From: a virus
Taxonomy: Duplodnaviria; Caudoviricetes
Virus record (IMG/VR): IMGVR_UViG_3300011429_000087
Location: 1 to 64,000 of that record
Reading direction: 5' to 3' (one strand)
DNA: 64,000 nt
This document shows positions 1 to 64,000 of the stretch, one piece after another. The notes beneath the pieces were generated by a model that was given only the letters and a program-made list of their open reading frames with translations, was not told where the DNA came from and made no database searches. Both the position numbers and the translations under genes were made by a program. Each line of letters begins with the position of its first letter. Positions within the stretch are counted from its first letter, which is position 1.

Positions 1-53
1 CTTGCCCCCCATCCGATCCAAGGTACATTGAGGGAGCAACCAAGGGGAACGCC

Positions 54-299
54 ATGAAAAGCATCACGCGAAGCGGAGACGATCGACGGACGGAGACGCG
101 GGGAACGGATCGGCGAAACGCTCACCTCGATATCCGTACCGTTTGCAAGCTTATGGGGGACAATACCGAGGAAATTCTCGCACTCCTGAATTTCCCCCCG
201 ATGATGCTCGCGGTCGATGCCGACCGGGCCCGGGCCCGTGCGGCGGACCTAGCCGACCGGAATTCCTTCCTAGTGCGTCTTCTTCCCTACGCCAACTAA
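54..299 (+). CDS. Hypothetical small (putative early) protein
   Basis: 81-aa ORF with AAGGGG RBS; GC-rich block. Confidence 0.55.
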   Translation: MKSITRSGDDRRTETRGTDRRNAHLDIRTVCKLMGDNTEEILALLNFPPMMLAVDADRARARAADLADRNSFLVRLLPYAN

Positions 300-310
300 G
301 GGGAAACCCA

Positions 311-478
311 ATGGTGCCGATGCGTCGCTACAGAGTCTACGTCGTCCCCTCCGGGGGGACTCTCCGGGAATGGCACTATATCGACGCCCCCAATAAGACC
401 CTAGCGGTCTTAGCCTTTTGGGACACGGTAGGGTGGCTACCGATCCTCAAGGTAACGGGGGGCACGGCCCTAATCTAG
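311..478 (+). CDS. Hypothetical 55-aa protein (MVPMRRYRVYVV...)
   Basis: AAGGGG RBS before ATG311, right after the upstream stop; followed by a terminator. Confidence 0.55.
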   Translation: MVPMRRYRVYVVPSGGTLREWHYIDAPNKTLAVLAFWDTVGWLPILKVTGGTALI

Positions 479-504
479 CGTAGGCTAGTTCCGTAGCAAC
501 TAAG

Positions 505-545
505 TCGCCTCGGGGAATTGTCCCCGGAGCGATTTTTTATTTTTT
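505..545 (+). terminator. Intrinsic terminator
   Basis: TCGC..CGGGGA-attg-TCCCCG..GCGA hairpin followed by T runs. Confidence 0.7.
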
Positions 546-556
546 GGTTGCCGCTC

Positions 557-584
557 TAAAGTATCTAAGGTATCTAGTCGATAG
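557..584 (+). promoter_or_regulatory. sigma28/FliA-like promoter
   Basis: TAAA-N16-GTCGATAG versus consensus TAAA-N15-GCCGATAA, just upstream of RBS and ORF 626. Confidence 0.45.
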
Positions 585-625
585 TAAGGGTGCAAACAAG
601 CAACCCCGAACAAAGGAAGTAAGCC

Positions 626-751
626 ATGCGTACCCGAATCCTCCTCGCTCTCCTCGCTCTCTCGGTCGTCGTCGCACTCGCCTCGTGCATCGCTCGCGTT
701 GCGGCCGAAACCGCGGCAAGCATCCCGACCGTCGCGACCATCGGCCGCTAA
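626..751 (+). CDS. 41-aa hydrophobic peptide / possible lipopeptide (MRTRILLALLALSVVVALASC...IGR)
   Basis: Read manually; AAGGAAG RBS; signal-like hydrophobic stretch ending in lipobox-like LASC. Confidence 0.6.
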   Translation: MRTRILLALLALSVVVALASCIARVAAETAASIPTVATIGR

Positions 752-800
752 ACCGAGAACTAGCTTCCCTTAAAAAATCCTTTTTCTAGGTTTCAGGGTT

Positions 801-827
801 TCAGTATCGGGCCCCCGGGGACGATAA
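801..827 (+). promoter_or_regulatory. sigma28/FliA-like promoter
   Basis: TCAG-N15-GACGATAA upstream of ORF 866; downstream leader resembles that of the 557 unit. Confidence 0.4.
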
Positions 828-865
828 GTATGGTGCAAGACGGAGTCAACCAAAGGAACCTAGCC

Positions 866-970
866 ATGATGAACCGCACTAAGCTTCTCTCCCTCCTCCT
901 CGCCGCGACCATGATCTTCGCTCTCGGCACCATGATCCTCGCCGCAGCCGTCCCGATGATGGGACGCTAA
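866..970 (+). CDS. 34-aa hydrophobic membrane peptide (MMNRTKLLSLLLAATMIFALG...MMGR)
   Basis: Read manually; AAGGAA RBS; similar architecture to ORF 626. Confidence 0.6.
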   Translation: MMNRTKLLSLLLAATMIFALGTMILAAAVPMMGR

Positions 971-974
971 GACC

Positions 975-1178
975 ATGCGACACGACGAAGTCAAAGAAGG
1001 GGCGGAACTAGAAGTTTCCCTAGGTTTCGACCATGCCGACCGGGAGCGATGGGAACGGGGGACGGTACTTAAGGTCTACGGAGACGGATTGATTCTCGTT
1101 TCCCTACCCCTCGGGTTTTTCGACATGGTTCCCCAAACGCTCGCTACTCGGGCGATGTTTATGCGGCCAATTCGGTAA
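975..1178 (+). CDS. Hypothetical protein, small beta-barrel-like
   Basis: 67-aa ORF coupled to the previous stop; WERGTVLKVYGDG pattern. Confidence 0.6.
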   Translation: MRHDEVKEGAELEVSLGFDHADRERWERGTVLKVYGDGLILVSLPLGFFDMVPQTLATRAMFMRPIR

Positions 1179-1505
1179 CGTGCCATAGGGGGCCCGGATT
1201 CTTCCGGGCCCTTCTTTTTTCCTATATCTATTTATAGGAATTTTTTTCTTTTCACGTACATATGGCATTTGCTTATATCGCACACATAGCATATATCATA
1301 CCATAATAGGTACATAGGAATAGGTTGCCTATGTTAAGCAACTATCATGCCAATGCGAATAAAATAAAAATGAAATAGAATTAATTTCTTATTTGTAAAA
1401 TATACAATTTCAAATATCATACCAAATGAAAAATAAATAATGAGAAAAATATACACATGTCTGCATCGTTCGGTTTTAGCACAATCCCGAGCAAATCGCG
1501 TGCCA
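1170..1505 (-). promoter_or_regulatory. Array of sigma54 (RpoN) -24/-12 boxes
   Basis: Minus strand: TGGCACGCGATTTGCT (1490-1505), TGGCATGATAGTTGCT (1337-1352), TGGTATGATATATGCT (1288-1303), plus degenerate copies at 1409-1424 and 1170-1185. Confidence 0.65.
1190..1220 (+). terminator. Intrinsic terminator
   Basis: GGGCCCGGA-ttct-TCCGGGCCC followed by TTCTTTTTT. Confidence 0.85.
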
Positions 1506-1717
1506 TTGTAAAAGTTACACGGGGCAGGGGGTTGTTTCGTTCCCGTTCGGAAACCGAACAGTACCCCGGGGGGCAGGGGATTCATAAACACACGGGGGCC
1601 TAAAATCCAAAACAATAGTGCGGCATCCGAACATTTCCCCTGATAGTTTATTTAGCTTTCAAGCCCACTCCAGGTGGGGGGTTTCTTTTAGCTTTTCTAG
1701 AAAAAGGATGTTAATTT

Positions 1718-3433
1718 ATGTCACTATTAGTCTCACTAGCCCTATCAGCCTTTGCAGCATTTGCTCCAGTCCCGGACGTTAAAGCAGTTATAACTCAACC
1801 CAACGATACTTTAAATATAGCGGGCGTGACAGTCACTCGTCTCAGCGGCTTCGATTCTACCGCAAACGGCGGAGACACGGAGATAATTAAATGGCTTTGG
1901 GACTGGGGTGATGGCGGATTCTCTATGGGGCCAGAAGTTTATCACACCTTTAGAACTGTCGGTAAACATACAGTAATATTAACTGTTTTTGGGGATTCCC
2001 TTTCCAGTAAATCTTCTATTTCTATTGATGTAGATGTGAAAGGATTTGATGGCAAAATCTACTTTGTGAGTGCTAGTACCGGGAACGATACTTTCCCCGG
2101 GACCGCCGCACTCCCCTTTAAGTCAATTCAAAAGGCGTTGGATGTATCGGCGGCGGGCCGCCAGGGCCGTCCAGACGCCCTAGCATTTAAATCTGGAGAT
2201 ACCTGGGATTGGGATGGCGACCTATTTCCAAATCGCCCTTCTGTGTGGATTAATTATGGGGCCGGTGCTCTGCCCATTATAAACATGGGAGATGGTCATT
2301 CGGTCTATCTTTTGAATGGCTTCCATTCTGAGCCCGCAAATACATATGGCTATTCCGTCTATTTGAATAATATTTGGTTTAAGTGGCCCACAAGTAATTT
2401 CGCCAATATGCTAAATCTTGGTACTTGGGGTTCGCAGGCTGTAGGTTGTAGAACAACTGGGGGCGGTATGTCCGCTGCTGGTGGGCCCGAAAAAATCACT
2501 CTTAAAAAGTGCGATATCAATGGCGTGGACTATACAGGATTTTTTTCTAGTAGTAGCTGGTGTACAGTTGTCTCATGCAATATACACGGAAATGGAGCGA
2601 ACGCCACATTTCATCATGAAATCTATATGAGCATGAATCATAATGTTTTGGTTAAAGATACGACATTAGATGGTCGCGGAGCTAAGGGAGCCAATTATGC
2701 TCTAACTTTTTCGGGTACTCGAAAGTTTTATGTGGCTGATTGCGACATCATGCACACAAATTATGGCCTAAATTTAGGCACCAATGGTGACGACGACCAG
2801 CGTGAAGGCCAGGACGGAATCGTAGAACGCTGTGCGATTCATGATATGGGCGAATTTAATCAGTGTGGGGCATTCTGGTTTACTAGAATGGCACGTTGCG
2901 TCATTAAGAATTGCCTAATATTTAATTGCGATAAGTATATGGGGCAAGCAGTAATTATTTTTAGCGATCGCAAAGCCACCGATAATACTCATGATGTGAG
3001 AATAATGAATAATACTTTTTATAGCAATGATGCTCAGGGTATGCAAGTGGGGTCTTGGGTGAAAAACATCAACTTCGTTAACAACATTGTGTATAGGGAT
3101 AACGATCAGTTATTCGTGACAATGGATAGTGCGACCCTGCCAGAACTTCACTTCGACTATAATAACTATTTCAATACGACCTTTGGCCCCGATGACTCCC
3201 GTGCGTTCTACGTCTCTGGTAAAAAATCATTTGAGGACTGGAAAAAGCTACAAGACGCCCATTCTGTTTGGGGTGATCCATCATTTATTGATCCGGCAAA
3301 TCGTAACTTCCATTTAGCCGCTGACAGTGCGGCGATTAACGCCGGGATCACGATCCCGAGCGTGTGGGAAGACTTTGCCAGGGCGGATAGACTACAGGGC
3401 GGGGCTTATGAAGCGGGGGCGTTTATATATTAA
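1718..3433 (+). CDS. Secreted PKD-domain / right-handed beta-helix (pectin-lyase-fold) protein
   Basis: N-terminal signal peptide; PKD motif WDWGDG..HTF..G.HTVILTV; YFVS..GND..PGT..LPFKSIQKA; NNT/NNI repeats; C-terminal GDP.F.D....FHL...S.AINAG. Confidence 0.8.
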   Translation: MSLLVSLALSAFAAFAPVPDVKAVITQPNDTLNIAGVTVTRLSGFDSTANGGDTEIIKWLWDWGDGGFSMGPEVYHTFRTVGKHTVILTVFGDSLSSKSSISIDVDVKGFDGKIYFVSASTGNDTFPGTAALPFKSIQKALDVSAAGRQGRPDALAFKSGDTWDWDGDLFPNRPSVWINYGAGALPIINMGDGHSVYLLNGFHSEPANTYGYSVYLNNIWFKWPTSNFANMLNLGTWGSQAVGCRTTGGGMSAAGGPEKITLKKCDINGVDYTGFFSSSSWCTVVSCNIHGNGANATFHHEIYMSMNHNVLVKDTTLDGRGAKGANYALTFSGTRKFYVADCDIMHTNYGLNLGTNGDDDQREGQDGIVERCAIHDMGEFNQCGAFWFTRMARCVIKNCLIFNCDKYMGQAVIIFSDRKATDNTHDVRIMNNTFYSNDAQGMQVGSWVKNINFVNNIVYRDNDQLFVTMDSATLPELHFDYNNYFNTTFGPDDSRAFYVSGKKSFEDWKKLQDAHSVWGDPSFIDPANRNFHLAADSAAINAGITIPSVWEDFARADRLQGGAYEAGAFIY

Positions 3434-3648
3434 ACTAGTTCACTGACCGGCACGTACATACGCTCGCCAGCCCCATAAACCAGAATACTGGCTACGCCGT
3501 CCGTCTTATTTAAAAGACGACCAGTTAATATAAGGCGATCTTCTTCATAGATGGTGAATCTTCCTTTTGTGGTAAGATACACCTCTGGATACTCTTCTGA
3601 AAAATCTCCGGAGGTAAGGCACGATTTACTGTTGTCTCGGTGGTCCAT
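3430..3648 (-). CDS. Hypothetical protein
   Basis: 72-aa ORF with GGAG RBS, last gene of the minus-strand block. Confidence 0.55.
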   Translation of the reverse strand: MDHRDNSKSCLTSGDFSEEYPEVYLTTKGRFTIYEEDRLILTGRLLNKTDGVASILVYGAGERMYVPVSELV

Positions 3649-3743
3649 TAATATAACTCCTATAAAATTCGGCTTCTCTTAGTCTCGCCAACTCAAAAGC
3701 AATCGCCGCACGTTTTAATGCTTCGCGGTATTGTTGATCCATT

Positions 3744-4136
3744 TTAGTTCTCAATCTGAGAGTGCCATAAGAATATGTGGGAACCGTCCCTTAGGCTTAT
3801 TGTATACTGTTTTATTGCCTTATTATCTTTAACCACTGCTCCCACTAAATCGTAACCTCTTAGTTTATCAAACGTGTAGCCGCCATCTTTTAATATAAAG
3901 ACCGTTTTTCCTACATTGCTATAAACTGGTTCCGGGGCCGTGTCTGTAGGCTCGTTTCTTGCCTTAGTCAAAACTAATAGGACTTCCGCCTGTTCTCTAG
4001 AAATTTGGACCAGTGTGAACAAATCCTGCATCATATCTTTAAGTCGTGGATCTGATTCATCGCTCGCCTTTAGAATTAAGGCTCCCATCTTCGTAATCTG
4101 TAATTGAATTAAATCATTTAGTTCCATTTTTACCAT
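3744..4136 (-). CDS. Hypothetical protein
   Basis: 130-aa ORF with AGGAG RBS. Confidence 0.7.
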   Translation of the reverse strand: MVKMELNDLIQLQITKMGALILKASDESDPRLKDMMQDLFTLVQISREQAEVLLVLTKARNEPTDTAPEPVYSNVGKTVFILKDGGYTFDKLRGYDLVGAVVKDNKAIKQYTISLRDGSHIFLWHSQIEN

Positions 4137-4260
4137 TCTCCTAAAGGTTTTTTAGATTCATTTGCCACTAACGCATGGTGTCGCTGGAGCCTTATGACCC
4201 GGCATTGGATTCCATTCCCTCTCAACGACGGTTATTGTGTAATGTTGTGAACTTTGTAAC

Positions 4261-4770
4261 TCATAATTGTACCAATTTTACATCCCTAATTAAATGACCG
4301 TTTTCAACATCTTTATCCCAATCTGCCAAAACACCGTAAACAGAGAACTCTGTACTAGGAATCTGTCGCCCTTCTATTTCCACATTTTCTCTTTTGAGGA
4401 ATTCTGTAACTTCTTCTTTAGTCTGAAATACTATGCCTCCCTGATAATCCTGGGTGCGGCCAACTTTAATCATTAGTTCGGGCGTTTCTCGAAATCCTCT
4501 TTCGTAACTTTCTGTGTGACCAATGGTATAGATCATATCTAGCCACTTTTGCAATTCTTCTTTTGCATCACGCAACTTCTGCGATTGCATCGCAGTCCAA
4601 TACTCTTCATATTTCCAATCTACAATTTGACCCTGCCAATCTTGGGCGAATTTAGCCGCCAAAGCGTAATGAGCAGAATCATCCAGATAGATATCGCCTT
4701 CAATGGCATCTGTCTCGGCAGCACATAAAGCTACAAGCGTAGCTCCGACTTTTCTGATCCTAATAGCCAT
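4261..4770 (-). CDS. Hypothetical protein
   Basis: ORF in a tightly packed operon; start at MAIRIRK preferred. Confidence 0.65.
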   Translation of the reverse strand: MAIRIRKVGATLVALCAAETDAIEGDIYLDDSAHYALAAKFAQDWQGQIVDWKYEEYWTAMQSQKLRDAKEELQKWLDMIYTIGHTESYERGFRETPELMIKVGRTQDYQGGIVFQTKEEVTEFLKRENVEIEGRQIPSTEFSVYGVLADWDKDVENGHLIRDVKLVQL

Positions 4771-4774
4771 TAGG

Positions 4775-5044
4775 CTATGCCTCACTGGTATCAAAGGTTA
4801 CGTTCGTATTCTTAATAGTATTCCTTCTATACAGAGCACGTTTGGCGTCTTTTAAATTCTTGTAGCCAGCTATCACTACTTTTAGAGGTGTAGCCTCAAT
4901 GCAGGCTTCAGGGTCACCCGGAAAATAAATTACTTCGTAGTTGGCAACTATCTGCCAACGAGACTTTTCATACTTCCTACAACGAGGCTTAATTTCCTGA
5001 AAGGAATATTCCTTAAAACGAAATTTACATTTTATAGTTATCAT
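4775..5044 (-). CDS. Hypothetical protein
   Basis: 89-aa ORF, ATGA overlap with the ATPase gene. Confidence 0.6.
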   Translation of the reverse strand: MITIKCKFRFKEYSFQEIKPRCRKYEKSRWQIVANYEVIYFPGDPEACIEATPLKVVIAGYKNLKDAKRALYRRNTIKNTNVTFDTSEA

Positions 5045-6123
5045 CTTCCAAATCCTGTCTTTTGATTCATTCCGAGATCGGCGATCTTTGTGGCAATACT
5101 ATACTTCGTATCACCAACCTTTACATATTTTCGCTCAGTATTATGACTAGAGAATAGGTGATACTCAGCAACTAAGGCCGCCTGTGTAACATTTTTGGAA
5201 TTGCCAAAAATCTCATCAAACCTAGAAATATCCAAATTAAACACATTGGCCCAAATCTGTCTAGCCTGTTCTATAGACAACGGAGGCAGAGTCAAGAAGT
5301 CGAAGCACCGACCGGGACGAATAATCGCTTCGTCAATTTCACTCATGGATTGGTTGGTCGTAATAACGACTTTTGTGTTGCGTCTAATAACGCCATCCGA
5401 ATACGATAATAAGTTATTGACAAAATTAGCATCCTTGTTTCTAGCCCTCGGAACAAGTGCGTCGTCTAGATCGTCAAAGATAATTAAGTCATAGTTACCA
5501 TCGGTCAGTTCATACCAAAGTTCGCTATCTTCTATTGCCTTTTTATCTTTGATATAGGCAACCTTCCTATAGTAGTATCCATTTAAGAGATATCGAAGGA
5601 ACGTGGTTTTACCAACGCCCGGCTCTCCGTGCAGAATTAAGATACGTTCGGGAGCCTTATTAAATGCCTCTCTCAGTAATGAAATATCAATCGAAGGATA
5701 AAGTTCGGGATAAATCGGATCTTTGTCGTCGTTAGTAGCGACCTGATCATGCTGCAACCCGCCACTAGCAATATAGAAGTATGAAAGATTAGTTTCGGAC
5801 TCGACTAGAAACGGTCTACAAAACTTATATAAGCTTGATAATTTACTATTTAGCTTGGCAAATAATGTAACGTGCGTATCACTCATCGAAACGGCAATCG
5901 TCTTGTCTTTTAGTAACGACCAAGCATCGCGAGAAAATTCATAATGCTTCATTTTGGGATTTGCACCCAGAATGGCCGTAATAAGTTCCGACCGTTTGTC
6001 AGACTTGTATCTGAGAGAAGATAGACAGTGTACATAACCCTCAGAAATTAACGTCATAAAGCGGAGGTTCTGACTCCCATATGACATGTTCACGTCGCCA
6101 TTGTTAATAGTAAAGTTAAGCAT
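5041..6123 (-). CDS. AAA+ ATPase
   Basis: Walker A GEPGVGKT, Walker B IIFDDLD, ITTN sensor, IIRPGRCFD arginine finger. Confidence 0.9.
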   Translation of the reverse strand: MLNFTINNGDVNMSYGSQNLRFMTLISEGYVHCLSSLRYKSDKRSELITAILGANPKMKHYEFSRDAWSLLKDKTIAVSMSDTHVTLFAKLNSKLSSLYKFCRPFLVESETNLSYFYIASGGLQHDQVATNDDKDPIYPELYPSIDISLLREAFNKAPERILILHGEPGVGKTTFLRYLLNGYYYRKVAYIKDKKAIEDSELWYELTDGNYDLIIFDDLDDALVPRARNKDANFVNNLLSYSDGVIRRNTKVVITTNQSMSEIDEAIIRPGRCFDFLTLPPLSIEQARQIWANVFNLDISRFDEIFGNSKNVTQAALVAEYHLFSSHNTERKYVKVGDTKYSIATKIADLGMNQKTGFGR

Positions 6124-6412
6124 CTAATTTTCCCAATTTTTCTTTTAAGGACTCTGAGAATTCCGTTTCACGGCCTTCGATCGTACTGTCGCAATCATTA
6201 GTGAGCCGATTCCGCCAGAACCATTCGAAGGTTCCATCAGGAAAAATATGAACGTCAAAATATATATACGTCGTACTGTAATAAATACAAACTGGACCGT
6301 CTTCTGTTACTATTGCGTTATACTCAAGTGGATTAATTGCTACAAGTTGTTTTAGTATGTTAACAGCAAAATCTTTTTGATTTATAGTTAGCCACTTCTG
6401 TAGTGTCAACAT
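6116..6412 (-). CDS. Hypothetical protein
   Basis: 98-aa ORF overlapping the ATPase start. Confidence 0.6.
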   Translation of the reverse strand: MLTLQKWLTINQKDFAVNILKQLVAINPLEYNAIVTEDGPVCIYYSTTYIYFDVHIFPDGTFEWFWRNRLTNDCDSTIEGRETEFSESLKEKLGKLDA

Positions 6413-6420
6413 AGTGTATT
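6412..6420 (+). promoter_or_regulatory. TAGTGTATT putative phage late promoter
   Basis: Recurrent motif upstream of an AGGAGA RBS. Confidence 0.6.
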
Positions 6421-6471
6421 CTTTCTATAGATTCCTAATTTCGGGGATCATTTAACATGTAGGAGAATCAA

Positions 6472-6645
6472 ATGGGACTAGCGGATGATATTAAGGCGAA
6501 GCTAGCTGTGCTCGATCAGGCTATTGCTGACGCCAAGGCCCGGGTCGATGGTAAGCTTGCTCTCAGCATGAGTCAGGCCGAAGCTGACGAAATTAACGCT
6601 TCGCTTGATGCTGAAAAGGCTGCGGTCGATCAGATCGGTGCTTAA
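6472..6645 (+). CDS. 57-aa Ala-rich helical protein (MGLADDIKAKL...)
   Basis: Not in ORF track; AGGAGA RBS; codon usage like the capsid genes. Confidence 0.75.
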   Translation: MGLADDIKAKLAVLDQAIADAKARVDGKLALSMSQAEADEINASLDAEKAAVDQIGA

Positions 6646-6785
6646 TGTTTCGGTGGCTAATTAACTTCCTTCGGAGACTCTTTTGTGGCGAATGTCACAA
6701 TTGTTTATCTCAGTCTGAAGTTGATGAAATCAACCGAATCATTGAATCACAGAGAGTAGCTGTATCTAAAATTGCCGGGGGTTAA
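6645..6785 (+). CDS. 46-aa protein, C-terminus paralogous to ORF 6472
   Basis: TAATG coupling; LSQSEVDEINRIIESQR versus MSQAEADEINASLDAEK. Confidence 0.65.
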   Translation: MFRWLINFLRRLFCGECHNCLSQSEVDEINRIIESQRVAVSKIAGG

Positions 6786-6800
6786 AATCCCCCGGCATTT
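6774..6800. terminator. Terminator between convergent units
   Basis: GCCGGGGG-ttaaaat-CCCCCGGC hairpin. Confidence 0.7.
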
Positions 6801-6862
6801 CTATAGTATTCATGCAAATTGCCGTGCTTCCGTCTATGGCAACATTGACATAGTCACCGATT

Positions 6863-7054
6863 TTAATCCTCGACAATCATTTTAAAATGATTAATGTCGA
6901 AGTTATAGGCAATCGTACCATTGGCTTCTGGTTTATATTGTGTATCAACTTCTATTGGAGCTTCTTCCTTTTGATTTTCTGTACATACGCATGGAATCTT
7001 GCCGTAGGAAAATCCAGTATAGTCGCACTTCTCACAACCAATTTTATTACCCAT
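6863..7054 (-). CDS. Small Cys-motif (CxxC...CxC) protein
   Basis: CEKCDYTG..IPCVC; GGAG RBS. Confidence 0.55.
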   Translation of the reverse strand: MGNKIGCEKCDYTGFSYGKIPCVCTENQKEEAPIEVDTQYKPEANGTIAYNFDINHFKMIVED

Positions 7055-7334
7055 ACTTCACTCCACTTTTACAAGCAGTAAGTTTTTTATCCCATAATGG
7101 CACAAGTCTTGCAACAGCTTCTTCATTATCTTTTAGGCGTGCATTAATAATGCATTCTAGCAGTCTACAGAGACTCAGTTTATTGAGGTCTAATGTTGGC
7201 TTATATTCTAACGTCCATCCATGAGCCATTTTGCCATTGTATTCTACAAATTGCGAATACTCGTCTACGCACACCGTCTTACTTTCTTGGTCGAAAATAA
7301 CTGGTGATCTAATTTTTAAATCATATAGGTTCAA
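7047..7334 (-). CDS. Hypothetical protein
   Basis: Overlap-coupled ORF in operon. Confidence 0.6.
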   Translation of the reverse strand: MNLYDLKIRSPVIFDQESKTVCVDEYSQFVEYNGKMAHGWTLEYKPTLDLNKLSLCRLLECIINARLKDNEEAVARLVPLWDKKLTACKSGVKYG

Positions 7335-7602
7335 CAGGTAAATCCTCTTCGCGGTAAACGGCTTCTTTACTTATATAGGCAGTGCCGTTCGGTAAACATA
7401 GCGGCCCAAAAAAGCTGAGTTCTCCCGGCCTTAATTTGTCCGTGTTCATTCCGCCCTGTAGTCCCGGTCGCATAATCCAGTAACCACCTTCTTCTTTTGC
7501 AACTTGGCAAATAATAAACAACTTCGTGGCGTTATGTCGCATCCAATATGCACCAGCATGTTTCGGTATATCAACCCATTCAGAGAAAACCGTTTCCGAC
7601 AT
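7321..7602 (-). CDS. Hypothetical protein
   Basis: Coupled ORF; P..GAYW motif. Confidence 0.65.
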   Translation of the reverse strand: MSETVFSEWVDIPKHAGAYWMRHNATKLFIICQVAKEEGGYWIMRPGLQGGMNTDKLRPGELSFFGPLCLPNGTAYISKEAVYREEDLPVEPI

Positions 7603-7603
7603 A

Positions 7604-7885
7604 TTAGCATCCTGGTGAGAGAAAGTCTCGCGGCTCGTCTTGTAGTTTTTTAATTTTTAATGCATGTTCCAGCAGCTCTTTAGGAAGATGCTTGCTAGCA
7701 TCTAACACTTCCATACCAATTAGTCTGCCTTCGGCATCTAAATCTAATGCAAAAAATGGACACTCTTTTAACCGATTATTTTTAACTAGATGAACCTCGG
7801 TTAAAGTTTGAAAACTATGACTTTTATCATGTCCAAAATATATAAATGCCGCGTCTATAGTCGGATCATAATCTATTTCTAACAT
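7604..7885 (-). CDS. DUF2283-family protein
   Basis: YDPTIDAAFIYF ... LDLDAEGRLIGMEVLDAS signature. Confidence 0.8.
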   Translation of the reverse strand: MLEIDYDPTIDAAFIYFGHDKSHSFQTLTEVHLVKNNRLKECPFFALDLDAEGRLIGMEVLDASKHLPKELLEHALKIKKLQDEPRDFLSPGC

Positions 7886-7887
7886 CT

Positions 7888-8505
7888 TTATTTTCCATGA
7901 TACTTGTCTTTCCAGTCTCCAGTGACGCGGTGTTTTGGCTTTTTCATGTCTTCTATAATATCTTCAATATTAATTGGGTGATGGTCCCACTCATCTACTC
8001 CAACATTATAAATAATGGTTCCATCTGTGCGTTCCCATGAACGCCATTGAGTATGGATATGGCCGCAGAAATGGAAGTCGTGATTACCTTCGATTGCTTC
8101 AGGATAGTGGCTCACTTCAATCTCGAATTCGTCCTGTCTAGACGGCCAGCCAGGAACATGGTCTAGTAAACTTCTTACTGAAGGATTTTTCATGATATAT
8201 AATTGCAGTGTTGCCTTCGGAAAGAAGCTAATGAGATCGCTAAAATCTTTTTCGAGCATTTCCGAGTCATGATTTCCGGTAACAATTGTCTTTTCACCAT
8301 TTAAGCACTGCAAGATTTCTCTAGCTTGTTTCTTGGGTAGAAAACTAAAGTCTCCTAGATGCAATACTTGATCATCAGGTTGGACGACCGAATTCCAATT
8401 CTCAATCAATTGATAATTCATTTCCCACACGTTTTTGAATGGGCGGCTGCAATATTTAAGGATGTTACGATGCCCAAAATGGGTATCACTGGTGAACCAG
8501 ATCAT
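7888..8505 (-). CDS. Calcineurin-like metallophosphoesterase
   Basis: SDTHFGH, HLGD, GNHD, HYP, GHIH, NVGVD motifs. Confidence 0.9.
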   Translation of the reverse strand: MIWFTSDTHFGHRNILKYCSRPFKNVWEMNYQLIENWNSVVQPDDQVLHLGDFSFLPKKQAREILQCLNGEKTIVTGNHDSEMLEKDFSDLISFFPKATLQLYIMKNPSVRSLLDHVPGWPSRQDEFEIEVSHYPEAIEGNHDFHFCGHIHTQWRSWERTDGTIIYNVGVDEWDHHPINIEDIIEDMKKPKHRVTGDWKDKYHGK

Positions 8506-8506
8506 G

Positions 8507-8953
8507 TTATCCCTTTATAACAAAAGTTATCATATCATCTTCAAGATATGGCTTCACGGCCTCACGCACATCTTCCCACTTTAGGCCACCCAGGCCACAT
8601 CCGACTTGAGGCAAAAAATATCGAAGATTTCGATCTTGCTTTCTCAGCACTTCTAGGTCTTTACTTAGTTGTACCGCAGATTGCGTAATTAATTTAATAT
8701 CTGACGGATCTTTCCAGTCGTGTTTTGTGGGGAATGTTAAAACACCGTATTCTTTAAAGTAATAATTGCGATTACCAGTTTTATTGAGACGGACGCCAAG
8801 TGCTTTCGGAAGATCGGGGAATCTGGCGGCGGCCTCTTTAGCCATACCAGCCCCCATTACGGCTTCGCCGTTCGCTTTAACAATCCCATTCGTGGGAACC
8901 ACGATATAACCCTGACTAGCGAAACTCCAAATATCGCCGGTTATTTCACGCAT
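8507..8953 (-). CDS. Macrodomain (ADP-ribose-processing, DarG/Poa1p-like) protein
   Basis: GDIW, VPTN, MGAGMA..AA.RFP, FPTK.DWK, LP.VGCGLGGL.W. Confidence 0.85.
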   Translation of the reverse strand: MREITGDIWSFASQGYIVVPTNGIVKANGEAVMGAGMAKEAAARFPDLPKALGVRLNKTGNRNYYFKEYGVLTFPTKHDWKDPSDIKLITQSAVQLSKDLEVLRKQDRNLRYFLPQVGCGLGGLKWEDVREAVKPYLEDDMITFVIKG

Positions 8954-8954
8954 A

Positions 8955-9461
8955 TTATTTTGTCCATTGAAGGGCGTTACTATCTTGATGAGCATTAAAC
9001 AGGGCGTTATTAATAATTTCTTTGTGGTCTAAGGCAAGATCGGCCTTTACGATATCTTCGATCGCTAGGAATTTAAAATCGCTCGCGTCATCACCGGCCA
9101 CAGGCTCTTGATCGCCGAAAGTCCAATTTACACCATAGACGAAGGTAATGTAGCGGGACCGTGGGTCACGATCAACTTTGTCATAAATCCCCAAGAGTTC
9201 GAACTTACCCTGTGGCCGGAAGCCGCATTCTTCCTCGAATTCGCGTCGAGCACAATCCACTAATCTTTCGTTCATTTCTACGTGCCCGCCGGGCGTTGCC
9301 CACTTACCAACATCGGGATAGTTCTTTCGCTTAATTAATAGGATACCCTTTAAGGGATGTCTATAAATAATATCCGTGGTCATGTTAGCACGGGGATAAT
9401 CATACACAAACTTACTTACTGGATTCATCAATAGCCTCATAAACGATGTTATTGTCTTCAT
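8955..9461 (-). CDS. Nudix hydrolase (ADP-ribose pyrophosphatase-like)
   Basis: Nudix box PGGHVEMNE...CARREFEEECG; RDPR, AGDDA, LALDH; start uncertain. Confidence 0.9.
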   Translation of the reverse strand: MKTITSFMRLLMNPVSKFVYDYPRANMTTDIIYRHPLKGILLIKRKNYPDVGKWATPGGHVEMNERLVDCARREFEEECGFRPQGKFELLGIYDKVDRDPRSRYITFVYGVNWTFGDQEPVAGDDASDFKFLAIEDIVKADLALDHKEIINNALFNAHQDSNALQWTK

Positions 9462-9708
9462 CTAGACACATTATCAGTTCCCCCTCATCTACCATTCTGC
9501 TCAATTCTTCGTAGACTAATGCCTCTTCCAGTGCTGCTCGGAACTTTTTTATAGTCACTGGCGTTCCCCGGGGGAACTTAAGTGTCGCTATGGCCCATAC
9601 CCACTCGGAAGGATTCTGATCAGAAACCTTTCGGCCATTGATTCCTTTTTCATGCGACGCTACTGAGAGCGATTTTATCTTAGAGTAATCTAGTGTCATC
9701 TTTTTCAT
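9412..9708 (-). CDS. Hypothetical protein
   Basis: 98-aa ORF in operon. Confidence 0.55.
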   Translation of the reverse strand: MKKMTLDYSKIKSLSVASHEKGINGRKVSDQNPSEWVWAIATLKFPRGTPVTIKKFRAALEEALVYEELSRMVDEGELIMCLDEDNNIVYEAIDESSK

Positions 9709-10363
9709 AAAAACAATTTCCTAAAAAGTTAGTTAAGTTTAAGTCGTGCATTAAGAAGTGTCTTGCCCATAAAATTTCGATCGGGCTTAAGTCTTTCTGA
9801 GTAGAATCAGAGGCCATCGGGAACATTATGCACTTTTTCGCCTCTTCTATCGTCGGTAATACGATATCAAATGCACGCCCACACTCAAAGCTGGCCTCTC
9901 CTTTTTCGTTAGTACGACCTACAATATGTGGTATACCAAGTGTATGACCTAATTCATGTAGACATGTTTTATAGATGGCATCATCAGAAAATCTCTCTTC
10001 GTCTTGTTCTTCTGTTTCGTTGAAGAATAGTAGATGAAGATCGGGATTGTAAAATCCTAAAGTGTTCGTCCCGGCCGGATCTGACATGGTTGGATATAGG
10101 CCAAATACTATTGAAACAGATCCTATCGGTCCAAACATACCATCTATAATTTTAAAATCAACTGGTACGGACATCTCCCACCGATTCATTGCTCTATGTA
10201 ATTGTTTTATAATGCGTGGATGAGCATCTGCTATTTCTTTTGGAAGAATGAATGGTTTATATACTCTTGAATTACAATATAGACTCATATCATCTTTTGA
10301 AAGGTATACGTTTGAGCAAGACAAGGTTGTTAAGCAAAGAAGAAGTGCTGCAAGTACACGCAT
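9680..10363 (-). CDS. Lipoprotein, matrixin/metzincin Zn-metalloprotease
   Basis: Lipobox LSC; HELGHTLGIPH zinc motif; Met-turn CIMFP. Confidence 0.85.
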   Translation of the reverse strand: MRVLAALLLCLTTLSCSNVYLSKDDMSLYCNSRVYKPFILPKEIADAHPRIIKQLHRAMNRWEMSVPVDFKIIDGMFGPIGSVSIVFGLYPTMSDPAGTNTLGFYNPDLHLLFFNETEEQDEERFSDDAIYKTCLHELGHTLGIPHIVGRTNEKGEASFECGRAFDIVLPTIEEAKKCIMFPMASDSTQKDLSPIEILWARHFLMHDLNLTNFLGNCFYEKDDTRLL

Positions 10364-10377
10364 AAATTTCTCCCTAA

Positions 10378-10406
10378 AAAAAATAAAGCCGCTATTCGCG
10401 GCTTTT
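10378..10406 (-). terminator. Intrinsic terminator
   Basis: AAAGCCGC-tattc-GCGGCTTT with an A run on the plus strand (T run on minus). Confidence 0.75.
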
Positions 10407-10414
10407 GAGTCGTG

Positions 10415-10459
10415 TTACTGTCGTCCTGGGGCGGTCGTGATTGTCGAATTGGCAGTCAT
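10415..10459 (-). CDS. Putative 14-aa micro-ORF MTANSTITTAPGRQ
   Basis: AGGAGAATC-ATG RBS; own promoter-like motif and terminator. Confidence 0.4.
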   Translation of the reverse strand: MTANSTITTAPGRQ

Positions 10460-10510
10460 GATTCTCCTACGATCTTGAACACTGAAAACTCCTAATATAT
10501 TAGTACACGA

Positions 10511-10542
10511 AAAAGCCTCGCAACTCTTACGAATTGCGAGGC
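10511..10542 (-). terminator. Intrinsic terminator
   Basis: GCCTCGCAA...TTGCGAGGC hairpin followed by TTTTT on the minus strand. Confidence 0.8.
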
Positions 10543-10568
10543 CATCTAAGTTTAGATTGTAATTTAAC

Positions 10569-11054
10569 TTACGTAGTAGGAGGCGGAACCTTCTTTTCTG
10601 GACTTCCAAAGAACATGGTAAGCCACTGCATATTAGGCGGAAGTTTATGTCCCAGCTTTCTTGCTGTTGCTGCGGCGGCCATAAGCATTCCAAGCTTTTT
10701 CCAAACGTCACCGTTTGAAGCGAGGTCTTGTGCCTTTGGGTCTGGCGATGTCGTAGCTTTTGTATAAAACGCCGCTGCTTCGGCAGCGGAAATTTCTCCA
10801 TCTTGATCTGTGTCGGCCGGACCAACAATCGCTTCTAGCGAAGCTACCGTGTTGCGTGCCTCTTCTAGAGCGGCAGCATTAGCCGTAAGTTGTCCCTGTA
10901 AACCTTGTACGGTTACAGCCGTTTCTGCTAGTTTACTACCTACGAAGCCTATAACATCATCTAGAGAGATAGCTGTCTTGCCTTCATTTCCGGTGGATAC
11001 GCACCCCATGCTCATTATACCGAACACAAGTGCTAATACGATTTTATTGACCAT
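10569..11054 (-). CDS. Lipoprotein with coiled coil and EF-hand-like loop
   Basis: Signal plus SMGC lipobox; heptad segment; DTDQDGEISAAE loop. Confidence 0.75.
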   Translation of the reverse strand: MVNKIVLALVFGIMSMGCVSTGNEGKTAISLDDVIGFVGSKLAETAVTVQGLQGQLTANAAALEEARNTVASLEAIVGPADTDQDGEISAAEAAAFYTKATTSPDPKAQDLASNGDVWKKLGMLMAAAATARKLGHKLPPNMQWLTMFFGSPEKKVPPPTT

Positions 11055-11301
11055 ACGACTTCTCCTCTTTCCATTTTAGAATTTCTGTATACGTATCAAT
11101 CAGTTTTGATTTCTGACCTTCTTGTATTTTGTTGATTGCCTGATCTTTTAATATCATATGTAGACCGAAATTTACATTAGTCTCATAAAATGGGATTTGA
11201 AGACCAATCATAAGTTCCACATTGTCATAAGTACCTAATAGACCACAGCTTGTGACAGAAGTTAATGTTAATATAAGTAATGTTGCTAGGATATTTTTCA
11301 T
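11044..11301 (-). CDS. Small lipoprotein
   Basis: MKNILATLLILTLTSVTSC lipobox; AGGAG RBS; TAGTGTACT motif upstream (11322-11330, minus). Confidence 0.7.
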   Translation of the reverse strand: MKNILATLLILTLTSVTSCGLLGTYDNVELMIGLQIPFYETNVNFGLHMILKDQAINKIQEGQKSKLIDTYTEILKWKEEKSYGQ

Positions 11302-11455
11302 AGATTTTACTCCTATAGAATAGTACACTACCCAAAATTTTTGAAGAATTAAGATTTTTCTTGCGAAAAAGAGGGGTCTGGAAGCCTCTATAGTAATAGA
11401 GTTTGAAAATACAAAGACAAGAGAGAGCCTCTAAAGGAAGGAAAGGTGGGGCAGG

Positions 11456-11707
11456 ATGACGATACTAGAAGAAGCTAGCCTGGAAGGCCAAACAATTAAA
11501 CTAGAACAAGAAGATAGTTTAATATATATGAAGTTAGGGTTCGTGGGGCCCCAAACTCTAGAACAAGTGGGAAATCTACCCTGTGAGGCTCTGTCCCTTT
11601 TTAGAGGTTATTTTATAACTGGCGGGTTTGATGAATTACGGGCAGAACTTCACAAATTTATTGACCGAGCGTGCGACGCTCATGAAGCAGCGAGGAGAAA
11701 AGAATGA
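11456..11707 (+). CDS. Hypothetical protein
   Basis: First ORF of the plus-strand block. Confidence 0.6.
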   Translation: MTILEEASLEGQTIKLEQEDSLIYMKLGFVGPQTLEQVGNLPCEALSLFRGYFITGGFDELRAELHKFIDRACDAHEAARRKE

Positions 11708-12015
11708 TTAAAGAAACTAAGAATAATCGACTAGGTATTACTAGTAGTACAAATGGAGGTCATAATATTGTCAATGATCTTACTACTGGTAAAGTCGATG
11801 TAAAGGTGCCAGCAGAAAAAGTGGAGGTGCCGCTTGGGTTAGCCAAGGCGAGTCCAATTTTTAAGAAGGTCGAGCCAAAGACTAAGGCTGATAAGTTAGA
11901 CGAGGTTAAGGCTCTTAAGGAAAATGAAGTTAAAACAGAGGGTAACCTTTCGGTAACACCCGAAACTAGCCACGTTACTCCCGCAACAGGTTATATAACG
12001 CCGCCCACAACGTAA
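11704..12015 (+). CDS. Hypothetical protein
   Basis: AGGAG RBS, ATGA overlap. Confidence 0.65.
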   Translation: MIKETKNNRLGITSSTNGGHNIVNDLTTGKVDVKVPAEKVEVPLGLAKASPIFKKVEPKTKADKLDEVKALKENEVKTEGNLSVTPETSHVTPATGYITPPTT

Positions 12016-12602
12016 TGAACTCAATCTCCCCTCTCCACTATTCTCAGGTTAGTGGAATTATTGAAGTTTTAGTATATAAAGAGACTCGCCGCCTGTCGCG
12101 TTTTGCTCCTGATCGTCCTGATTTAGAGCAAGAAGTCCGTCTCGCGTGCGTAAAGGCGTGCGAGCTTTACGACCCCAATAGAATTGGTCCGTCGCCATAT
12201 CAGTTTTTAAAAACGTGTGTTCGTAATCATTTATATAATTTAAGTCGTGGGAAATATGTCCCTAACAATCCGCCTTGTTCTAGGTGCCCTCTTTGGGATA
12301 AGGCAAATAAGATTTGTATTATCAATGAGGAGGGATGCGAAAAGATAAAAGTCTATCGTGAACATATGGCAATTAAGGCCGCCCTACATAAGCCCGACAA
12401 TATTGGATACGAGGCTCTCGATTCTAGAACGGGTAGTCATGTTGACGAATCATTTATATTGGATGCAAGTATTAGAGATGTATTACCATCTGGTTTAATT
12501 CCAATGTACGAAAAGATGCTTCAGGGACAATCTTCCGAAGTTCCGTCAAAGATTAAGACACAAATACGCAAAATAGTACGGAATCTATTAAAGGAGGAAT
12601 AA
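12015..12602 (+). CDS. Phage RNA polymerase sigma factor (sigma70 region 2) with Cys4 insert
   Basis: DLEQEVRLACVKACELYDPNR..PYQFLKTCVRNHLYNL; CSRC..C..C cluster. Confidence 0.7.
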   Translation: MNSISPLHYSQVSGIIEVLVYKETRRLSRFAPDRPDLEQEVRLACVKACELYDPNRIGPSPYQFLKTCVRNHLYNLSRGKYVPNNPPCSRCPLWDKANKICIINEEGCEKIKVYREHMAIKAALHKPDNIGYEALDSRTGSHVDESFILDASIRDVLPSGLIPMYEKMLQGQSSEVPSKIKTQIRKIVRNLLKEE

Positions 12603-13397
12603 ATGGTGGGCAGATCCATTTCAGAGCAAGACCTAACTATTATCGCTCAATATGCCGAACTTGGTAAGAGCGATGAAGAAATAGCCGATATTTTAGGTTG
12701 GACGAAAAATATGGCCGACGCCCCTAGAGCGGTCGCCAAACAACGGCGTAAGCTCAACTTAAAAAAGAGGGGGCCAGAACCGATCCCTAAAACTGATCTA
12801 ACTAATCTAGTTAAAAATAAATTACTAGAGGTGATGACTCGTCAGGAAAGATTTGATTTCATTAAGGCTAGAATCGCCACCAATCCTCGTAATGTCATGG
12901 TGTTCGAAGCCCTTTCGAAACAGGAAGAAGCGTTCTTCTTAAGCGAATATTACAATATTTTACAGTCAACTGACTCAATTACAGAAGCCGAAGAACAACA
13001 ATTATTCGCGGCGGTCATCGAATACGTTCTTGCGTTCAGAGCACTTCGCATGAAGACCGAAGAAGAACGATGTGTTCAAGAAACACTGGCGGGCACCGTC
13101 AAAGATGATAGTCCGCGATACAAACTAAAAGTTGATCCTCGACACGAAGAGTCTTATGGGTCACACATGCAGACATATCAGAATCTCATGAACGGTCTAA
13201 AGATGTCGCGGAAGCAGCGTTTGGATAAGGTTAAGAGTGATCGGAGAACACTTGTCGATGTCGCGTCCGAACTCTCAACGCAAAATGCACAAGCAATTGC
13301 GGCAGATGAAATTGAACGAATGTCTATTTTAGGTGACGAAGAACTTAAAAGACTATTGGAAAGTGGATATGTTATGGGGCTTTTTGAGACTAAATAA
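12603..13397 (+). CDS. HTH/helical protein, candidate terminase small subunit
   Basis: N-terminal HTH (GKSDEEIADILG), helical body, position upstream of terL. Confidence 0.45.
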   Translation: MVGRSISEQDLTIIAQYAELGKSDEEIADILGWTKNMADAPRAVAKQRRKLNLKKRGPEPIPKTDLTNLVKNKLLEVMTRQERFDFIKARIATNPRNVMVFEALSKQEEAFFLSEYYNILQSTDSITEAEEQQLFAAVIEYVLAFRALRMKTEEERCVQETLAGTVKDDSPRYKLKVDPRHEESYGSHMQTYQNLMNGLKMSRKQRLDKVKSDRRTLVDVASELSTQNAQAIAADEIERMSILGDEELKRLLESGYVMGLFETK

Positions 13398-13398
13398 T

Positions 13399-14094
13399 AT
13401 GACACAAACGCTAATAGATAAAACATGTTTTAATTGCAAAATATCTAAACCTTTATGTTGCTTTTATGATAAGAAAAATAGTAAAGATGGTAAAGAAAAT
13501 CAATGTCAGGATTGTAGACGAAATAAAATGCGTTTTATTAGACAACATAGAGATATTGTTATTACTCCGGCATCTAAAACATGTCCAAAATGTAAGAATG
13601 AGAAATCTTTTTTAGAGTTCTATCGTTCTAAAAAACAATACGACGGTCTTTCTGCGTACTGCAAACAATGCTCAAGTTTTATAGATAATTTAAGAAATGC
13701 TACCACGAGTAGGCGTGATTTTAAAAAGAATTTTCAACAATTGAAACGAGCGGTTAATAAAGAGGTTTGGCAAAAATTCTTTCAAGAAAAATATGGAGAT
13801 CCTATCTGTTCTATTTGTAAATGTTTATTGTCTTGGAATTATGAAGAAAAATATAAAAAAATAAACGATAGAACTTCGTTAGTGATTTTTGACCATAGGT
13901 GTGGCGGTTACGAAAAAATAAAAGGATCACCGTCTCACTGGTATACAGATCATATATGTAATAGTCTTAATAAAGAAATTTGGATGTCTTGTAATTTTGG
14001 TATTCTATGTGCAAAATGTAATACGGGGTTACCAACTCTTAATAGAGAAGGGTGGTTAGTGAATGTTATAGGTTATATAGGAGTTAAATCGTGA
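13399..14094 (+). CDS. HNH/EndoVII-like homing endonuclease with CxxC repeats
   Basis: KTCxxC..FY..K...DG....CxxC repeats; DHR..GILCAKCN; AT-rich. Confidence 0.75.
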   Translation: MTQTLIDKTCFNCKISKPLCCFYDKKNSKDGKENQCQDCRRNKMRFIRQHRDIVITPASKTCPKCKNEKSFLEFYRSKKQYDGLSAYCKQCSSFIDNLRNATTSRRDFKKNFQQLKRAVNKEVWQKFFQEKYGDPICSICKCLLSWNYEEKYKKINDRTSLVIFDHRCGGYEKIKGSPSHWYTDHICNSLNKEIWMSCNFGILCAKCNTGLPTLNREGWLVNVIGYIGVKS

Positions 14095-15026
14095 AATTTG
14101 CCATGTTATATGCTGCTTGGGAGGGGGAGGGATGGTCGAGTCCGATCGGCTTTCGTAATGAATTAGTAAAGCGTGGACACGAAATTGTACATTACAACCT
14201 CTATCATAGAGATGGTGTTGTAGATTATAAAGGACAAATACGTAAATATTCAAATGAAGGTATTAATAAATTCCATGCAGATTGTCGCAGAGGCGATATG
14301 CCTGACGCAGTTTTCTTATTGGATTATGGGCAATTTGATGCAGCACAGTTTGATAAAAAATGGATACCAGAAATAGTTTGGATCACAGAACAAGGCGACG
14401 AACCACAATCACATCAGGCACAGACACCTAAAGCCTTAAAAGCCGATCTAGTTTTATCTCCAGATCATCGCTGCGTTCTTAGATACCACACGATGGGAGT
14501 AAATGCCAAGTTTTGGACGCATTGTGCGGACCAATCGTTGTTTTATCCGCGAAGCGACATTCCAGAAATGTGGGACTGCGTGACAACATGCGGTCCACGC
14601 GGCGGTGGTCTGACAGAACAAATTAAGTCTGTATTAGGCGATAGATTTAACAATGAACGTTATTTTTATGGCGAAGATCATGCAAAACGTCTTTCAATGG
14701 GGAAGATGGTATTTCAATGCAGTCAATTTAAAGAAGTGACCCGTCGCATTTTCGAGGGGGCGGCCTGTGGCAAAATGGTAATTACCGATAGATTACCAGC
14801 AAATACTAAACTGTCGGAACTATTAGTAGAGAATGATGATATTGTCTATTACGACAATGTAGATGACGCAATCAATAAGATTAAATTTTATTCAGAGAAT
14901 GAAACCGAAAGAAAGCGAATTGCCCTCAATGGGTATAATAAAGTTATTAAAGAACATTCTGTTTCTAAACGAATAGATGATTTATTGATTTATATTGAAG
15001 AATTTAAACATGACAAGCTCAAGTAA
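14091..15026 (+). CDS. Glycosyltransferase (GT-B, CgeB-like)
   Basis: RRIFEGAACGKMVITD, IVYYDN.DD.I.KIKFY, ERKRIA.NGY.KV.KEH. Confidence 0.85.
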   Translation: MKFAMLYAAWEGEGWSSPIGFRNELVKRGHEIVHYNLYHRDGVVDYKGQIRKYSNEGINKFHADCRRGDMPDAVFLLDYGQFDAAQFDKKWIPEIVWITEQGDEPQSHQAQTPKALKADLVLSPDHRCVLRYHTMGVNAKFWTHCADQSLFYPRSDIPEMWDCVTTCGPRGGGLTEQIKSVLGDRFNNERYFYGEDHAKRLSMGKMVFQCSQFKEVTRRIFEGAACGKMVITDRLPANTKLSELLVENDDIVYYDNVDDAINKIKFYSENETERKRIALNGYNKVIKEHSVSKRIDDLLIYIEEFKHDKLK

Positions 15027-15816
15027 ACATTTATTACCGGGACAGCCCCGATGGGACTATAGTATCCAGCAATATAAAAAAGGACACCCGTTCTGCGAAA
15101 AAGACCTTTGTTCTATTCTATTTCTAGCATGTGGGCGACCAGATGTAACGAGACGCTCATTATTAGCAACTCTTGACTGCATTAAACTTTTTCCAGGCGA
15201 AGTAGAGTTAATTTGTATTGAGAATGGTAAAGATGAAGCGAATTTTAGTTTCTTTCAAGATATTCCTATTCAAAGGAAGGTGATTGTTCGACAAGATAAC
15301 TATGGCATAAATCATGGCTTAAATCAAGCTTGGGCTCTCTCTCGCGGGGAGTTTTGTATCGTTCATGAGAATGATTGGGAACCACATAAAATTATAGATT
15401 TTATTTCTATTATACGAGATATTTTTAATGAGAAAAAGGATGTAGGTATTGTTCAGTTACGTTCTATATGGGATAGTAACGAACAGTGGGGAAGAGGTAA
15501 GCCAGAATATTGGCCTTGGGATTTATCACCAGAGGTATTAAATCCTAAAGGAATTAAAGTATGGCATGAAAAAACAAAAACTGGTCATGAATACTTAATT
15601 TCTAACTTTAATAATGGTTTTAATAACAATCCAATTGCTATGCATAAAAAACTATTTATGGAGTTACATCCATATCCGGAACCAGAAATTGGTACAGATC
15701 CTAGACATGGCGAAACATTATACCAAGAAGCCGTAGCTAGTACAGGATGTGCAATTGCTCATATCAATATGGATCTTTATTATCATATTGGAAGGATTCA
15801 AACGGTGCCAAAATGA
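15010..15816 (+). CDS. Glycosyltransferase family 2 (GT-A)
   Basis: SILFLACGRP, ELICIENG, NYGINHGLNQAW..SRGEF.IVHENDW. Confidence 0.8.
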   Translation: MTSSSKHLLPGQPRWDYSIQQYKKGHPFCEKDLCSILFLACGRPDVTRRSLLATLDCIKLFPGEVELICIENGKDEANFSFFQDIPIQRKVIVRQDNYGINHGLNQAWALSRGEFCIVHENDWEPHKIIDFISIIRDIFNEKKDVGIVQLRSIWDSNEQWGRGKPEYWPWDLSPEVLNPKGIKVWHEKTKTGHEYLISNFNNGFNNNPIAMHKKLFMELHPYPEPEIGTDPRHGETLYQEAVASTGCAIAHINMDLYYHIGRIQTVPK

Positions 15817-16151
15817 ATAATATTCATCCAAAGGGTTGGGGATATGAACTATGGATTCATAATGACGAGAAATATTGTGGAAAACTATTAGTTATCTTTG
15901 CTGGAAAGAAGTGTTCACTACATTATCACAAACTTAAGCATGAGACATTTTATCTTCAAAGTGGGCGACTTAGTGTTTATATGAAGTACCCAGATGGTCG
16001 TGAAGAACGACTTATAATGGAAAAAGGTATGACTCAGGAAGTTCCTATTGGCACAATACATCAGATGCAGGCAATTGAACATACCGAACTGTTTGAGTTT
16101 TCGACACAACATTTTGATGATGATTCTTATAGAATTGAGAAGGGGGATTAA
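15813..16151 (+). CDS. Cupin, sugar(-phosphate) isomerase-like
   Basis: PKGWGYE, SLHYHKLKHETFY..SG, P.G..H, FEFST. Confidence 0.8.
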   Translation: MNNIHPKGWGYELWIHNDEKYCGKLLVIFAGKKCSLHYHKLKHETFYLQSGRLSVYMKYPDGREERLIMEKGMTQEVPIGTIHQMQAIEHTELFEFSTQHFDDDSYRIEKGD

Positions 16152-16415
16152 ATGAAAGAAATATTAAATCATGGCGATATTGTTCTTTGGAATGGTAAAC
16201 GAGTGACTTGTACTGCCAAACATGCCCAAGGCATATGGCACACATATCATTTTAATGACGGTTCAAGTTTTAATGGGGACGTAAAAGCAATGTTTGCGAG
16301 CGGTGTTTTACAAGAAGTAGAATTGCCAAAAATAAAAATAAATGCAATACCACCCTGGACGCCCAAAGGAAAATTAGATGGGCCGATCTCCAATAAACCC
16401 TCAAAGGAAGATTAA
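16152..16415 (+). CDS. Hypothetical protein
   Basis: Coupled ORF with GGGG RBS. Confidence 0.6.
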   Translation: MKEILNHGDIVLWNGKRVTCTAKHAQGIWHTYHFNDGSSFNGDVKAMFASGVLQEVELPKIKINAIPPWTPKGKLDGPISNKPSKED

Positions 16416-17047
16416 TGGAAGTATTAGTAAAAAATAAGACTTGTCAAACATGTAAGATGTCTATAGAAGTTCATTTATTTTATAAAAATAAACGCTCAAA
16501 TGATGGTTTAGATTTTTCATGTAAACGGTGTGCAATAAAAGCAAAAAAGAAAAGTAGAGAATATAGATCTAGTAATACAGTAGACCGTAGATACTTATTA
16601 AAAAATCATGATACAAAGAATGATTTACGTCAATGTGATAAGTGCGGAACGATAAAATCTTTGAAAGATTTTCCGCGTAGTAAAAGGTGTTATCTTGGGC
16701 GATCTGGAAGTTGTAAAATCTGTAAAGTCAAATATAGAGATACTTGGCTGCCATATTTTATAAAAAAGTATGGTGAACATCCATTATGTACGATATGCAA
16801 TAAAATATTAACTTGGGAAATTAAAGATAAGATAAAAAAGGCTCATTTCGATCATAGACATGGCGGAAGTGAAGCAATTGCGATGTCTCCGTCAACATGG
16901 TATCAAGCTAGATTTTGTACTAAAGAAAATATTAGAATTTTTGAATCATGTGATTTTGGTATTTTATGTATCAGATGTAATAGTAATATTCCAACAAAAG
17001 ATAGAAAAGAGTGGTTACAGAAAATAACCAAATATATTAATGGTTAA
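16415..17047 (+). CDS. HNH/EndoVII-like homing endonuclease, paralogue of 13399
   Basis: CxxC repeats; KYG.P.C.IC..L.W, FDHR.GG.E.I..SPS.WY, SC.FGILC..CN..PT..R..WL shared. Confidence 0.75.
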   Translation: MEVLVKNKTCQTCKMSIEVHLFYKNKRSNDGLDFSCKRCAIKAKKKSREYRSSNTVDRRYLLKNHDTKNDLRQCDKCGTIKSLKDFPRSKRCYLGRSGSCKICKVKYRDTWLPYFIKKYGEHPLCTICNKILTWEIKDKIKKAHFDHRHGGSEAIAMSPSTWYQARFCTKENIRIFESCDFGILCIRCNSNIPTKDRKEWLQKITKYING

Positions 17048-17543
17048 AGAAAAACAAAAACCCATTTTATTGGTGGATACTAGAGAAAAAACGCCGTTTG
17101 ATTTTGATGGAGATGATGCTTTTGCTAATATAGAACATGTCTGTCTGAAACAGGGAGATTATTCTCTAAAAGGTTTAGAGCATCTTGTTTCTATAGAACG
17201 TAAAGCATCAGCCAATGAACTTTACACCAATCTATCTCAAAAAGAGTTCCGTGACCGCTTCTACGCCGAAGCCAAAAGACTCTCAGAGAAGGTGAAGTAT
17301 CGTTTTATTATTGTCGAACAGGACTGTGAGGACATGTTAAATCCCTCAAGCTACGCCGTCAATACGATGCATCGTAATAAATTTTCAGCTTACATGCCTC
17401 CGGCATTAGTTTTAGGACACTTAATTCGCTTCATGTTAGAACACGACATTCACGTTCTATTTGCGGGGGCGAAAGCTAAATCTGTTGCAAAAAAAATACT
17501 GTTAGCTGTCCATGATATGTATCTCAAAGGACAAATAATATAA
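17040..17543 (+). CDS. ERCC4-domain nuclease
   Basis: VDTREK, GDYS, IERK motifs. Confidence 0.85.
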   Translation: MVKEKQKPILLVDTREKTPFDFDGDDAFANIEHVCLKQGDYSLKGLEHLVSIERKASANELYTNLSQKEFRDRFYAEAKRLSEKVKYRFIIVEQDCEDMLNPSSYAVNTMHRNKFSAYMPPALVLGHLIRFMLEHDIHVLFAGAKAKSVAKKILLAVHDMYLKGQII

Positions 17544-19519
17544 TGCAAACTTGGACTAGACCAACTTCTAAAGATGAAGTTCTAAAATGCTTCGAAGACT
17601 TAGGGCCAATGCATGGATTAGTTGCTAATGCACGGAACTGTCTTCCTTGGTTCGTTTCTCAGGTATTTTGTAATACTCAGGGAAAGCCACTACGACTAGA
17701 ACCATTTCAAATGGTAATGCTAAATATGCTATGGTATAAGAAGTTTCCGATGATCATAGCTTGTCGAGGTGCCGGTAAAACATGGACACTAGCTCTTTAT
17801 TGTTTGCTTCGGGCAATGTTAGTTCCGGGTTCAAAAATTGTGATTTGTGGTGCTGGCTATCGTCAAGCAAAACTTGTATTCAAGTATATTCAAACACTTT
17901 ACGAATGTAGTCCGGTTATTCAAGAATCAATTAAAGGATGGGGTGGTCCAAAATATGGATCTGATGCGGCCACGTTCAAAATTGGTCTTTCAGATATTAC
18001 GGCAATCCCGATTGGTGATGGCGACAAAATCAGAGGTCTACGTGCTACTGTTCTTATTGCTGATGAGTTTGGTGCTATTCCAGAAGAAACGTTTGAAATT
18101 GTTCTGTCACCGTTTACGTCAGTACATGCAAATCCCGCACAGAGAGCGGCTATTGCTCGTTTCGCTAAACGATTAAAAGAAATGAATGTAGATCCAGAGC
18201 TTATTGACTTTGTTCAGAATACACAAGATTTCGGCAACCAAATAGTGATTTCTGGAACTGCCACTTATAAATATAATCACCTTTATAAGCGTTTCAAAAC
18301 CTACAAAACATTTATTGATGCCAAAGGTAATCCAGAAGAGGTAAAGAAAGCTATCGAAGAAAGATCGCTTGCTACAACTGGTCGAATGACAAGCGTGAGT
18401 CAAGATGATATAAATCATATGATCAGAATGTATAAACATTATGCAATCATGCAATTACCATATCATGCCTTGCCCGAAGGGTTTTTAGATGAAGATACAA
18501 TTAGATCAAATAAGGCGACATTCTCTTCATATAGATTTATGCAAGAATATGAGGCTCAATTTCCCGACGATTCTAATGGCTTTATTAAACGGTCATTAAT
18601 TGAGAGTGCTACGCCACGCCAACCAGAAAATATTCCCGTGGTCATCGAACTTTATGGCGATCCCCGTTGTGTATATGTGATGGGTGTTGACCCTGCTCGT
18701 TGGAATGACAATTTAGCTGTCGTTGTACTTAAATTAACGCAACGCGGCAAAGAGATAGTTTATTGTGATGCGTGGGACCGTAAGGAATTCGGAGAATCCG
18801 CCAGACGAATTAGAGATATCTGTCAACGATTTAATATCCAATATATTGCGATGGATAAGGGCGGTGGTGGTGATGCCATCCAAGAATGGTTATGTAAAAA
18901 ACAGGACGGTATTAAATCGGACGAATTAATTTGGCCTATTCCAGACCAGCTAGAAAAGACAGCGGATTTGGCCGCTCCCGGCAAGAAGATATTGGACTTA
19001 GTTAATTTCGCCGGTAACTGGTCGCCCGAAGCTGCCCATGGCCTTGAGGCCGCCATCAATCAACGCAATCTGTTATTCCCATATAAAGGGGAGGATACAG
19101 AAGTGATTAGGCAATATCTACGTTATTATAATGTACAGAATATTAATGAATCAGAACGTCAGAGACTATTCGTTGAATTATGGGGCCTAGATGATTGGGA
19201 CGCACAAGAACAAAATGTCGAATCATCTGTCGGGATATTTAATAATATAAATGAATGTATAAATGAAACTTGTGCCATTATGAAGGAAACTACCGAGGGT
19301 GGTACAGAAAGATTTATTCTGCCGCGTCTTGCCGACCAACCCGAAGGATTAGATATGAGACGCCGTGACCGTTTCTCGGCACTTATGTTGGCTAATTATG
19401 CGGCCAAATGTTTACAGGGACACGGAAATCAGACACCAAATCCTGTGGGTATATCTAGCGGTACTCGACGCAGTTTAACAAAGAGACGTTTCCATCGTCG
19501 TGGTAGCGTAGCGTTCTAA
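17543..19519 (+). CDS. terL: Terminase large subunit
   Basis: Walker A ACRGAGKT, IRGLRA..IADEF Walker B, QEYEAQF, nuclease GVDPA, D.GGGG. Confidence 0.9.
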   Translation: MQTWTRPTSKDEVLKCFEDLGPMHGLVANARNCLPWFVSQVFCNTQGKPLRLEPFQMVMLNMLWYKKFPMIIACRGAGKTWTLALYCLLRAMLVPGSKIVICGAGYRQAKLVFKYIQTLYECSPVIQESIKGWGGPKYGSDAATFKIGLSDITAIPIGDGDKIRGLRATVLIADEFGAIPEETFEIVLSPFTSVHANPAQRAAIARFAKRLKEMNVDPELIDFVQNTQDFGNQIVISGTATYKYNHLYKRFKTYKTFIDAKGNPEEVKKAIEERSLATTGRMTSVSQDDINHMIRMYKHYAIMQLPYHALPEGFLDEDTIRSNKATFSSYRFMQEYEAQFPDDSNGFIKRSLIESATPRQPENIPVVIELYGDPRCVYVMGVDPARWNDNLAVVVLKLTQRGKEIVYCDAWDRKEFGESARRIRDICQRFNIQYIAMDKGGGGDAIQEWLCKKQDGIKSDELIWPIPDQLEKTADLAAPGKKILDLVNFAGNWSPEAAHGLEAAINQRNLLFPYKGEDTEVIRQYLRYYNVQNINESERQRLFVELWGLDDWDAQEQNVESSVGIFNNINECINETCAIMKETTEGGTERFILPRLADQPEGLDMRRRDRFSALMLANYAAKCLQGHGNQTPNPVGISSGTRRSLTKRRFHRRGSVAF

Positions 19520-19524
19520 CCCAT

Positions 19525-19533
19525 TAGTGTATT
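19525..19533 (+). promoter_or_regulatory. TAGTGTATT putative late promoter
   Basis: Intergenic, upstream of the portal gene. Confidence 0.65.
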
Positions 19534-19579
19534 CTCCTGGGTAGAGGCGATAATATTGCAATCTGATTAGGTAGGAATA

Positions 19580-21904
19580 ATGGTTAAAAAGGCAAAGGGC
19601 GTCACTCCGGCTAGCATAGATACAATGCTACATTCTACTATGCGGGCCAATCAAAACAAGGCGGTTGCTTACGAAGGCAACGGTTTCCTGGGCGACAGCA
19701 TTGAGCGTCGTTTTAATGGTTTCTTCACAGACTATAATGATCAACCAACTAACAATCCTAGTGCCTATGGTTATGGAGGCGGCGGATATAACAGCAATTA
19801 TGGTGCCTCAGCATACGGCCCTTATGGGCGGCCGGGCGGGGCTTATGGCGGCGGATTTAAGTATTTAAGACGCTTTGCCGGTAACGCCAGCTTTATCCAT
19901 CAAATCATTGCCTCCTGCGTCCTTTGCTATTTAAGCGAAGGAATAGTCCGTCGTGTACTTGATCTTTATGCAGACTTCGTTTGTGAAAATTTCGTTATTT
20001 CACATCCAGATAAATCTGTTCGTAATTTCTATACCGCTTGGGCCAAGAAGATTAAACTGAAGCTACGTCTTCGAACATTCTTCTTAACCCTGTTTACCAC
20101 AGGGAATGTGTTTATCTATCGTCATTGGGCATCTTTAAAACCAGAAGACATCAAGGCTCTTAAGAGACTTGAAGCCAAATTGATAGGAGAACATTTATAC
20201 GTAGAAGACGAAAAACAAGACAGAGAAGTAACTCCCACTCAAACAAAAATAACTAAGTGGCTGGATAACTTTATTGCTGCTAAAAAAGCGATTGCAGTAC
20301 AGGGAGAAGATACACCAGATATACAAGAAACTACTGACGCTCCAGAAAAAGCCGACATGATTCCGTGGGGCTATACGGCTCTTAATCCATTACAGATGGA
20401 GCTAAGAGGCAAGAGATTTAAGGGCGAGAATTATTGGATCATAGCTTTAGATCGAATGGAATTAAAAGATTTAGCTAATCAATATGGTCTAACTGGAAAT
20501 TCAAACGATATTGGATTCACACGTATTAATCTACCGGCTGAAATGAAGCCTAAACTGAAACAGTATCAAGGCGTTGGCGGTGGATATATGGCAGAAATTC
20601 AGTTGGATGCCCGCGATCTCAGCGTAGTGCAAGATTATAAATTCGACTGGTTTGACTGGGCCATTCCATTTGTTTATCCGGCCATTACGCCACTATATTT
20701 CAAACAGTGTCTTCGCAAGATGGAAGCCCGTGCGTGCGAAAGCGTCATCAATTCTATATTCCTGTTTAAACTAGGAAATCTAGAAAAGGGAATGCCTGCT
20801 GAAGATGAACATTTTGAGCGTCTTGCTGACATGCTTCAGCAACCGGGCCAAGTACAGAATATTATATGGAACGAGGCTATTAGTGCAGAAGTAGTACAGC
20901 CAGATATTAATCAAATATTCGATGCCAAGAAGCACGTATCTGCCGACAAAGATATTATGATGGCTCTTGGTATTCCAGAAATCATGTTGGGCGGAGCCGG
21001 TGGTTCCTATACAAATTCATTCGTGGCTCTGCAAACAGTTCTAGAACGTCTTGAATCTGCCCGCGATCTATTTGAAACGTGGATGTTGGGCGAAATGGAA
21101 ATCATCGCAAAGGTTATGAAGTTCCGTCGTATGCCAACCATTAAGTGGGATAATAGTAGCCTCAAGGATGAGAATGCAATTCGCACCCTATATATTAATC
21201 TCTTTGATCGAGGTATCCTATCACGCGATTCATTATTACGCGAGTTCGATACTGACTTCGATACAGAGCGAAGTAAACAGGAGGAAGAGACAGAGGATGT
21301 GCCACTAAACAAAGATTCGAACGAAAAGGTTATGAAGAAGCTTGGTCCTTATATTAAGGATCAGGCACCCGCCCCTGTGGGTGGCCCGGCCATTGGCCCA
21401 AAGACCCCAAATGGAAGACCGGAGGGCTCAAAAGAGGCTGTGAAGCGTGGCAAACAAACAAGTCCTCGCGGCCCAGTTGGACAAAGTAAAGCTATATTAG
21501 AGGATTATGACGAACTACTTTCTGTTGGCAAAGATATGTTAGAATCTTTAGAAGAGAGGGTAAGTGCTAAACTATTAAAGACCAAGGGTTTAAAATATGT
21601 TAAGCAATTAGAAGCCTCCGACCGCGAGCGTTTAGAGGGATTAATTCAGAATATGTTTAGCCATCTTCCTGCGGATAAACCAAAGGAATTTGATACAGAA
21701 GATTATCTTGTACATTTATTGGAATCTGATGGTAATGCACGGGTTAAGGCAAATGTATTGGCCGTATATGCAGATAAAATCGCCCGTTATGAGAATAAGT
21801 TTGGAAAACCTCCGTCACGCGAACATAGACGACAGTTTATTATTAGTGCTTGGACGCAATGTGCGATCAATGAAAGGGCTATGCGAGTTAACGAAGTAAA
21901 TTAG
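19580..21904 (+). CDS. Portal protein
   Basis: 774 aa immediately after terL; TGNVFIY and I..ALGIP...LGG motifs, helical C-terminal part. Confidence 0.75.
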   Translation: MVKKAKGVTPASIDTMLHSTMRANQNKAVAYEGNGFLGDSIERRFNGFFTDYNDQPTNNPSAYGYGGGGYNSNYGASAYGPYGRPGGAYGGGFKYLRRFAGNASFIHQIIASCVLCYLSEGIVRRVLDLYADFVCENFVISHPDKSVRNFYTAWAKKIKLKLRLRTFFLTLFTTGNVFIYRHWASLKPEDIKALKRLEAKLIGEHLYVEDEKQDREVTPTQTKITKWLDNFIAAKKAIAVQGEDTPDIQETTDAPEKADMIPWGYTALNPLQMELRGKRFKGENYWIIALDRMELKDLANQYGLTGNSNDIGFTRINLPAEMKPKLKQYQGVGGGYMAEIQLDARDLSVVQDYKFDWFDWAIPFVYPAITPLYFKQCLRKMEARACESVINSIFLFKLGNLEKGMPAEDEHFERLADMLQQPGQVQNIIWNEAISAEVVQPDINQIFDAKKHVSADKDIMMALGIPEIMLGGAGGSYTNSFVALQTVLERLESARDLFETWMLGEMEIIAKVMKFRRMPTIKWDNSSLKDENAIRTLYINLFDRGILSRDSLLREFDTDFDTERSKQEEETEDVPLNKDSNEKVMKKLGPYIKDQAPAPVGGPAIGPKTPNGRPEGSKEAVKRGKQTSPRGPVGQSKAILEDYDELLSVGKDMLESLEERVSAKLLKTKGLKYVKQLEASDRERLEGLIQNMFSHLPADKPKEFDTEDYLVHLLESDGNARVKANVLAVYADKIARYENKFGKPPSREHRRQFIISAWTQCAINERAMRVNEVN

Positions 21905-21910
21905 TGTATT
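21902..21910 (+). promoter_or_regulatory. TAGTGTATT putative late promoter (overlaps portal stop)
   Basis: Exact motif. Confidence 0.65.
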
Positions 21911-21928
21911 TAATTAAAGGAAAATGCT

Positions 21929-22450
21929 ATGATTAGAAAGAAGGGTAATGAATACTGCGTCTTTTCAAAAGATGGCTCTAAAAACCTAGGTTGTTTTCCA
22001 TCGAGGGAGCAAGCAGTAAAACGTCTTCAACAAATAGAGTATTTTAAACACGCTAAATCAAAGAAGGAAATAGCCATGAAGAATGTAACAGATCCGGTTA
22101 AAGACGCAAAGTTAGATCCTAAAGTCCCCGGGACTACTATTCCAAATTTAGACAACACCGGAAAAAAGTCTGTTACGTATGCGGCCGTAGTTAAAATGTC
22201 TGTTATAGAACGCAAGACTTATGCTTCACAGCTTGTTGACAGATTAAAGGATCAACAGGGTAAAGTCAAAGAAGCTCTAAAATTAGCTGATAAACTTATG
22301 TCAGATGGTGTTGACGCCGACGAGTTTGCTTCATTATACGATTATACACAATCCGATATCCTGTTCCAGCTTTTGGATAAATCAAAGGCAAATGCAACTC
22401 GCACGCAAGTAATGGCCATGGTAGCCAAAAAGGCTAGAAAGGCGGGCTAA
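21929..22450 (+). CDS. Head-module hypothetical protein
   Basis: N-terminal IRK.G.EYCVFS..G.KNLGC..SRE.A.KRL.QIEYFK small domain; AAGG RBS. Confidence 0.7.
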   Translation: MIRKKGNEYCVFSKDGSKNLGCFPSREQAVKRLQQIEYFKHAKSKKEIAMKNVTDPVKDAKLDPKVPGTTIPNLDNTGKKSVTYAAVVKMSVIERKTYASQLVDRLKDQQGKVKEALKLADKLMSDGVDADEFASLYDYTQSDILFQLLDKSKANATRTQVMAMVAKKARKAG

Positions 22451-22662
22451 TGTCTGTTTTACTTCAGTCTGGTTTTAAAAATAATATCAACGCCGTTACG
22501 ATTCGTAATAGTGCTAGAAGTGTTGTTTATACCGATCGGGCACTTGATATCAACGGCGATGGCACTAAGGAAATTGCGGCCCGTTCCATCACTGATGGAT
22601 CTGCTGCGGAATCTCGTAATACCCAGTCTGGCAACACCTATTACACATTGAGTAACTCATAA
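22450..22662 (+). CDS. Small putative virion protein
   Basis: TAATG coupled; 70 aa with two QSG motifs. Confidence 0.6.
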   Translation: MSVLLQSGFKNNINAVTIRNSARSVVYTDRALDINGDGTKEIAARSITDGSAAESRNTQSGNTYYTLSNS

Positions 22663-23156
22663 TGGAAACTCGTAAAGAACGTGAAGAAAAGGCGTTGCAT
22701 GATGTATTTAAGGGTGCAGCCAAACAGATGAAGCGGCCCGGATTTTTCAATCGTGGGCGTGGCTATGAAATTGAGCGAGAATGTGAGAAGGATTTTATTC
22801 CTCGCACATCTGACTCTGCCGATCCGGGTGACCCACGCGGGCACGCTATTAAGCCGCAAGGCAAAGAATGGATGTATACGCCCGTGACGGAAGAGGATAA
22901 GGCTATTTATGATGGCCTACATATTCATACGCAAAGCAATCCTCTTGGATTACACACCCACTTAAAAGGTGGAAAGCCCGGCGGAGCCCATTCTCATAGT
23001 CCACAAAATCGTCTTGGTGGACATACTCATAAAGAAATTGATAATGTAGATAAATCAAATCCGCAAGCATTTTCTATTGATGGTCATCACTATCATGGTC
23101 AGGGCGAAAATAAGCCCGGCGGACAACACACGCACCATCCGTCAAACTTTGCATGA
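22662..23156 (+). CDS. His-rich GxHxH-repeat protein (putative metal binding)
   Basis: GLHIH, GLHTH, GAHSH, GGHTH, GHHYH, GQHTH. Confidence 0.7.
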   Translation: METRKEREEKALHDVFKGAAKQMKRPGFFNRGRGYEIERECEKDFIPRTSDSADPGDPRGHAIKPQGKEWMYTPVTEEDKAIYDGLHIHTQSNPLGLHTHLKGGKPGGAHSHSPQNRLGGHTHKEIDNVDKSNPQAFSIDGHHYHGQGENKPGGQHTHHPSNFA

Positions 23157-23869
23157 AAGATTCACCAAGTGTAAACGCTTTAAAAACGCACTGTAACCAA
23201 GGACATGTTTTTAGTTTTGAAAATATATCTTTAAATAAAAGAGGTCATAGAGTTTGTAAAGAATGTCATAAACTCGCAGAAAGAAAACGGCGTGGCAAAA
23301 CAGAAGACGTAATAGCACATAAAGATAAAACTCACTGTAAAAATGGTCACGAATATACTTTAGATAATACTGGTCGAGATAAAAGTGGACATAGATATTG
23401 TAAAATATGCAATAAAGAAAGAGGACGACAAAGAATAAAGTTTCGTGGGCACGAATATAAAACAAATACATGTATATATGGTCACTTAGTTGAAGATTCT
23501 AATATATCTGTTCGTTCTGATGGTTATAAGTGTTGCAAACTTTGCGTCAATAGACGATCCCGCGAACACAACGATTTAAAATTTAATTTAGATAATAATT
23601 ATTCGGCCCAAGACGAAGATATAACTCGTCAATTATTCAATCATTCATGCTTTATATGTGGATCAAAAAATAGTCTACAAATAGATCATCATAATCCATT
23701 AAGCAGTGGTTTCGGTCTTTCTATTACAAATGCTGTATTATTGTGTAAGTCATGTAATTGTACTAAAAGCGACAAGTCTCCAAATGAATTTTATAGTGTA
23801 TTAAAACTAGAAGAATTAGATGTCTTGTTTGTGAAGGCTGCAAAATTACATGAATATGCAGTTATTTAA
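23153..23869 (+). CDS. HNH endonuclease with THCxxGH Zn-ribbon repeats
   Basis: Three C..GH....N.....G.R.C..C repeats; CFICG..IDHHNP..NAVLLCKSCN. Confidence 0.85.
   Translation: MKDSPSVNALKTHCNQGHVFSFENISLNKRGHRVCKECHKLAERKRRGKTEDVIAHKDKTHCKNGHEYTLDNTGRDKSGHRYCKICNKERGRQRIKFRGHEYKTNTCIYGHLVEDSNISVRSDGYKCCKLCVNRRSREHNDLKFNLDNNYSAQDEDITRQLFNHSCFICGSKNSLQIDHHNPLSSGFGLSITNAVLLCKSCNCTKSDKSPNEFYSVLKLEELDVLFVKAAKLHEYAVI
23794..23802 (+). promoter_or_regulatory. TAGTGTATT putative late promoter inside the HNH 3' end
   Basis: Exact motif about 94 nt upstream of the protease/scaffold ATG. Confidence 0.55.
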
Positions 23870-23895
23870 CTAACTTTTAGTTTATTGAGATTGTT

Positions 23896-25701
23896 ATGAA
23901 TAAACCTTTTAAGACTCGTTTGGTGGCAAAAGCCGAACTAATCGAAAGAAATTCCGAAAAGTTTAAGGCTGTTGCTGTCGCGATGCAAGAAAAGTACGGA
24001 TTTGAGTTAAAACCTCAAGTCGATTTAATGTACGTACGTTCTTGTCTTGTAACGAGCGGCATGAACGCGAATGACGACATATTCCTACGCGATGAGCTAT
24101 GGGATGCCCGTCATACGCCAGTGCTGAAGCCTGCTAACTGGCAACACAAAGATAAAGATATCGTTGGGGTTGTTTATAGTGTAGAGGCTAGGGATCTTAA
24201 AGGGAATATATTAGACTTAAATAAGGCAAGCCCGCCTGACACGCCATATGAATATTGGACTGAAGCGGTTGTTTTTAAGTTAATTCATACAGAACGTGCC
24301 AGCGAAATTGAAGATAGAGCCGCTAAGGGCAATCTTTATGTTTCGATGGAAGCTTGGTTCGATGATTATAGTTATGCCCTCGTTAAAGATAACGAGCCAG
24401 CTAAGATAATCGCTCGAAACGACAATACCGCCTTCCTAGACGGCTATTTAAGAGCCAATGGCGGGACTGGCAAGTATGAAAACGTTAAGATTGGTAGAGC
24501 ATTAAAAAATATCACTTTTGGCGGATATGGTTTCGTAGATGTGCCCGCAAATAAGCGATCTGTAATAGATAGTGTAATATCTGATATAGAAACCAAGAGT
24601 GTACCAGAAGCTTCAAATGAAACTAATGGTGAACTTGAAAAGTTAATACAAAGTTTGTTCACAGAAGAACAGGAGATTGATATGACTAAAGTAGTAGCAG
24701 AACAAGCGGGTACGGGAGATGCTCCCGAAGTAGATGCAGGAGCTATCGCGAAGGCTGTAGCTGACGCACTAGAAGCTCGCGAAGCAGCAAAGACTGCTGC
24801 CGAAGCCGAATCAAAGGCTAAGGCGAAGGCCGCAGAACTAGAAAAGACTGCTGCGGAAAATGCTGCCAAGGTAATTGCACTTGAAACAAGTGTAAAAGAA
24901 ACCGAAGCAAAGGCAACTGCTGCACTTGAGGTTGCGAAAGCACACAACGCCGCACTCAATGAGGTCGTCAAGGCACTAGCTGGTGCGACATCTGATACGC
25001 CTCCAGAAATCGCGGCGATTGATGCCGCGAACGCTCAGAATAGCGGTGAGGCCGATTTCCAGGCCAAGATTGCTTGGATTAAGAATTCTGTCGCAAGTAA
25101 AGTCGCTCCGATGGTTAAAGAACTAGTTGATCTTAAGAAAGACGTTGCGGAAGCCGCAGCGGTTCTTCGTGATCAGGAAGTGACCGCTCTCCTAAAGGAT
25201 CACCTAACGGAAGAGGAAGTCAAGGCGATGGTTGCCGTTGCTTCCAAAAAGAATGATACCGACTATGCTGAGTGGCTAGTGGAGAAGGAACTCTTCGTTG
25301 AACGAATCAAGGGTGCTAAGGCTCCTCCATATGCAAAGAAAGACGAAAAGACAAAAGAAGCTGATAAAAAGTGCGACGAGCCTTCAATGGCGGCTGCAAT
25401 TACAGAACTTGTTAAGCTTCGTAAGGGTGCGAATGCCGATGTCAACTCTGGCGTCGGCTCTGGTGTCCTAAAGAATCCACGATTCAAGATCGCTGGTTCT
25501 GACGAGGAAACTGTTGAAACCGTCCTCGACGGCGTAAAGAAAGAAGAGAAGGTTGACCTCGCTGCCGCAAAAGGTGGAGAGGATGACGAGAAAGAAAATG
25601 GTTTCCGTAGTCTAGCCGCGAGTCTAGTCGGAAACGATAAGTCCGAAAACACAAATCAACGGCCCGGTAAAGCTAAGGCCGCTTTTGATCCTGTAGAATA
25701 A
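23896..25701 (+). CDS. Prohead protease-scaffold fusion
   Basis: N-terminal NANDD.F, H....VG, VSME, G.GFV..PA motifs; C-terminal Ala/Glu/Lys coiled coil; upstream of decoration and MCP genes. Confidence 0.7.
   Translation: MNKPFKTRLVAKAELIERNSEKFKAVAVAMQEKYGFELKPQVDLMYVRSCLVTSGMNANDDIFLRDELWDARHTPVLKPANWQHKDKDIVGVVYSVEARDLKGNILDLNKASPPDTPYEYWTEAVVFKLIHTERASEIEDRAAKGNLYVSMEAWFDDYSYALVKDNEPAKIIARNDNTAFLDGYLRANGGTGKYENVKIGRALKNITFGGYGFVDVPANKRSVIDSVISDIETKSVPEASNETNGELEKLIQSLFTEEQEIDMTKVVAEQAGTGDAPEVDAGAIAKAVADALEAREAAKTAAEAESKAKAKAAELEKTAAENAAKVIALETSVKETEAKATAALEVAKAHNAALNEVVKALAGATSDTPPEIAAIDAANAQNSGEADFQAKIAWIKNSVASKVAPMVKELVDLKKDVAEAAAVLRDQEVTALLKDHLTEEEVKAMVAVASKKNDTDYAEWLVEKELFVERIKGAKAPPYAKKDEKTKEADKKCDEPSMAAAITELVKLRKGANADVNSGVGSGVLKNPRFKIAGSDEETVETVLDGVKKEEKVDLAAAKGGEDDEKENGFRSLAASLVGNDKSENTNQRPGKAKAAFDPVE
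24682..25701 (+). CDS. Putative internal-start scaffold protein (MTKVVAEQ...)
   Basis: In frame with 23896; AGGAGA RBS at 24671; TAGTGTAAT at 24570. Confidence 0.55.
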   Translation: MTKVVAEQAGTGDAPEVDAGAIAKAVADALEAREAAKTAAEAESKAKAKAAELEKTAAENAAKVIALETSVKETEAKATAALEVAKAHNAALNEVVKALAGATSDTPPEIAAIDAANAQNSGEADFQAKIAWIKNSVASKVAPMVKELVDLKKDVAEAAAVLRDQEVTALLKDHLTEEEVKAMVAVASKKNDTDYAEWLVEKELFVERIKGAKAPPYAKKDEKTKEADKKCDEPSMAAAITELVKLRKGANADVNSGVGSGVLKNPRFKIAGSDEETVETVLDGVKKEEKVDLAAAKGGEDDEKENGFRSLAASLVGNDKSENTNQRPGKAKAAFDPVE

Positions 25702-25724
25702 CGAAAGAAAAAGGGAGAATAACG

Positions 25725-26207
25725 ATGGGTCTATTACCTGCAAGACAAGTGTTCGATACAAACATCGACCTCACCGTATCTGGTGTGGCCGAGCGGGGTG
25801 GTATTCTCTCATTCGTTCCGGGCGTAAATGGCCTTGGTTCGTATGCGAATGCCGCTGCGGTTTCCGGGGCTCTAGCACAGCCTGCCGGTCTGCTTCTTGA
25901 CGACGTTGAAGCTCTAAACTTCATGGATCGTCCAGAGCCTCGTCAGCGAAACGTAGTTCCACAGGGCTCAGTAGTCGGCATTGCGACCGAAGGCGAGTTC
26001 TGGACCGACTTTGTTGAGCAGACGCTCGCTGGTCAGTCTGTAGGAACATATGTTCCTGGCGATCTTCTCTATATGGCCGATGATGGCAAGTTGAGTCGAA
26101 ACAATGGAACACTCGCAAACAGTGCAACCACCAAGCGTCAGCTAGTCGGTCGTGCATTAAGTGCTCTAGGTTCCGACGGCTATCTACACGTTCGAATCGA
26201 ACTATAA
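25725..26207 (+). CDS. Capsid decoration/cement protein
   Basis: Between scaffold and MCP; GD.LY..DDGKL and VGRALS..DGY..VRI motifs. Confidence 0.7.
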   Translation: MGLLPARQVFDTNIDLTVSGVAERGGILSFVPGVNGLGSYANAAAVSGALAQPAGLLLDDVEALNFMDRPEPRQRNVVPQGSVVGIATEGEFWTDFVEQTLAGQSVGTYVPGDLLYMADDGKLSRNNGTLANSATTKRQLVGRALSALGSDGYLHVRIEL

Positions 26208-26238
26208 TCTAGTTCGCTAACAAAGCAAGGAGATTAGA

Positions 26239-27270
26239 ATGAAAAAGTATGATCCTGCTGCAATTGCAGCACTCAAGTTAACGGCTTCTGCTGTTACCTC
26301 AGAACGTGAACAGGCACAGCGTGCGTTCGCGGGCGAGTTAAACTGGCCTCTACGTCAGGGCGTTTTCGATCGCGACAACACTGGCGAAATCTATGAGCGT
26401 CAGGTGCTTCAGCCCGGTGCCCAGGTTAGCTATCCTCTAGACTTCGTTCGTCCGGGCGAAGAGGATAACTATATGGCCTTTACCATGCCGAAGCAGGGTA
26501 AGGTTCCTGAGCGTCACGTTGAAGGTGATGAGCTATGGGTTCCTACATTCCGAATTGCCAACTCAATTGACTGGGATATTCGGTATGCTGAAGAGGCTCG
26601 TTTTGACGTAATCATGCGAGCGATCCGTGTCTATGAGGCCGGGTTCGTCCGCAAGATCAACTCAGACGCATGGCGAACAATCCTTGCGGCGTCTGATGGT
26701 CGTGGTCTAGTGGTCACTGCTAATGGCAGTGCTCCATTCACTGGCTCAAGCGTAGCTGTAACGGCTGCTGCTGGTCAGTTCACCAAGGAATTAATCAGCC
26801 GAATGAAGACGGCGATGGTTCGTGGTGCGGGCGGAAACGGAAACGCTGGTCGTCTAACCGACGTTTACCTCTCGCTCGAAGCGATGGAAGACATCCGTGC
26901 GTGGGACGTAGATGAGATTGACGAGTTCACACGACGCGAAATCTTCGTCAACCGTGAATATGGACTAGCCGCAATCTATGGCGTAGTTCTCCACGAAATG
27001 ACGGAGTTTGGCGAGGGACAGGAGTACGAGGTATTCCTTTCCAGCACGCTTGGTCGGGCACACCAGACTCAGGCATCTGTTACCGCAAAGGAATTCTGCG
27101 TAGGTCTTGACCTATCAACGAACGACTCCTTCGTGATGCCGATCCGTAAGGAACTTGAGACGTACGAAGATCCGACGTTGTACCGTCAGCAAAGAGCGGG
27201 AATTTACGGTTGGATGGAACATGGATTTGCCGTCTTAGACGCCAGACGGGTTATTTTGGGCGAGTTCTAA
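26239..27270 (+). CDS. Major capsid protein
   Basis: 343 aa, strong RBS, position, C-terminal GIYGWMEHGFAVLD.RRV, followed by a terminator. Confidence 0.85.
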   Translation: MKKYDPAAIAALKLTASAVTSEREQAQRAFAGELNWPLRQGVFDRDNTGEIYERQVLQPGAQVSYPLDFVRPGEEDNYMAFTMPKQGKVPERHVEGDELWVPTFRIANSIDWDIRYAEEARFDVIMRAIRVYEAGFVRKINSDAWRTILAASDGRGLVVTANGSAPFTGSSVAVTAAAGQFTKELISRMKTAMVRGAGGNGNAGRLTDVYLSLEAMEDIRAWDVDEIDEFTRREIFVNREYGLAAIYGVVLHEMTEFGEGQEYEVFLSSTLGRAHQTQASVTAKEFCVGLDLSTNDSFVMPIRKELETYEDPTLYRQQRAGIYGWMEHGFAVLDARRVILGEF

Positions 27271-27294
27271 GATATTGTAGAATAAGGACTTACG

Positions 27295-27330
27295 GAGCCC
27301 CGGGTGATGAACCCGGGGCTCTTTTATTTT
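27295..27330 (+). terminator. Intrinsic terminator
   Basis: GAGCCCCGGG-tgatgaa-CCCGGGGCTC followed by TTTTATTTT. Confidence 0.9.
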
Positions 27331-27396
27331 CTTTCGTGTTCAGTCACGAGTTCGTGTATAATACTTCTAGACCAATAACCCATCTAGGAGATATAA

Positions 27397-28359
27397 ATGG
27401 CTCATGCGAAAACAGACCTTATAATGGATCTTTACTTAAATCAGAGGAAGCCGATTCTTGAGATCATTAAAGAACTCGGCGTAGCCGGAAAGACTGTAAG
27501 AAAAATCTTAGCTCTGAATGGTTATAAATGCAGAACTAGGAACGCTTCTCGGGAGAAGGGATTAACTAAAGAACAACTAATCGCTCTCAAAGCCGAGGGG
27601 CTATCAGTTAAAGAAATGTCCGTTAGGCTTGGAATATGTAATGGGTCCATTCATAATTATTTAGTTAAGTATGGACTTAATAATATGAGTCCTGCGGAAG
27701 CTAAAGCCGCAAAAGGCTTAACTATTCTGTGGACCGAGGAAAAATTGGCAGTCTGTAAAAAGTTATTAGAAGATGGTCTTACATATAAAGAGGCTGGAAC
27801 TGAATTAGGATGTACTGAATCGGCAGTAGATAATATTAATAGATCGAAACTTCATGTATTAGGATCTATATGGCAAGATGAATGTCTAACTAATCAAGTT
27901 AAAGAAACGCTTGAAAAGGAAAGAAATTACGCGACCACGGCCTTTAGATTTAATGTTTCAGAAGAAACGATTAGAATGAAAAACCAGCGTTCTTGGCATA
28001 TTGATCTTTCTATGAATTCTACGCTTTTTGGTATTCCGACCGATTTTAATGGCGTATTATATAGAAGTAAGAAAGAAGCAATTATTGCTCAGTATTTAAC
28101 TGAAAAATCTATAAACTTTGAATACGAAAAGAAGGTCGCTGAAGGCGAAAGGTGGACGTGTGACTTTTATCTTCCAGATTATGATATGTGGATCGAATAT
28201 GACGGTCTAGAAGAAAATAGGGATCAAACGAAAGCAATTCCTTATAATAGGGATAATCCTAAAATCCGACATTATCAGAGCAATGGCTACCGCCATATGA
28301 TACTTGGTAAACGTTCTTGGAAAGAGCAATTAGACAGATTCTTTAAAGATAACGACTAG
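27397..28359 (+). CDS. Multi-HTH + PD-(D/E)XK endonuclease (free-standing homing-type)
   Basis: Several HTH repeats; YRSKKE..IA.YL....FEYE, CDFYLP...WIEYDG; TCGTGTATA motif variant at 27352. Confidence 0.75.
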   Translation: MAHAKTDLIMDLYLNQRKPILEIIKELGVAGKTVRKILALNGYKCRTRNASREKGLTKEQLIALKAEGLSVKEMSVRLGICNGSIHNYLVKYGLNNMSPAEAKAAKGLTILWTEEKLAVCKKLLEDGLTYKEAGTELGCTESAVDNINRSKLHVLGSIWQDECLTNQVKETLEKERNYATTAFRFNVSEETIRMKNQRSWHIDLSMNSTLFGIPTDFNGVLYRSKKEAIIAQYLTEKSINFEYEKKVAEGERWTCDFYLPDYDMWIEYDGLEENRDQTKAIPYNRDNPKIRHYQSNGYRHMILGKRSWKEQLDRFFKDND

Positions 28360-28365
28360 TGTATT
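28357..28365 (+). promoter_or_regulatory. TAGTGTATT putative late promoter (overlaps stop)
   Basis: Exact motif. Confidence 0.65.
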
Positions 28366-28390
28366 TTATTCTTAACAATAGGAGCATTTC

Positions 28391-28588
28391 ATGATGACAT
28401 TAGCTACGGGAACAACTACTGTGGGCGGAACGCCGCACAAGTTAACAACAGTTATCCAAGATCCAGGGCATCCAGACGAACCGTGGACAATTGAAACAAC
28501 TCAGGAAGATGGAGAACTTCTAACTCTATTTATACAACGTCATATGCTTGCCGTACAAGCGGTCAGAAAGATATTAAAAGGTTCATAA
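28391..28588 (+). CDS. Small hypothetical protein (paralogue A)
   Basis: AGGAG RBS; DP.HP..PW.I.TT ... F..RH..AV.AV..L. Confidence 0.7.
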   Translation: MMTLATGTTTVGGTPHKLTTVIQDPGHPDEPWTIETTQEDGELLTLFIQRHMLAVQAVRKILKGS

Positions 28589-28598
28589 GGAGAACATT

Positions 28599-28787
28599 AT
28601 GCCAACAGCACCAGCATTAGACGCCACAAGCGGACAGACGCTTTCAACGAGCGTTCCAGATCCTAAGCATCCAGAATCTCCGTGGGTCATTACGACAACC
28701 CGTCTTGCAAAAGAGACGTTAGTTGCTTGGTTTAAAAGACATCAGGCGGCAGTTACAGCAGTACAACGCTTCCTAAAAGATGTCTAA
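28599..28787 (+). CDS. Small hypothetical protein (paralogue B)
   Basis: AAGGAG RBS; same motif as 28391. Confidence 0.7.
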   Translation: MPTAPALDATSGQTLSTSVPDPKHPESPWVITTTRLAKETLVAWFKRHQAAVTAVQRFLKDV

Positions 28788-29226
28788 ACTGACTATATAC
28801 ACCGATGGCTCTTGCCGGTGCAATACCGGCAAGGGCGGTTGGGGAGTAGTTATAATATTTGAGAATGGAAGCGTAGAAAAATTATCTGGATCAGAACTTT
28901 ATACGACGAATAATCGTATGGAACTGCTTGCTGCTATTAAAGCACTCGAACATATTCATAATTTGAATTCCAAATATGAAATGATATTTTATACAGATTC
29001 TACTTATCTTTCTAGGGGCATGACCGAGTGGACAAAAGGATGGAAAAAGAGACAGTGGAAAATGTGCAATGGTCAGGCCATGAAAAATGCCGATCTTTGG
29101 AAACGGCTAGACGCCCTCGCTACAGGCCATAAAATCAAGTGGAAGTGGGTTAGATCGCATAGCGGCAACAAATATAATGAAATGGCCGATGGCTTGGCAC
29201 AAGAGGCGTCTTTGCCATCTCAATAG
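28780..29226 (+). CDS. rnhA: Ribonuclease HI
   Basis: IYTDGS, TTNNRMEL, TDS.Y, KNADLW, WVRSHSG..YNEMAD.LA. Confidence 0.95.
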   Translation: MSKLTIYTDGSCRCNTGKGGWGVVIIFENGSVEKLSGSELYTTNNRMELLAAIKALEHIHNLNSKYEMIFYTDSTYLSRGMTEWTKGWKKRQWKMCNGQAMKNADLWKRLDALATGHKIKWKWVRSHSGNKYNEMADGLAQEASLPSQ

Positions 29227-29232
29227 TGTATT
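29224..29232 (+). promoter_or_regulatory. TAGTGTATT putative late promoter (overlaps stop)
   Basis: Exact motif. Confidence 0.65.
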
Positions 29233-29265
29233 TAATAATATTGCCAATTCTATTGGGAGGAACGC

Positions 29266-30141
29266 ATGTCTGGAGCCAGTAAAGTTTTAACGGTCGGGTC
29301 CGACCTTAATCAACTTGATATCTTTTTAAGTGCCAATGGCGTTGCAATCGACGCCAGCGGTGTCTCATTTAATGTTTATGATGCTAATAATAGTCTGGCC
29401 GCGTCCGGCGTCCCAACTCATCCAGAAACCGGCAAATATTTAGGAAGTGGCGTAATTCCAGATGGGTTTGTCCTTGGTATGTGGCATATAGACTGGGTAA
29501 TTATCCCCACGGGTGCCTTCCAATTTATTGCTTCAGAGGATTTCTCTGTACAAGCCTTGAGCGTCAGCTTTGGGTTTGCTCCTGCCACGGATCAGACATC
29601 TTCGATCTACGATGCTGTCAGAATCGACGTAGGTGATCCAGACGGCCTTATCTTTAATGATGGGTTCCTCCAGAGGGTATTAATAAAGGCCATTCGTAGG
29701 CTTAACCAAGCCCTTGGACTGGCTGTTAAAATGCACGGTCCAACTGGCATTGAAGGTCAATATGGTGGAAGACGTATTCGTGTTTATCCTCTAATAGTAG
29801 ATGTGGAAGCGGGAACTGTTACTCCGAATGATGATGAGTATACGGACCTTATTATTTTACAGATGGAGTATATTATAAAGACTAGTGAACTTTCTTCTTT
29901 AGCAAGACTCAATGCAACTACAACTTCTAGTGTCTTCTCAAGTGCAGTTAACAGTTCTACAAATGATGGTGTCACGGTTATTAATAGTGATGGCGTCGAG
30001 GTTAGTGTTAGCGTCGGAAGATTTCAAACTAGAGCTTCATTAATTAGACTCGATGTTGAATTATTACGAGACGAACTTAACGCCGCAATCAAAAGATTCC
30101 TATCAAGATTAAGTGGGACATTTGGTAAGATGATTTACTAA
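29266..30141 (+). CDS. Putative head-tail adaptor with N-terminal Ig-like domain
   Basis: Beta-rich N-terminus (TGKY..G.WHIDW); VR.D.GD helical adaptor-like part; position. Confidence 0.55.
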   Translation: MSGASKVLTVGSDLNQLDIFLSANGVAIDASGVSFNVYDANNSLAASGVPTHPETGKYLGSGVIPDGFVLGMWHIDWVIIPTGAFQFIASEDFSVQALSVSFGFAPATDQTSSIYDAVRIDVGDPDGLIFNDGFLQRVLIKAIRRLNQALGLAVKMHGPTGIEGQYGGRRIRVYPLIVDVEAGTVTPNDDEYTDLIILQMEYIIKTSELSSLARLNATTTSSVFSSAVNSSTNDGVTVINSDGVEVSVSVGRFQTRASLIRLDVELLRDELNAAIKRFLSRLSGTFGKMIY

Positions 30142-30710
30142 TGAATCATTCATGTAAGATATGTAATACAATTTTTACTGCAAATATTAGAGCATTATAT
30201 TGTTCTAGTAATTGTAGAACTAGAGCATATTATCGTAAACATAAAAATGAAGAAGAATTTAAAAAAAGAAATGCCGAATACGAACGACAGCACAGATTAC
30301 GAGATAGAGAAAATATCAATGCTCGTAGACGAGAACGATTTATTAATGATATTGAATATCGTAAAAGAATAAGATTATTAACAGGGATGTCTCGTAATCG
30401 TAAACCTCAAACAGAAAATAATCGTAATTGGTTGCGACGTAATCCAGCCAAAGCCATTATGAAAAATCTAAGAAATCGCGGCAAACGATTGGTGACAGAA
30501 GATGATATTAAATTTATCTTCGAAAGAGATAAAAATACTTGCGTTTATTGTGGAAATAAGGAAAAGTTAAGTATAGAACATAAATTGCCAGTTAAAAGAG
30601 GTGGTGACAGCTCTATAGATAACTTATGTATCGCCTGTATGGATTGTAATTCTAGAAAAGGCAAGAAAACCGTAGTAGAATATCTCCTTTATTTAAAGGA
30701 GCTACCCTAA
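30141..30710 (+). CDS. HNH endonuclease
   Basis: CVYCG..LSIEH..P..RGG....NL..AC..CN..KG. Confidence 0.9.
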   Translation: MNHSCKICNTIFTANIRALYCSSNCRTRAYYRKHKNEEEFKKRNAEYERQHRLRDRENINARRRERFINDIEYRKRIRLLTGMSRNRKPQTENNRNWLRRNPAKAIMKNLRNRGKRLVTEDDIKFIFERDKNTCVYCGNKEKLSIEHKLPVKRGGDSSIDNLCIACMDCNSRKGKKTVVEYLLYLKELP

Positions 30711-31294
30711 TGGCCCTAAGACCGTTTAGGCAAGTTGAAGACATAGATGAGGGTGAATTTCCAGTTTTAGCTACCTCAGAACGTGGTGGTATTTTATCAT
30801 TTGCTTCTGCGTCTGGTCTAACTTTTCTTGAGTATGCGAGAAATCCAAGTGGAGTTATTCCTTTAGGGATACAACTTAATGACGTTGAATGGCTCAATTA
30901 TGAATATCAACCATTTCCACATGCACGGGATGTACGTGTGCCATACGATATTCCAAAGGTTGCAACACAGGGGTTATTTGAAACGGACTGGCTCTATATA
31001 GTTGGTCCAATTTATGCCGGAATGCCAGCATATCTTGGTCCTTCTGGAACGATCACGAATCTATCTTCCTTCGGAAGTTATAAGGTCGGCAAGTTTATGG
31101 GTCCATTGATAGATGATCCTCATATGGTTGTTTTTGCTGGCCTAGGATTTTCTAGAACCTATCAAGAATATCAGACTCACAATATTGTAACTGAAAATAA
31201 TCCAAATGATCAAGTGCATGTCATCACGCCCGGATACGCTCGCGTGCGTATAGACCAAGGAACAATTCTAAGATCGCAAGCTGGAGTCAGCTAA
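30710..31294 (+). CDS. Decoration-protein paralogue
   Basis: Shares L.P.RQV..ERGGILSF..P.G..L.DVE.LN..AT.G.F.TD with 25725. Confidence 0.7.
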   Translation: MALRPFRQVEDIDEGEFPVLATSERGGILSFASASGLTFLEYARNPSGVIPLGIQLNDVEWLNYEYQPFPHARDVRVPYDIPKVATQGLFETDWLYIVGPIYAGMPAYLGPSGTITNLSSFGSYKVGKFMGPLIDDPHMVVFAGLGFSRTYQEYQTHNIVTENNPNDQVHVITPGYARVRIDQGTILRSQAGVS

Positions 31295-31830
31295 TGATCA
31301 TAATTACTCCCAACCCACATATTAGCATGAGTAGCGGCCTTATCAATATTGCTGCTTTAGATGCATTATATGCGTCCTTTATGGATGAAGCTCTTGAAGA
31401 CCTCGGACGCGAAGTAATAGTCCATTTGGAAGGCCAAAAACAATCAGATACTATAACTAATAGTCAGCCTCAAGCTTTACAATATAATCCATTCTTTGGA
31501 CGTACCATCTCTCCCAGTCCTAGCACAAAAGGCCCAGGAGTGAAATTTATATCGCGAGATACAACATATAAGGCACATATAAAAATCGGTCCAAAAACTG
31601 GTCCTGATAATAAGGGAGTAGGAAACCTAAAAGAGAATGAGGCGATGTTAACTGTGTACATTGAGGCGATGCCGCATTTTCAAACTGCCCGGTCCATGAG
31701 TATTGAGGGGCGTCGATATGCATTAATAGAAACCAGACCTATTGGTTTTACACAACGTAGATATGCGATATTAAAGATTGGCGAAATTCAAGAATCTGAC
31801 ATTAAAGAAGGTACAGGAAACAATGGATAA
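31294..31830 (+). CDS. Putative head-closure/neck protein
   Basis: Position and size in the neck module. Confidence 0.5.
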   Translation: MIIITPNPHISMSSGLINIAALDALYASFMDEALEDLGREVIVHLEGQKQSDTITNSQPQALQYNPFFGRTISPSPSTKGPGVKFISRDTTYKAHIKIGPKTGPDNKGVGNLKENEAMLTVYIEAMPHFQTARSMSIEGRRYALIETRPIGFTQRRYAILKIGEIQESDIKEGTGNNG

Positions 31831-31853
31831 CATGGTTGTAAGGAGATATTTAC

Positions 31854-32882
31854 GTGGGTCTTGAATATAAACAGAGATCGACACTAAAGTTGAACTACAA
31901 ACTTTTTCTTGATATGTCCTTCTTGCGAGAGGGTGGATTTTCTATTGTTACTAGCGGTCAAACATTTTATGACGGTGGAGTAACAAGTGCCTTAGTTCCA
32001 GATGAGCACGCTCACGAACTCTATACGGATATGCAAGTTGGTCAAGTATGGCAATCAGCATTTAGACAGTGGATTTATGAATCTGGTGTTCCAGTGGATG
32101 GTTCATTAATTAAAGCAAATCCACAGGTTGCCTCTGGCGTTTATGTTCAGGGGGCTTTTAGACGCCCAGACGATACAACATTTGCCCACAAGATAGATTT
32201 TATTAATGGGCGTGTTATCTTTGATCAGCCATTACCTTTAGATACACAGGTTCATGCCGATTTTACTTATCGGCATGTGCGTGTTGGATTCGAACATCAT
32301 TTTAATCAACAATTTGATGATGGCTATATTGAGAGCAAGTATGCTACTAATCCCGAAACGTCTATGCAACTTGTTTATCCATCTGGCACAAAACAGCCTT
32401 TTCCTGCGGTCTTCATAGAACTGGACGGACGGACACAAAAGCCATATGAAATAGGAAATAGATCACTTAAGATAACCGACGAAGTGAAATTACATATTTG
32501 GGCTTTAGATGATATTCAGAGAGATAATATTGTGGATATTTTAACCGCCCAGGAACGCAAGTCCATTCCTCTTATTAATTTTAATATTGCCCCACTTCCA
32601 TTATCTGGCATTTTTAATGAGATATCGCCAGAATATATTGCATACCAGGATCTTTTAAGAAATAATAGAATAGTAACTACCATAGGATCTGGCACACCTC
32701 TTAGATATATGTCTTATATTGATAAGACTGAAGTTCAGAATGAGGCACCCGTTCAGGAGTATGAAAGAGCATTGGTAACATTTCATGTAACCACATATCT
32801 TAATGCTCCGATTACCCCTCTTGGGACGATTTTTGCCCCGATCAGCAATATCCCGGTTCTTGGGGACCAAGTTTTTTCTTAG
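31854..32882 (+). CDS. Putative tail-terminator/neck protein
   Basis: FPAVFIE and LHIWA.D..QRD.I.DIL motifs; directly before the tail tube gene. Confidence 0.55.
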   Translation: MGLEYKQRSTLKLNYKLFLDMSFLREGGFSIVTSGQTFYDGGVTSALVPDEHAHELYTDMQVGQVWQSAFRQWIYESGVPVDGSLIKANPQVASGVYVQGAFRRPDDTTFAHKIDFINGRVIFDQPLPLDTQVHADFTYRHVRVGFEHHFNQQFDDGYIESKYATNPETSMQLVYPSGTKQPFPAVFIELDGRTQKPYEIGNRSLKITDEVKLHIWALDDIQRDNIVDILTAQERKSIPLINFNIAPLPLSGIFNEISPEYIAYQDLLRNNRIVTTIGSGTPLRYMSYIDKTEVQNEAPVQEYERALVTFHVTTYLNAPITPLGTIFAPISNIPVLGDQVFS

Positions 32883-32888
32883 TGTATT
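32880..32888 (+). promoter_or_regulatory. TAGTGTATT putative late promoter (overlaps stop)
   Basis: Exact motif upstream of the tail tube gene. Confidence 0.65.
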
Positions 32889-32960
32889 AAATTGAGGTAG
32901 GGATACCATAAACATCTCATATCCCTAATACGCTAGCGAATTAAAAGACAGGAGAATTAG

Positions 32961-34364
32961 ATGGTTAACAATCGTGTATTTTGGGCTATCGAACAGGTAG
33001 CCATTAAAGCTAATAGTATAGCGGCTACTGGTGAAGTTGCACCGGTTAATAGCCGTCACTTTATCACTGGCGGGCTAGCATCAGGCGTCAATGAAGTAGG
33101 CAACCGATGGGAAGTGCCGCGTGGCCTTCAATCCGCCGGTATGACCACAACCTTTAACCTCGAACAAGTCTTCCAGCTTGGTCAGGTAGAAATCTATGAA
33201 AATTCAGAACGTCAACCTGACATCGAAATGACCTTAAGCAAGGCAATCGACGGATCAAAGCCTCTATTTTTCATGGTAACTGATCCAAATCAAGCTAATG
33301 ATATCGTTGCTCGTACCCAGAGTTATAAAGTAGACGTTGCGATGGAAATTTACCCGGACTCACAGTTCCGAGCAACTGGCCGTCCGATCTCAATCGTTAC
33401 TGCATCTGGAATGGTTATTTCAAACATCTCCTACACGTTCCCAGTTGATGGTTTCGTTACAGAAGACGTAACTCTAGTCGGCAACGATAAGATTTGGGGT
33501 GCCTTAATTAATATCTCTGGTCAGTCTCTAGGTAATGGTGGTAATGAGCCACTAGTTAACTTCGGAAATGATCAGAATGGTGGCAATCCAAATGCTCCAG
33601 AAGGACTACCTTCGGGCGTATTCGGACACGACGGCACAACTTCCGCTCTTGTTGAGGGTGGAGCGTTCGAACTTGCCGGTGGATCAGATGTAAATGGTGT
33701 GATCATCGTAGGATCTGGTATCCAGCGAAGAGAAGAGGTAGAAATTCGCCGAAGCGTTCTTCCTCGCGACATTCCTGGCATTAAGCCATTTATTAGTTCT
33801 GGAATTAACGCGGCATTTGTCAACGGTGGATTCGGAGCACAGGGCCCAGGCACCGCTTCCGCATTCACTCAAACAATTGGTGACGCGAATACAGACTTTA
33901 TTCAGGAACACGTTCAGACGATTACGGTTTCAGTCGATCTTGGACGAGACGACATCTTCGAGCTTGGTTCAAAGCGACCATTCGCCAAGACTGTATCTTT
34001 CCCAATCGAAGTAACAGCTTCAGTTGAAGTTATCACGGCCCAGGGCGATCTAGTAGATGCAACTGCTGGTATCGACTGTGGACCAGATAATACCGTTGCA
34101 AATAACACAATGATTATTAGAACGTGCGACGGTCTGCAAGTAGACCTCGGAGACGGCATGAGACTTCAGGGCGTTGACGTTGGCGGTGGAGACGCTGGTG
34201 GTGACAACATGACAGTGACCTACAACTTCGTAGGATACAACGTGTTCAACGTCAGCCATGACTTCTTCCAGCCGAATCACAGAGTGGTCGTGTTCGAGAC
34301 AGGCAATAGCAGATTCAACGTTGGCGGTGAGTCATTCAAGAGAACTGACCTCGGAATCTTCTAA
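32961..34364 (+). CDS. Major tail tube protein (duplicated tube-like domains)
   Basis: Own promoter motif, AGGAGA RBS and terminator; QS.G.TT.FNLEQVFQLG and QT..VS.DL.R..IFELG repeats; high-expression codon usage. Confidence 0.7.
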   Translation: MVNNRVFWAIEQVAIKANSIAATGEVAPVNSRHFITGGLASGVNEVGNRWEVPRGLQSAGMTTTFNLEQVFQLGQVEIYENSERQPDIEMTLSKAIDGSKPLFFMVTDPNQANDIVARTQSYKVDVAMEIYPDSQFRATGRPISIVTASGMVISNISYTFPVDGFVTEDVTLVGNDKIWGALINISGQSLGNGGNEPLVNFGNDQNGGNPNAPEGLPSGVFGHDGTTSALVEGGAFELAGGSDVNGVIIVGSGIQRREEVEIRRSVLPRDIPGIKPFISSGINAAFVNGGFGAQGPGTASAFTQTIGDANTDFIQEHVQTITVSVDLGRDDIFELGSKRPFAKTVSFPIEVTASVEVITAQGDLVDATAGIDCGPDNTVANNTMIIRTCDGLQVDLGDGMRLQGVDVGGGDAGGDNMTVTYNFVGYNVFNVSHDFFQPNHRVVVFETGNSRFNVGGESFKRTDLGIF

Positions 34365-34396
34365 GAATTCATCGTCTGAACTATATGTTCAGATCC

Positions 34397-34427
34397 CCCG
34401 GGGGCCATTGGCCCCCGGGAAGTTTTT
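34397..34427 (+). terminator. Intrinsic terminator
   Basis: CCCGGGGGCC-att-GGCCCCCGGG followed by AAGTTTTT. Confidence 0.85.
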
Positions 34428-34442
34428 ATTTTGGTGCTAGGT

Positions 34443-35615
34443 ATGGAATTGGTACAGGATTTAATCAATCTTATTTTGTGGGACCGTCGTTTAGTTCTTT
34501 TGCCAGATGGCAAGATCGTTGTCATACTAAACCCCACAGTTGCGGACAGAAATATAGCCGCATTAGAAAAACGTCTCGTAATGCGACAAGCATTAGATAA
34601 TGATATTCCCACCCAGGAAAGAGCCTTAAAAGAAGCGAGGGAAAGTGAAAGCTGGACGGACGAAGACGATCTTATTTTAAAAGAGGCCGAGAAACATATT
34701 GCGTTTTTGGAATCTGAAAAGGATAGACATAAGCTTTTAACCAAGAAACATCGGCTAGATAAGCAGATAGAAGAAACACAAGAAAAATTAAAGCACGCAT
34801 TAGAAAAACAACAATATATTTATACACTGACCGCCGAATATATGGCAAATGAAGCCTTTATATTTGCCATGACTAAGCGTGTCGTTTTGCATGAAGATGG
34901 TACACCATTTTTTAATGACTATCAAACTATTAATAAGCTCAAAGATAATGATCCAGAATTAATGACTCTTCTCTTAAAAGAGGTTATTACAGAAGGTGGA
35001 TTGGCTCATTCAGAACTTAGAAAGATTGCTAGGTCGCTTGAATGGAGAATGTTGTGGACTCTTAATAGAGAAAATATACAGTCTCTTTTCAATACACCAA
35101 TAGCCAATCTTTCAATAAACCAGCGTATGCTTATTTATTGGAGCAGGGTTTATGATCTTGCTTATGAAAGTACCGAAAAGCCGGATGAAGATATTATACA
35201 AGACGACGAAAAGTTCGATATATGGCTACGGAATCGTAACAATGAAAAGAATGAATCTGAAATGGCTAAGAAAAAGAATATACCAGAACACCATGAACGC
35301 GGAGTTGTGTTAGATGGATATTATGTGGAAGAGTGTGTTTGTGGTGTAGCAGATATCAAAGTTAAGGGACATGGCGAACGCCCGCGACATGCAAAAAATT
35401 GCCTGTATGGAACATATCGTAGGTATACTAGAGCCGAGAAGGATAAGATCGCCGATGAAATCTACGCACGCAACTCTAAGAGAATTCGATTATTGCAGAC
35501 ACAAGAACAAACTACAGTTGCAAAGGTTGGCATGATAGATGAGAAGGATCTCAGAAATAAGAATTCAAGGATATTGCTTGGCTCTAAGCAAGAAATTCAT
35601 ACATTGAGGAAATAA
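34443..35615 (+). CDS. Putative tail assembly chaperone-like protein
   Basis: Charged helical protein between tube and tape measure genes. Confidence 0.5.
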   Translation: MELVQDLINLILWDRRLVLLPDGKIVVILNPTVADRNIAALEKRLVMRQALDNDIPTQERALKEARESESWTDEDDLILKEAEKHIAFLESEKDRHKLLTKKHRLDKQIEETQEKLKHALEKQQYIYTLTAEYMANEAFIFAMTKRVVLHEDGTPFFNDYQTINKLKDNDPELMTLLLKEVITEGGLAHSELRKIARSLEWRMLWTLNRENIQSLFNTPIANLSINQRMLIYWSRVYDLAYESTEKPDEDIIQDDEKFDIWLRNRNNEKNESEMAKKKNIPEHHERGVVLDGYYVEECVCGVADIKVKGHGERPRHAKNCLYGTYRRYTRAEKDKIADEIYARNSKRIRLLQTQEQTTVAKVGMIDEKDLRNKNSRILLGSKQEIHTLRK

Positions 35616-36181
35616 TGAGAAAAACATCAAAAGACGTTCTCACCGAGAGTTTGGAAAGACGCATGAAGCATATCATGGTGCAACTTTTGAATCAGTTTGA
35701 TGAGCGTTTTCCAGATTTAAGAGAAGATCAGCAGGGGCGATTATTTAAGTTTGATATCAAAAATCAGTTCAATGATGCTATTCGGGCGACCAGAGACGAA
35801 ATTAGAGATTATGATATTGAATATAGGCCAGTTAGATTTAATCCAGATAATACGCTCAGTGTAACGAAAGCCTTTATAGAAGGCATACAGACAATCACAT
35901 TTAATGACACCGAGCCGGGAATTAGAATATTGGCTAAAAATGAGCAACAAAATTATAGAATATTAGAAGCAATAAGAAGAGAACTTGACACGGGCATTAT
36001 TTATATTAATTCTACTGCTACATTAACTCTTGATATATATGGTCTTGATAGTTGTGTTAATTGTGCAATTCCTTTTATGGACTTATATAATTTGCTATCT
36101 GGAGTTAAAGAAGAGTATATTAGTTGGCGTAAAAAAGTCGTAGAACTTTACAATGGAGATAGGCATGGACAGAACATTTAG
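35615..36181 (+). CDS. Hypothetical protein
   Basis: TAATG-coupled 188-aa ORF. Confidence 0.7.
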   Translation: MRKTSKDVLTESLERRMKHIMVQLLNQFDERFPDLREDQQGRLFKFDIKNQFNDAIRATRDEIRDYDIEYRPVRFNPDNTLSVTKAFIEGIQTITFNDTEPGIRILAKNEQQNYRILEAIRRELDTGIIYINSTATLTLDIYGLDSCVNCAIPFMDLYNLLSGVKEEYISWRKKVVELYNGDRHGQNI

Positions 36182-36977
36182 AGCAATTGATCGGCACGGA
36201 GCCGAAATGGAATTTGAATTAATCGAGGCCACGGATATATTAATCCGTGAGGCAGATATGATCTATCGCAAAGCTTATAGTGAGGCCATTAAAGAAGGAA
36301 TTCTTCCTCGCGAGAAGATGAGGGAAATCTTCGATAAAAATGGCATCTGGACTAAGGACGATGATGACGATTTTAGACGTTTAGTCTCAGATATAACCTC
36401 TCTGTCGCTTTCTTTAGAGGAAGCCTCGAAGCGTAGCGATAATAATGAGTGTATTAAGATATCAGGGGAAATGGGTATTTTAAGAGTTAAAATGCTTAGA
36501 CTATTCAGTGTACAACAGGCTTCTTATATGCAATCTTGTGAGGGCTATGCTGAATTAACTAAGTTAGAATCTTTAATGGCTAGTTGTGTGATTATTAAGG
36601 CTACTAAACAGCGGTATTGGAAGAACTATAAAGATTATGTGATTGAGCGTGATCAGAATGCGACTTCCAATGTACCGGAAAAAGCAATGGAGTTCAATAA
36701 CTCTCTTTTAGAGAAAATGAGAGATGATACAATTAATGAATATCCAGAACAGAAGTGGCTTAAAACGCAACATGCCGAAATGGTAGAAAAAGCCAAACAG
36801 GATGCTCGGGAAACGTTGGTGCGTAGAATTAAGGAAGCAATAGATGGCGACAAGGTGGAAGGTGGATCTAGTGCGGGGACAATCGGGCCTGAAGGGGCCG
36901 ATAGCGGAAGCGTGGAAAAGAACGCTTCTCCGCCTGGAGCCGTTAATGTCGGGGCCGATACTGGAGGCTCTAATTAA
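36165..36977 (+). CDS. Putative tail assembly chaperone-like protein
   Basis: Helical; GI..R......WT..DD segment resembles 34443; position. Confidence 0.5.
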   Translation: MDRTFRAIDRHGAEMEFELIEATDILIREADMIYRKAYSEAIKEGILPREKMREIFDKNGIWTKDDDDDFRRLVSDITSLSLSLEEASKRSDNNECIKISGEMGILRVKMLRLFSVQQASYMQSCEGYAELTKLESLMASCVIIKATKQRYWKNYKDYVIERDQNATSNVPEKAMEFNNSLLEKMRDDTINEYPEQKWLKTQHAEMVEKAKQDARETLVRRIKEAIDGDKVEGGSSAGTIGPEGADSGSVEKNASPPGAVNVGADTGGSN

Positions 36978-37503
36978 CGGAGGCATGGGCCTTGAAGGTA
37001 TCGCCCAAACTCCGTTTTATCAGTTTATAACTAGTTCGGAGGGTTTAAGTGAATTAGGTGTAGAAGCCACGGAACCTCCAAAACTATTAAAGGCATACCG
37101 CGACACATTCCGAGTAGATGTTAGAGGCACGGCCCTTTCTTTCTATTTCGGCAACGTTTATAATCTCATTAGAGCTACGCCACATCCTGCTAGTGGAACG
37201 GGCCAACTTAAAATCGGATCGTGGCTACGGTGGGCTGTAGACGGCCAGAAGGTGAATGACAGAGGTTTCGTGCCACGCAACAGATTGCCAAAAGTTGATA
37301 AGCTGCGTAAACGAATCAGGTTAGGTGATCCATTAGGCGGTTTAATGTTACCAGCCAATAGATTTGGTTCAACTGGCAGATGGGAATTACCGATTGTTTT
37401 CAGAAACTATGCTGATGAGTGGTTCGTTAAAAATAAGGCACGATTAGAAGAATTAATTGTTAAATATATCGAGTTTATCTTTGCAAGTGAGCTAATGAAG
37501 TAA
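36844..37503 (+). CDS. Hypothetical tail-module protein
   Basis: AAGGAAG RBS; TAATG-coupled to the tape measure gene. Confidence 0.65.
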   Translation: MATRWKVDLVRGQSGLKGPIAEAWKRTLLRLEPLMSGPILEALINGGMGLEGIAQTPFYQFITSSEGLSELGVEATEPPKLLKAYRDTFRVDVRGTALSFYFGNVYNLIRATPHPASGTGQLKIGSWLRWAVDGQKVNDRGFVPRNRLPKVDKLRKRIRLGDPLGGLMLPANRFGSTGRWELPIVFRNYADEWFVKNKARLEELIVKYIEFIFASELMK

Positions 37504-40500
37504 TGGCAAGAATTCAATTAGAAGGTATTCTAAGGCTTATAGATGTCGATATTAATCCGGCAATCTTTCAGAAGATTAGTCGTGCGGCCAGTACCTTGCC
37601 CGGAGCATTTAAACAGACCGGACAGGCGGTTGGACAAGCCAATAGTAATGTTCAGACTTTTAATGCCACTCTTGGCAAAACAAACCAGCAATTAAGTCTC
37701 GGTAATGCATTTGCTCAGAAATTCTTGCAGCGAATGGCTCAATTCGCCATCTTACTTCCTATCTTTGCGACTCTTAATAAGGCTATTCAGGGCGGCGTTA
37801 AATTTATATCTGAATTCGAATCAGAATTATTAAACATCGTTAGAATTGATCCGAAAGAGGCGGTCAACAGAATACAAGAAATTTCAGATGCCGCACTAGA
37901 TATTGGGGCTCGATTCGGCGTATCAGCGATCGAGGTCATTAAGAGCGTGAAGGTCTTCGTACAAGCCGGTGAAACAATCAGTTCTGCTCTTGACAAAGCT
38001 AAAGTGGCTGCGATTGCTACCCAAGTAAGTACATTGGATCTTGCACAGGCACAAGAATTACTCATCGGCGTGCAGAAGCAATTCGCAAGTTCTGCTCTTA
38101 GTAATATAGAAATCCTAGATAAGATTTCAAAGGTAGAAGACTTAACCGCGTCAGATGCCCAAGACATGGCCGACGCATTCGTGGCCGGCGGTAACGCCCT
38201 TGCGTTCGCCACTAAGGATTTCGATTATGCCATTGCGTCTATTGCAGCCTTAAGAGAACAAACTAGAAAAAGTGGCAAGGAACTTGGTACATTCGCAAAA
38301 ACTGTTATTCCAAGATTGTTTGCTGGTGGAGAAAGCAGAACAGCACTAGAACAATTGGGCGTAAGCGTTCAAGATCAGGCCGGAGAACTTCGTCCTTTTC
38401 AGGCCGTAGTTGAAGATACTGCTAAAGCATTTCATGGTTTGACAGAGGCGGAACAGGTCAATGCCGCCAAGACCATTGCTGGCGTTCGTCAATTCGAAAC
38501 ATTCTTAGCTCTTTTGAAATCAACCAATAGAGCGGCAGAAGTATATGCCGGATCATTAAATGCCGACGGAACGGCTGCTCGTAAATTACAGGTTGTACAA
38601 GAAAAACTGTCGTATCAAGTAGATCAGACGGTAGCTGAATTCCAGAAATTAGCTGTCGAACTAGGTAATGCCGGTGTGTTAGATTTCTTCAAAGATGCAT
38701 TAAAGGCCGCTCGTGGGTTTGCGATGGGATTAGAAGAGGCCGTTAAGATTGCTAAAACTTTGGGTGTGGCTATTGCCCCATTAATTGGGGTTGGTGCATT
38801 CAAGTTAGGACAGATCGCGTTCGGAGGGCGAGGCGGTGGACAAGGTACTACCGGCGGTGCTCAACAGGGCGGTGGTGGCAAATTCAATTTCGTTGGTTCG
38901 CCATCTGCTCAGGGTGGTGGCCCTCTAACGCGGGGCGTATCAGGCAAGGAATTCGCGGCTTTCCAGGCTGCCTCTATAGCGGCGGGATTGGCACTTAAAG
39001 GATTAGAAGTTGCATTTAAAGATGCGACTGGCACAATAGCCGAAGTTGGCAGTGCATTAAATAGCGTTTTAGGAGCCGCACAAACGGGATTTCAAGTAGC
39101 AGCCTTGTTGGGGCCAAAGGCTGGATTAATGGTTGGAACCTTCCAGCTTGTCATTGATGCAGTTGCTAAGATTACAGACGCGATCGACCAGAGAAAGAAG
39201 GATCTTGAACAGATCGGAGAAGATAATGCCCATCTTAAGGCTTCTAAAAATCTTGCCTTGGATGCCGCTGCTGGTGAAATATTGACTAAACCAATTCTTG
39301 ATGCTATGCAGAAAGCCCTCGTTAAGAGTGGCGGCGTTATTAATGATGCATTCTTTAAGACAATTAACACGGCAGTTAAACAAACTGTCGGTAATAAAGA
39401 ATTAGTAAAACAGGCTGGTTTAGGGCCAGAAACTAGCAAGGCCGATCTAACAGATGTATTAGCTAATCCACAATTCATCAAAAATATTGCTGCTGCAAAT
39501 CCTCAGTTTGAAAGACTCAACAAGGCTATCGAAGCCGGTATGAGTCTGTCTATGCAACAGACCGCCCTATTTAGAGACTTAGCTTCTGCTGGAGGAGCGG
39601 CAGATATAGCCGTTCGAGGACTAGTAGATACTCTAAAAGCGGTCAAAGAGCGAGATCAGTTGCGTCAGCAAGAGGCCGCCATTAATGAATTAATTTCTCA
39701 ACGAACTCAATTATTACGCACAGATGTTCCACTTTTTCAGACAGAAATAGAACAGTTACAGGAGCGTCAAAAGGCTCTTGGGAAATTCTTAGACGTTGCA
39801 TCTGCCGCCAGGAAAGACTTCGAAAATCTAGCCGCCACAAATCCAAGCGAACTAGGATTCGTTGGACAAAGTGCTCAGGCATCAGATGCCGCAAAGAATT
39901 TCTTGAGCCAAATTGAAACCGCCTTCAATAATGCCGGTAAAAATGGTAATTTTAATCTAACGAAAGTGATTGACGATATTGTTAAGAAAACGAATATAGA
40001 TACTACCTTTGGCGGTGAAGATCAGGTGCCCATAAGTGAAGCCGAGCAGACTAAGATGACGAAGGCCGCAATGGAATTCGTCTCTGTGCTTCAGAAGGGA
40101 CTTTCCGAGGATATCGAACGTGCTAAAGTTGATTTTGATTTAAGACAGGCTCTTGGTAAACAGGCCGCAGAATTAGTCAAGGTTCAAAAAGATATACAAG
40201 AGGCTACTAAGGGTGCCCTCGATAATGCAGAACTAGCCTTGATTAAACTTGGTGTTGACGCTAATTTAAGTGGTGAAGATATTGCCAATCTTGGTTCATT
40301 AACTACAGAGCAATTTAATGAAATCGTAAAGAGTGGCACCGGAGCCAACGAGTCCCTACAGAATCTCATTAATACATTTGCCGGGGATAATCTAAAACAG
40401 GCTCAACAGGCGGCACGCATATCTTCTGAAACTTTTGCTAAAGAATTAGATGTTCTTGATGAAAAAATTCAGGCCGTATCTAATACTATTGCAAATACTC

Positions 40501-42554
40501 AGGGAGGAGTCAATCAGGATACGGGTAAGACAAGAATTCAGTTGGAAGAAGAATTGGGGCAACTCCAAGTACAACGAATCTCAAAGGTTAAAGAAGCTGA
40601 AGCCGCCGGTATTCATGATACTCTTGCTCTATTAAAGGCTCAGTCTGAAGCCGAAAAAGAAGCCGCTCAAAAGGCTAAGGAACTTGCTAAAGCATTAGAC
40701 GATCTAGCTGCTGCTCAATTTGCTCTAAAGAATGGGGTGCATGATACTATCCGTTCATTCAATGAATTTAGTGCCGGTAAACTTAAAGACGAACTTGACA
40801 AAGATGCTAATGCACAACAAACATTAAAATCTGCACAACAGGACGTTTTATCTTCAACAGGTAATTTGAGTGATGCTTATAGATCATTTATCTCATCAAT
40901 CTTAGACTTCAATGACGCCCTCGCGTCCGCACGCATAGAAGCTGGTATGATGGGTATTCAAATCAAGACTCTTGACGGTGGATTAAGTACTGTTTCTGGA
41001 CGTATTAGTGCTCTTAATCAAGTATTCAATTCAACTCTAAAAGATGCCAATATATCTCTAAAGGAAAGAATTGGTCTTGAAAAACAATTAGCTCAGGATA
41101 CTTTGACGTTTTTACAGAACGCACAGAATGAAATTACTAATGCAGGCATTGAGGTGTTTGGACAATCTCCACAACAGAATGCAGAATTACAGCAAGGCAT
41201 CCAGGGACTACAATTCGTTGCCGAGAAACTGGGCGGATCTTTCGATAAATTCAGCAAATTTAATCCGCAACAGTTTGACCAAGTAAGCAAAGAATTGCTA
41301 TCGCTACCAACACAATTTAGACAGCAAATCTTAGACGCCTTACGCACTCTTCCGAGCACAACCCAAGTCGGCGGTTTCAGCCCCGAACAACTACAGAATG
41401 CTCTTGGACAGATTGGTGCGGGAGTGAATGAACAAGTTGGTTTACCAGCTATTGCTGATCTTATTACTCAAGAAAAAGAACAATTAACAAAGATGCAGGA
41501 TTTAGCAGTTAGAGATGCTGAACTTCAAATTTCTCAGGTCGTCGCGGCTGATCAAGCCGTTGAAGACGCCAAGGCACAACTTGAACAGGCAAAAATCAAT
41601 GCCGATCGGGCCGCAGAAGATATTCTAAGCGTGCGTGATGAAATTTTTGCAACTAATGATGCATTATCTGCTGCTGCGGATCAAAGAGAGAAGTTAACTG
41701 CTGAACTATTAAAGGCGACAGATAACGAAACTATTCGCCAAATAGAAGCACAGGCTAGAGAGTTCGCCAATCAGATTCCTTTATTCACAGACATTTCTGA
41801 CAAACTATTAGATGTTGTGAGTGCGATAGGCGGCTTACAGGCGGGCGTATTTAATGCTGCTGCGGCCGTTCCGACAGGGGCAAAGGGATATATTCCTAAC
41901 TTTGCTGGTGGAAATCTTTCTCCAAGAGAAGCGTTTGGTGTATTAAGAGCGGCAGCCCGAGAGAAGAGAATGATGCCTCCTGGTGCCGGATTAGCTGTTG
42001 CAAATACTAGCGAAGCAATTATTCCAAGTAAATTTGCCGGTCATATACCTAACTTTGCAGAAGGTGGCGGGGCTAGTGCTATAGCAAGTAGTATACAGGC
42101 TATTAATGGCACAAATGCCGCCGTAGTTGCCGCTATTACAAATTCTATTACAAATCTTATCAATCAAATTAATACAAATAATACGAATCAAGATATTGAT
42201 AGACAAACTCTAGATAAATTAGATAGTATCTTATCTACTTTACAGGAAATCTCTGTTTCAAATACGACAATTAGTGATACTGTTACAACGAATACTGCGA
42301 CAACTCCGGCGGCCGGGTCAACTGCTGCGTCTGCTGTTGCGGCACCAACGGCAATTAATGTTACCGTTAATGGAAAGAATACAGTTACAGTAACAGGATT
42401 AGAAAATCTTGCATCTGCTCTAAAGGAAGGAATTCGCAGAGCCCAAGAAGAACAGGCCGATCGAGTGTTGGAGCCGGTGAACAGTGCTGTTCAGTCTATC
42501 TTTCAGGTTCTAAGAGAACGCAATCTTATGACATCGTTTGGGCAAGGTCAATAA
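37503..42554 (+). CDS. Tape measure protein (TP901-like core)
   Basis: 1683 aa, Ala/Gln helical; SG.ELGT.AKT...R, L..LGV...D..GELRP motifs; two IPNFA repeats. Confidence 0.9.
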   Translation: MARIQLEGILRLIDVDINPAIFQKISRAASTLPGAFKQTGQAVGQANSNVQTFNATLGKTNQQLSLGNAFAQKFLQRMAQFAILLPIFATLNKAIQGGVKFISEFESELLNIVRIDPKEAVNRIQEISDAALDIGARFGVSAIEVIKSVKVFVQAGETISSALDKAKVAAIATQVSTLDLAQAQELLIGVQKQFASSALSNIEILDKISKVEDLTASDAQDMADAFVAGGNALAFATKDFDYAIASIAALREQTRKSGKELGTFAKTVIPRLFAGGESRTALEQLGVSVQDQAGELRPFQAVVEDTAKAFHGLTEAEQVNAAKTIAGVRQFETFLALLKSTNRAAEVYAGSLNADGTAARKLQVVQEKLSYQVDQTVAEFQKLAVELGNAGVLDFFKDALKAARGFAMGLEEAVKIAKTLGVAIAPLIGVGAFKLGQIAFGGRGGGQGTTGGAQQGGGGKFNFVGSPSAQGGGPLTRGVSGKEFAAFQAASIAAGLALKGLEVAFKDATGTIAEVGSALNSVLGAAQTGFQVAALLGPKAGLMVGTFQLVIDAVAKITDAIDQRKKDLEQIGEDNAHLKASKNLALDAAAGEILTKPILDAMQKALVKSGGVINDAFFKTINTAVKQTVGNKELVKQAGLGPETSKADLTDVLANPQFIKNIAAANPQFERLNKAIEAGMSLSMQQTALFRDLASAGGAADIAVRGLVDTLKAVKERDQLRQQEAAINELISQRTQLLRTDVPLFQTEIEQLQERQKALGKFLDVASAARKDFENLAATNPSELGFVGQSAQASDAAKNFLSQIETAFNNAGKNGNFNLTKVIDDIVKKTNIDTTFGGEDQVPISEAEQTKMTKAAMEFVSVLQKGLSEDIERAKVDFDLRQALGKQAAELVKVQKDIQEATKGALDNAELALIKLGVDANLSGEDIANLGSLTTEQFNEIVKSGTGANESLQNLINTFAGDNLKQAQQAARISSETFAKELDVLDEKIQAVSNTIANTQGGVNQDTGKTRIQLEEELGQLQVQRISKVKEAEAAGIHDTLALLKAQSEAEKEAAQKAKELAKALDDLAAAQFALKNGVHDTIRSFNEFSAGKLKDELDKDANAQQTLKSAQQDVLSSTGNLSDAYRSFISSILDFNDALASARIEAGMMGIQIKTLDGGLSTVSGRISALNQVFNSTLKDANISLKERIGLEKQLAQDTLTFLQNAQNEITNAGIEVFGQSPQQNAELQQGIQGLQFVAEKLGGSFDKFSKFNPQQFDQVSKELLSLPTQFRQQILDALRTLPSTTQVGGFSPEQLQNALGQIGAGVNEQVGLPAIADLITQEKEQLTKMQDLAVRDAELQISQVVAADQAVEDAKAQLEQAKINADRAAEDILSVRDEIFATNDALSAAADQREKLTAELLKATDNETIRQIEAQAREFANQIPLFTDISDKLLDVVSAIGGLQAGVFNAAAAVPTGAKGYIPNFAGGNLSPREAFGVLRAAAREKRMMPPGAGLAVANTSEAIIPSKFAGHIPNFAEGGGASAIASSIQAINGTNAAVVAAITNSITNLINQINTNNTNQDIDRQTLDKLDSILSTLQEISVSNTTISDTVTTNTATTPAAGSTAASAVAAPTAINVTVNGKNTVTVTGLENLASALKEGIRRAQEEQADRVLEPVNSAVQSIFQVLRERNLMTSFGQGQ

Positions 42555-42557
42555 TCA

Positions 42558-44054
42558 ATGAATAAATCAATCGTACCTAATGAGCCAAGACCAACCGTAG
42601 TGGTTAGCTACAACGGGATAGATATTACTCCGGCCCCCATTTTAACATGGAATACTGAGACAACTTTCGCAGACGATGGTACTCGTCAAAGCACAAGAAC
42701 TCGGGTTACGCTAGATAGCTCTATTCTTATTCTTCCGTCTGGCTCCTATGAGCAGATGTATCAAAAGCAGCAAGACTTACGTGATCTTTTTTCAGTAGAT
42801 TATAAGGATTTCGTTATTAGGGCTGGACCAGCCAATAAAACTTTGCCAAGCGGCACGGTGATCGCTTCTGGCCTCCGTCCAAAAGTTAATTCAGTTAATA
42901 TTGAACCAGATGTACATGTCACTCGATTTGATTATACCGTAGAACTAGAAGATACTATTAGTGTTTCTGGCGTTAGTGGAACGGTTCAAACCTTCTCAAA
43001 TCAATGGAGTTTTAAGGAAAATCAAAATAGTTGTACGCTTGATATTACTCATACGGTTAGTGCAGAAGGGCTAGATTCTGACCCTGACGCCTTTGCGAAC
43101 GCTCTTTTAAGAGTTAAGTCCAATTTAGGAATTGATAAGTTACCACTGGATCTACCGTATTTTACACAGCCAAATGCGTCCGGTGGATTCGGACTATTAC
43201 ATCCGTCAAATCCTTCTGGCGGTCCAGTTTTTGAAATTTCTGTATCCAGAGAAGAATCTGCTGACATAGCGAATGGCTCTTATTCTGCTACAGAAGTATT
43301 TACAATAGTCTCTGGAGTACCGTTCTACTTTACAGAAAGATCGGCTTCATATGCCGAAAATGAAGATGGCATATCCACCGTTACATTACAAGGTAAAGTT
43401 CAGGGGCTTGGTAGAACTCTCAGTCTTGGCTATCCAGATGGTGGCGTAGGATTCGAGCGAGCCCTTTCTGGTTTCGTTAATTATGTTCGACCCCAATGGC
43501 CCTGGGATGCTTCTGGTATTTATATTAAATACAAGACTCATCCAAGTGGTCTAATTTTAGATAATCCAACATCTATTTCGATTTCTGAAAATAAATGCCA
43601 GGGAACCATCGACTTCTCTGTTACTTTCTCCGATGATAGAAAACTCAATCTTCCAAGTGGAATTGCAACATTCATATCAAGCATTTCAAGAACAGATGGT
43701 ATTAGAGTTTTTGCATCTCATCCAATTCCATTTAGACGGCTTGGACCTCTTCTACAAGACATTCGTACTACTACAGAGGGTAGTATAGCTCTTGCGTGTC
43801 AAGCCACTGCCGAATATAGTGGGGATTCTAAGACCGATACAAATCGGGCAATTGCGGCAGTACAGGACGAACTCAACAGACTTCGAAAGATACATGCGAA
43901 TTCTGCAAATTTTATTACTTTACGAATTGGAAGCGTCGAACAACAGACTAGCGATCTTGATTTAACGGTACAGGCCACAGTTACTTTTATATTTACATTG
44001 GACATTGCAGATGTTATTTCTCCGACTGCCGACATTACATTAAGGACAGTTTAA
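42558..44054 (+). CDS. Tail/baseplate structural protein
   Basis: Beta-rich, immediately after the tape measure, SG-rich. Confidence 0.6.
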   Translation: MNKSIVPNEPRPTVVVSYNGIDITPAPILTWNTETTFADDGTRQSTRTRVTLDSSILILPSGSYEQMYQKQQDLRDLFSVDYKDFVIRAGPANKTLPSGTVIASGLRPKVNSVNIEPDVHVTRFDYTVELEDTISVSGVSGTVQTFSNQWSFKENQNSCTLDITHTVSAEGLDSDPDAFANALLRVKSNLGIDKLPLDLPYFTQPNASGGFGLLHPSNPSGGPVFEISVSREESADIANGSYSATEVFTIVSGVPFYFTERSASYAENEDGISTVTLQGKVQGLGRTLSLGYPDGGVGFERALSGFVNYVRPQWPWDASGIYIKYKTHPSGLILDNPTSISISENKCQGTIDFSVTFSDDRKLNLPSGIATFISSISRTDGIRVFASHPIPFRRLGPLLQDIRTTTEGSIALACQATAEYSGDSKTDTNRAIAAVQDELNRLRKIHANSANFITLRIGSVEQQTSDLDLTVQATVTFIFTLDIADVISPTADITLRTV

Positions 44055-44611
44055 TGGTTACATACCCAGTTTTGGAATGGTTAAATCATAGTACAACTAT
44101 AGACCCGTCTGGTCATAGACATGAACATAATCCAACTTTCGGATATTTTAAGAATGTCAATACGTTGGCGGGTGGAGAATTAGATTTCGGCTCGGTCAAT
44201 ATAGCCGTCTCTGGCCAAGTCAGTGATACCATGTTAGTATTTCCGAGAGTTTCAACTCTCGGTGATGCATCTGGCATATTTAATTTGAAGACATTTTTAG
44301 TTTCTATATCTGCTTGGGGCGTTGGTACATATAGATTCCTTGAAAGAAAAACGATCCATTTTAATAATGGATTAATATTAACTCAAGCAGATACGGATAC
44401 GCCGTCAGTTGTACCGAATACACCAAACTTTAAAGGCACATTGGCCCCTAACTGGACGAATGGTCAACCACATTTATCCGGCGTCTTGGATCAAGATGCG
44501 GGTCAATATATGTATATGGCAGTGTTTGTTGGAACAGATGTACCACCAGGAACATATGGTGGGCCAGGACTTGGATCATTTAGGATGCGTTTGATGTATG
44601 ATTTTAGTTAG
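44054..44611 (+). CDS. Virion structural protein (paralogue of 44981)
   Basis: Shared DQD..Q.MYM...V....P.GTYG..G.G..R....YD.S. Confidence 0.65.
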   Translation: MVTYPVLEWLNHSTTIDPSGHRHEHNPTFGYFKNVNTLAGGELDFGSVNIAVSGQVSDTMLVFPRVSTLGDASGIFNLKTFLVSISAWGVGTYRFLERKTIHFNNGLILTQADTDTPSVVPNTPNFKGTLAPNWTNGQPHLSGVLDQDAGQYMYMAVFVGTDVPPGTYGGPGLGSFRMRLMYDFS

Positions 44612-44613
44612 GC

Positions 44614-44790
44614 AAAAGTTAAAAAGAAGTGGCATTTGTTAAATGAACTGGCGGTTGGATTTCGGAAATTAAACAAAACAATCAACGTTTTCATCTTGGT
44701 TATTTTAAGACCGAAAAAGAGGCCGCTCTTGCATATAATATAAAAGCTAAAGAACTAGGTCTTTTAAATAGATGTTATCAAGTTCCATAA
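44614..44790 (+). pseudogene. Degraded AP2-domain remnant (HNH-AP2 homing endonuclease relic)
   Basis: Frame reads KS*KEVAFVK*TGGWISEIKQNNQRFHLGYFKTEKEAALAYNIKAKELG, with two in-frame stops. Confidence 0.7.
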
Positions 44791-44800
44791 GGAGAGTAGT

Positions 44801-44980
44801 ATGGATGTTCAACACGAAGACATTAAATTAAGTTTAGAATCAGAAAAACCACAATTGCCAGCATGGGTCAAACCAATTAAAATAGGCGAAAAAATCTTTC
44901 TCTTTAAATGGACATTTGCTGGTTGGAAACCACTATCCGAAACCGAAGAAACAGATATTAAATTAAGATTTGGAGTATAA
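44801..44980 (+). CDS. 59-aa hypothetical protein
   Basis: Not in ORF track; AAGGAG RBS; stop abuts the next ATG. Confidence 0.6.
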   Translation: MDVQHEDIKLSLESEKPQLPAWVKPIKIGEKIFLFKWTFAGWKPLSETEETDIKLRFGV

Positions 44981-45589
44981 ATGGTATTACCTGGGCCGCC
45001 CATAATTGAAATTTTTGAGTATGACACGACAGAGATTGCGTCGCCAATCGGTCAGCGGCATACCGAAGGGGGAGCCTTTGCCTTTATTCAGAGGGTATCT
45101 TTCGGATGCAAGACTTATACTGGTCCCGGCACATCCGGCACTTTAATGTTCCGCGATGTTAAATTTAATCCCGCCTCCCCCGTTTCTCACATAAACTCTA
45201 GAGTAGCGGCAATGACGCTCAGGATGGCCACCAGCGGGGCTAGACTGTCCGACATGAAGGTCTTCCTCAGTCAAGGATCTGCTTTAAGTGGCTCCAGAGA
45301 CGTTGGGCTAGACCCTGCTATTATCCAGTATGCCGCTAGTGGCATTTGGCAGCCTCATCCGATTTGGCCCTCTGGAATAACTAACCGACTACTTTCCGTT
45401 GTTCCGAGCACGCCCAATTTATTTAGACAAGATGGGGATAATAAAATAGATGGTCAAGGCGACCAAGATTCTTCACAGTTTATGTATATGAATTTAATTG
45501 TACCTTTTGGCTATCCTTTAGGTACTTATGGCGTATGCGGTTCTGGACTATTAAGAATCGGAATCGTATATGATTATAGTTTTGATTAG
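44981..45589 (+). CDS. Virion structural protein (paralogue of 44054)
   Basis: See 44054; six SG motifs. Confidence 0.65.
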   Translation: MVLPGPPIIEIFEYDTTEIASPIGQRHTEGGAFAFIQRVSFGCKTYTGPGTSGTLMFRDVKFNPASPVSHINSRVAAMTLRMATSGARLSDMKVFLSQGSALSGSRDVGLDPAIIQYAASGIWQPHPIWPSGITNRLLSVVPSTPNLFRQDGDNKIDGQGDQDSSQFMYMNLIVPFGYPLGTYGVCGSGLLRIGIVYDYSFD

Positions 45590-45595
45590 TGTATT
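45587..45595 (+). promoter_or_regulatory. TAGTGTATT putative late promoter (overlaps stop)
   Basis: Exact motif. Confidence 0.65.
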
Positions 45596-45639
45596 AAATT
45601 GATGACCGATCGTGGTCATCTTTTCAAAGGGAGATTAAA

Positions 45640-45825
45640 ATGGCAACGAAGAATTTTACAAGTTCAGCTAACCGAGCGAACGTGATCCTATGGAGTCATT
45701 CAACCAAGATTGAAACTCACACCGACCGTAAGACAAGTGCTCACGCATCGCACGCTGAAATTGCAGCAATCAATAACCTTGGTGTTGGTGTAACCGCGAC
45801 GAATCCATTTACTATTCTAGCATAA
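45640..45825 (+). CDS. 61-aa protein in its own promoter-terminator unit
   Basis: GGGAGA RBS; motif upstream; hairpin downstream. Confidence 0.75.
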   Translation: MATKNFTSSANRANVILWSHSTKIETHTDRKTSAHASHAEIAAINNLGVGVTATNPFTILA

Positions 45826-45861
45826 TAAGCTAGTTTAGTATCTTAAATAGTCTGTCCTTTG

Positions 45862-45889
45862 GGCCCGCACTCTATGCAGGGTGCGGGCC
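45862..45889 (+). terminator. Hairpin / terminator
   Basis: GGCCCGCAC...GTGCGGGCC; followed by a TAGTGTAAT motif variant at 45899. Confidence 0.6.
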
Positions 45890-45957
45890 TAATTCTATTA
45901 GTGTAATTTTGTAATGGGCGTGGCACTTTGTCTAGCCCGGGTGATAGGGACAGTAAA

Positions 45958-46431
45958 ATGGCTAGTTACATCTTCGAACACGAAGGGAATCGTGGTTTAT
46001 TAAAACTAACGACCCATAATGGCAAAGATATTTTAATTGAATGCCATAAGAACGACCACCAGATTTTTAAAATCGGTGGTACTGCCGCAGATGCCGTTTT
46101 AACTTTTCCAGGACTTATCCTCGGTATCTCTGAGGACCGTCAGTCCGCTACGCTACAAAGTAGTCAAAATACATCCATGTTATTTGATGGTAAATTATAT
46201 GACCCAAATCTAGTCATGGGTGATATGGCTTTTGCTATTGAATACTATGATGTTAATATGGAGGGCAAGCCCCCCTCTTGGTTAATTGTCCCCGCACCAA
46301 TCGAGCAATCTCGTATTCTGTTCATTAATATTGAATGCGTCGATGCCGGTCATAATTTATCTAGACGTTATCGTGTTAGTCCATTTACTGGCGAATGCCG
46401 TATGATGGAGTTTAATAATGGCACTGAATAA
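45958..46431 (+). CDS. Hypothetical protein
   Basis: ORF overlapping the start of the large tail protein. Confidence 0.6.
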   Translation: MASYIFEHEGNRGLLKLTTHNGKDILIECHKNDHQIFKIGGTAADAVLTFPGLILGISEDRQSATLQSSQNTSMLFDGKLYDPNLVMGDMAFAIEYYDVNMEGKPPSWLIVPAPIEQSRILFINIECVDAGHNLSRRYRVSPFTGECRMMEFNNGTE

Positions 46432-49400
46432 CGACCCACACCTACAAATCTTCAGCCCATTTAATGAAGCGAGTGGTGCTCCTTTATGGAAGAATTATGC
46501 CCCTTCATATTGGAATGGTCGTGGCAGTGGTATTAGTTTTGATTGGCACGCTCAAATTACAAATGCCGATACCACAGAGCCACAGTCTTGTTGGCCTGGA
46601 GCAGATGCTATATTTATGCCGGAGTCTGGCACCACGCATCGTGGATATCGTGTTCAAGGAACATCCGATATTCAGGCTGCCGCAAATAATACTGCCGCTA
46701 AAAAAGCTCTCGTTATTGGCGGCGGAGCATTTCAGGCAAGACAGATTCTTAATACGCCTCCAGTTGCACAAAGTGGATTTACGCTTGGATTTTGGGTTAG
46801 TCCTCAATCAAATGGTTATATCAAAGAGCAGGGCGGAACATTAGAAACGTTATCTCGTACTAATGCTATCTTTTCTAAAGGGGCTACTAATGATGCCTTG
46901 TATGTAGGCGTATCGGGTGCGATGCATCAAGGGGCTCAATTTGATCAAGATATTTTTGCTTCCGGCTTACAAGCATTCGTCACTGTTATATCGGCCAGTT
47001 TACCCGGCACAAGATTAAGTACGCCTATTGAATCAGGTGCCTACACTCATATAACTATGAGCTATAGATTTACGGCTGCCAATAGTGCGGCGGTTGCATT
47101 ATATAAAAATGGTAGACTTGCTGCCAGCGGCACGAACGTCGCAAACCAACTAAGTGCTGTTAACGCTCAGTTCAACGATAGACCATTAACTATAGGCGGA
47201 TCTATTATTACTAATGCGGCGGGCACAGATCGTTATGAAGACGCGACAGGATTCGGACATCTTATTTCTGGAGTTTACGCTTATGATCGTGTGCTCCATG
47301 AAGGAGAAATCTTACAACTCCATAATCAGGGCGGTTTACAAGTAGACTCCACATTAGTTTATCCACTTTATCAAGCCGTACCGATTACAGATACTTCAAT
47401 AGTTACTTATGCTCCGTTTATTAGTCCGGGCTATATTGATGCGAGTAGACATCACTTAAATCTATTTAGCAGCCAGGACGAAGGAGCGGTTGGTGCTTAT
47501 ATTATCTGTCCAGGTCCGTTCGGACGAGCAATGCCATTTAATGATACTACAAATGCTATTGATATGGCAATCGCTACACCAAGTGGTACATTAGTTGAGC
47601 TTCTATATGGCGGCAATGGTAGTTTTACAATTGCCGGTTGGTTCGCAATGGATAGTGCGGCAGGGGTCACTTCTACCACATACGACACGACAACTCTGTT
47701 CTCCTTTGGATCAATCGGAGCCACTGGGGAATTTGCTCCAGCTCGTCAAACTGGCGGATTTCAAGTATCCGCCTCTGGTGCTGCCAATAACGTTAGAATT
47801 TCGGCCAGATTATACGATGGCGGATTAGTAACAGTAGCAAATACTAAAGTTCTGACACATCCAGAGGTTGACTTATTTCTCTCCATGTTCCGCCATGTTG
47901 CTCTGACATATGATGAACAGACGTTTGGAATCGCATTATATGTAGATGGATTATTGGCTCAAAGTGGGACGATGCCAAATTCAATGCTTGCCCAAATGAG
48001 AAGACTTGCTGGAAGTGGATATCCACTCACGTTCCTTAATGGCGTACCAAACGAAACGACAGACGTTTTTAGTAATAACGCCGGAGACGACTGTGCTGTC
48101 GGTGAAATATTTATTGCTAATCGTCCACTTTTACCAGCAGAAATCAGATATATTGCCGAGAGTGGTATTAATATTAGTCCGCTTTATTATTCAGTTAATG
48201 ATCCTAGATTAAGAGGATATTGGGATTGTACCGGATCTGGTACAAACGACATGATTGTGCCAGACACGTGCCTTATTTTCTCAAGCGGCGGTATTCCGGG
48301 ACATCTTACGCAGATAGTGGGCGATCTTATTTGGGATATAGTAGAAACCTCTTTTAATAAAACACAGCTTGCGAGAATAGATAGAATAAGTCAATCAAGA
48401 CATCCAGATCGAGGCATTACGTCTGGCACTTGGACCGTGATGGGTGCCTCCGATGGTATCCCACATACCGCAAGCACAACTGGCGAATGGAGTAGAACTT
48501 CGTCTACTGACTATTGCCAACGATATAGGATGTATTCGGACGAACGCGATATTCGTGCTCCCGCACATATTAATGAATATATCATTGGATATAATGTGAC
48601 GCCAAGCGGAATTATTCCACCAAATCCGCTTGGAATTGCTGGTCGTGAAACCAATTCTTTGTTAACATACTTTGGCGAGCCATCCGCAACAGATGCGTTT
48701 TGTTCATATCTAACTACCGACGCCGCTTCTGGATTATTAATCGTATTTCAAACAAATGACGGCACAACATTATTTGCACCTTTAGCCTCTGGAGTGATTC
48801 CATTCGGTGTGCAAAGCCGAATTATGTTCCATGCCAAACCAATGTTGCCATTCAATAATGATACTGTCACTCCAATTGAGGTTACGCTTTATGTGAATGG
48901 CAACCCAATTCAAAGATCAGCTTTTGCCAGTAATGCCGCTGCCGGGCCCGCCGCGAGACTATACGATTTAGACGCTAATGGTGCGTCCGATAACTGGACC
49001 CTACAAATCGGCGGTCGAGCCAGCCAAGACAGTTTTGGTTCTCAATCAACAGCTCAGGACGGTCTTGGCGAAATATATATGAATGGCATTTTCGTCATGG
49101 TGGGTTCATTTAGTAGTAATGACCTTCTAAGATTGGCAGCTTCCGGTATTAATTCTAGCAAGACAATTGCTAATTATCCAAATAGTTTAAATACTTCTAC
49201 AGTAACTATTGCGGATAGTGCCCTTCAGGGATATTGGAGATTTAGTGGGCCAGATGCAGGATCGGGAATCACTGATTTAAGTGCAAAAGCAAATCATCTT
49301 AACGCCGTAGCTCGATCAATAGGTCCAGGAGTTAACTCTGCCTTTTTACTTAGATATCTGCCTCTCGGATTCGTTCACGCATCAATTCCGACACAGGCAA

Positions 49401-51100
49401 GCGGTATTACATATGTTGCCGGTGCTCTCGGCATTGCTTCTCCTCCGCCATTTGCTATTTCTGGTACTATGTTTCAAATACCGCAAAGTGGATTTTCGGT
49501 AGGATTTTGGGTTGCTCCAAGAGAGAACGTTGCCGCTGCCGATGCCGTAACATTGTTATCATATGGTATCGTTCCAAGTAGCGTCACAAGTATAGTATTT
49601 ACCGATTCGTCTTGGGCAATTGAGATAGATGATGATAATAATATTACCATGCTATTATCTCAAGATGGAAAGATGAAGTTATCAAATGCTGCTACTCCAT
49701 CCGCATCACAAACAAGATGTTCCATATTAAGAACTGCAATTTCAGATCCGGGACCAGATATAGAAATCTTTAGAAGAGGCTTTTTTAATCCGGGCCATAT
49801 AGATGGACTAGAACATATTGTATTTACTTATCAGCATTCGGAAGATCCTAGTATCAGTGGAATTATTAAAGGATATTTAAACGGCGAAAAAGTTGCCGCA
49901 ATGACCGTACCTGCCAGTGGATTCCATCAGCCGCTTGCACAAGAAACAAGATTTATTAGTTTTATGATTCCCCAGACCGGGATTTGGGCGTTCGGAACTG
50001 CACGCGGTGCCTTAAATAGTATTATGAGTGACGTATTTTATTTCTCTCGTCCGATTGGGGAGGAAGAAGTAAGATTTATTACATTTAATGGCATTAGTTC
50101 TCCAACAACCACAGTAGGATCTGGAGCAATCGGAGGTTATATCCAAGGACTGGCTGGTGCTGATGGAAGTATAGGTGGTTATATAGTCGGCATAGATACC
50201 GTTTCTGGAGTAATCGGTGGATATATGCCGGGGGCATTTGCTAGCTCCGGTGCCATTGGAGGATATGTTTCTTCAATTGGTATTCCTTCTGGAATAATCG
50301 GCGGATACATGAGATCCAATGTTGGTGCGTCTGGTATGATCGGTGGTTATATAGCAAGTAAAATAACTTCTTCTGGAGTAATTGGCGGATGGCAGCGTGG
50401 TGCAATTAGAAACGTATTCTATTTCGACGCAGCATTCGCTGTAGAGTTTTTTGCAAATGCGGACTTTGATGCTAAGTTTAGAGTCAATCAGACTAATAGT
50501 GCCGACTTCGATGCTAAACTAGTTGTATTTCAGGCGGAACAGCCACCAGATATTGATATTATTGTACCAAGTACGACATCGACTGGTACGGCAATTCCTT
50601 GGAACCAGTATTTTATAGGTAGTGGTAGGGCGGTTCAAGGCAAGAGCATCGTCCAAGCAAAATTCTCATTCAGTGACTTTACAGCACCAGTGACAGTTGC
50701 TGAAAGTGGTAATAATTTATATCCAATATCTCACACATTTGCACAGAGCGGATTATATGTTGTTAGATTCTCTGTGATTGACTCGAACGGTCAACATAGT
50801 TCTGCGACACGCATTATTGATTTATCTAGTGGCGTATCACCAGTTAATATTGCTTTATCAGGATTCCCGACCGCCGGATTAGCACCGTTACCAGTTGACT
50901 TTAATCAGATAGTAATATCTGTACCAAATAATGTGGCAATCATTGCTCAATTACTTAGTTTTGATGATGGACAAGAGAGTATAATTAATAATCCAAACCA
51001 TATCTACACAGAACCGGGTATCTATAGACCCATCTGGATCATTAGAGATTCCAGAGGAGTAATATGGAGCGATAGTTTGGTGGCCGGAGTAAATAACTAA
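46418..51100 (+). CDS. Large virion protein: multiple LamG/concanavalin-like domains, repeat stalk, C-terminal PKD domains
   Basis: FT.GFWV / H..TY / LY.NG / R.L...EI LamG patterns three or more times; SG.IGGY repeats; HTF...G.Y.V and P.H.YT.PG.Y PKD patterns. Confidence 0.8.
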   Translation: MALNNDPHLQIFSPFNEASGAPLWKNYAPSYWNGRGSGISFDWHAQITNADTTEPQSCWPGADAIFMPESGTTHRGYRVQGTSDIQAAANNTAAKKALVIGGGAFQARQILNTPPVAQSGFTLGFWVSPQSNGYIKEQGGTLETLSRTNAIFSKGATNDALYVGVSGAMHQGAQFDQDIFASGLQAFVTVISASLPGTRLSTPIESGAYTHITMSYRFTAANSAAVALYKNGRLAASGTNVANQLSAVNAQFNDRPLTIGGSIITNAAGTDRYEDATGFGHLISGVYAYDRVLHEGEILQLHNQGGLQVDSTLVYPLYQAVPITDTSIVTYAPFISPGYIDASRHHLNLFSSQDEGAVGAYIICPGPFGRAMPFNDTTNAIDMAIATPSGTLVELLYGGNGSFTIAGWFAMDSAAGVTSTTYDTTTLFSFGSIGATGEFAPARQTGGFQVSASGAANNVRISARLYDGGLVTVANTKVLTHPEVDLFLSMFRHVALTYDEQTFGIALYVDGLLAQSGTMPNSMLAQMRRLAGSGYPLTFLNGVPNETTDVFSNNAGDDCAVGEIFIANRPLLPAEIRYIAESGINISPLYYSVNDPRLRGYWDCTGSGTNDMIVPDTCLIFSSGGIPGHLTQIVGDLIWDIVETSFNKTQLARIDRISQSRHPDRGITSGTWTVMGASDGIPHTASTTGEWSRTSSTDYCQRYRMYSDERDIRAPAHINEYIIGYNVTPSGIIPPNPLGIAGRETNSLLTYFGEPSATDAFCSYLTTDAASGLLIVFQTNDGTTLFAPLASGVIPFGVQSRIMFHAKPMLPFNNDTVTPIEVTLYVNGNPIQRSAFASNAAAGPAARLYDLDANGASDNWTLQIGGRASQDSFGSQSTAQDGLGEIYMNGIFVMVGSFSSNDLLRLAASGINSSKTIANYPNSLNTSTVTIADSALQGYWRFSGPDAGSGITDLSAKANHLNAVARSIGPGVNSAFLLRYLPLGFVHASIPTQASGITYVAGALGIASPPPFAISGTMFQIPQSGFSVGFWVAPRENVAAADAVTLLSYGIVPSSVTSIVFTDSSWAIEIDDDNNITMLLSQDGKMKLSNAATPSASQTRCSILRTAISDPGPDIEIFRRGFFNPGHIDGLEHIVFTYQHSEDPSISGIIKGYLNGEKVAAMTVPASGFHQPLAQETRFISFMIPQTGIWAFGTARGALNSIMSDVFYFSRPIGEEEVRFITFNGISSPTTTVGSGAIGGYIQGLAGADGSIGGYIVGIDTVSGVIGGYMPGAFASSGAIGGYVSSIGIPSGIIGGYMRSNVGASGMIGGYIASKITSSGVIGGWQRGAIRNVFYFDAAFAVEFFANADFDAKFRVNQTNSADFDAKLVVFQAEQPPDIDIIVPSTTSTGTAIPWNQYFIGSGRAVQGKSIVQAKFSFSDFTAPVTVAESGNNLYPISHTFAQSGLYVVRFSVIDSNGQHSSATRIIDLSSGVSPVNIALSGFPTAGLAPLPVDFNQIVISVPNNVAIIAQLLSFDDGQESIINNPNHIYTEPGIYRPIWIIRDSRGVIWSDSLVAGVNN
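50117..50400 (+). repeat. Seven 14-aa tandem coding repeats xSGxIGGY
   Basis: GSGAIGGY, ADGSIGGY, VSGVIGGY, SSGAIGGY, PSGIIGGY, ASGMIGGY, SSGVIGGW at a 42-nt period. Confidence 0.9.
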
Positions 51101-54100
51101 TGGCAAGTTCAGAGTTTATTACAGTTAGTGGGTCAATAGTTCCTATGAATGGAATTGCTTGGCCCTCTGGATTATTTCCTTCGGGCGTCCCGGGACATGA
51201 CCTATCTGCATTTCTAGCATCTTTGAATGCCGGATTTGGTTTTAATCTTACGCCACATACATTTCAGATGGAATGGATTCCTACCGGAGATGCTGGATCT
51301 TTTCATGGAGCTTCAGGACAATTACCGCCGATCGGCAGCAATTTTGAACTTTATATTGGCGAGTTCTTTTTAAGAGGGTTTATTACCCATGCCGATTATA
51401 CAAGTAGTAAAGACGGTACAATTATTAATATCTCGGTAGAAGATTATCGCAAAATTTTACAGAAAGTTAAGATACATACGGAAGATTTGGGCGAAACCGT
51501 TCCATCAGGAGTTGTTTCTGTCGCACGGGCGTTTCGCAAGGTTAATGGCCTCTATAATATAGATGGTACGCCATCAGATCCTCTTGTAAAAGAATATATG
51601 AAGATTCTTGAGATCGGGGCCACATATTCTCAAATTCTTGCCGCCATCGACTATACATATAATGAGGGTCGGTCCTCTCTTCCTGTTTCAGAACTTCCTA
51701 GCAAAACCAAGTTACAGGCTAATCTCGGTCCAGACTTAGATAATCTTCGTTGGCAGTTTAACCTATCTACCGTTGACGAGGTGATGAGCCGAATTCTAGC
51801 AGATTCCGGTTTCGACTGGTATTGGAATATGAGTGCGGCCCAATTAGCCCTCATTAATAAAAAGAATATTTTTGATGTTACCGAAAGTGAAATTTTGGAT
51901 CTTGTTGGTTCGTTCGGTAGTGCCAGTGGACTAAATGAAACAGTACAAATTGGTTTCGGACAGGATATAGTTTCTGAACCAACTAGATTTAGATTGATGG
52001 GCGGACACCAAGAGGGAATTATCAATTCGGAACTTTTAAGCCCAATCGACGGCCTGGACACTTCGGCATTAGATGGTAAAATCGTCTTTAAGAAGGCGTG
52101 GGACCAATTAACTATTGGGTTCTATGATGCCGATGGCTTCTATCGTACTTATATCCCCTCTGAAAAAGAACTTCAACTTTCAATGGCCGGAATTGAACAG
52201 TGGTCATATTTCAAGAAGTTTCAAAACGCAAGTACGGTCGCATATCCTCCGGGTTTTGGTTTGGCGGCAGATGCCGGATCAATTGCGGCTCAGGATGGCT
52301 CATTCCAAAGTCGTCTCGATCCTTTGATGCCATTGGCTGGAGAAGCCACAAGTGCTGGACAGTCTGGAATTAGAATTATTTCAAACAGACGAGATCAGGA
52401 TCATAACTGGACGCTTGACTTTTTTAATCGAATCAGAAATCATGCATCTAGACATTATGGTAGAACCTATATTGCCAGTGGCATTATGTTCTCAAATGCT
52501 TCTGGAATGTTTAGGCCCGTAGAAGCAGCCTGGGCCAATGTAGAAAATCAAATTCATGGCGGCACCCTTTCTCCGTCTGGTTCTACCAGCGGCCTCTTCG
52601 TAGAGGATTATGAAATTAATAGAAGATTGGGACCAATTAGTCCATTCTTAACTGATGACTTTAGAATTGCGGCCCATTGCGTACTTCCTGAGAATACAGT
52701 ATATGGCCCATTAGGAGATGACGTACCGGCGTCATTTGCAAACTGGACTGAAGATGCTCCCCCATTTAATCCTTCTGGAGACGGCAGACATTATATTCCT
52801 GTACAGATAGCAATCGTCGGACAAAGAGTAATTGACCCACGCAGTGATGACTTATATTCATTTGAGAGATATCCTGAAGGGACATTATTGTGCCAATTAC
52901 CAATTAATGCTGGTCCTGATACTGGCCTAGTAACCGATTCGATTATTAAAAATCTCGAAACTCTAATTAGTACAAGAGATAGACTAAATGGATCTGGTGT
53001 CATTGATATCGTTGATCCTTCGATCATCTTAAATGTATATTCAGAATTAAGTGGAGTAGCAATTCCTGTTGAAGCAAGAACCCGCTATGGACAGTTATAT
53101 CCCACTACATGGATCTCTGGTGTTCTCAACCCACGTACACATGAGGAAGTACAACTAGATGATCAGTTCGTGCCTTGGGCATTCTCTCCGCAGGGCAGTA
53201 AAACATCGCTAGATATTATGACTGATAGGGCAATGTCTAGAGTCATTGGTAAAGTGGTTCGTAGTGACACTTCCAGATATGCAGATTTTACTCAGGTCGG
53301 ACTGCCACTATTATCATTTGACTCATTTGCCAATCAGCAAGTTAATGCGGACGGTCTTTATGGGGCGATCACGCACGGCGTCAGTGAATTAAATATTGGG
53401 TTTTCAATTGATGGATTTAATACTCGTTACAAGATTCAGTCTTACTTCCCCAAATTTGGCAAAGAAGCCCCACTTGGAGAGCGAGTTCGAGGAATATTAA
53501 ATGGCATTATTAATCCAATTGACTTTACATTCTTAAAGTTAGGAAATCAAAATCCGCCTCCGCCAAATAATCCATTTATTGACGCTCCTTCTAAGGATAT
53601 ACCGTTCTATTCAACTAGAGAAGAAAGAGCCGTTCGTGTTAGAATCACAGAAGTAAATGACATATTTACTCTTGCCAGTGCTGGCGAACCTTTACAAGAG
53701 AGATATAGGGGTATTGATGCTCATGGTTATAAGAAACCATACGCAAATTCATTCTCTTCTGACCTAGACCAAAAGCGTGGTGCGATCTGTATAGACGGTT
53801 TCTTAAATCTAGATGATTCAGCCATCTATCATACTGACGCATTTGAATTGCCCGGCGGAACTACTATCCTTCGATACTTCACCGGAGGTAGACCGTTTGG
53901 AAATGGAACAATCGTAACGGTTGAACAGATCAGTGCTGACGTTCCGGGCACCTACGACGTTACGATCTTTGATAATAATAATGCAGGTAGAGCGATTCTG
54001 GCCGTGCCGGTTCTTAATGGATCTGTAAATATTGGCGATAGAACAACATTATCTGTTCGTGGAGATGGCTCAGTAACAACTGGTCCAAATATCGGCGGTA

Positions 54101-54396
54101 TCTATATGAATGGTACTTCATTCGGGGCCGGTGTAATTCCCGTTGAGGTTATTTCTGTTATTTCACAAGGAACAATAGCTGCTACCGCAGAATGTAAGGA
54201 ATTAAATTCTAATGGAGTTCTTTCTGATAACGGTTCAACGTTTAGTGGTGTTATTCCTTTACCCTATAGACAATTCGCAACATCTGGCGACAGAGGATTC
54301 TTAGCGACGGCGACAGTTCCTGACGCCACCACCGGCAGCGGCGTCAGTGTTAATTTCGTTGAAATAGTAAAGCCAGCGTTCATTCGTTATAATTAA
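51100..54396 (+). CDS. Large tail/baseplate protein
   Basis: 1098 aa, TAATG-coupled, SG-rich, tail module. Confidence 0.6.
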   Translation: MASSEFITVSGSIVPMNGIAWPSGLFPSGVPGHDLSAFLASLNAGFGFNLTPHTFQMEWIPTGDAGSFHGASGQLPPIGSNFELYIGEFFLRGFITHADYTSSKDGTIINISVEDYRKILQKVKIHTEDLGETVPSGVVSVARAFRKVNGLYNIDGTPSDPLVKEYMKILEIGATYSQILAAIDYTYNEGRSSLPVSELPSKTKLQANLGPDLDNLRWQFNLSTVDEVMSRILADSGFDWYWNMSAAQLALINKKNIFDVTESEILDLVGSFGSASGLNETVQIGFGQDIVSEPTRFRLMGGHQEGIINSELLSPIDGLDTSALDGKIVFKKAWDQLTIGFYDADGFYRTYIPSEKELQLSMAGIEQWSYFKKFQNASTVAYPPGFGLAADAGSIAAQDGSFQSRLDPLMPLAGEATSAGQSGIRIISNRRDQDHNWTLDFFNRIRNHASRHYGRTYIASGIMFSNASGMFRPVEAAWANVENQIHGGTLSPSGSTSGLFVEDYEINRRLGPISPFLTDDFRIAAHCVLPENTVYGPLGDDVPASFANWTEDAPPFNPSGDGRHYIPVQIAIVGQRVIDPRSDDLYSFERYPEGTLLCQLPINAGPDTGLVTDSIIKNLETLISTRDRLNGSGVIDIVDPSIILNVYSELSGVAIPVEARTRYGQLYPTTWISGVLNPRTHEEVQLDDQFVPWAFSPQGSKTSLDIMTDRAMSRVIGKVVRSDTSRYADFTQVGLPLLSFDSFANQQVNADGLYGAITHGVSELNIGFSIDGFNTRYKIQSYFPKFGKEAPLGERVRGILNGIINPIDFTFLKLGNQNPPPPNNPFIDAPSKDIPFYSTREERAVRVRITEVNDIFTLASAGEPLQERYRGIDAHGYKKPYANSFSSDLDQKRGAICIDGFLNLDDSAIYHTDAFELPGGTTILRYFTGGRPFGNGTIVTVEQISADVPGTYDVTIFDNNNAGRAILAVPVLNGSVNIGDRTTLSVRGDGSVTTGPNIGGIYMNGTSFGAGVIPVEVISVISQGTIAATAECKELNSNGVLSDNGSTFSGVIPLPYRQFATSGDRGFLATATVPDATTGSGVSVNFVEIVKPAFIRYN

Positions 54397-54407
54397 ATGG
54401 ACTAAAA

Positions 54408-56333
54408 ATGACAGTCGCTTCTGGAACCATCCCCTACGCTTACGAAGGACCATATCCATTTAGAGTGCCAGATAACCACTCTATTGGATTTTCTGGTATT
54501 TTATTTGAACAGGCAATGACAGTACATACTGCCGAAATGTTTAGATTCGCCGGTTCTTCAGATGACCCGCCTGTTTTTCTTAAATATTTTACCTTTACTG
54601 GCCCTGCTGAAGACTTTACTCCACGACCAGATGGACACAATTTAGACGGTAGAGTCAATGGTGTCCCGGCTGGAGCGTTTTTCATTGATTATATTTTGGA
54701 TCTCAGAACGTCATTATCAATAGTAAATAGTTTCGCGACATTTGATCTTGCGGGCACACTGCCTGTATTTCTTAAGGATTGGTTGTTGTGGGCTGGTAGT
54801 ACAAGCGGAACGCAGGCCCATTTTACTAGAATACAATTTCCGCTAGGTTCTGATTCTGGCCCCATCTTTAGTGCTGATTTTAATGATCTTGGGGCTAGCG
54901 GTGTTCTTGCCGATATTGATCTTCGAGAAGTTTCATATCAGCCATATTCTAGAATGTCATCTACCAGAACAGTTTCATATCACTTGGCCTCAATTCAATT
55001 ATCTCCTATATTCCCAGGATTTATGTCAACCAATGGAGCGTTCGTCAATCTTAATTCCAGAGAACAGGCGTTATCATTTAGTTCACAGGGTATAACTAGA
55101 ACTTCTGCCGACTTCCAGGCTGGGGATATCATACTTGACGGAGATATGTTCTTCTCAGATACAGATTTCTGTCTTGTGCCGGGCACTGCCACACGAGATA
55201 ATTTAGAAGGTGTTATTACGCATAACGCATATAGTCCGCCATTATCTCTGCCAGGACGTATTTTCTTTGGCAATGCCAATAATACAGTTGATCCTCGGGC
55301 TAAAGCACTTCTAGCACCGCTTGCTCTATCACCTGGAGGTTATGGTATTGGAGCAATTAATAGTTTATCAACCCATCCTGGTCTTGTTGTGCCGTCTGGC
55401 ACATTAAGTTTCAAACCGGCCATTCCTTATGGTGGCGGACATGCCGGTAGCGGTTTCTACGTCTTTGACGAAACGGTATGGATTCAAGATGATGAAATTC
55501 TAAATCCGTCAGGAGCACGACTATTAAATCCATTAACACGTAGTCAATTCGTATGGTTCAGAATTGCAGATCAGACAAATGCGTTTGATGATTTAGGTGG
55601 CAATCACGCTTGGAGTACCCAAAATATGGTTGGTTTGATGGATAATGGCACAAACTACGTTAAGATGTCTACTATGTTAGCCACGGCTGATGCCGATAGG
55701 AAAATGGGATTTTTCTCATATGATAAATCTACTTTCGATCTTGTCTCGGTAGATCAGCCTGTTCAAGATTGGACTGTATTTACATCATCTATCTCTGTTC
55801 CTGGAGTCCTTGTTCATGCATCATGGAACGGCTCTCAATACTATGCTTATTCAAATAGCGGATCTGGCCCAGCTAGAAATATTTTCATATTTGACAGCGG
55901 GTTTATCTTAGCAGATTCTAAGTTTTACGGAGCCCATACTTTAACATGGATTCAGGGAAATATATTCACTGGTGGTGATTTCGGTGGTGTAGGAGACACC
56001 ATGTATGAATTAATTATTGATCCTGATACTGGCAATGATACGGTAACAGATACAGGTATAGCTTATACTGTTGATATTACTGTTGCAGCATGGCCCGCAA
56101 GTCATTCAAGTTTAGTAACAGAAATTTATCCACCTAAGAAAATTACAGGATCTCCACATTTCGCGGACGGTACTTGGATGCTAGCCGTAAATGCCGCAAA
56201 TGTTGTAGTTATGTTTAGAGGCGAATTATCTGGTAGTTCTATCGTCCCACAAGAGGGATTTATTATAAGTTCATTAAGTTCGGCCGCCCCCGCCCGAGTC
56301 GGCTACGAATTCGTACATGGAACATTCACTTAG
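54408..56333 (+). CDS. Tail protein, candidate receptor-binding
   Basis: 641 aa, beta-rich, SG-rich, end of tail module. Confidence 0.55.
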   Translation: MTVASGTIPYAYEGPYPFRVPDNHSIGFSGILFEQAMTVHTAEMFRFAGSSDDPPVFLKYFTFTGPAEDFTPRPDGHNLDGRVNGVPAGAFFIDYILDLRTSLSIVNSFATFDLAGTLPVFLKDWLLWAGSTSGTQAHFTRIQFPLGSDSGPIFSADFNDLGASGVLADIDLREVSYQPYSRMSSTRTVSYHLASIQLSPIFPGFMSTNGAFVNLNSREQALSFSSQGITRTSADFQAGDIILDGDMFFSDTDFCLVPGTATRDNLEGVITHNAYSPPLSLPGRIFFGNANNTVDPRAKALLAPLALSPGGYGIGAINSLSTHPGLVVPSGTLSFKPAIPYGGGHAGSGFYVFDETVWIQDDEILNPSGARLLNPLTRSQFVWFRIADQTNAFDDLGGNHAWSTQNMVGLMDNGTNYVKMSTMLATADADRKMGFFSYDKSTFDLVSVDQPVQDWTVFTSSISVPGVLVHASWNGSQYYAYSNSGSGPARNIFIFDSGFILADSKFYGAHTLTWIQGNIFTGGDFGGVGDTMYELIIDPDTGNDTVTDTGIAYTVDITVAAWPASHSSLVTEIYPPKKITGSPHFADGTWMLAVNAANVVVMFRGELSGSSIVPQEGFIISSLSSAAPARVGYEFVHGTFT

Positions 56334-56339
56334 TGTATT
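56331..56339 (+). promoter_or_regulatory. TAGTGTATT putative late promoter (overlaps stop)
   Basis: Exact motif. Confidence 0.65.
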
Positions 56340-56344
56340 AAATT

Positions 56345-56439
56345 AACGCTGGATGCCAGATGGCGTCTTATGGGACACAGCGTTCGGACTTTTACCGTCT
56401 GATAGCCAAGACTTATTATGTCTTGGCTATCATTTTTTT
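56345..56439 (+). ncRNA. Candidate structured small RNA / attenuator leader
   Basis: Nested stems AACGCTG/CAGCGTT, GATGCC/GGCGTC and TCGGAC/GTCTGA, then a 12-bp terminator GATAGCCAAGAC/GTCTTGGCTATC plus T7. Confidence 0.45.
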
Positions 56440-56451
56440 GGTAGATTATGT

Positions 56452-57015
56452 ATGAATGTTTTAATTAATAAAACTTGTCTAGAATGTATAAATACATTTG
56501 AAACGATTGCTACTAATAGTAAAAAATCACGTAAACTATGTCGCGATTGTTATTTTCGTAAAAGACGAGAAGTCATGATAAAAACTAATAAAAATAGAGT
56601 GAAGAATAAATCTATTCAGTGTCAAAAATGTTTAAGTATATTTTTGGCAGCTAAAAAGAATGCTAAATGCTGTCCAACTTGTAGACAACAAAATGATAGT
56701 AGAAAGAGTCCTACATATTTAAAAAGTGAACATTATCGTTTAAAGTCTATTGAATGGAGTCATAATCACAGGGCCAGAGCAAAAGGTTCTCTATCTAAAT
56801 TTCATAAAAAGTATATTTCTCAATTACTTGCGGATTATAATCATCAGTGTGTTTATTGTGGATCTGATAAAAAATTAACTGTAGACCATTTAATTCCAAT
56901 AGTTAGGGGTGGCTCTAATGACTATAATAATTTAACGTTAGCCTGTTTATCTTGCAATTCGGCAAAACGAGACAAAATGCCATTAAACTTTCTTTGTTAT
57001 CGAATCTCAAAATAG
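56452..57015 (+). CDS. HNH endonuclease
   Basis: CxxC repeats; CVYCG..LTVDH.IP..RGG.N...NL..AC.SCN..K. Confidence 0.9.
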   Translation: MNVLINKTCLECINTFETIATNSKKSRKLCRDCYFRKRREVMIKTNKNRVKNKSIQCQKCLSIFLAAKKNAKCCPTCRQQNDSRKSPTYLKSEHYRLKSIEWSHNHRARAKGSLSKFHKKYISQLLADYNHQCVYCGSDKKLTVDHLIPIVRGGSNDYNNLTLACLSCNSAKRDKMPLNFLCYRISK

Positions 57016-57037
57016 TCGCAAGTTCTAGGAGTATAAT

Positions 57038-64000: not shown

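What the first reader, a model, noticed from the sequence alone, without database searches (positions are those of the whole stretch)
1170..1505. Same-strand array of sigma54 boxes in a non-coding AT-rich spacer with no gene to drive
Three good and two degenerate matches to TGGCACG-N4-TTGCW lie within about 340 nt, all on the minus strand and pointing into the sense-strand small-gene block. One is a perfect consensus. Known: sigma54 holoenzyme forms stable closed complexes without an activator. Inference: the array may be an RpoN/RNAP sponge, a roadblock or antisense shut-off of the first-expressed genes, a sensor of host nitrogen or motility state, or a protein-bound landmark for packaging or stepwise DNA entry.
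Basis: partly seen in the sequence, partly recalled or inferred. Interest (0 to 1): 0.7.

Follow-up and report, generated by a model that had tools for sequence, protein, structure and literature searches.

The report
Backward-facing sigma-54 sites in phage spacer
A gene-free, AT-rich gap in an uncultured 165-kb phage holds two near-perfect and two weak docking sites for the bacterial sigma-54 RNA polymerase, all pointing backwards into the last early-gene cassette. Two more perfect sites sit in front of that cassette, so the phage probably ties this cassette to a host stress-type transcription route, though nothing has been tested.

Summary
On a weight matrix built from ChIP-supported Salmonella sites, the spacer has two strong sigma-54 sites on the minus strand: 1335-1352 (20.7 bits) and 1488-1505 (19.3 bits, perfect consensus). 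It also has two weak ones, 1286-1303 (12.1) and 1407-1424 (10.0, no -12 GC). The fifth, 1168-1185, is only a -24 half (0.9 bits).

The array is not isolated. The window is the start of a probably circular 164,551-bp phage genome. The genome's four best sites all lie within 2.6 kb across the junction. The other two (163508 and 164157, plus strand) are intergenic and co-oriented with genes, and 164157 has three abutting enhancer-like palindromes just upstream. Sigma-54 sites therefore bracket the cassette 164317-1178 convergently.

The phage encodes neither sigma-54 nor an activator, and the host is unknown. My best reading (0.42) is activator-dependent leftward promoters. They would give antisense, convergent transcription against the cassette and against a facing sigma-70 promoter of the next gene. 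Passive docking or promoter occlusion is the main rival.

In a relative known only from protein read-through, one strong site is kept and the other is flipped. This scan has noted sigma-54 sites at early-cassette boundaries in other uncultured phages, and I found no paper describing them.

The parts
3..1178 (+). GC-rich last early cassette, window part. It holds the C-terminal 98 aa of a 177-aa ORF that starts at genome 164317, then ORFs 311-478, 626-751, about 866-970 and 975-1178. This is the block the minus-strand sites point into.
   Evidence: ORF lists. The in-frame join across the contig ends gives one 177-aa ORF with a single stop. GC is 55-60% against a genome mean of 42%. No Pfam or PHROG hits.
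1168..1185 (-). It has only a -24 half (TGGCACG) and no -12 element, so it is not a sigma-54 site.
   Evidence: Weight-matrix score 0.9 bits; sequence read.
1188..1221 (+). Intrinsic terminator (11-bp stem, T run) that closes the early cassette. On the minus strand it has no U tract.
   Evidence: Terminator scan; sequence read.
1286..1303 (-). Box 1, a weak sigma-54-type site (TGGTATGATATATGCTAT). GG and GC are at the right spacing. Predicted start is near 1277, leftward.
   Evidence: 12.1 bits. It is a member of the 16-nt repeat family D1. A TGGTATG-type site is ChIP-bound in E. coli (site OA06, PMC4591121).
1335..1352 (-). Box 2, a strong sigma-54-type site (TGGCATGATAGTTGCTTA). Predicted start is near 1326, leftward.
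   Evidence: 20.7 bits, second best in the whole genome. Its GGCAT and GC letters at the -24/-12 spacing are kept in a relative's read-through gene calls P0001 and P0011.
1393..1420 (+). Sigma-70-like promoter TTGTAA-16-TATCAT (start near 1427) for the leader and the 571-aa gene. It overlaps box 3 and faces box 4.
   Evidence: Promoter scan, 9 of 12 matches. The 16-nt spacer is the spacing of this phage's early promoters.
1407..1424 (-). Box 3, a degenerate site (TGGTATGATATTTGAAAT) that lacks the -12 GC. It overlaps the -10 of the plus-strand promoter.
   Evidence: 10.0 bits; repeat family D1.
1488..1505 (-). Box 4, a perfect-consensus sigma-54-type site (TGGCACGCGATTTGCTCG). Predicted start is near 1479, leftward, 52 nt from and facing the plus-strand start.
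   Evidence: 0 mismatches; 19.3 bits. In the relative it lies on the other strand, on the other side of the adjacent palindrome.
1507..1519 (.). Palindrome TGTAA-AAG-TTACA abutting box 4, at -28 to -40 of that site. It is the pivot about which the box is mirrored in the relative.
   Evidence: Inverted-repeat list. Back-translation alignment: 80.4 with 1488-1519 inverted against 65.4 as is. tblastn match CKSYNGTRCAR versus the reverse strand.
1427..1717 (+). Non-coding leader of the next gene. It holds the palindrome GTTCGGAAACCGAAC (1545-1559), the repeats GGGGCAGGGGRTT (1521 and 1570), and a terminator-like hairpin (1664-1690) just before the ribosome-binding site.
   Evidence: No Rfam family. 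Folding energy is no better than shuffles on either strand.
1718..3433 (+). 571-aa secreted PKD plus right-handed beta-helix protein, the gene to the right of the spacer.
   Evidence: Pfam PF13229, PF18911 and PF00801; homologues at 89%, 73% and 43% identity.

Best explanation
The boxes are docking sites for the host's sigma-54 (RpoN) RNA polymerase, and they belong to a small sigma-54 control unit that brackets the phage's last early cassette.

Two perfect plus-strand sites lie upstream of the cassette, at genome 163508 and 164157. The second has three abutting palindromes (GTNACC-N4-GGTNAC) placed like an activator enhancer. Downstream, just after the cassette's terminator, the four minus-strand boxes point back into the cassette.

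I infer that the two strong boxes (1335-1352 and 1488-1505) are activator-dependent leftward promoters. When a host enhancer-binding ATPase fires them, they would make non-coding transcripts that:
- run through the spacer and past the one-way terminator;
- are antisense to the cassette;
- collide with the facing sigma-70 promoter (start near 1427) that serves the 571-aa gene.

Without the activator they would hold polymerase as closed complexes. The weak box 3 would sit on that sigma-70 promoter.

Status of each step:
- Shown: the motif quality, the clustering, the strand bias and the geometry.
- Inferred: binding by sigma-54, firing, and the antisense effect.
For: Motif quality and clustering:
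- The four best weight-matrix sites in 164.5 kb are 163508+ (21.0 bits), 1335- (20.7), 164157+ (20.4) and 1488- (19.3). All are intergenic and lie within 2.6 kb across the junction.
- Only three perfect TGGCACG-N4-TTGCW matches exist in the genome, and these are three of the four.
- In local shuffles of the 4.3-kb arc, perfect matches were 3 observed against 0, and matches with at most 1 mismatch were 6 against 0.05.
- Genome-wide, sites of 18 bits or more were 4 observed against 0.19 expected. The spacer result was 0 of 5000 shuffles with four same-strand sites.
- Alignment of eight sites shows that conservation is confined to the -24/-12 core, while the N4 spacer and the flanks vary.

Evidence that the phage uses sigma-54 transcription:
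- The plus-strand sites are co-oriented with genes.
- Three of the genome's four perfect GTNACC-N4-GGTNAC palindromes abut one another 27-75 nt upstream of site 164157. Two one-mismatch copies follow site 163508.

Directionality and geometry:
- The same-strand bias matters for a directional function, not for titration.
- Box 2's critical letters are kept in a relative.
- The geometry of box 3, box 4 and the sigma-70 promoter comes.
- There is no minus-strand terminator in 1-1250, so leftward transcripts would cross the cassette.

Published support:
- Bacteria have ChIP-bound intergenic antisense sigma-54 sites.
- Sigma-54 represses where its site overlaps another promoter (PMC4591121).
Against: - No enhancer-like palindrome lies in or next to the spacer, and there is no IHF-type site.
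- There is no leftward gene, ribosome-binding site or defined RNA end.
- Boxes 1 and 3 are weak, and box 3 lacks the near-invariant -12 GC.
- In the 89%-identity relative, box 4 appears on the plus strand facing the 571-aa gene. Its leftward orientation is therefore not conserved.
- A more distant relative (G001) has neither the spacer nor such sites at the equivalent place.
- The phage encodes no sigma-54 and no true activator.
- The host, and so the presence of rpoN, is unknown.
- Single high-scoring sites can arise by chance inside genes. One example is a 19.5-bit site in relative G002 whose G0 counterpart reads TAG.
Confidence: 0.42

Rival explanations
1. Passive docking sites. Sigma-54 holoenzyme binds the boxes as inert closed complexes and never fires leftward. 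The effect would be local promoter occlusion of the plus-strand sigma-70 promoter, insulation of the cassette boundary, or, summed over replicating genomes, withdrawal of sigma-54 polymerase from host stress genes.
For: - Sigma-54 holoenzyme forms stable closed complexes without an activator, and it represses when its site overlaps another promoter (PMC4591121).
- Box 3 lies on the -10 and -35 of the plus-strand promoter.
- No enhancer lies near the array.
- There is nothing to express leftward.
Against: - Only two strong sites are in the array, and about four to eight in the genome.
- The strict same-strand orientation is unexplained by titration.
- The overlapping box 3 is the weakest site.
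- Roadblock repression by bound RNAP:sigma54 was not seen in E. coli (PMC4591121).
- Other sites in the same phage look like working promoters with an enhancer.
Confidence: 0.25
2. Evolutionary leftovers. Sigma-54 promoter modules turn over and flip in this region, for example by template switching at the TGTAA-N3-TTACA palindrome. The present minus-strand copies in this phage would then be largely neutral remnants of promoters that once served, or in relatives still serve, the 571-aa gene.
For: - In the relative, the box next to the palindrome is on the plus strand, upstream of the 571-aa gene.
- Boxes 1 and 3 are decayed copies that share a 10-mer (TATCATRCCA) beyond the sigma-54 constraints. 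It occurs 5 times in the genome, 3 of them here, against 0.9 expected.
- G001 lacks the whole spacer.
Against: - Two sites remain at 19-21 bits, as good as the best validated bacterial promoters. Neutral decay in 75% AT DNA would erase them quickly.
- Box 2's orientation and key letters are shared with the relative.
Confidence: 0.17
3. Not sigma-54 at all. The repeats would be sites for a phage or other host DNA-binding protein, plus-strand promoter -10 elements (TATCAT), or origin-type iterons in an AT-rich unwinding region.
For: - Boxes 1-3 share TATCATRCCA, including the spacer letters.
- TATCAT serves as the -10 of a predicted plus-strand promoter.
- The spacer is among the most AT-rich stretches of the genome.
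Against: - The match is to an a-priori consensus over 12 positions, three times perfect in one genome, and the variation falls in the N4 spacer as expected for sigma-54.
- Only one of the three TATCAT copies has a usable -35.
- GC skew follows gene direction and gives no origin signal here.
- No other known factor reads TGGCACG-N4-TTGCT. This last point rests on established knowledge and was not tested here.
Confidence: 0.12

Closest known systems
Enhancer-dependent sigma-54 (RpoN) -24/-12 promoters of bacteria, such as glnAp2, pspA and the divergent hycA/hypA and zraP/zraSR pairs
   Same: - The core sequence is the same, TGGCAYG-N4-TTGCW with GG and GC ten bases apart.
- Scores are equal to ChIP-validated Salmonella promoters.
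- The sister site at genome 164157 has three tandem palindromes upstream, like an activator enhancer.
   Different: - The sites lie in a phage that encodes neither sigma-54 nor an activator.
- The array has no enhancer of its own and no downstream gene.
- Four sites sit in tandem, pointing into the 3' end of a convergent cassette.
Intergenic-antisense and intragenic sigma-54 binding sites of E. coli and Salmonella (Bonocora et al. 2015, PMC4591121; Samuels et al. 2013, PMC3844500)
   Same: - These are sigma-54 sites that do not head an adjacent gene.
- Some are oriented against neighbours.
- They are mostly silent closed complexes, proposed to give antisense RNAs or long 5' UTRs or to compete with other promoters.
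   Different: - The bacterial sites are scattered and mostly weaker.
- Here two top-scoring sites and two weak ones are packed into 220 nt of a phage spacer.
- They are paired with co-oriented sites on the other side of the cassette.
Antisense and face-to-face promoter control at the ends of phage early units: lambda OOP RNA against cII, P22 sar against ant, and coliphage 186 pR/pL convergent promoters (recalled from the literature, not checked here)
   Same: - A promoter placed just beyond the 3' end of an early unit fires back into it.
- A promoter pair faces each other about 50-60 bp apart, here starts near 1427 and 1479.
   Different: - Those use constitutive sigma-70 promoters and give short, terminated RNAs.
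- Here the promoters would be sigma-54 type and so gated by a host ATPase activator, and no terminator defines the RNA.
Sigma-54-type sites at early-cassette boundaries of other uncultured phages, noted by this scan (e1-5827921, e1-5800983, e1-5684897; unpublished AI notes)
   Same: - Near-consensus sigma-54 sites lie between early gene cassettes, some antisense or convergent.
- Those phages also have no rpoN or activator gene.
   Different: - Those arrays are larger (9-13 sites) and often head-to-head dyads.
- Here the cluster is small and the spacer sites are all on one strand.
- I did not re-examine those genomes.

Membership tests
Sigma-54 (RpoN)-dependent -24/-12 promoter | A GG doublet and a GC doublet exactly ten bases apart within TGGCAYG-N4-TTGCW | tested here: met
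   Met for 1488-1505, 1335-1352 and 1286-1303. Not met for 1407-1424 (GA in place of GC) or for 1168-1185 (no -12 element).
Sigma-54 (RpoN)-dependent -24/-12 promoter | A score within the range of experimentally bound sites on a weight matrix, and above background | tested here: met
   The two strong sites score 20.7 and 19.3 bits on a matrix built from 29 ChIP-supported Salmonella sites. The weak ones score 12.1 and 10.0. Shuffles and 1.39 Mb of other phage DNA give essentially none of 16-18 bits or more.
Sigma-54 (RpoN)-dependent -24/-12 promoter | An upstream enhancer (activator-binding repeats) within about 70-200 bp | tested here: not met
   No GTNACC-N4-GGTNAC copy, or any other element shared with the plus-strand sites, lies upstream of the array. 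The nearest enhancer-like triple is about 1.8 kb away at genome 164082-164130. Action at that distance is possible but untested.
Sigma-54 (RpoN)-dependent -24/-12 promoter | A gene or RNA downstream in the promoter's orientation | tested here: not met
   The minus strand has only short ORFs without a ribosome-binding site, and no terminator in 1-1250. Leftward transcripts could only be antisense or non-coding.
Sigma-54 (RpoN)-dependent -24/-12 promoter | The host provides sigma-54 and an enhancer-binding ATPase, and transcription depends on them | not testable with these tools
   The host is unknown. The phage has no PF04552 hit, and its only PF00158 hit is a sub-threshold match in a dNMP kinase. 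Searching GTDB genomes for the site-plus-palindrome pattern gave about the chance number of hits.
Sigma-54 (RpoN)-dependent -24/-12 promoter | Conservation of the sites in related genomes | tested here: inconclusive
   No relative's DNA for this region could be fetched. Read-through gene calls of one relative show box 2's letters kept and box 4 flipped to the other strand. The distant relative G001 lacks the spacer.
DNA decoy / sponge for a host factor | Many high-affinity sites, with orientation irrelevant, in excess of what regulation needs | tested here: not met
   There are two strong sites in the array and four in the genome. All four boxes are on one strand.
Cis-antisense RNA control at the end of a phage early unit (lambda OOP type) | A promoter just beyond the 3' end of a gene, firing back into it, giving a defined short RNA | tested here: inconclusive
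   The position and orientation fit, because the boxes start 75 nt after the terminator of ORF 975-1178. No minus-strand terminator or processing signal defines an RNA.

The most novel reading that the evidence does not exclude
The phage brackets one early cassette with convergent host sigma-54 promoters, sense ones with their own enhancer and an antisense array at the far end. A host enhancer-binding ATPase that senses stress or damage would then decide, during infection, between expressing and silencing the cassette, and would also affect the neighbouring secreted beta-helix gene. This would be an activator-gated sense/antisense toggle built wholly from borrowed host machinery.
Probability: 0.25. 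Interest if true: 0.75.

Novelty: new variant of a known kind. Interest (0 to 1): 0.55.

Why it matters
Sigma-54 transcription is silent until a signal-sensing ATPase switches it on. Phage gene programmes are textbook cases of sigma-70 promoters, phage sigma factors or phage polymerases.

A phage that carries top-quality sigma-54 sites but no sigma-54 or activator gene must be reading a host signal such as envelope stress, RNA damage or nitrogen state. Backward-facing sites add the possibility of conditional antisense control.

In the libraries I searched, I found no paper describing such phage arrays. This scan keeps meeting them in uncultured phages. If real, they are a widespread, unstudied layer of phage-host regulation that can be tested with simple reporter and binding assays.

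Tried and rejected
Searches for relatives:
- blastn of 1-4000 against 50,697 phage records found no match.
- Scans of viral contigs with the 571-aa protein, the 67-aa ORF, the ATPase 5041-6123 and the cREC_REC protein either found nothing close or found 80 unrelated phages.
- The terminase found two relatives. G002 is collinear only with G0 10.2-123.4 kb, so it misses the region. G001 has no spacer and no sigma-54 sites there.
- The one metagenome scan, with an ATPase alignment, gave only hits of 39% identity or less.
- The GTDB genome scan with a terminase alignment found nothing.
The contigs of the 89% and 73% homologues, including a 113.7-kb one, could therefore not be fetched.
- A viral scan for the palindrome-plus-box word found nothing.

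Other negative results:
I used hand-tallied column counts instead.
- Rfam and the tRNA scan of the window found nothing.
- RNA folding of 1427-1700 on both strands gave z-scores near zero.

Ideas rejected:
- A replication origin. GC skew only tracks gene direction, and the spacer is not uniquely AT-rich.
- A longer repeat unit around the boxes. The alignment shows only the core is shared.
- A phage-encoded activator. The PF00158 hit is a dNMP kinase.
- Host identification through the enhancer-plus-promoter pattern. It gave 12 hits, about the chance number. Two are orthologous Opitutaceae loci.
- IHF-type sites. There are none.

Full report
**Setting.** The window is the first 64 kb of a one-contig, 164,551-bp virus record. 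It has a terminase, portal, major head protein and a 1,683-aa tape measure, and no close relative among deposited phages. The record is probably circularly closed. The ORF that runs off the right end (from 164317) joins the ORF that runs in at the left end (to 299), giving one 177-aa frame with a single stop. In a distant relative, the flanking genes lie the expected distance apart. A GC-rich (55-60%) block of small plus-strand genes runs from about 157.5 kb across the junction to 1.2 kb. The rest of the genome is 42% GC. This block carries many near-consensus sigma-70 promoters with 16-nt spacers. The finding lies just after its last terminator (1188-1221), in a 75% AT spacer. The spacer precedes a 571-aa secreted PKD/beta-helix gene at 1718-3433.

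**The observation.** To grade them I built an 18-nt weight matrix from the column counts of 29 ChIP-supported intergenic Salmonella sites (Table 3 of PMC3844500). The scores were as follows:
- 1335-1352: 20.7 bits.
- 1488-1505: 19.3 bits (perfect consensus).
- 1286-1303: 12.1 bits.
- 1407-1424: 10.0 bits, with the -12 GC replaced by GA.
- 1168-1185: 0.9 bits, only a -24 half.

So the array has two strong sites and two weak ones. In 5000 dinucleotide shuffles of the spacer, 6 gave any site of 18 bits or more, and none gave four same-strand sites of 10 bits or more. 1.39 Mb of unrelated phage DNA held no site of 16 bits or more. An alignment of the sites shows that only the -24/-12 core is shared. 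The N4 spacer and the flanks vary, as expected for sigma-54 sites. Boxes 1-3 also share the 10-mer TATCATRCCA, which suggests local duplication.

A whole-genome scan changes the picture. Only three perfect matches to TGGCACG-N4-TTGCW exist in 164.5 kb: 1490 (minus), 163508 (plus) and 164157 (plus). By weight matrix, the four best sites of the genome are these three plus box 2. All four are intergenic and lie within 2.6 kb across the junction. Local shuffles of this arc give 0 perfect matches and 0.05 one-mismatch matches, against 3 and 6 observed. The two plus-strand sites are co-oriented with the small genes. Site 163508 follows a terminator directly. Site 164157 lies 145 nt before the 177-aa ORF.

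Three abutting 16-bp palindromes of the form GTNACC-N4-GGTNAC lie 27-75 nt upstream of 164157, at 164082-164130. They are three of only four perfect copies in the genome. Two one-mismatch copies follow site 163508. The triple is centred between 164157 and a weak opposite-strand site at 164043-164060. This is the layout of divergent enhancer-dependent promoters.

An unrelated viral contig pair (L114 and L115) also combines two 21-23-bit sigma-54 sites with two palindromes of this type. The phage has no sigma-54 gene and no true activator. The only PF00158 signal is a sub-threshold match in a dNMP kinase. The simplest reading is that the phage uses the host's sigma-54 system. The cassette 164317-1178 is then bracketed by sense sites on its left and the backward-facing array on its right.

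**Anatomy of the spacer.** Taking the GC as -13/-12, the predicted leftward starts are near 1479 (box 4), 1326 (box 2) and 1277 (box 1). The terminator at 1188-1221 has no U tract on the minus strand, and no minus-strand terminator exists in 1-1250. Leftward transcripts would therefore run antisense through the cassette. No leftward ORF with a ribosome-binding site exists.

On the plus strand, a sigma-70-like promoter TTGTAA-16-TATCAT (1393-1420) would start near 1427. It would read a 290-nt leader into the 571-aa gene. Box 3 overlaps this promoter, and box 4 faces it with starts 52 nt apart. The leader is non-coding: it has frame-breaking indels relative to a close relative. It shows no exceptional fold and matches no Rfam family.

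**Relatives.** No relative's DNA for this region could be obtained:
- G002 (terminase 82% identical) starts at the equivalent of 10.2 kb.
- G001 (60% identical) has convergent terminators and no spacer, no 571-aa gene and no sigma-54 sites at the equivalent place.

However, a phage whose 571-aa homologue is 89% identical has gene calls (P0001 and P0011) that read through 345-363 nt of upstream DNA. Aligning their back-translation to the window gave two results:
- The calls start inside box 2. The fixed letters give GGCAT and GC at the -24/-12 spacing on the minus strand, while other nearby positions differ.
- The peptide CKSYNGTRCAR matches the reverse strand of 1488-1520. The alignment score rises from 65.4 to 80.4 when 1488-1519 is inverted. 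In that phage the box next to the TGTAA-N3-TTACA palindrome therefore sits on the plus strand, on the other side of the palindrome, facing the 571-aa gene.

So one strong minus-strand site appears conserved. The other is mirrored about a palindrome. This is indirect evidence from degenerate codons.

**Mechanism.** I rate sigma-54 docking as likely (about 0.8). The reasons are the a-priori consensus, three perfect copies, clustering in intergenic DNA and an enhancer-like element beside a sister site.

For function, I favour activator-dependent leftward promoters that give antisense, convergent transcription (0.42). The strict strand bias points to a directional role. The same phage has sigma-54 sites that look like working promoters. 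The geometry matches known antisense and face-to-face phage control, although the lambda OOP and coliphage 186 pR/pL comparisons are recalled rather than checked.

Published E. coli work shows three relevant things (PMC4591121):
- Intergenic antisense sigma-54 sites are bound in vivo, including a TGGTATG-type site.
- Sigma-54 represses where its site overlaps another promoter.
- Bound complexes did not act as roadblocks.

That weakens the roadblock idea and supports occlusion at box 3 as a secondary effect.

The evidence against my reading is that the array has no enhancer or IHF-type site, no defined RNA end, weak boxes 1 and 3, a flipped box in the relative, and an unknown host. The rivals are passive docking or occlusion (0.25), decaying flip-prone promoter modules (0.17), and a different binder or chance (0.12).

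**Known and new.** The core element is the classical bacterial sigma-54 promoter. What differs is the carrier and the layout. The carrier is a phage lacking the factor and its activator. The layout is a tandem, backward-facing set at a cassette boundary, paired with enhancer-equipped sense sites. Three literature searches found no description of such phage arrays. Earlier notes of this scan report sigma-54 sites at early-cassette boundaries in other uncultured phages. I did not re-test those. They make this a further, smaller example of a recurring pattern rather than a one-off.

Noticed in passing
L016:14082-14130 (genome 164082-164130); also L016:13531-13575 and window 11942-11957: Three abutting palindromes GTNACC-N4-GGTNAC lie midway between a weak minus-strand and a perfect plus-strand sigma-54 site. 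Two one-mismatch copies follow the other perfect site. Only four perfect copies exist in 164.5 kb. This is probably the binding site of an unknown activator.
   Followed up: partly
L016:13508-13525 and L016:14157-14174 (genome 163508 and 164157): Two perfect-consensus plus-strand sigma-54 sites sit in intergenic DNA of the early block. Each is followed by a sigma-70 promoter and a small gene of unknown function.
   Followed up: partly
L114:600-920 and L115:9620-9920: Unrelated viral contigs carry two tandem sigma-54 sites (23.4 and 21.5 bits, 126 nt apart) flanked by two palindromes of the same GTNACC-N4-GGTNAC type.
   Followed up: partly
L102:1079-1138 and L106:764-823: Two Opitutaceae MAGs keep, at an orthologous place, a sigma-54 site with one GTNACC-N4-GGTNAC palindrome 29 nt upstream. 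The total number of GTDB hits was at chance level, so no host call was made.
   Followed up: partly
window 1488-1519 versus proteins P0001 and P0011: In a close relative, the sigma-54 box next to the TGTAA-N3-TTACA palindrome appears mirrored to the other side and the other strand. A template switch at the palindrome, or loss of one half of an ancestral back-to-back pair, could explain this.
   Followed up: partly
window 1427-1717: The 290-nt leader of the secreted PKD/beta-helix gene has a perfect palindrome GTTCGGAAACCGAAC, two GGGGCAGGGGRTT repeats and a terminator-like hairpin just before the ribosome-binding site. It may be an attenuator. It matches no Rfam family and has no folding signal.
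   Followed up: partly
genome 157500-164551 plus window 1-1200: The early small-gene block is 55-60% GC in a 42% GC genome that carries its own tRNAs. Early genes may match a GC-rich host's codon usage while later genes rely on phage tRNAs.
   Followed up: no
L016:11876-12208: A cREC_REC (cyclic-phosphate-processing receiver, PF20274) protein lies just upstream of the sigma-54 cluster. In enterobacteria, the RNA-repair operon rtcBA is itself sigma-54 dependent (PMC9879122 abstract). A link between RNA damage sensing and these phage sites is conceivable but untested.
   Followed up: no
G002 83612-83629 (L014) versus genome 102666-102683: A 19.5-bit sigma-54-like site lies inside a conserved coding region of the relative, and its G0 counterpart reads TAG instead of TGG. 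This shows that single strong matches can arise by chance in genes.
   Followed up: no
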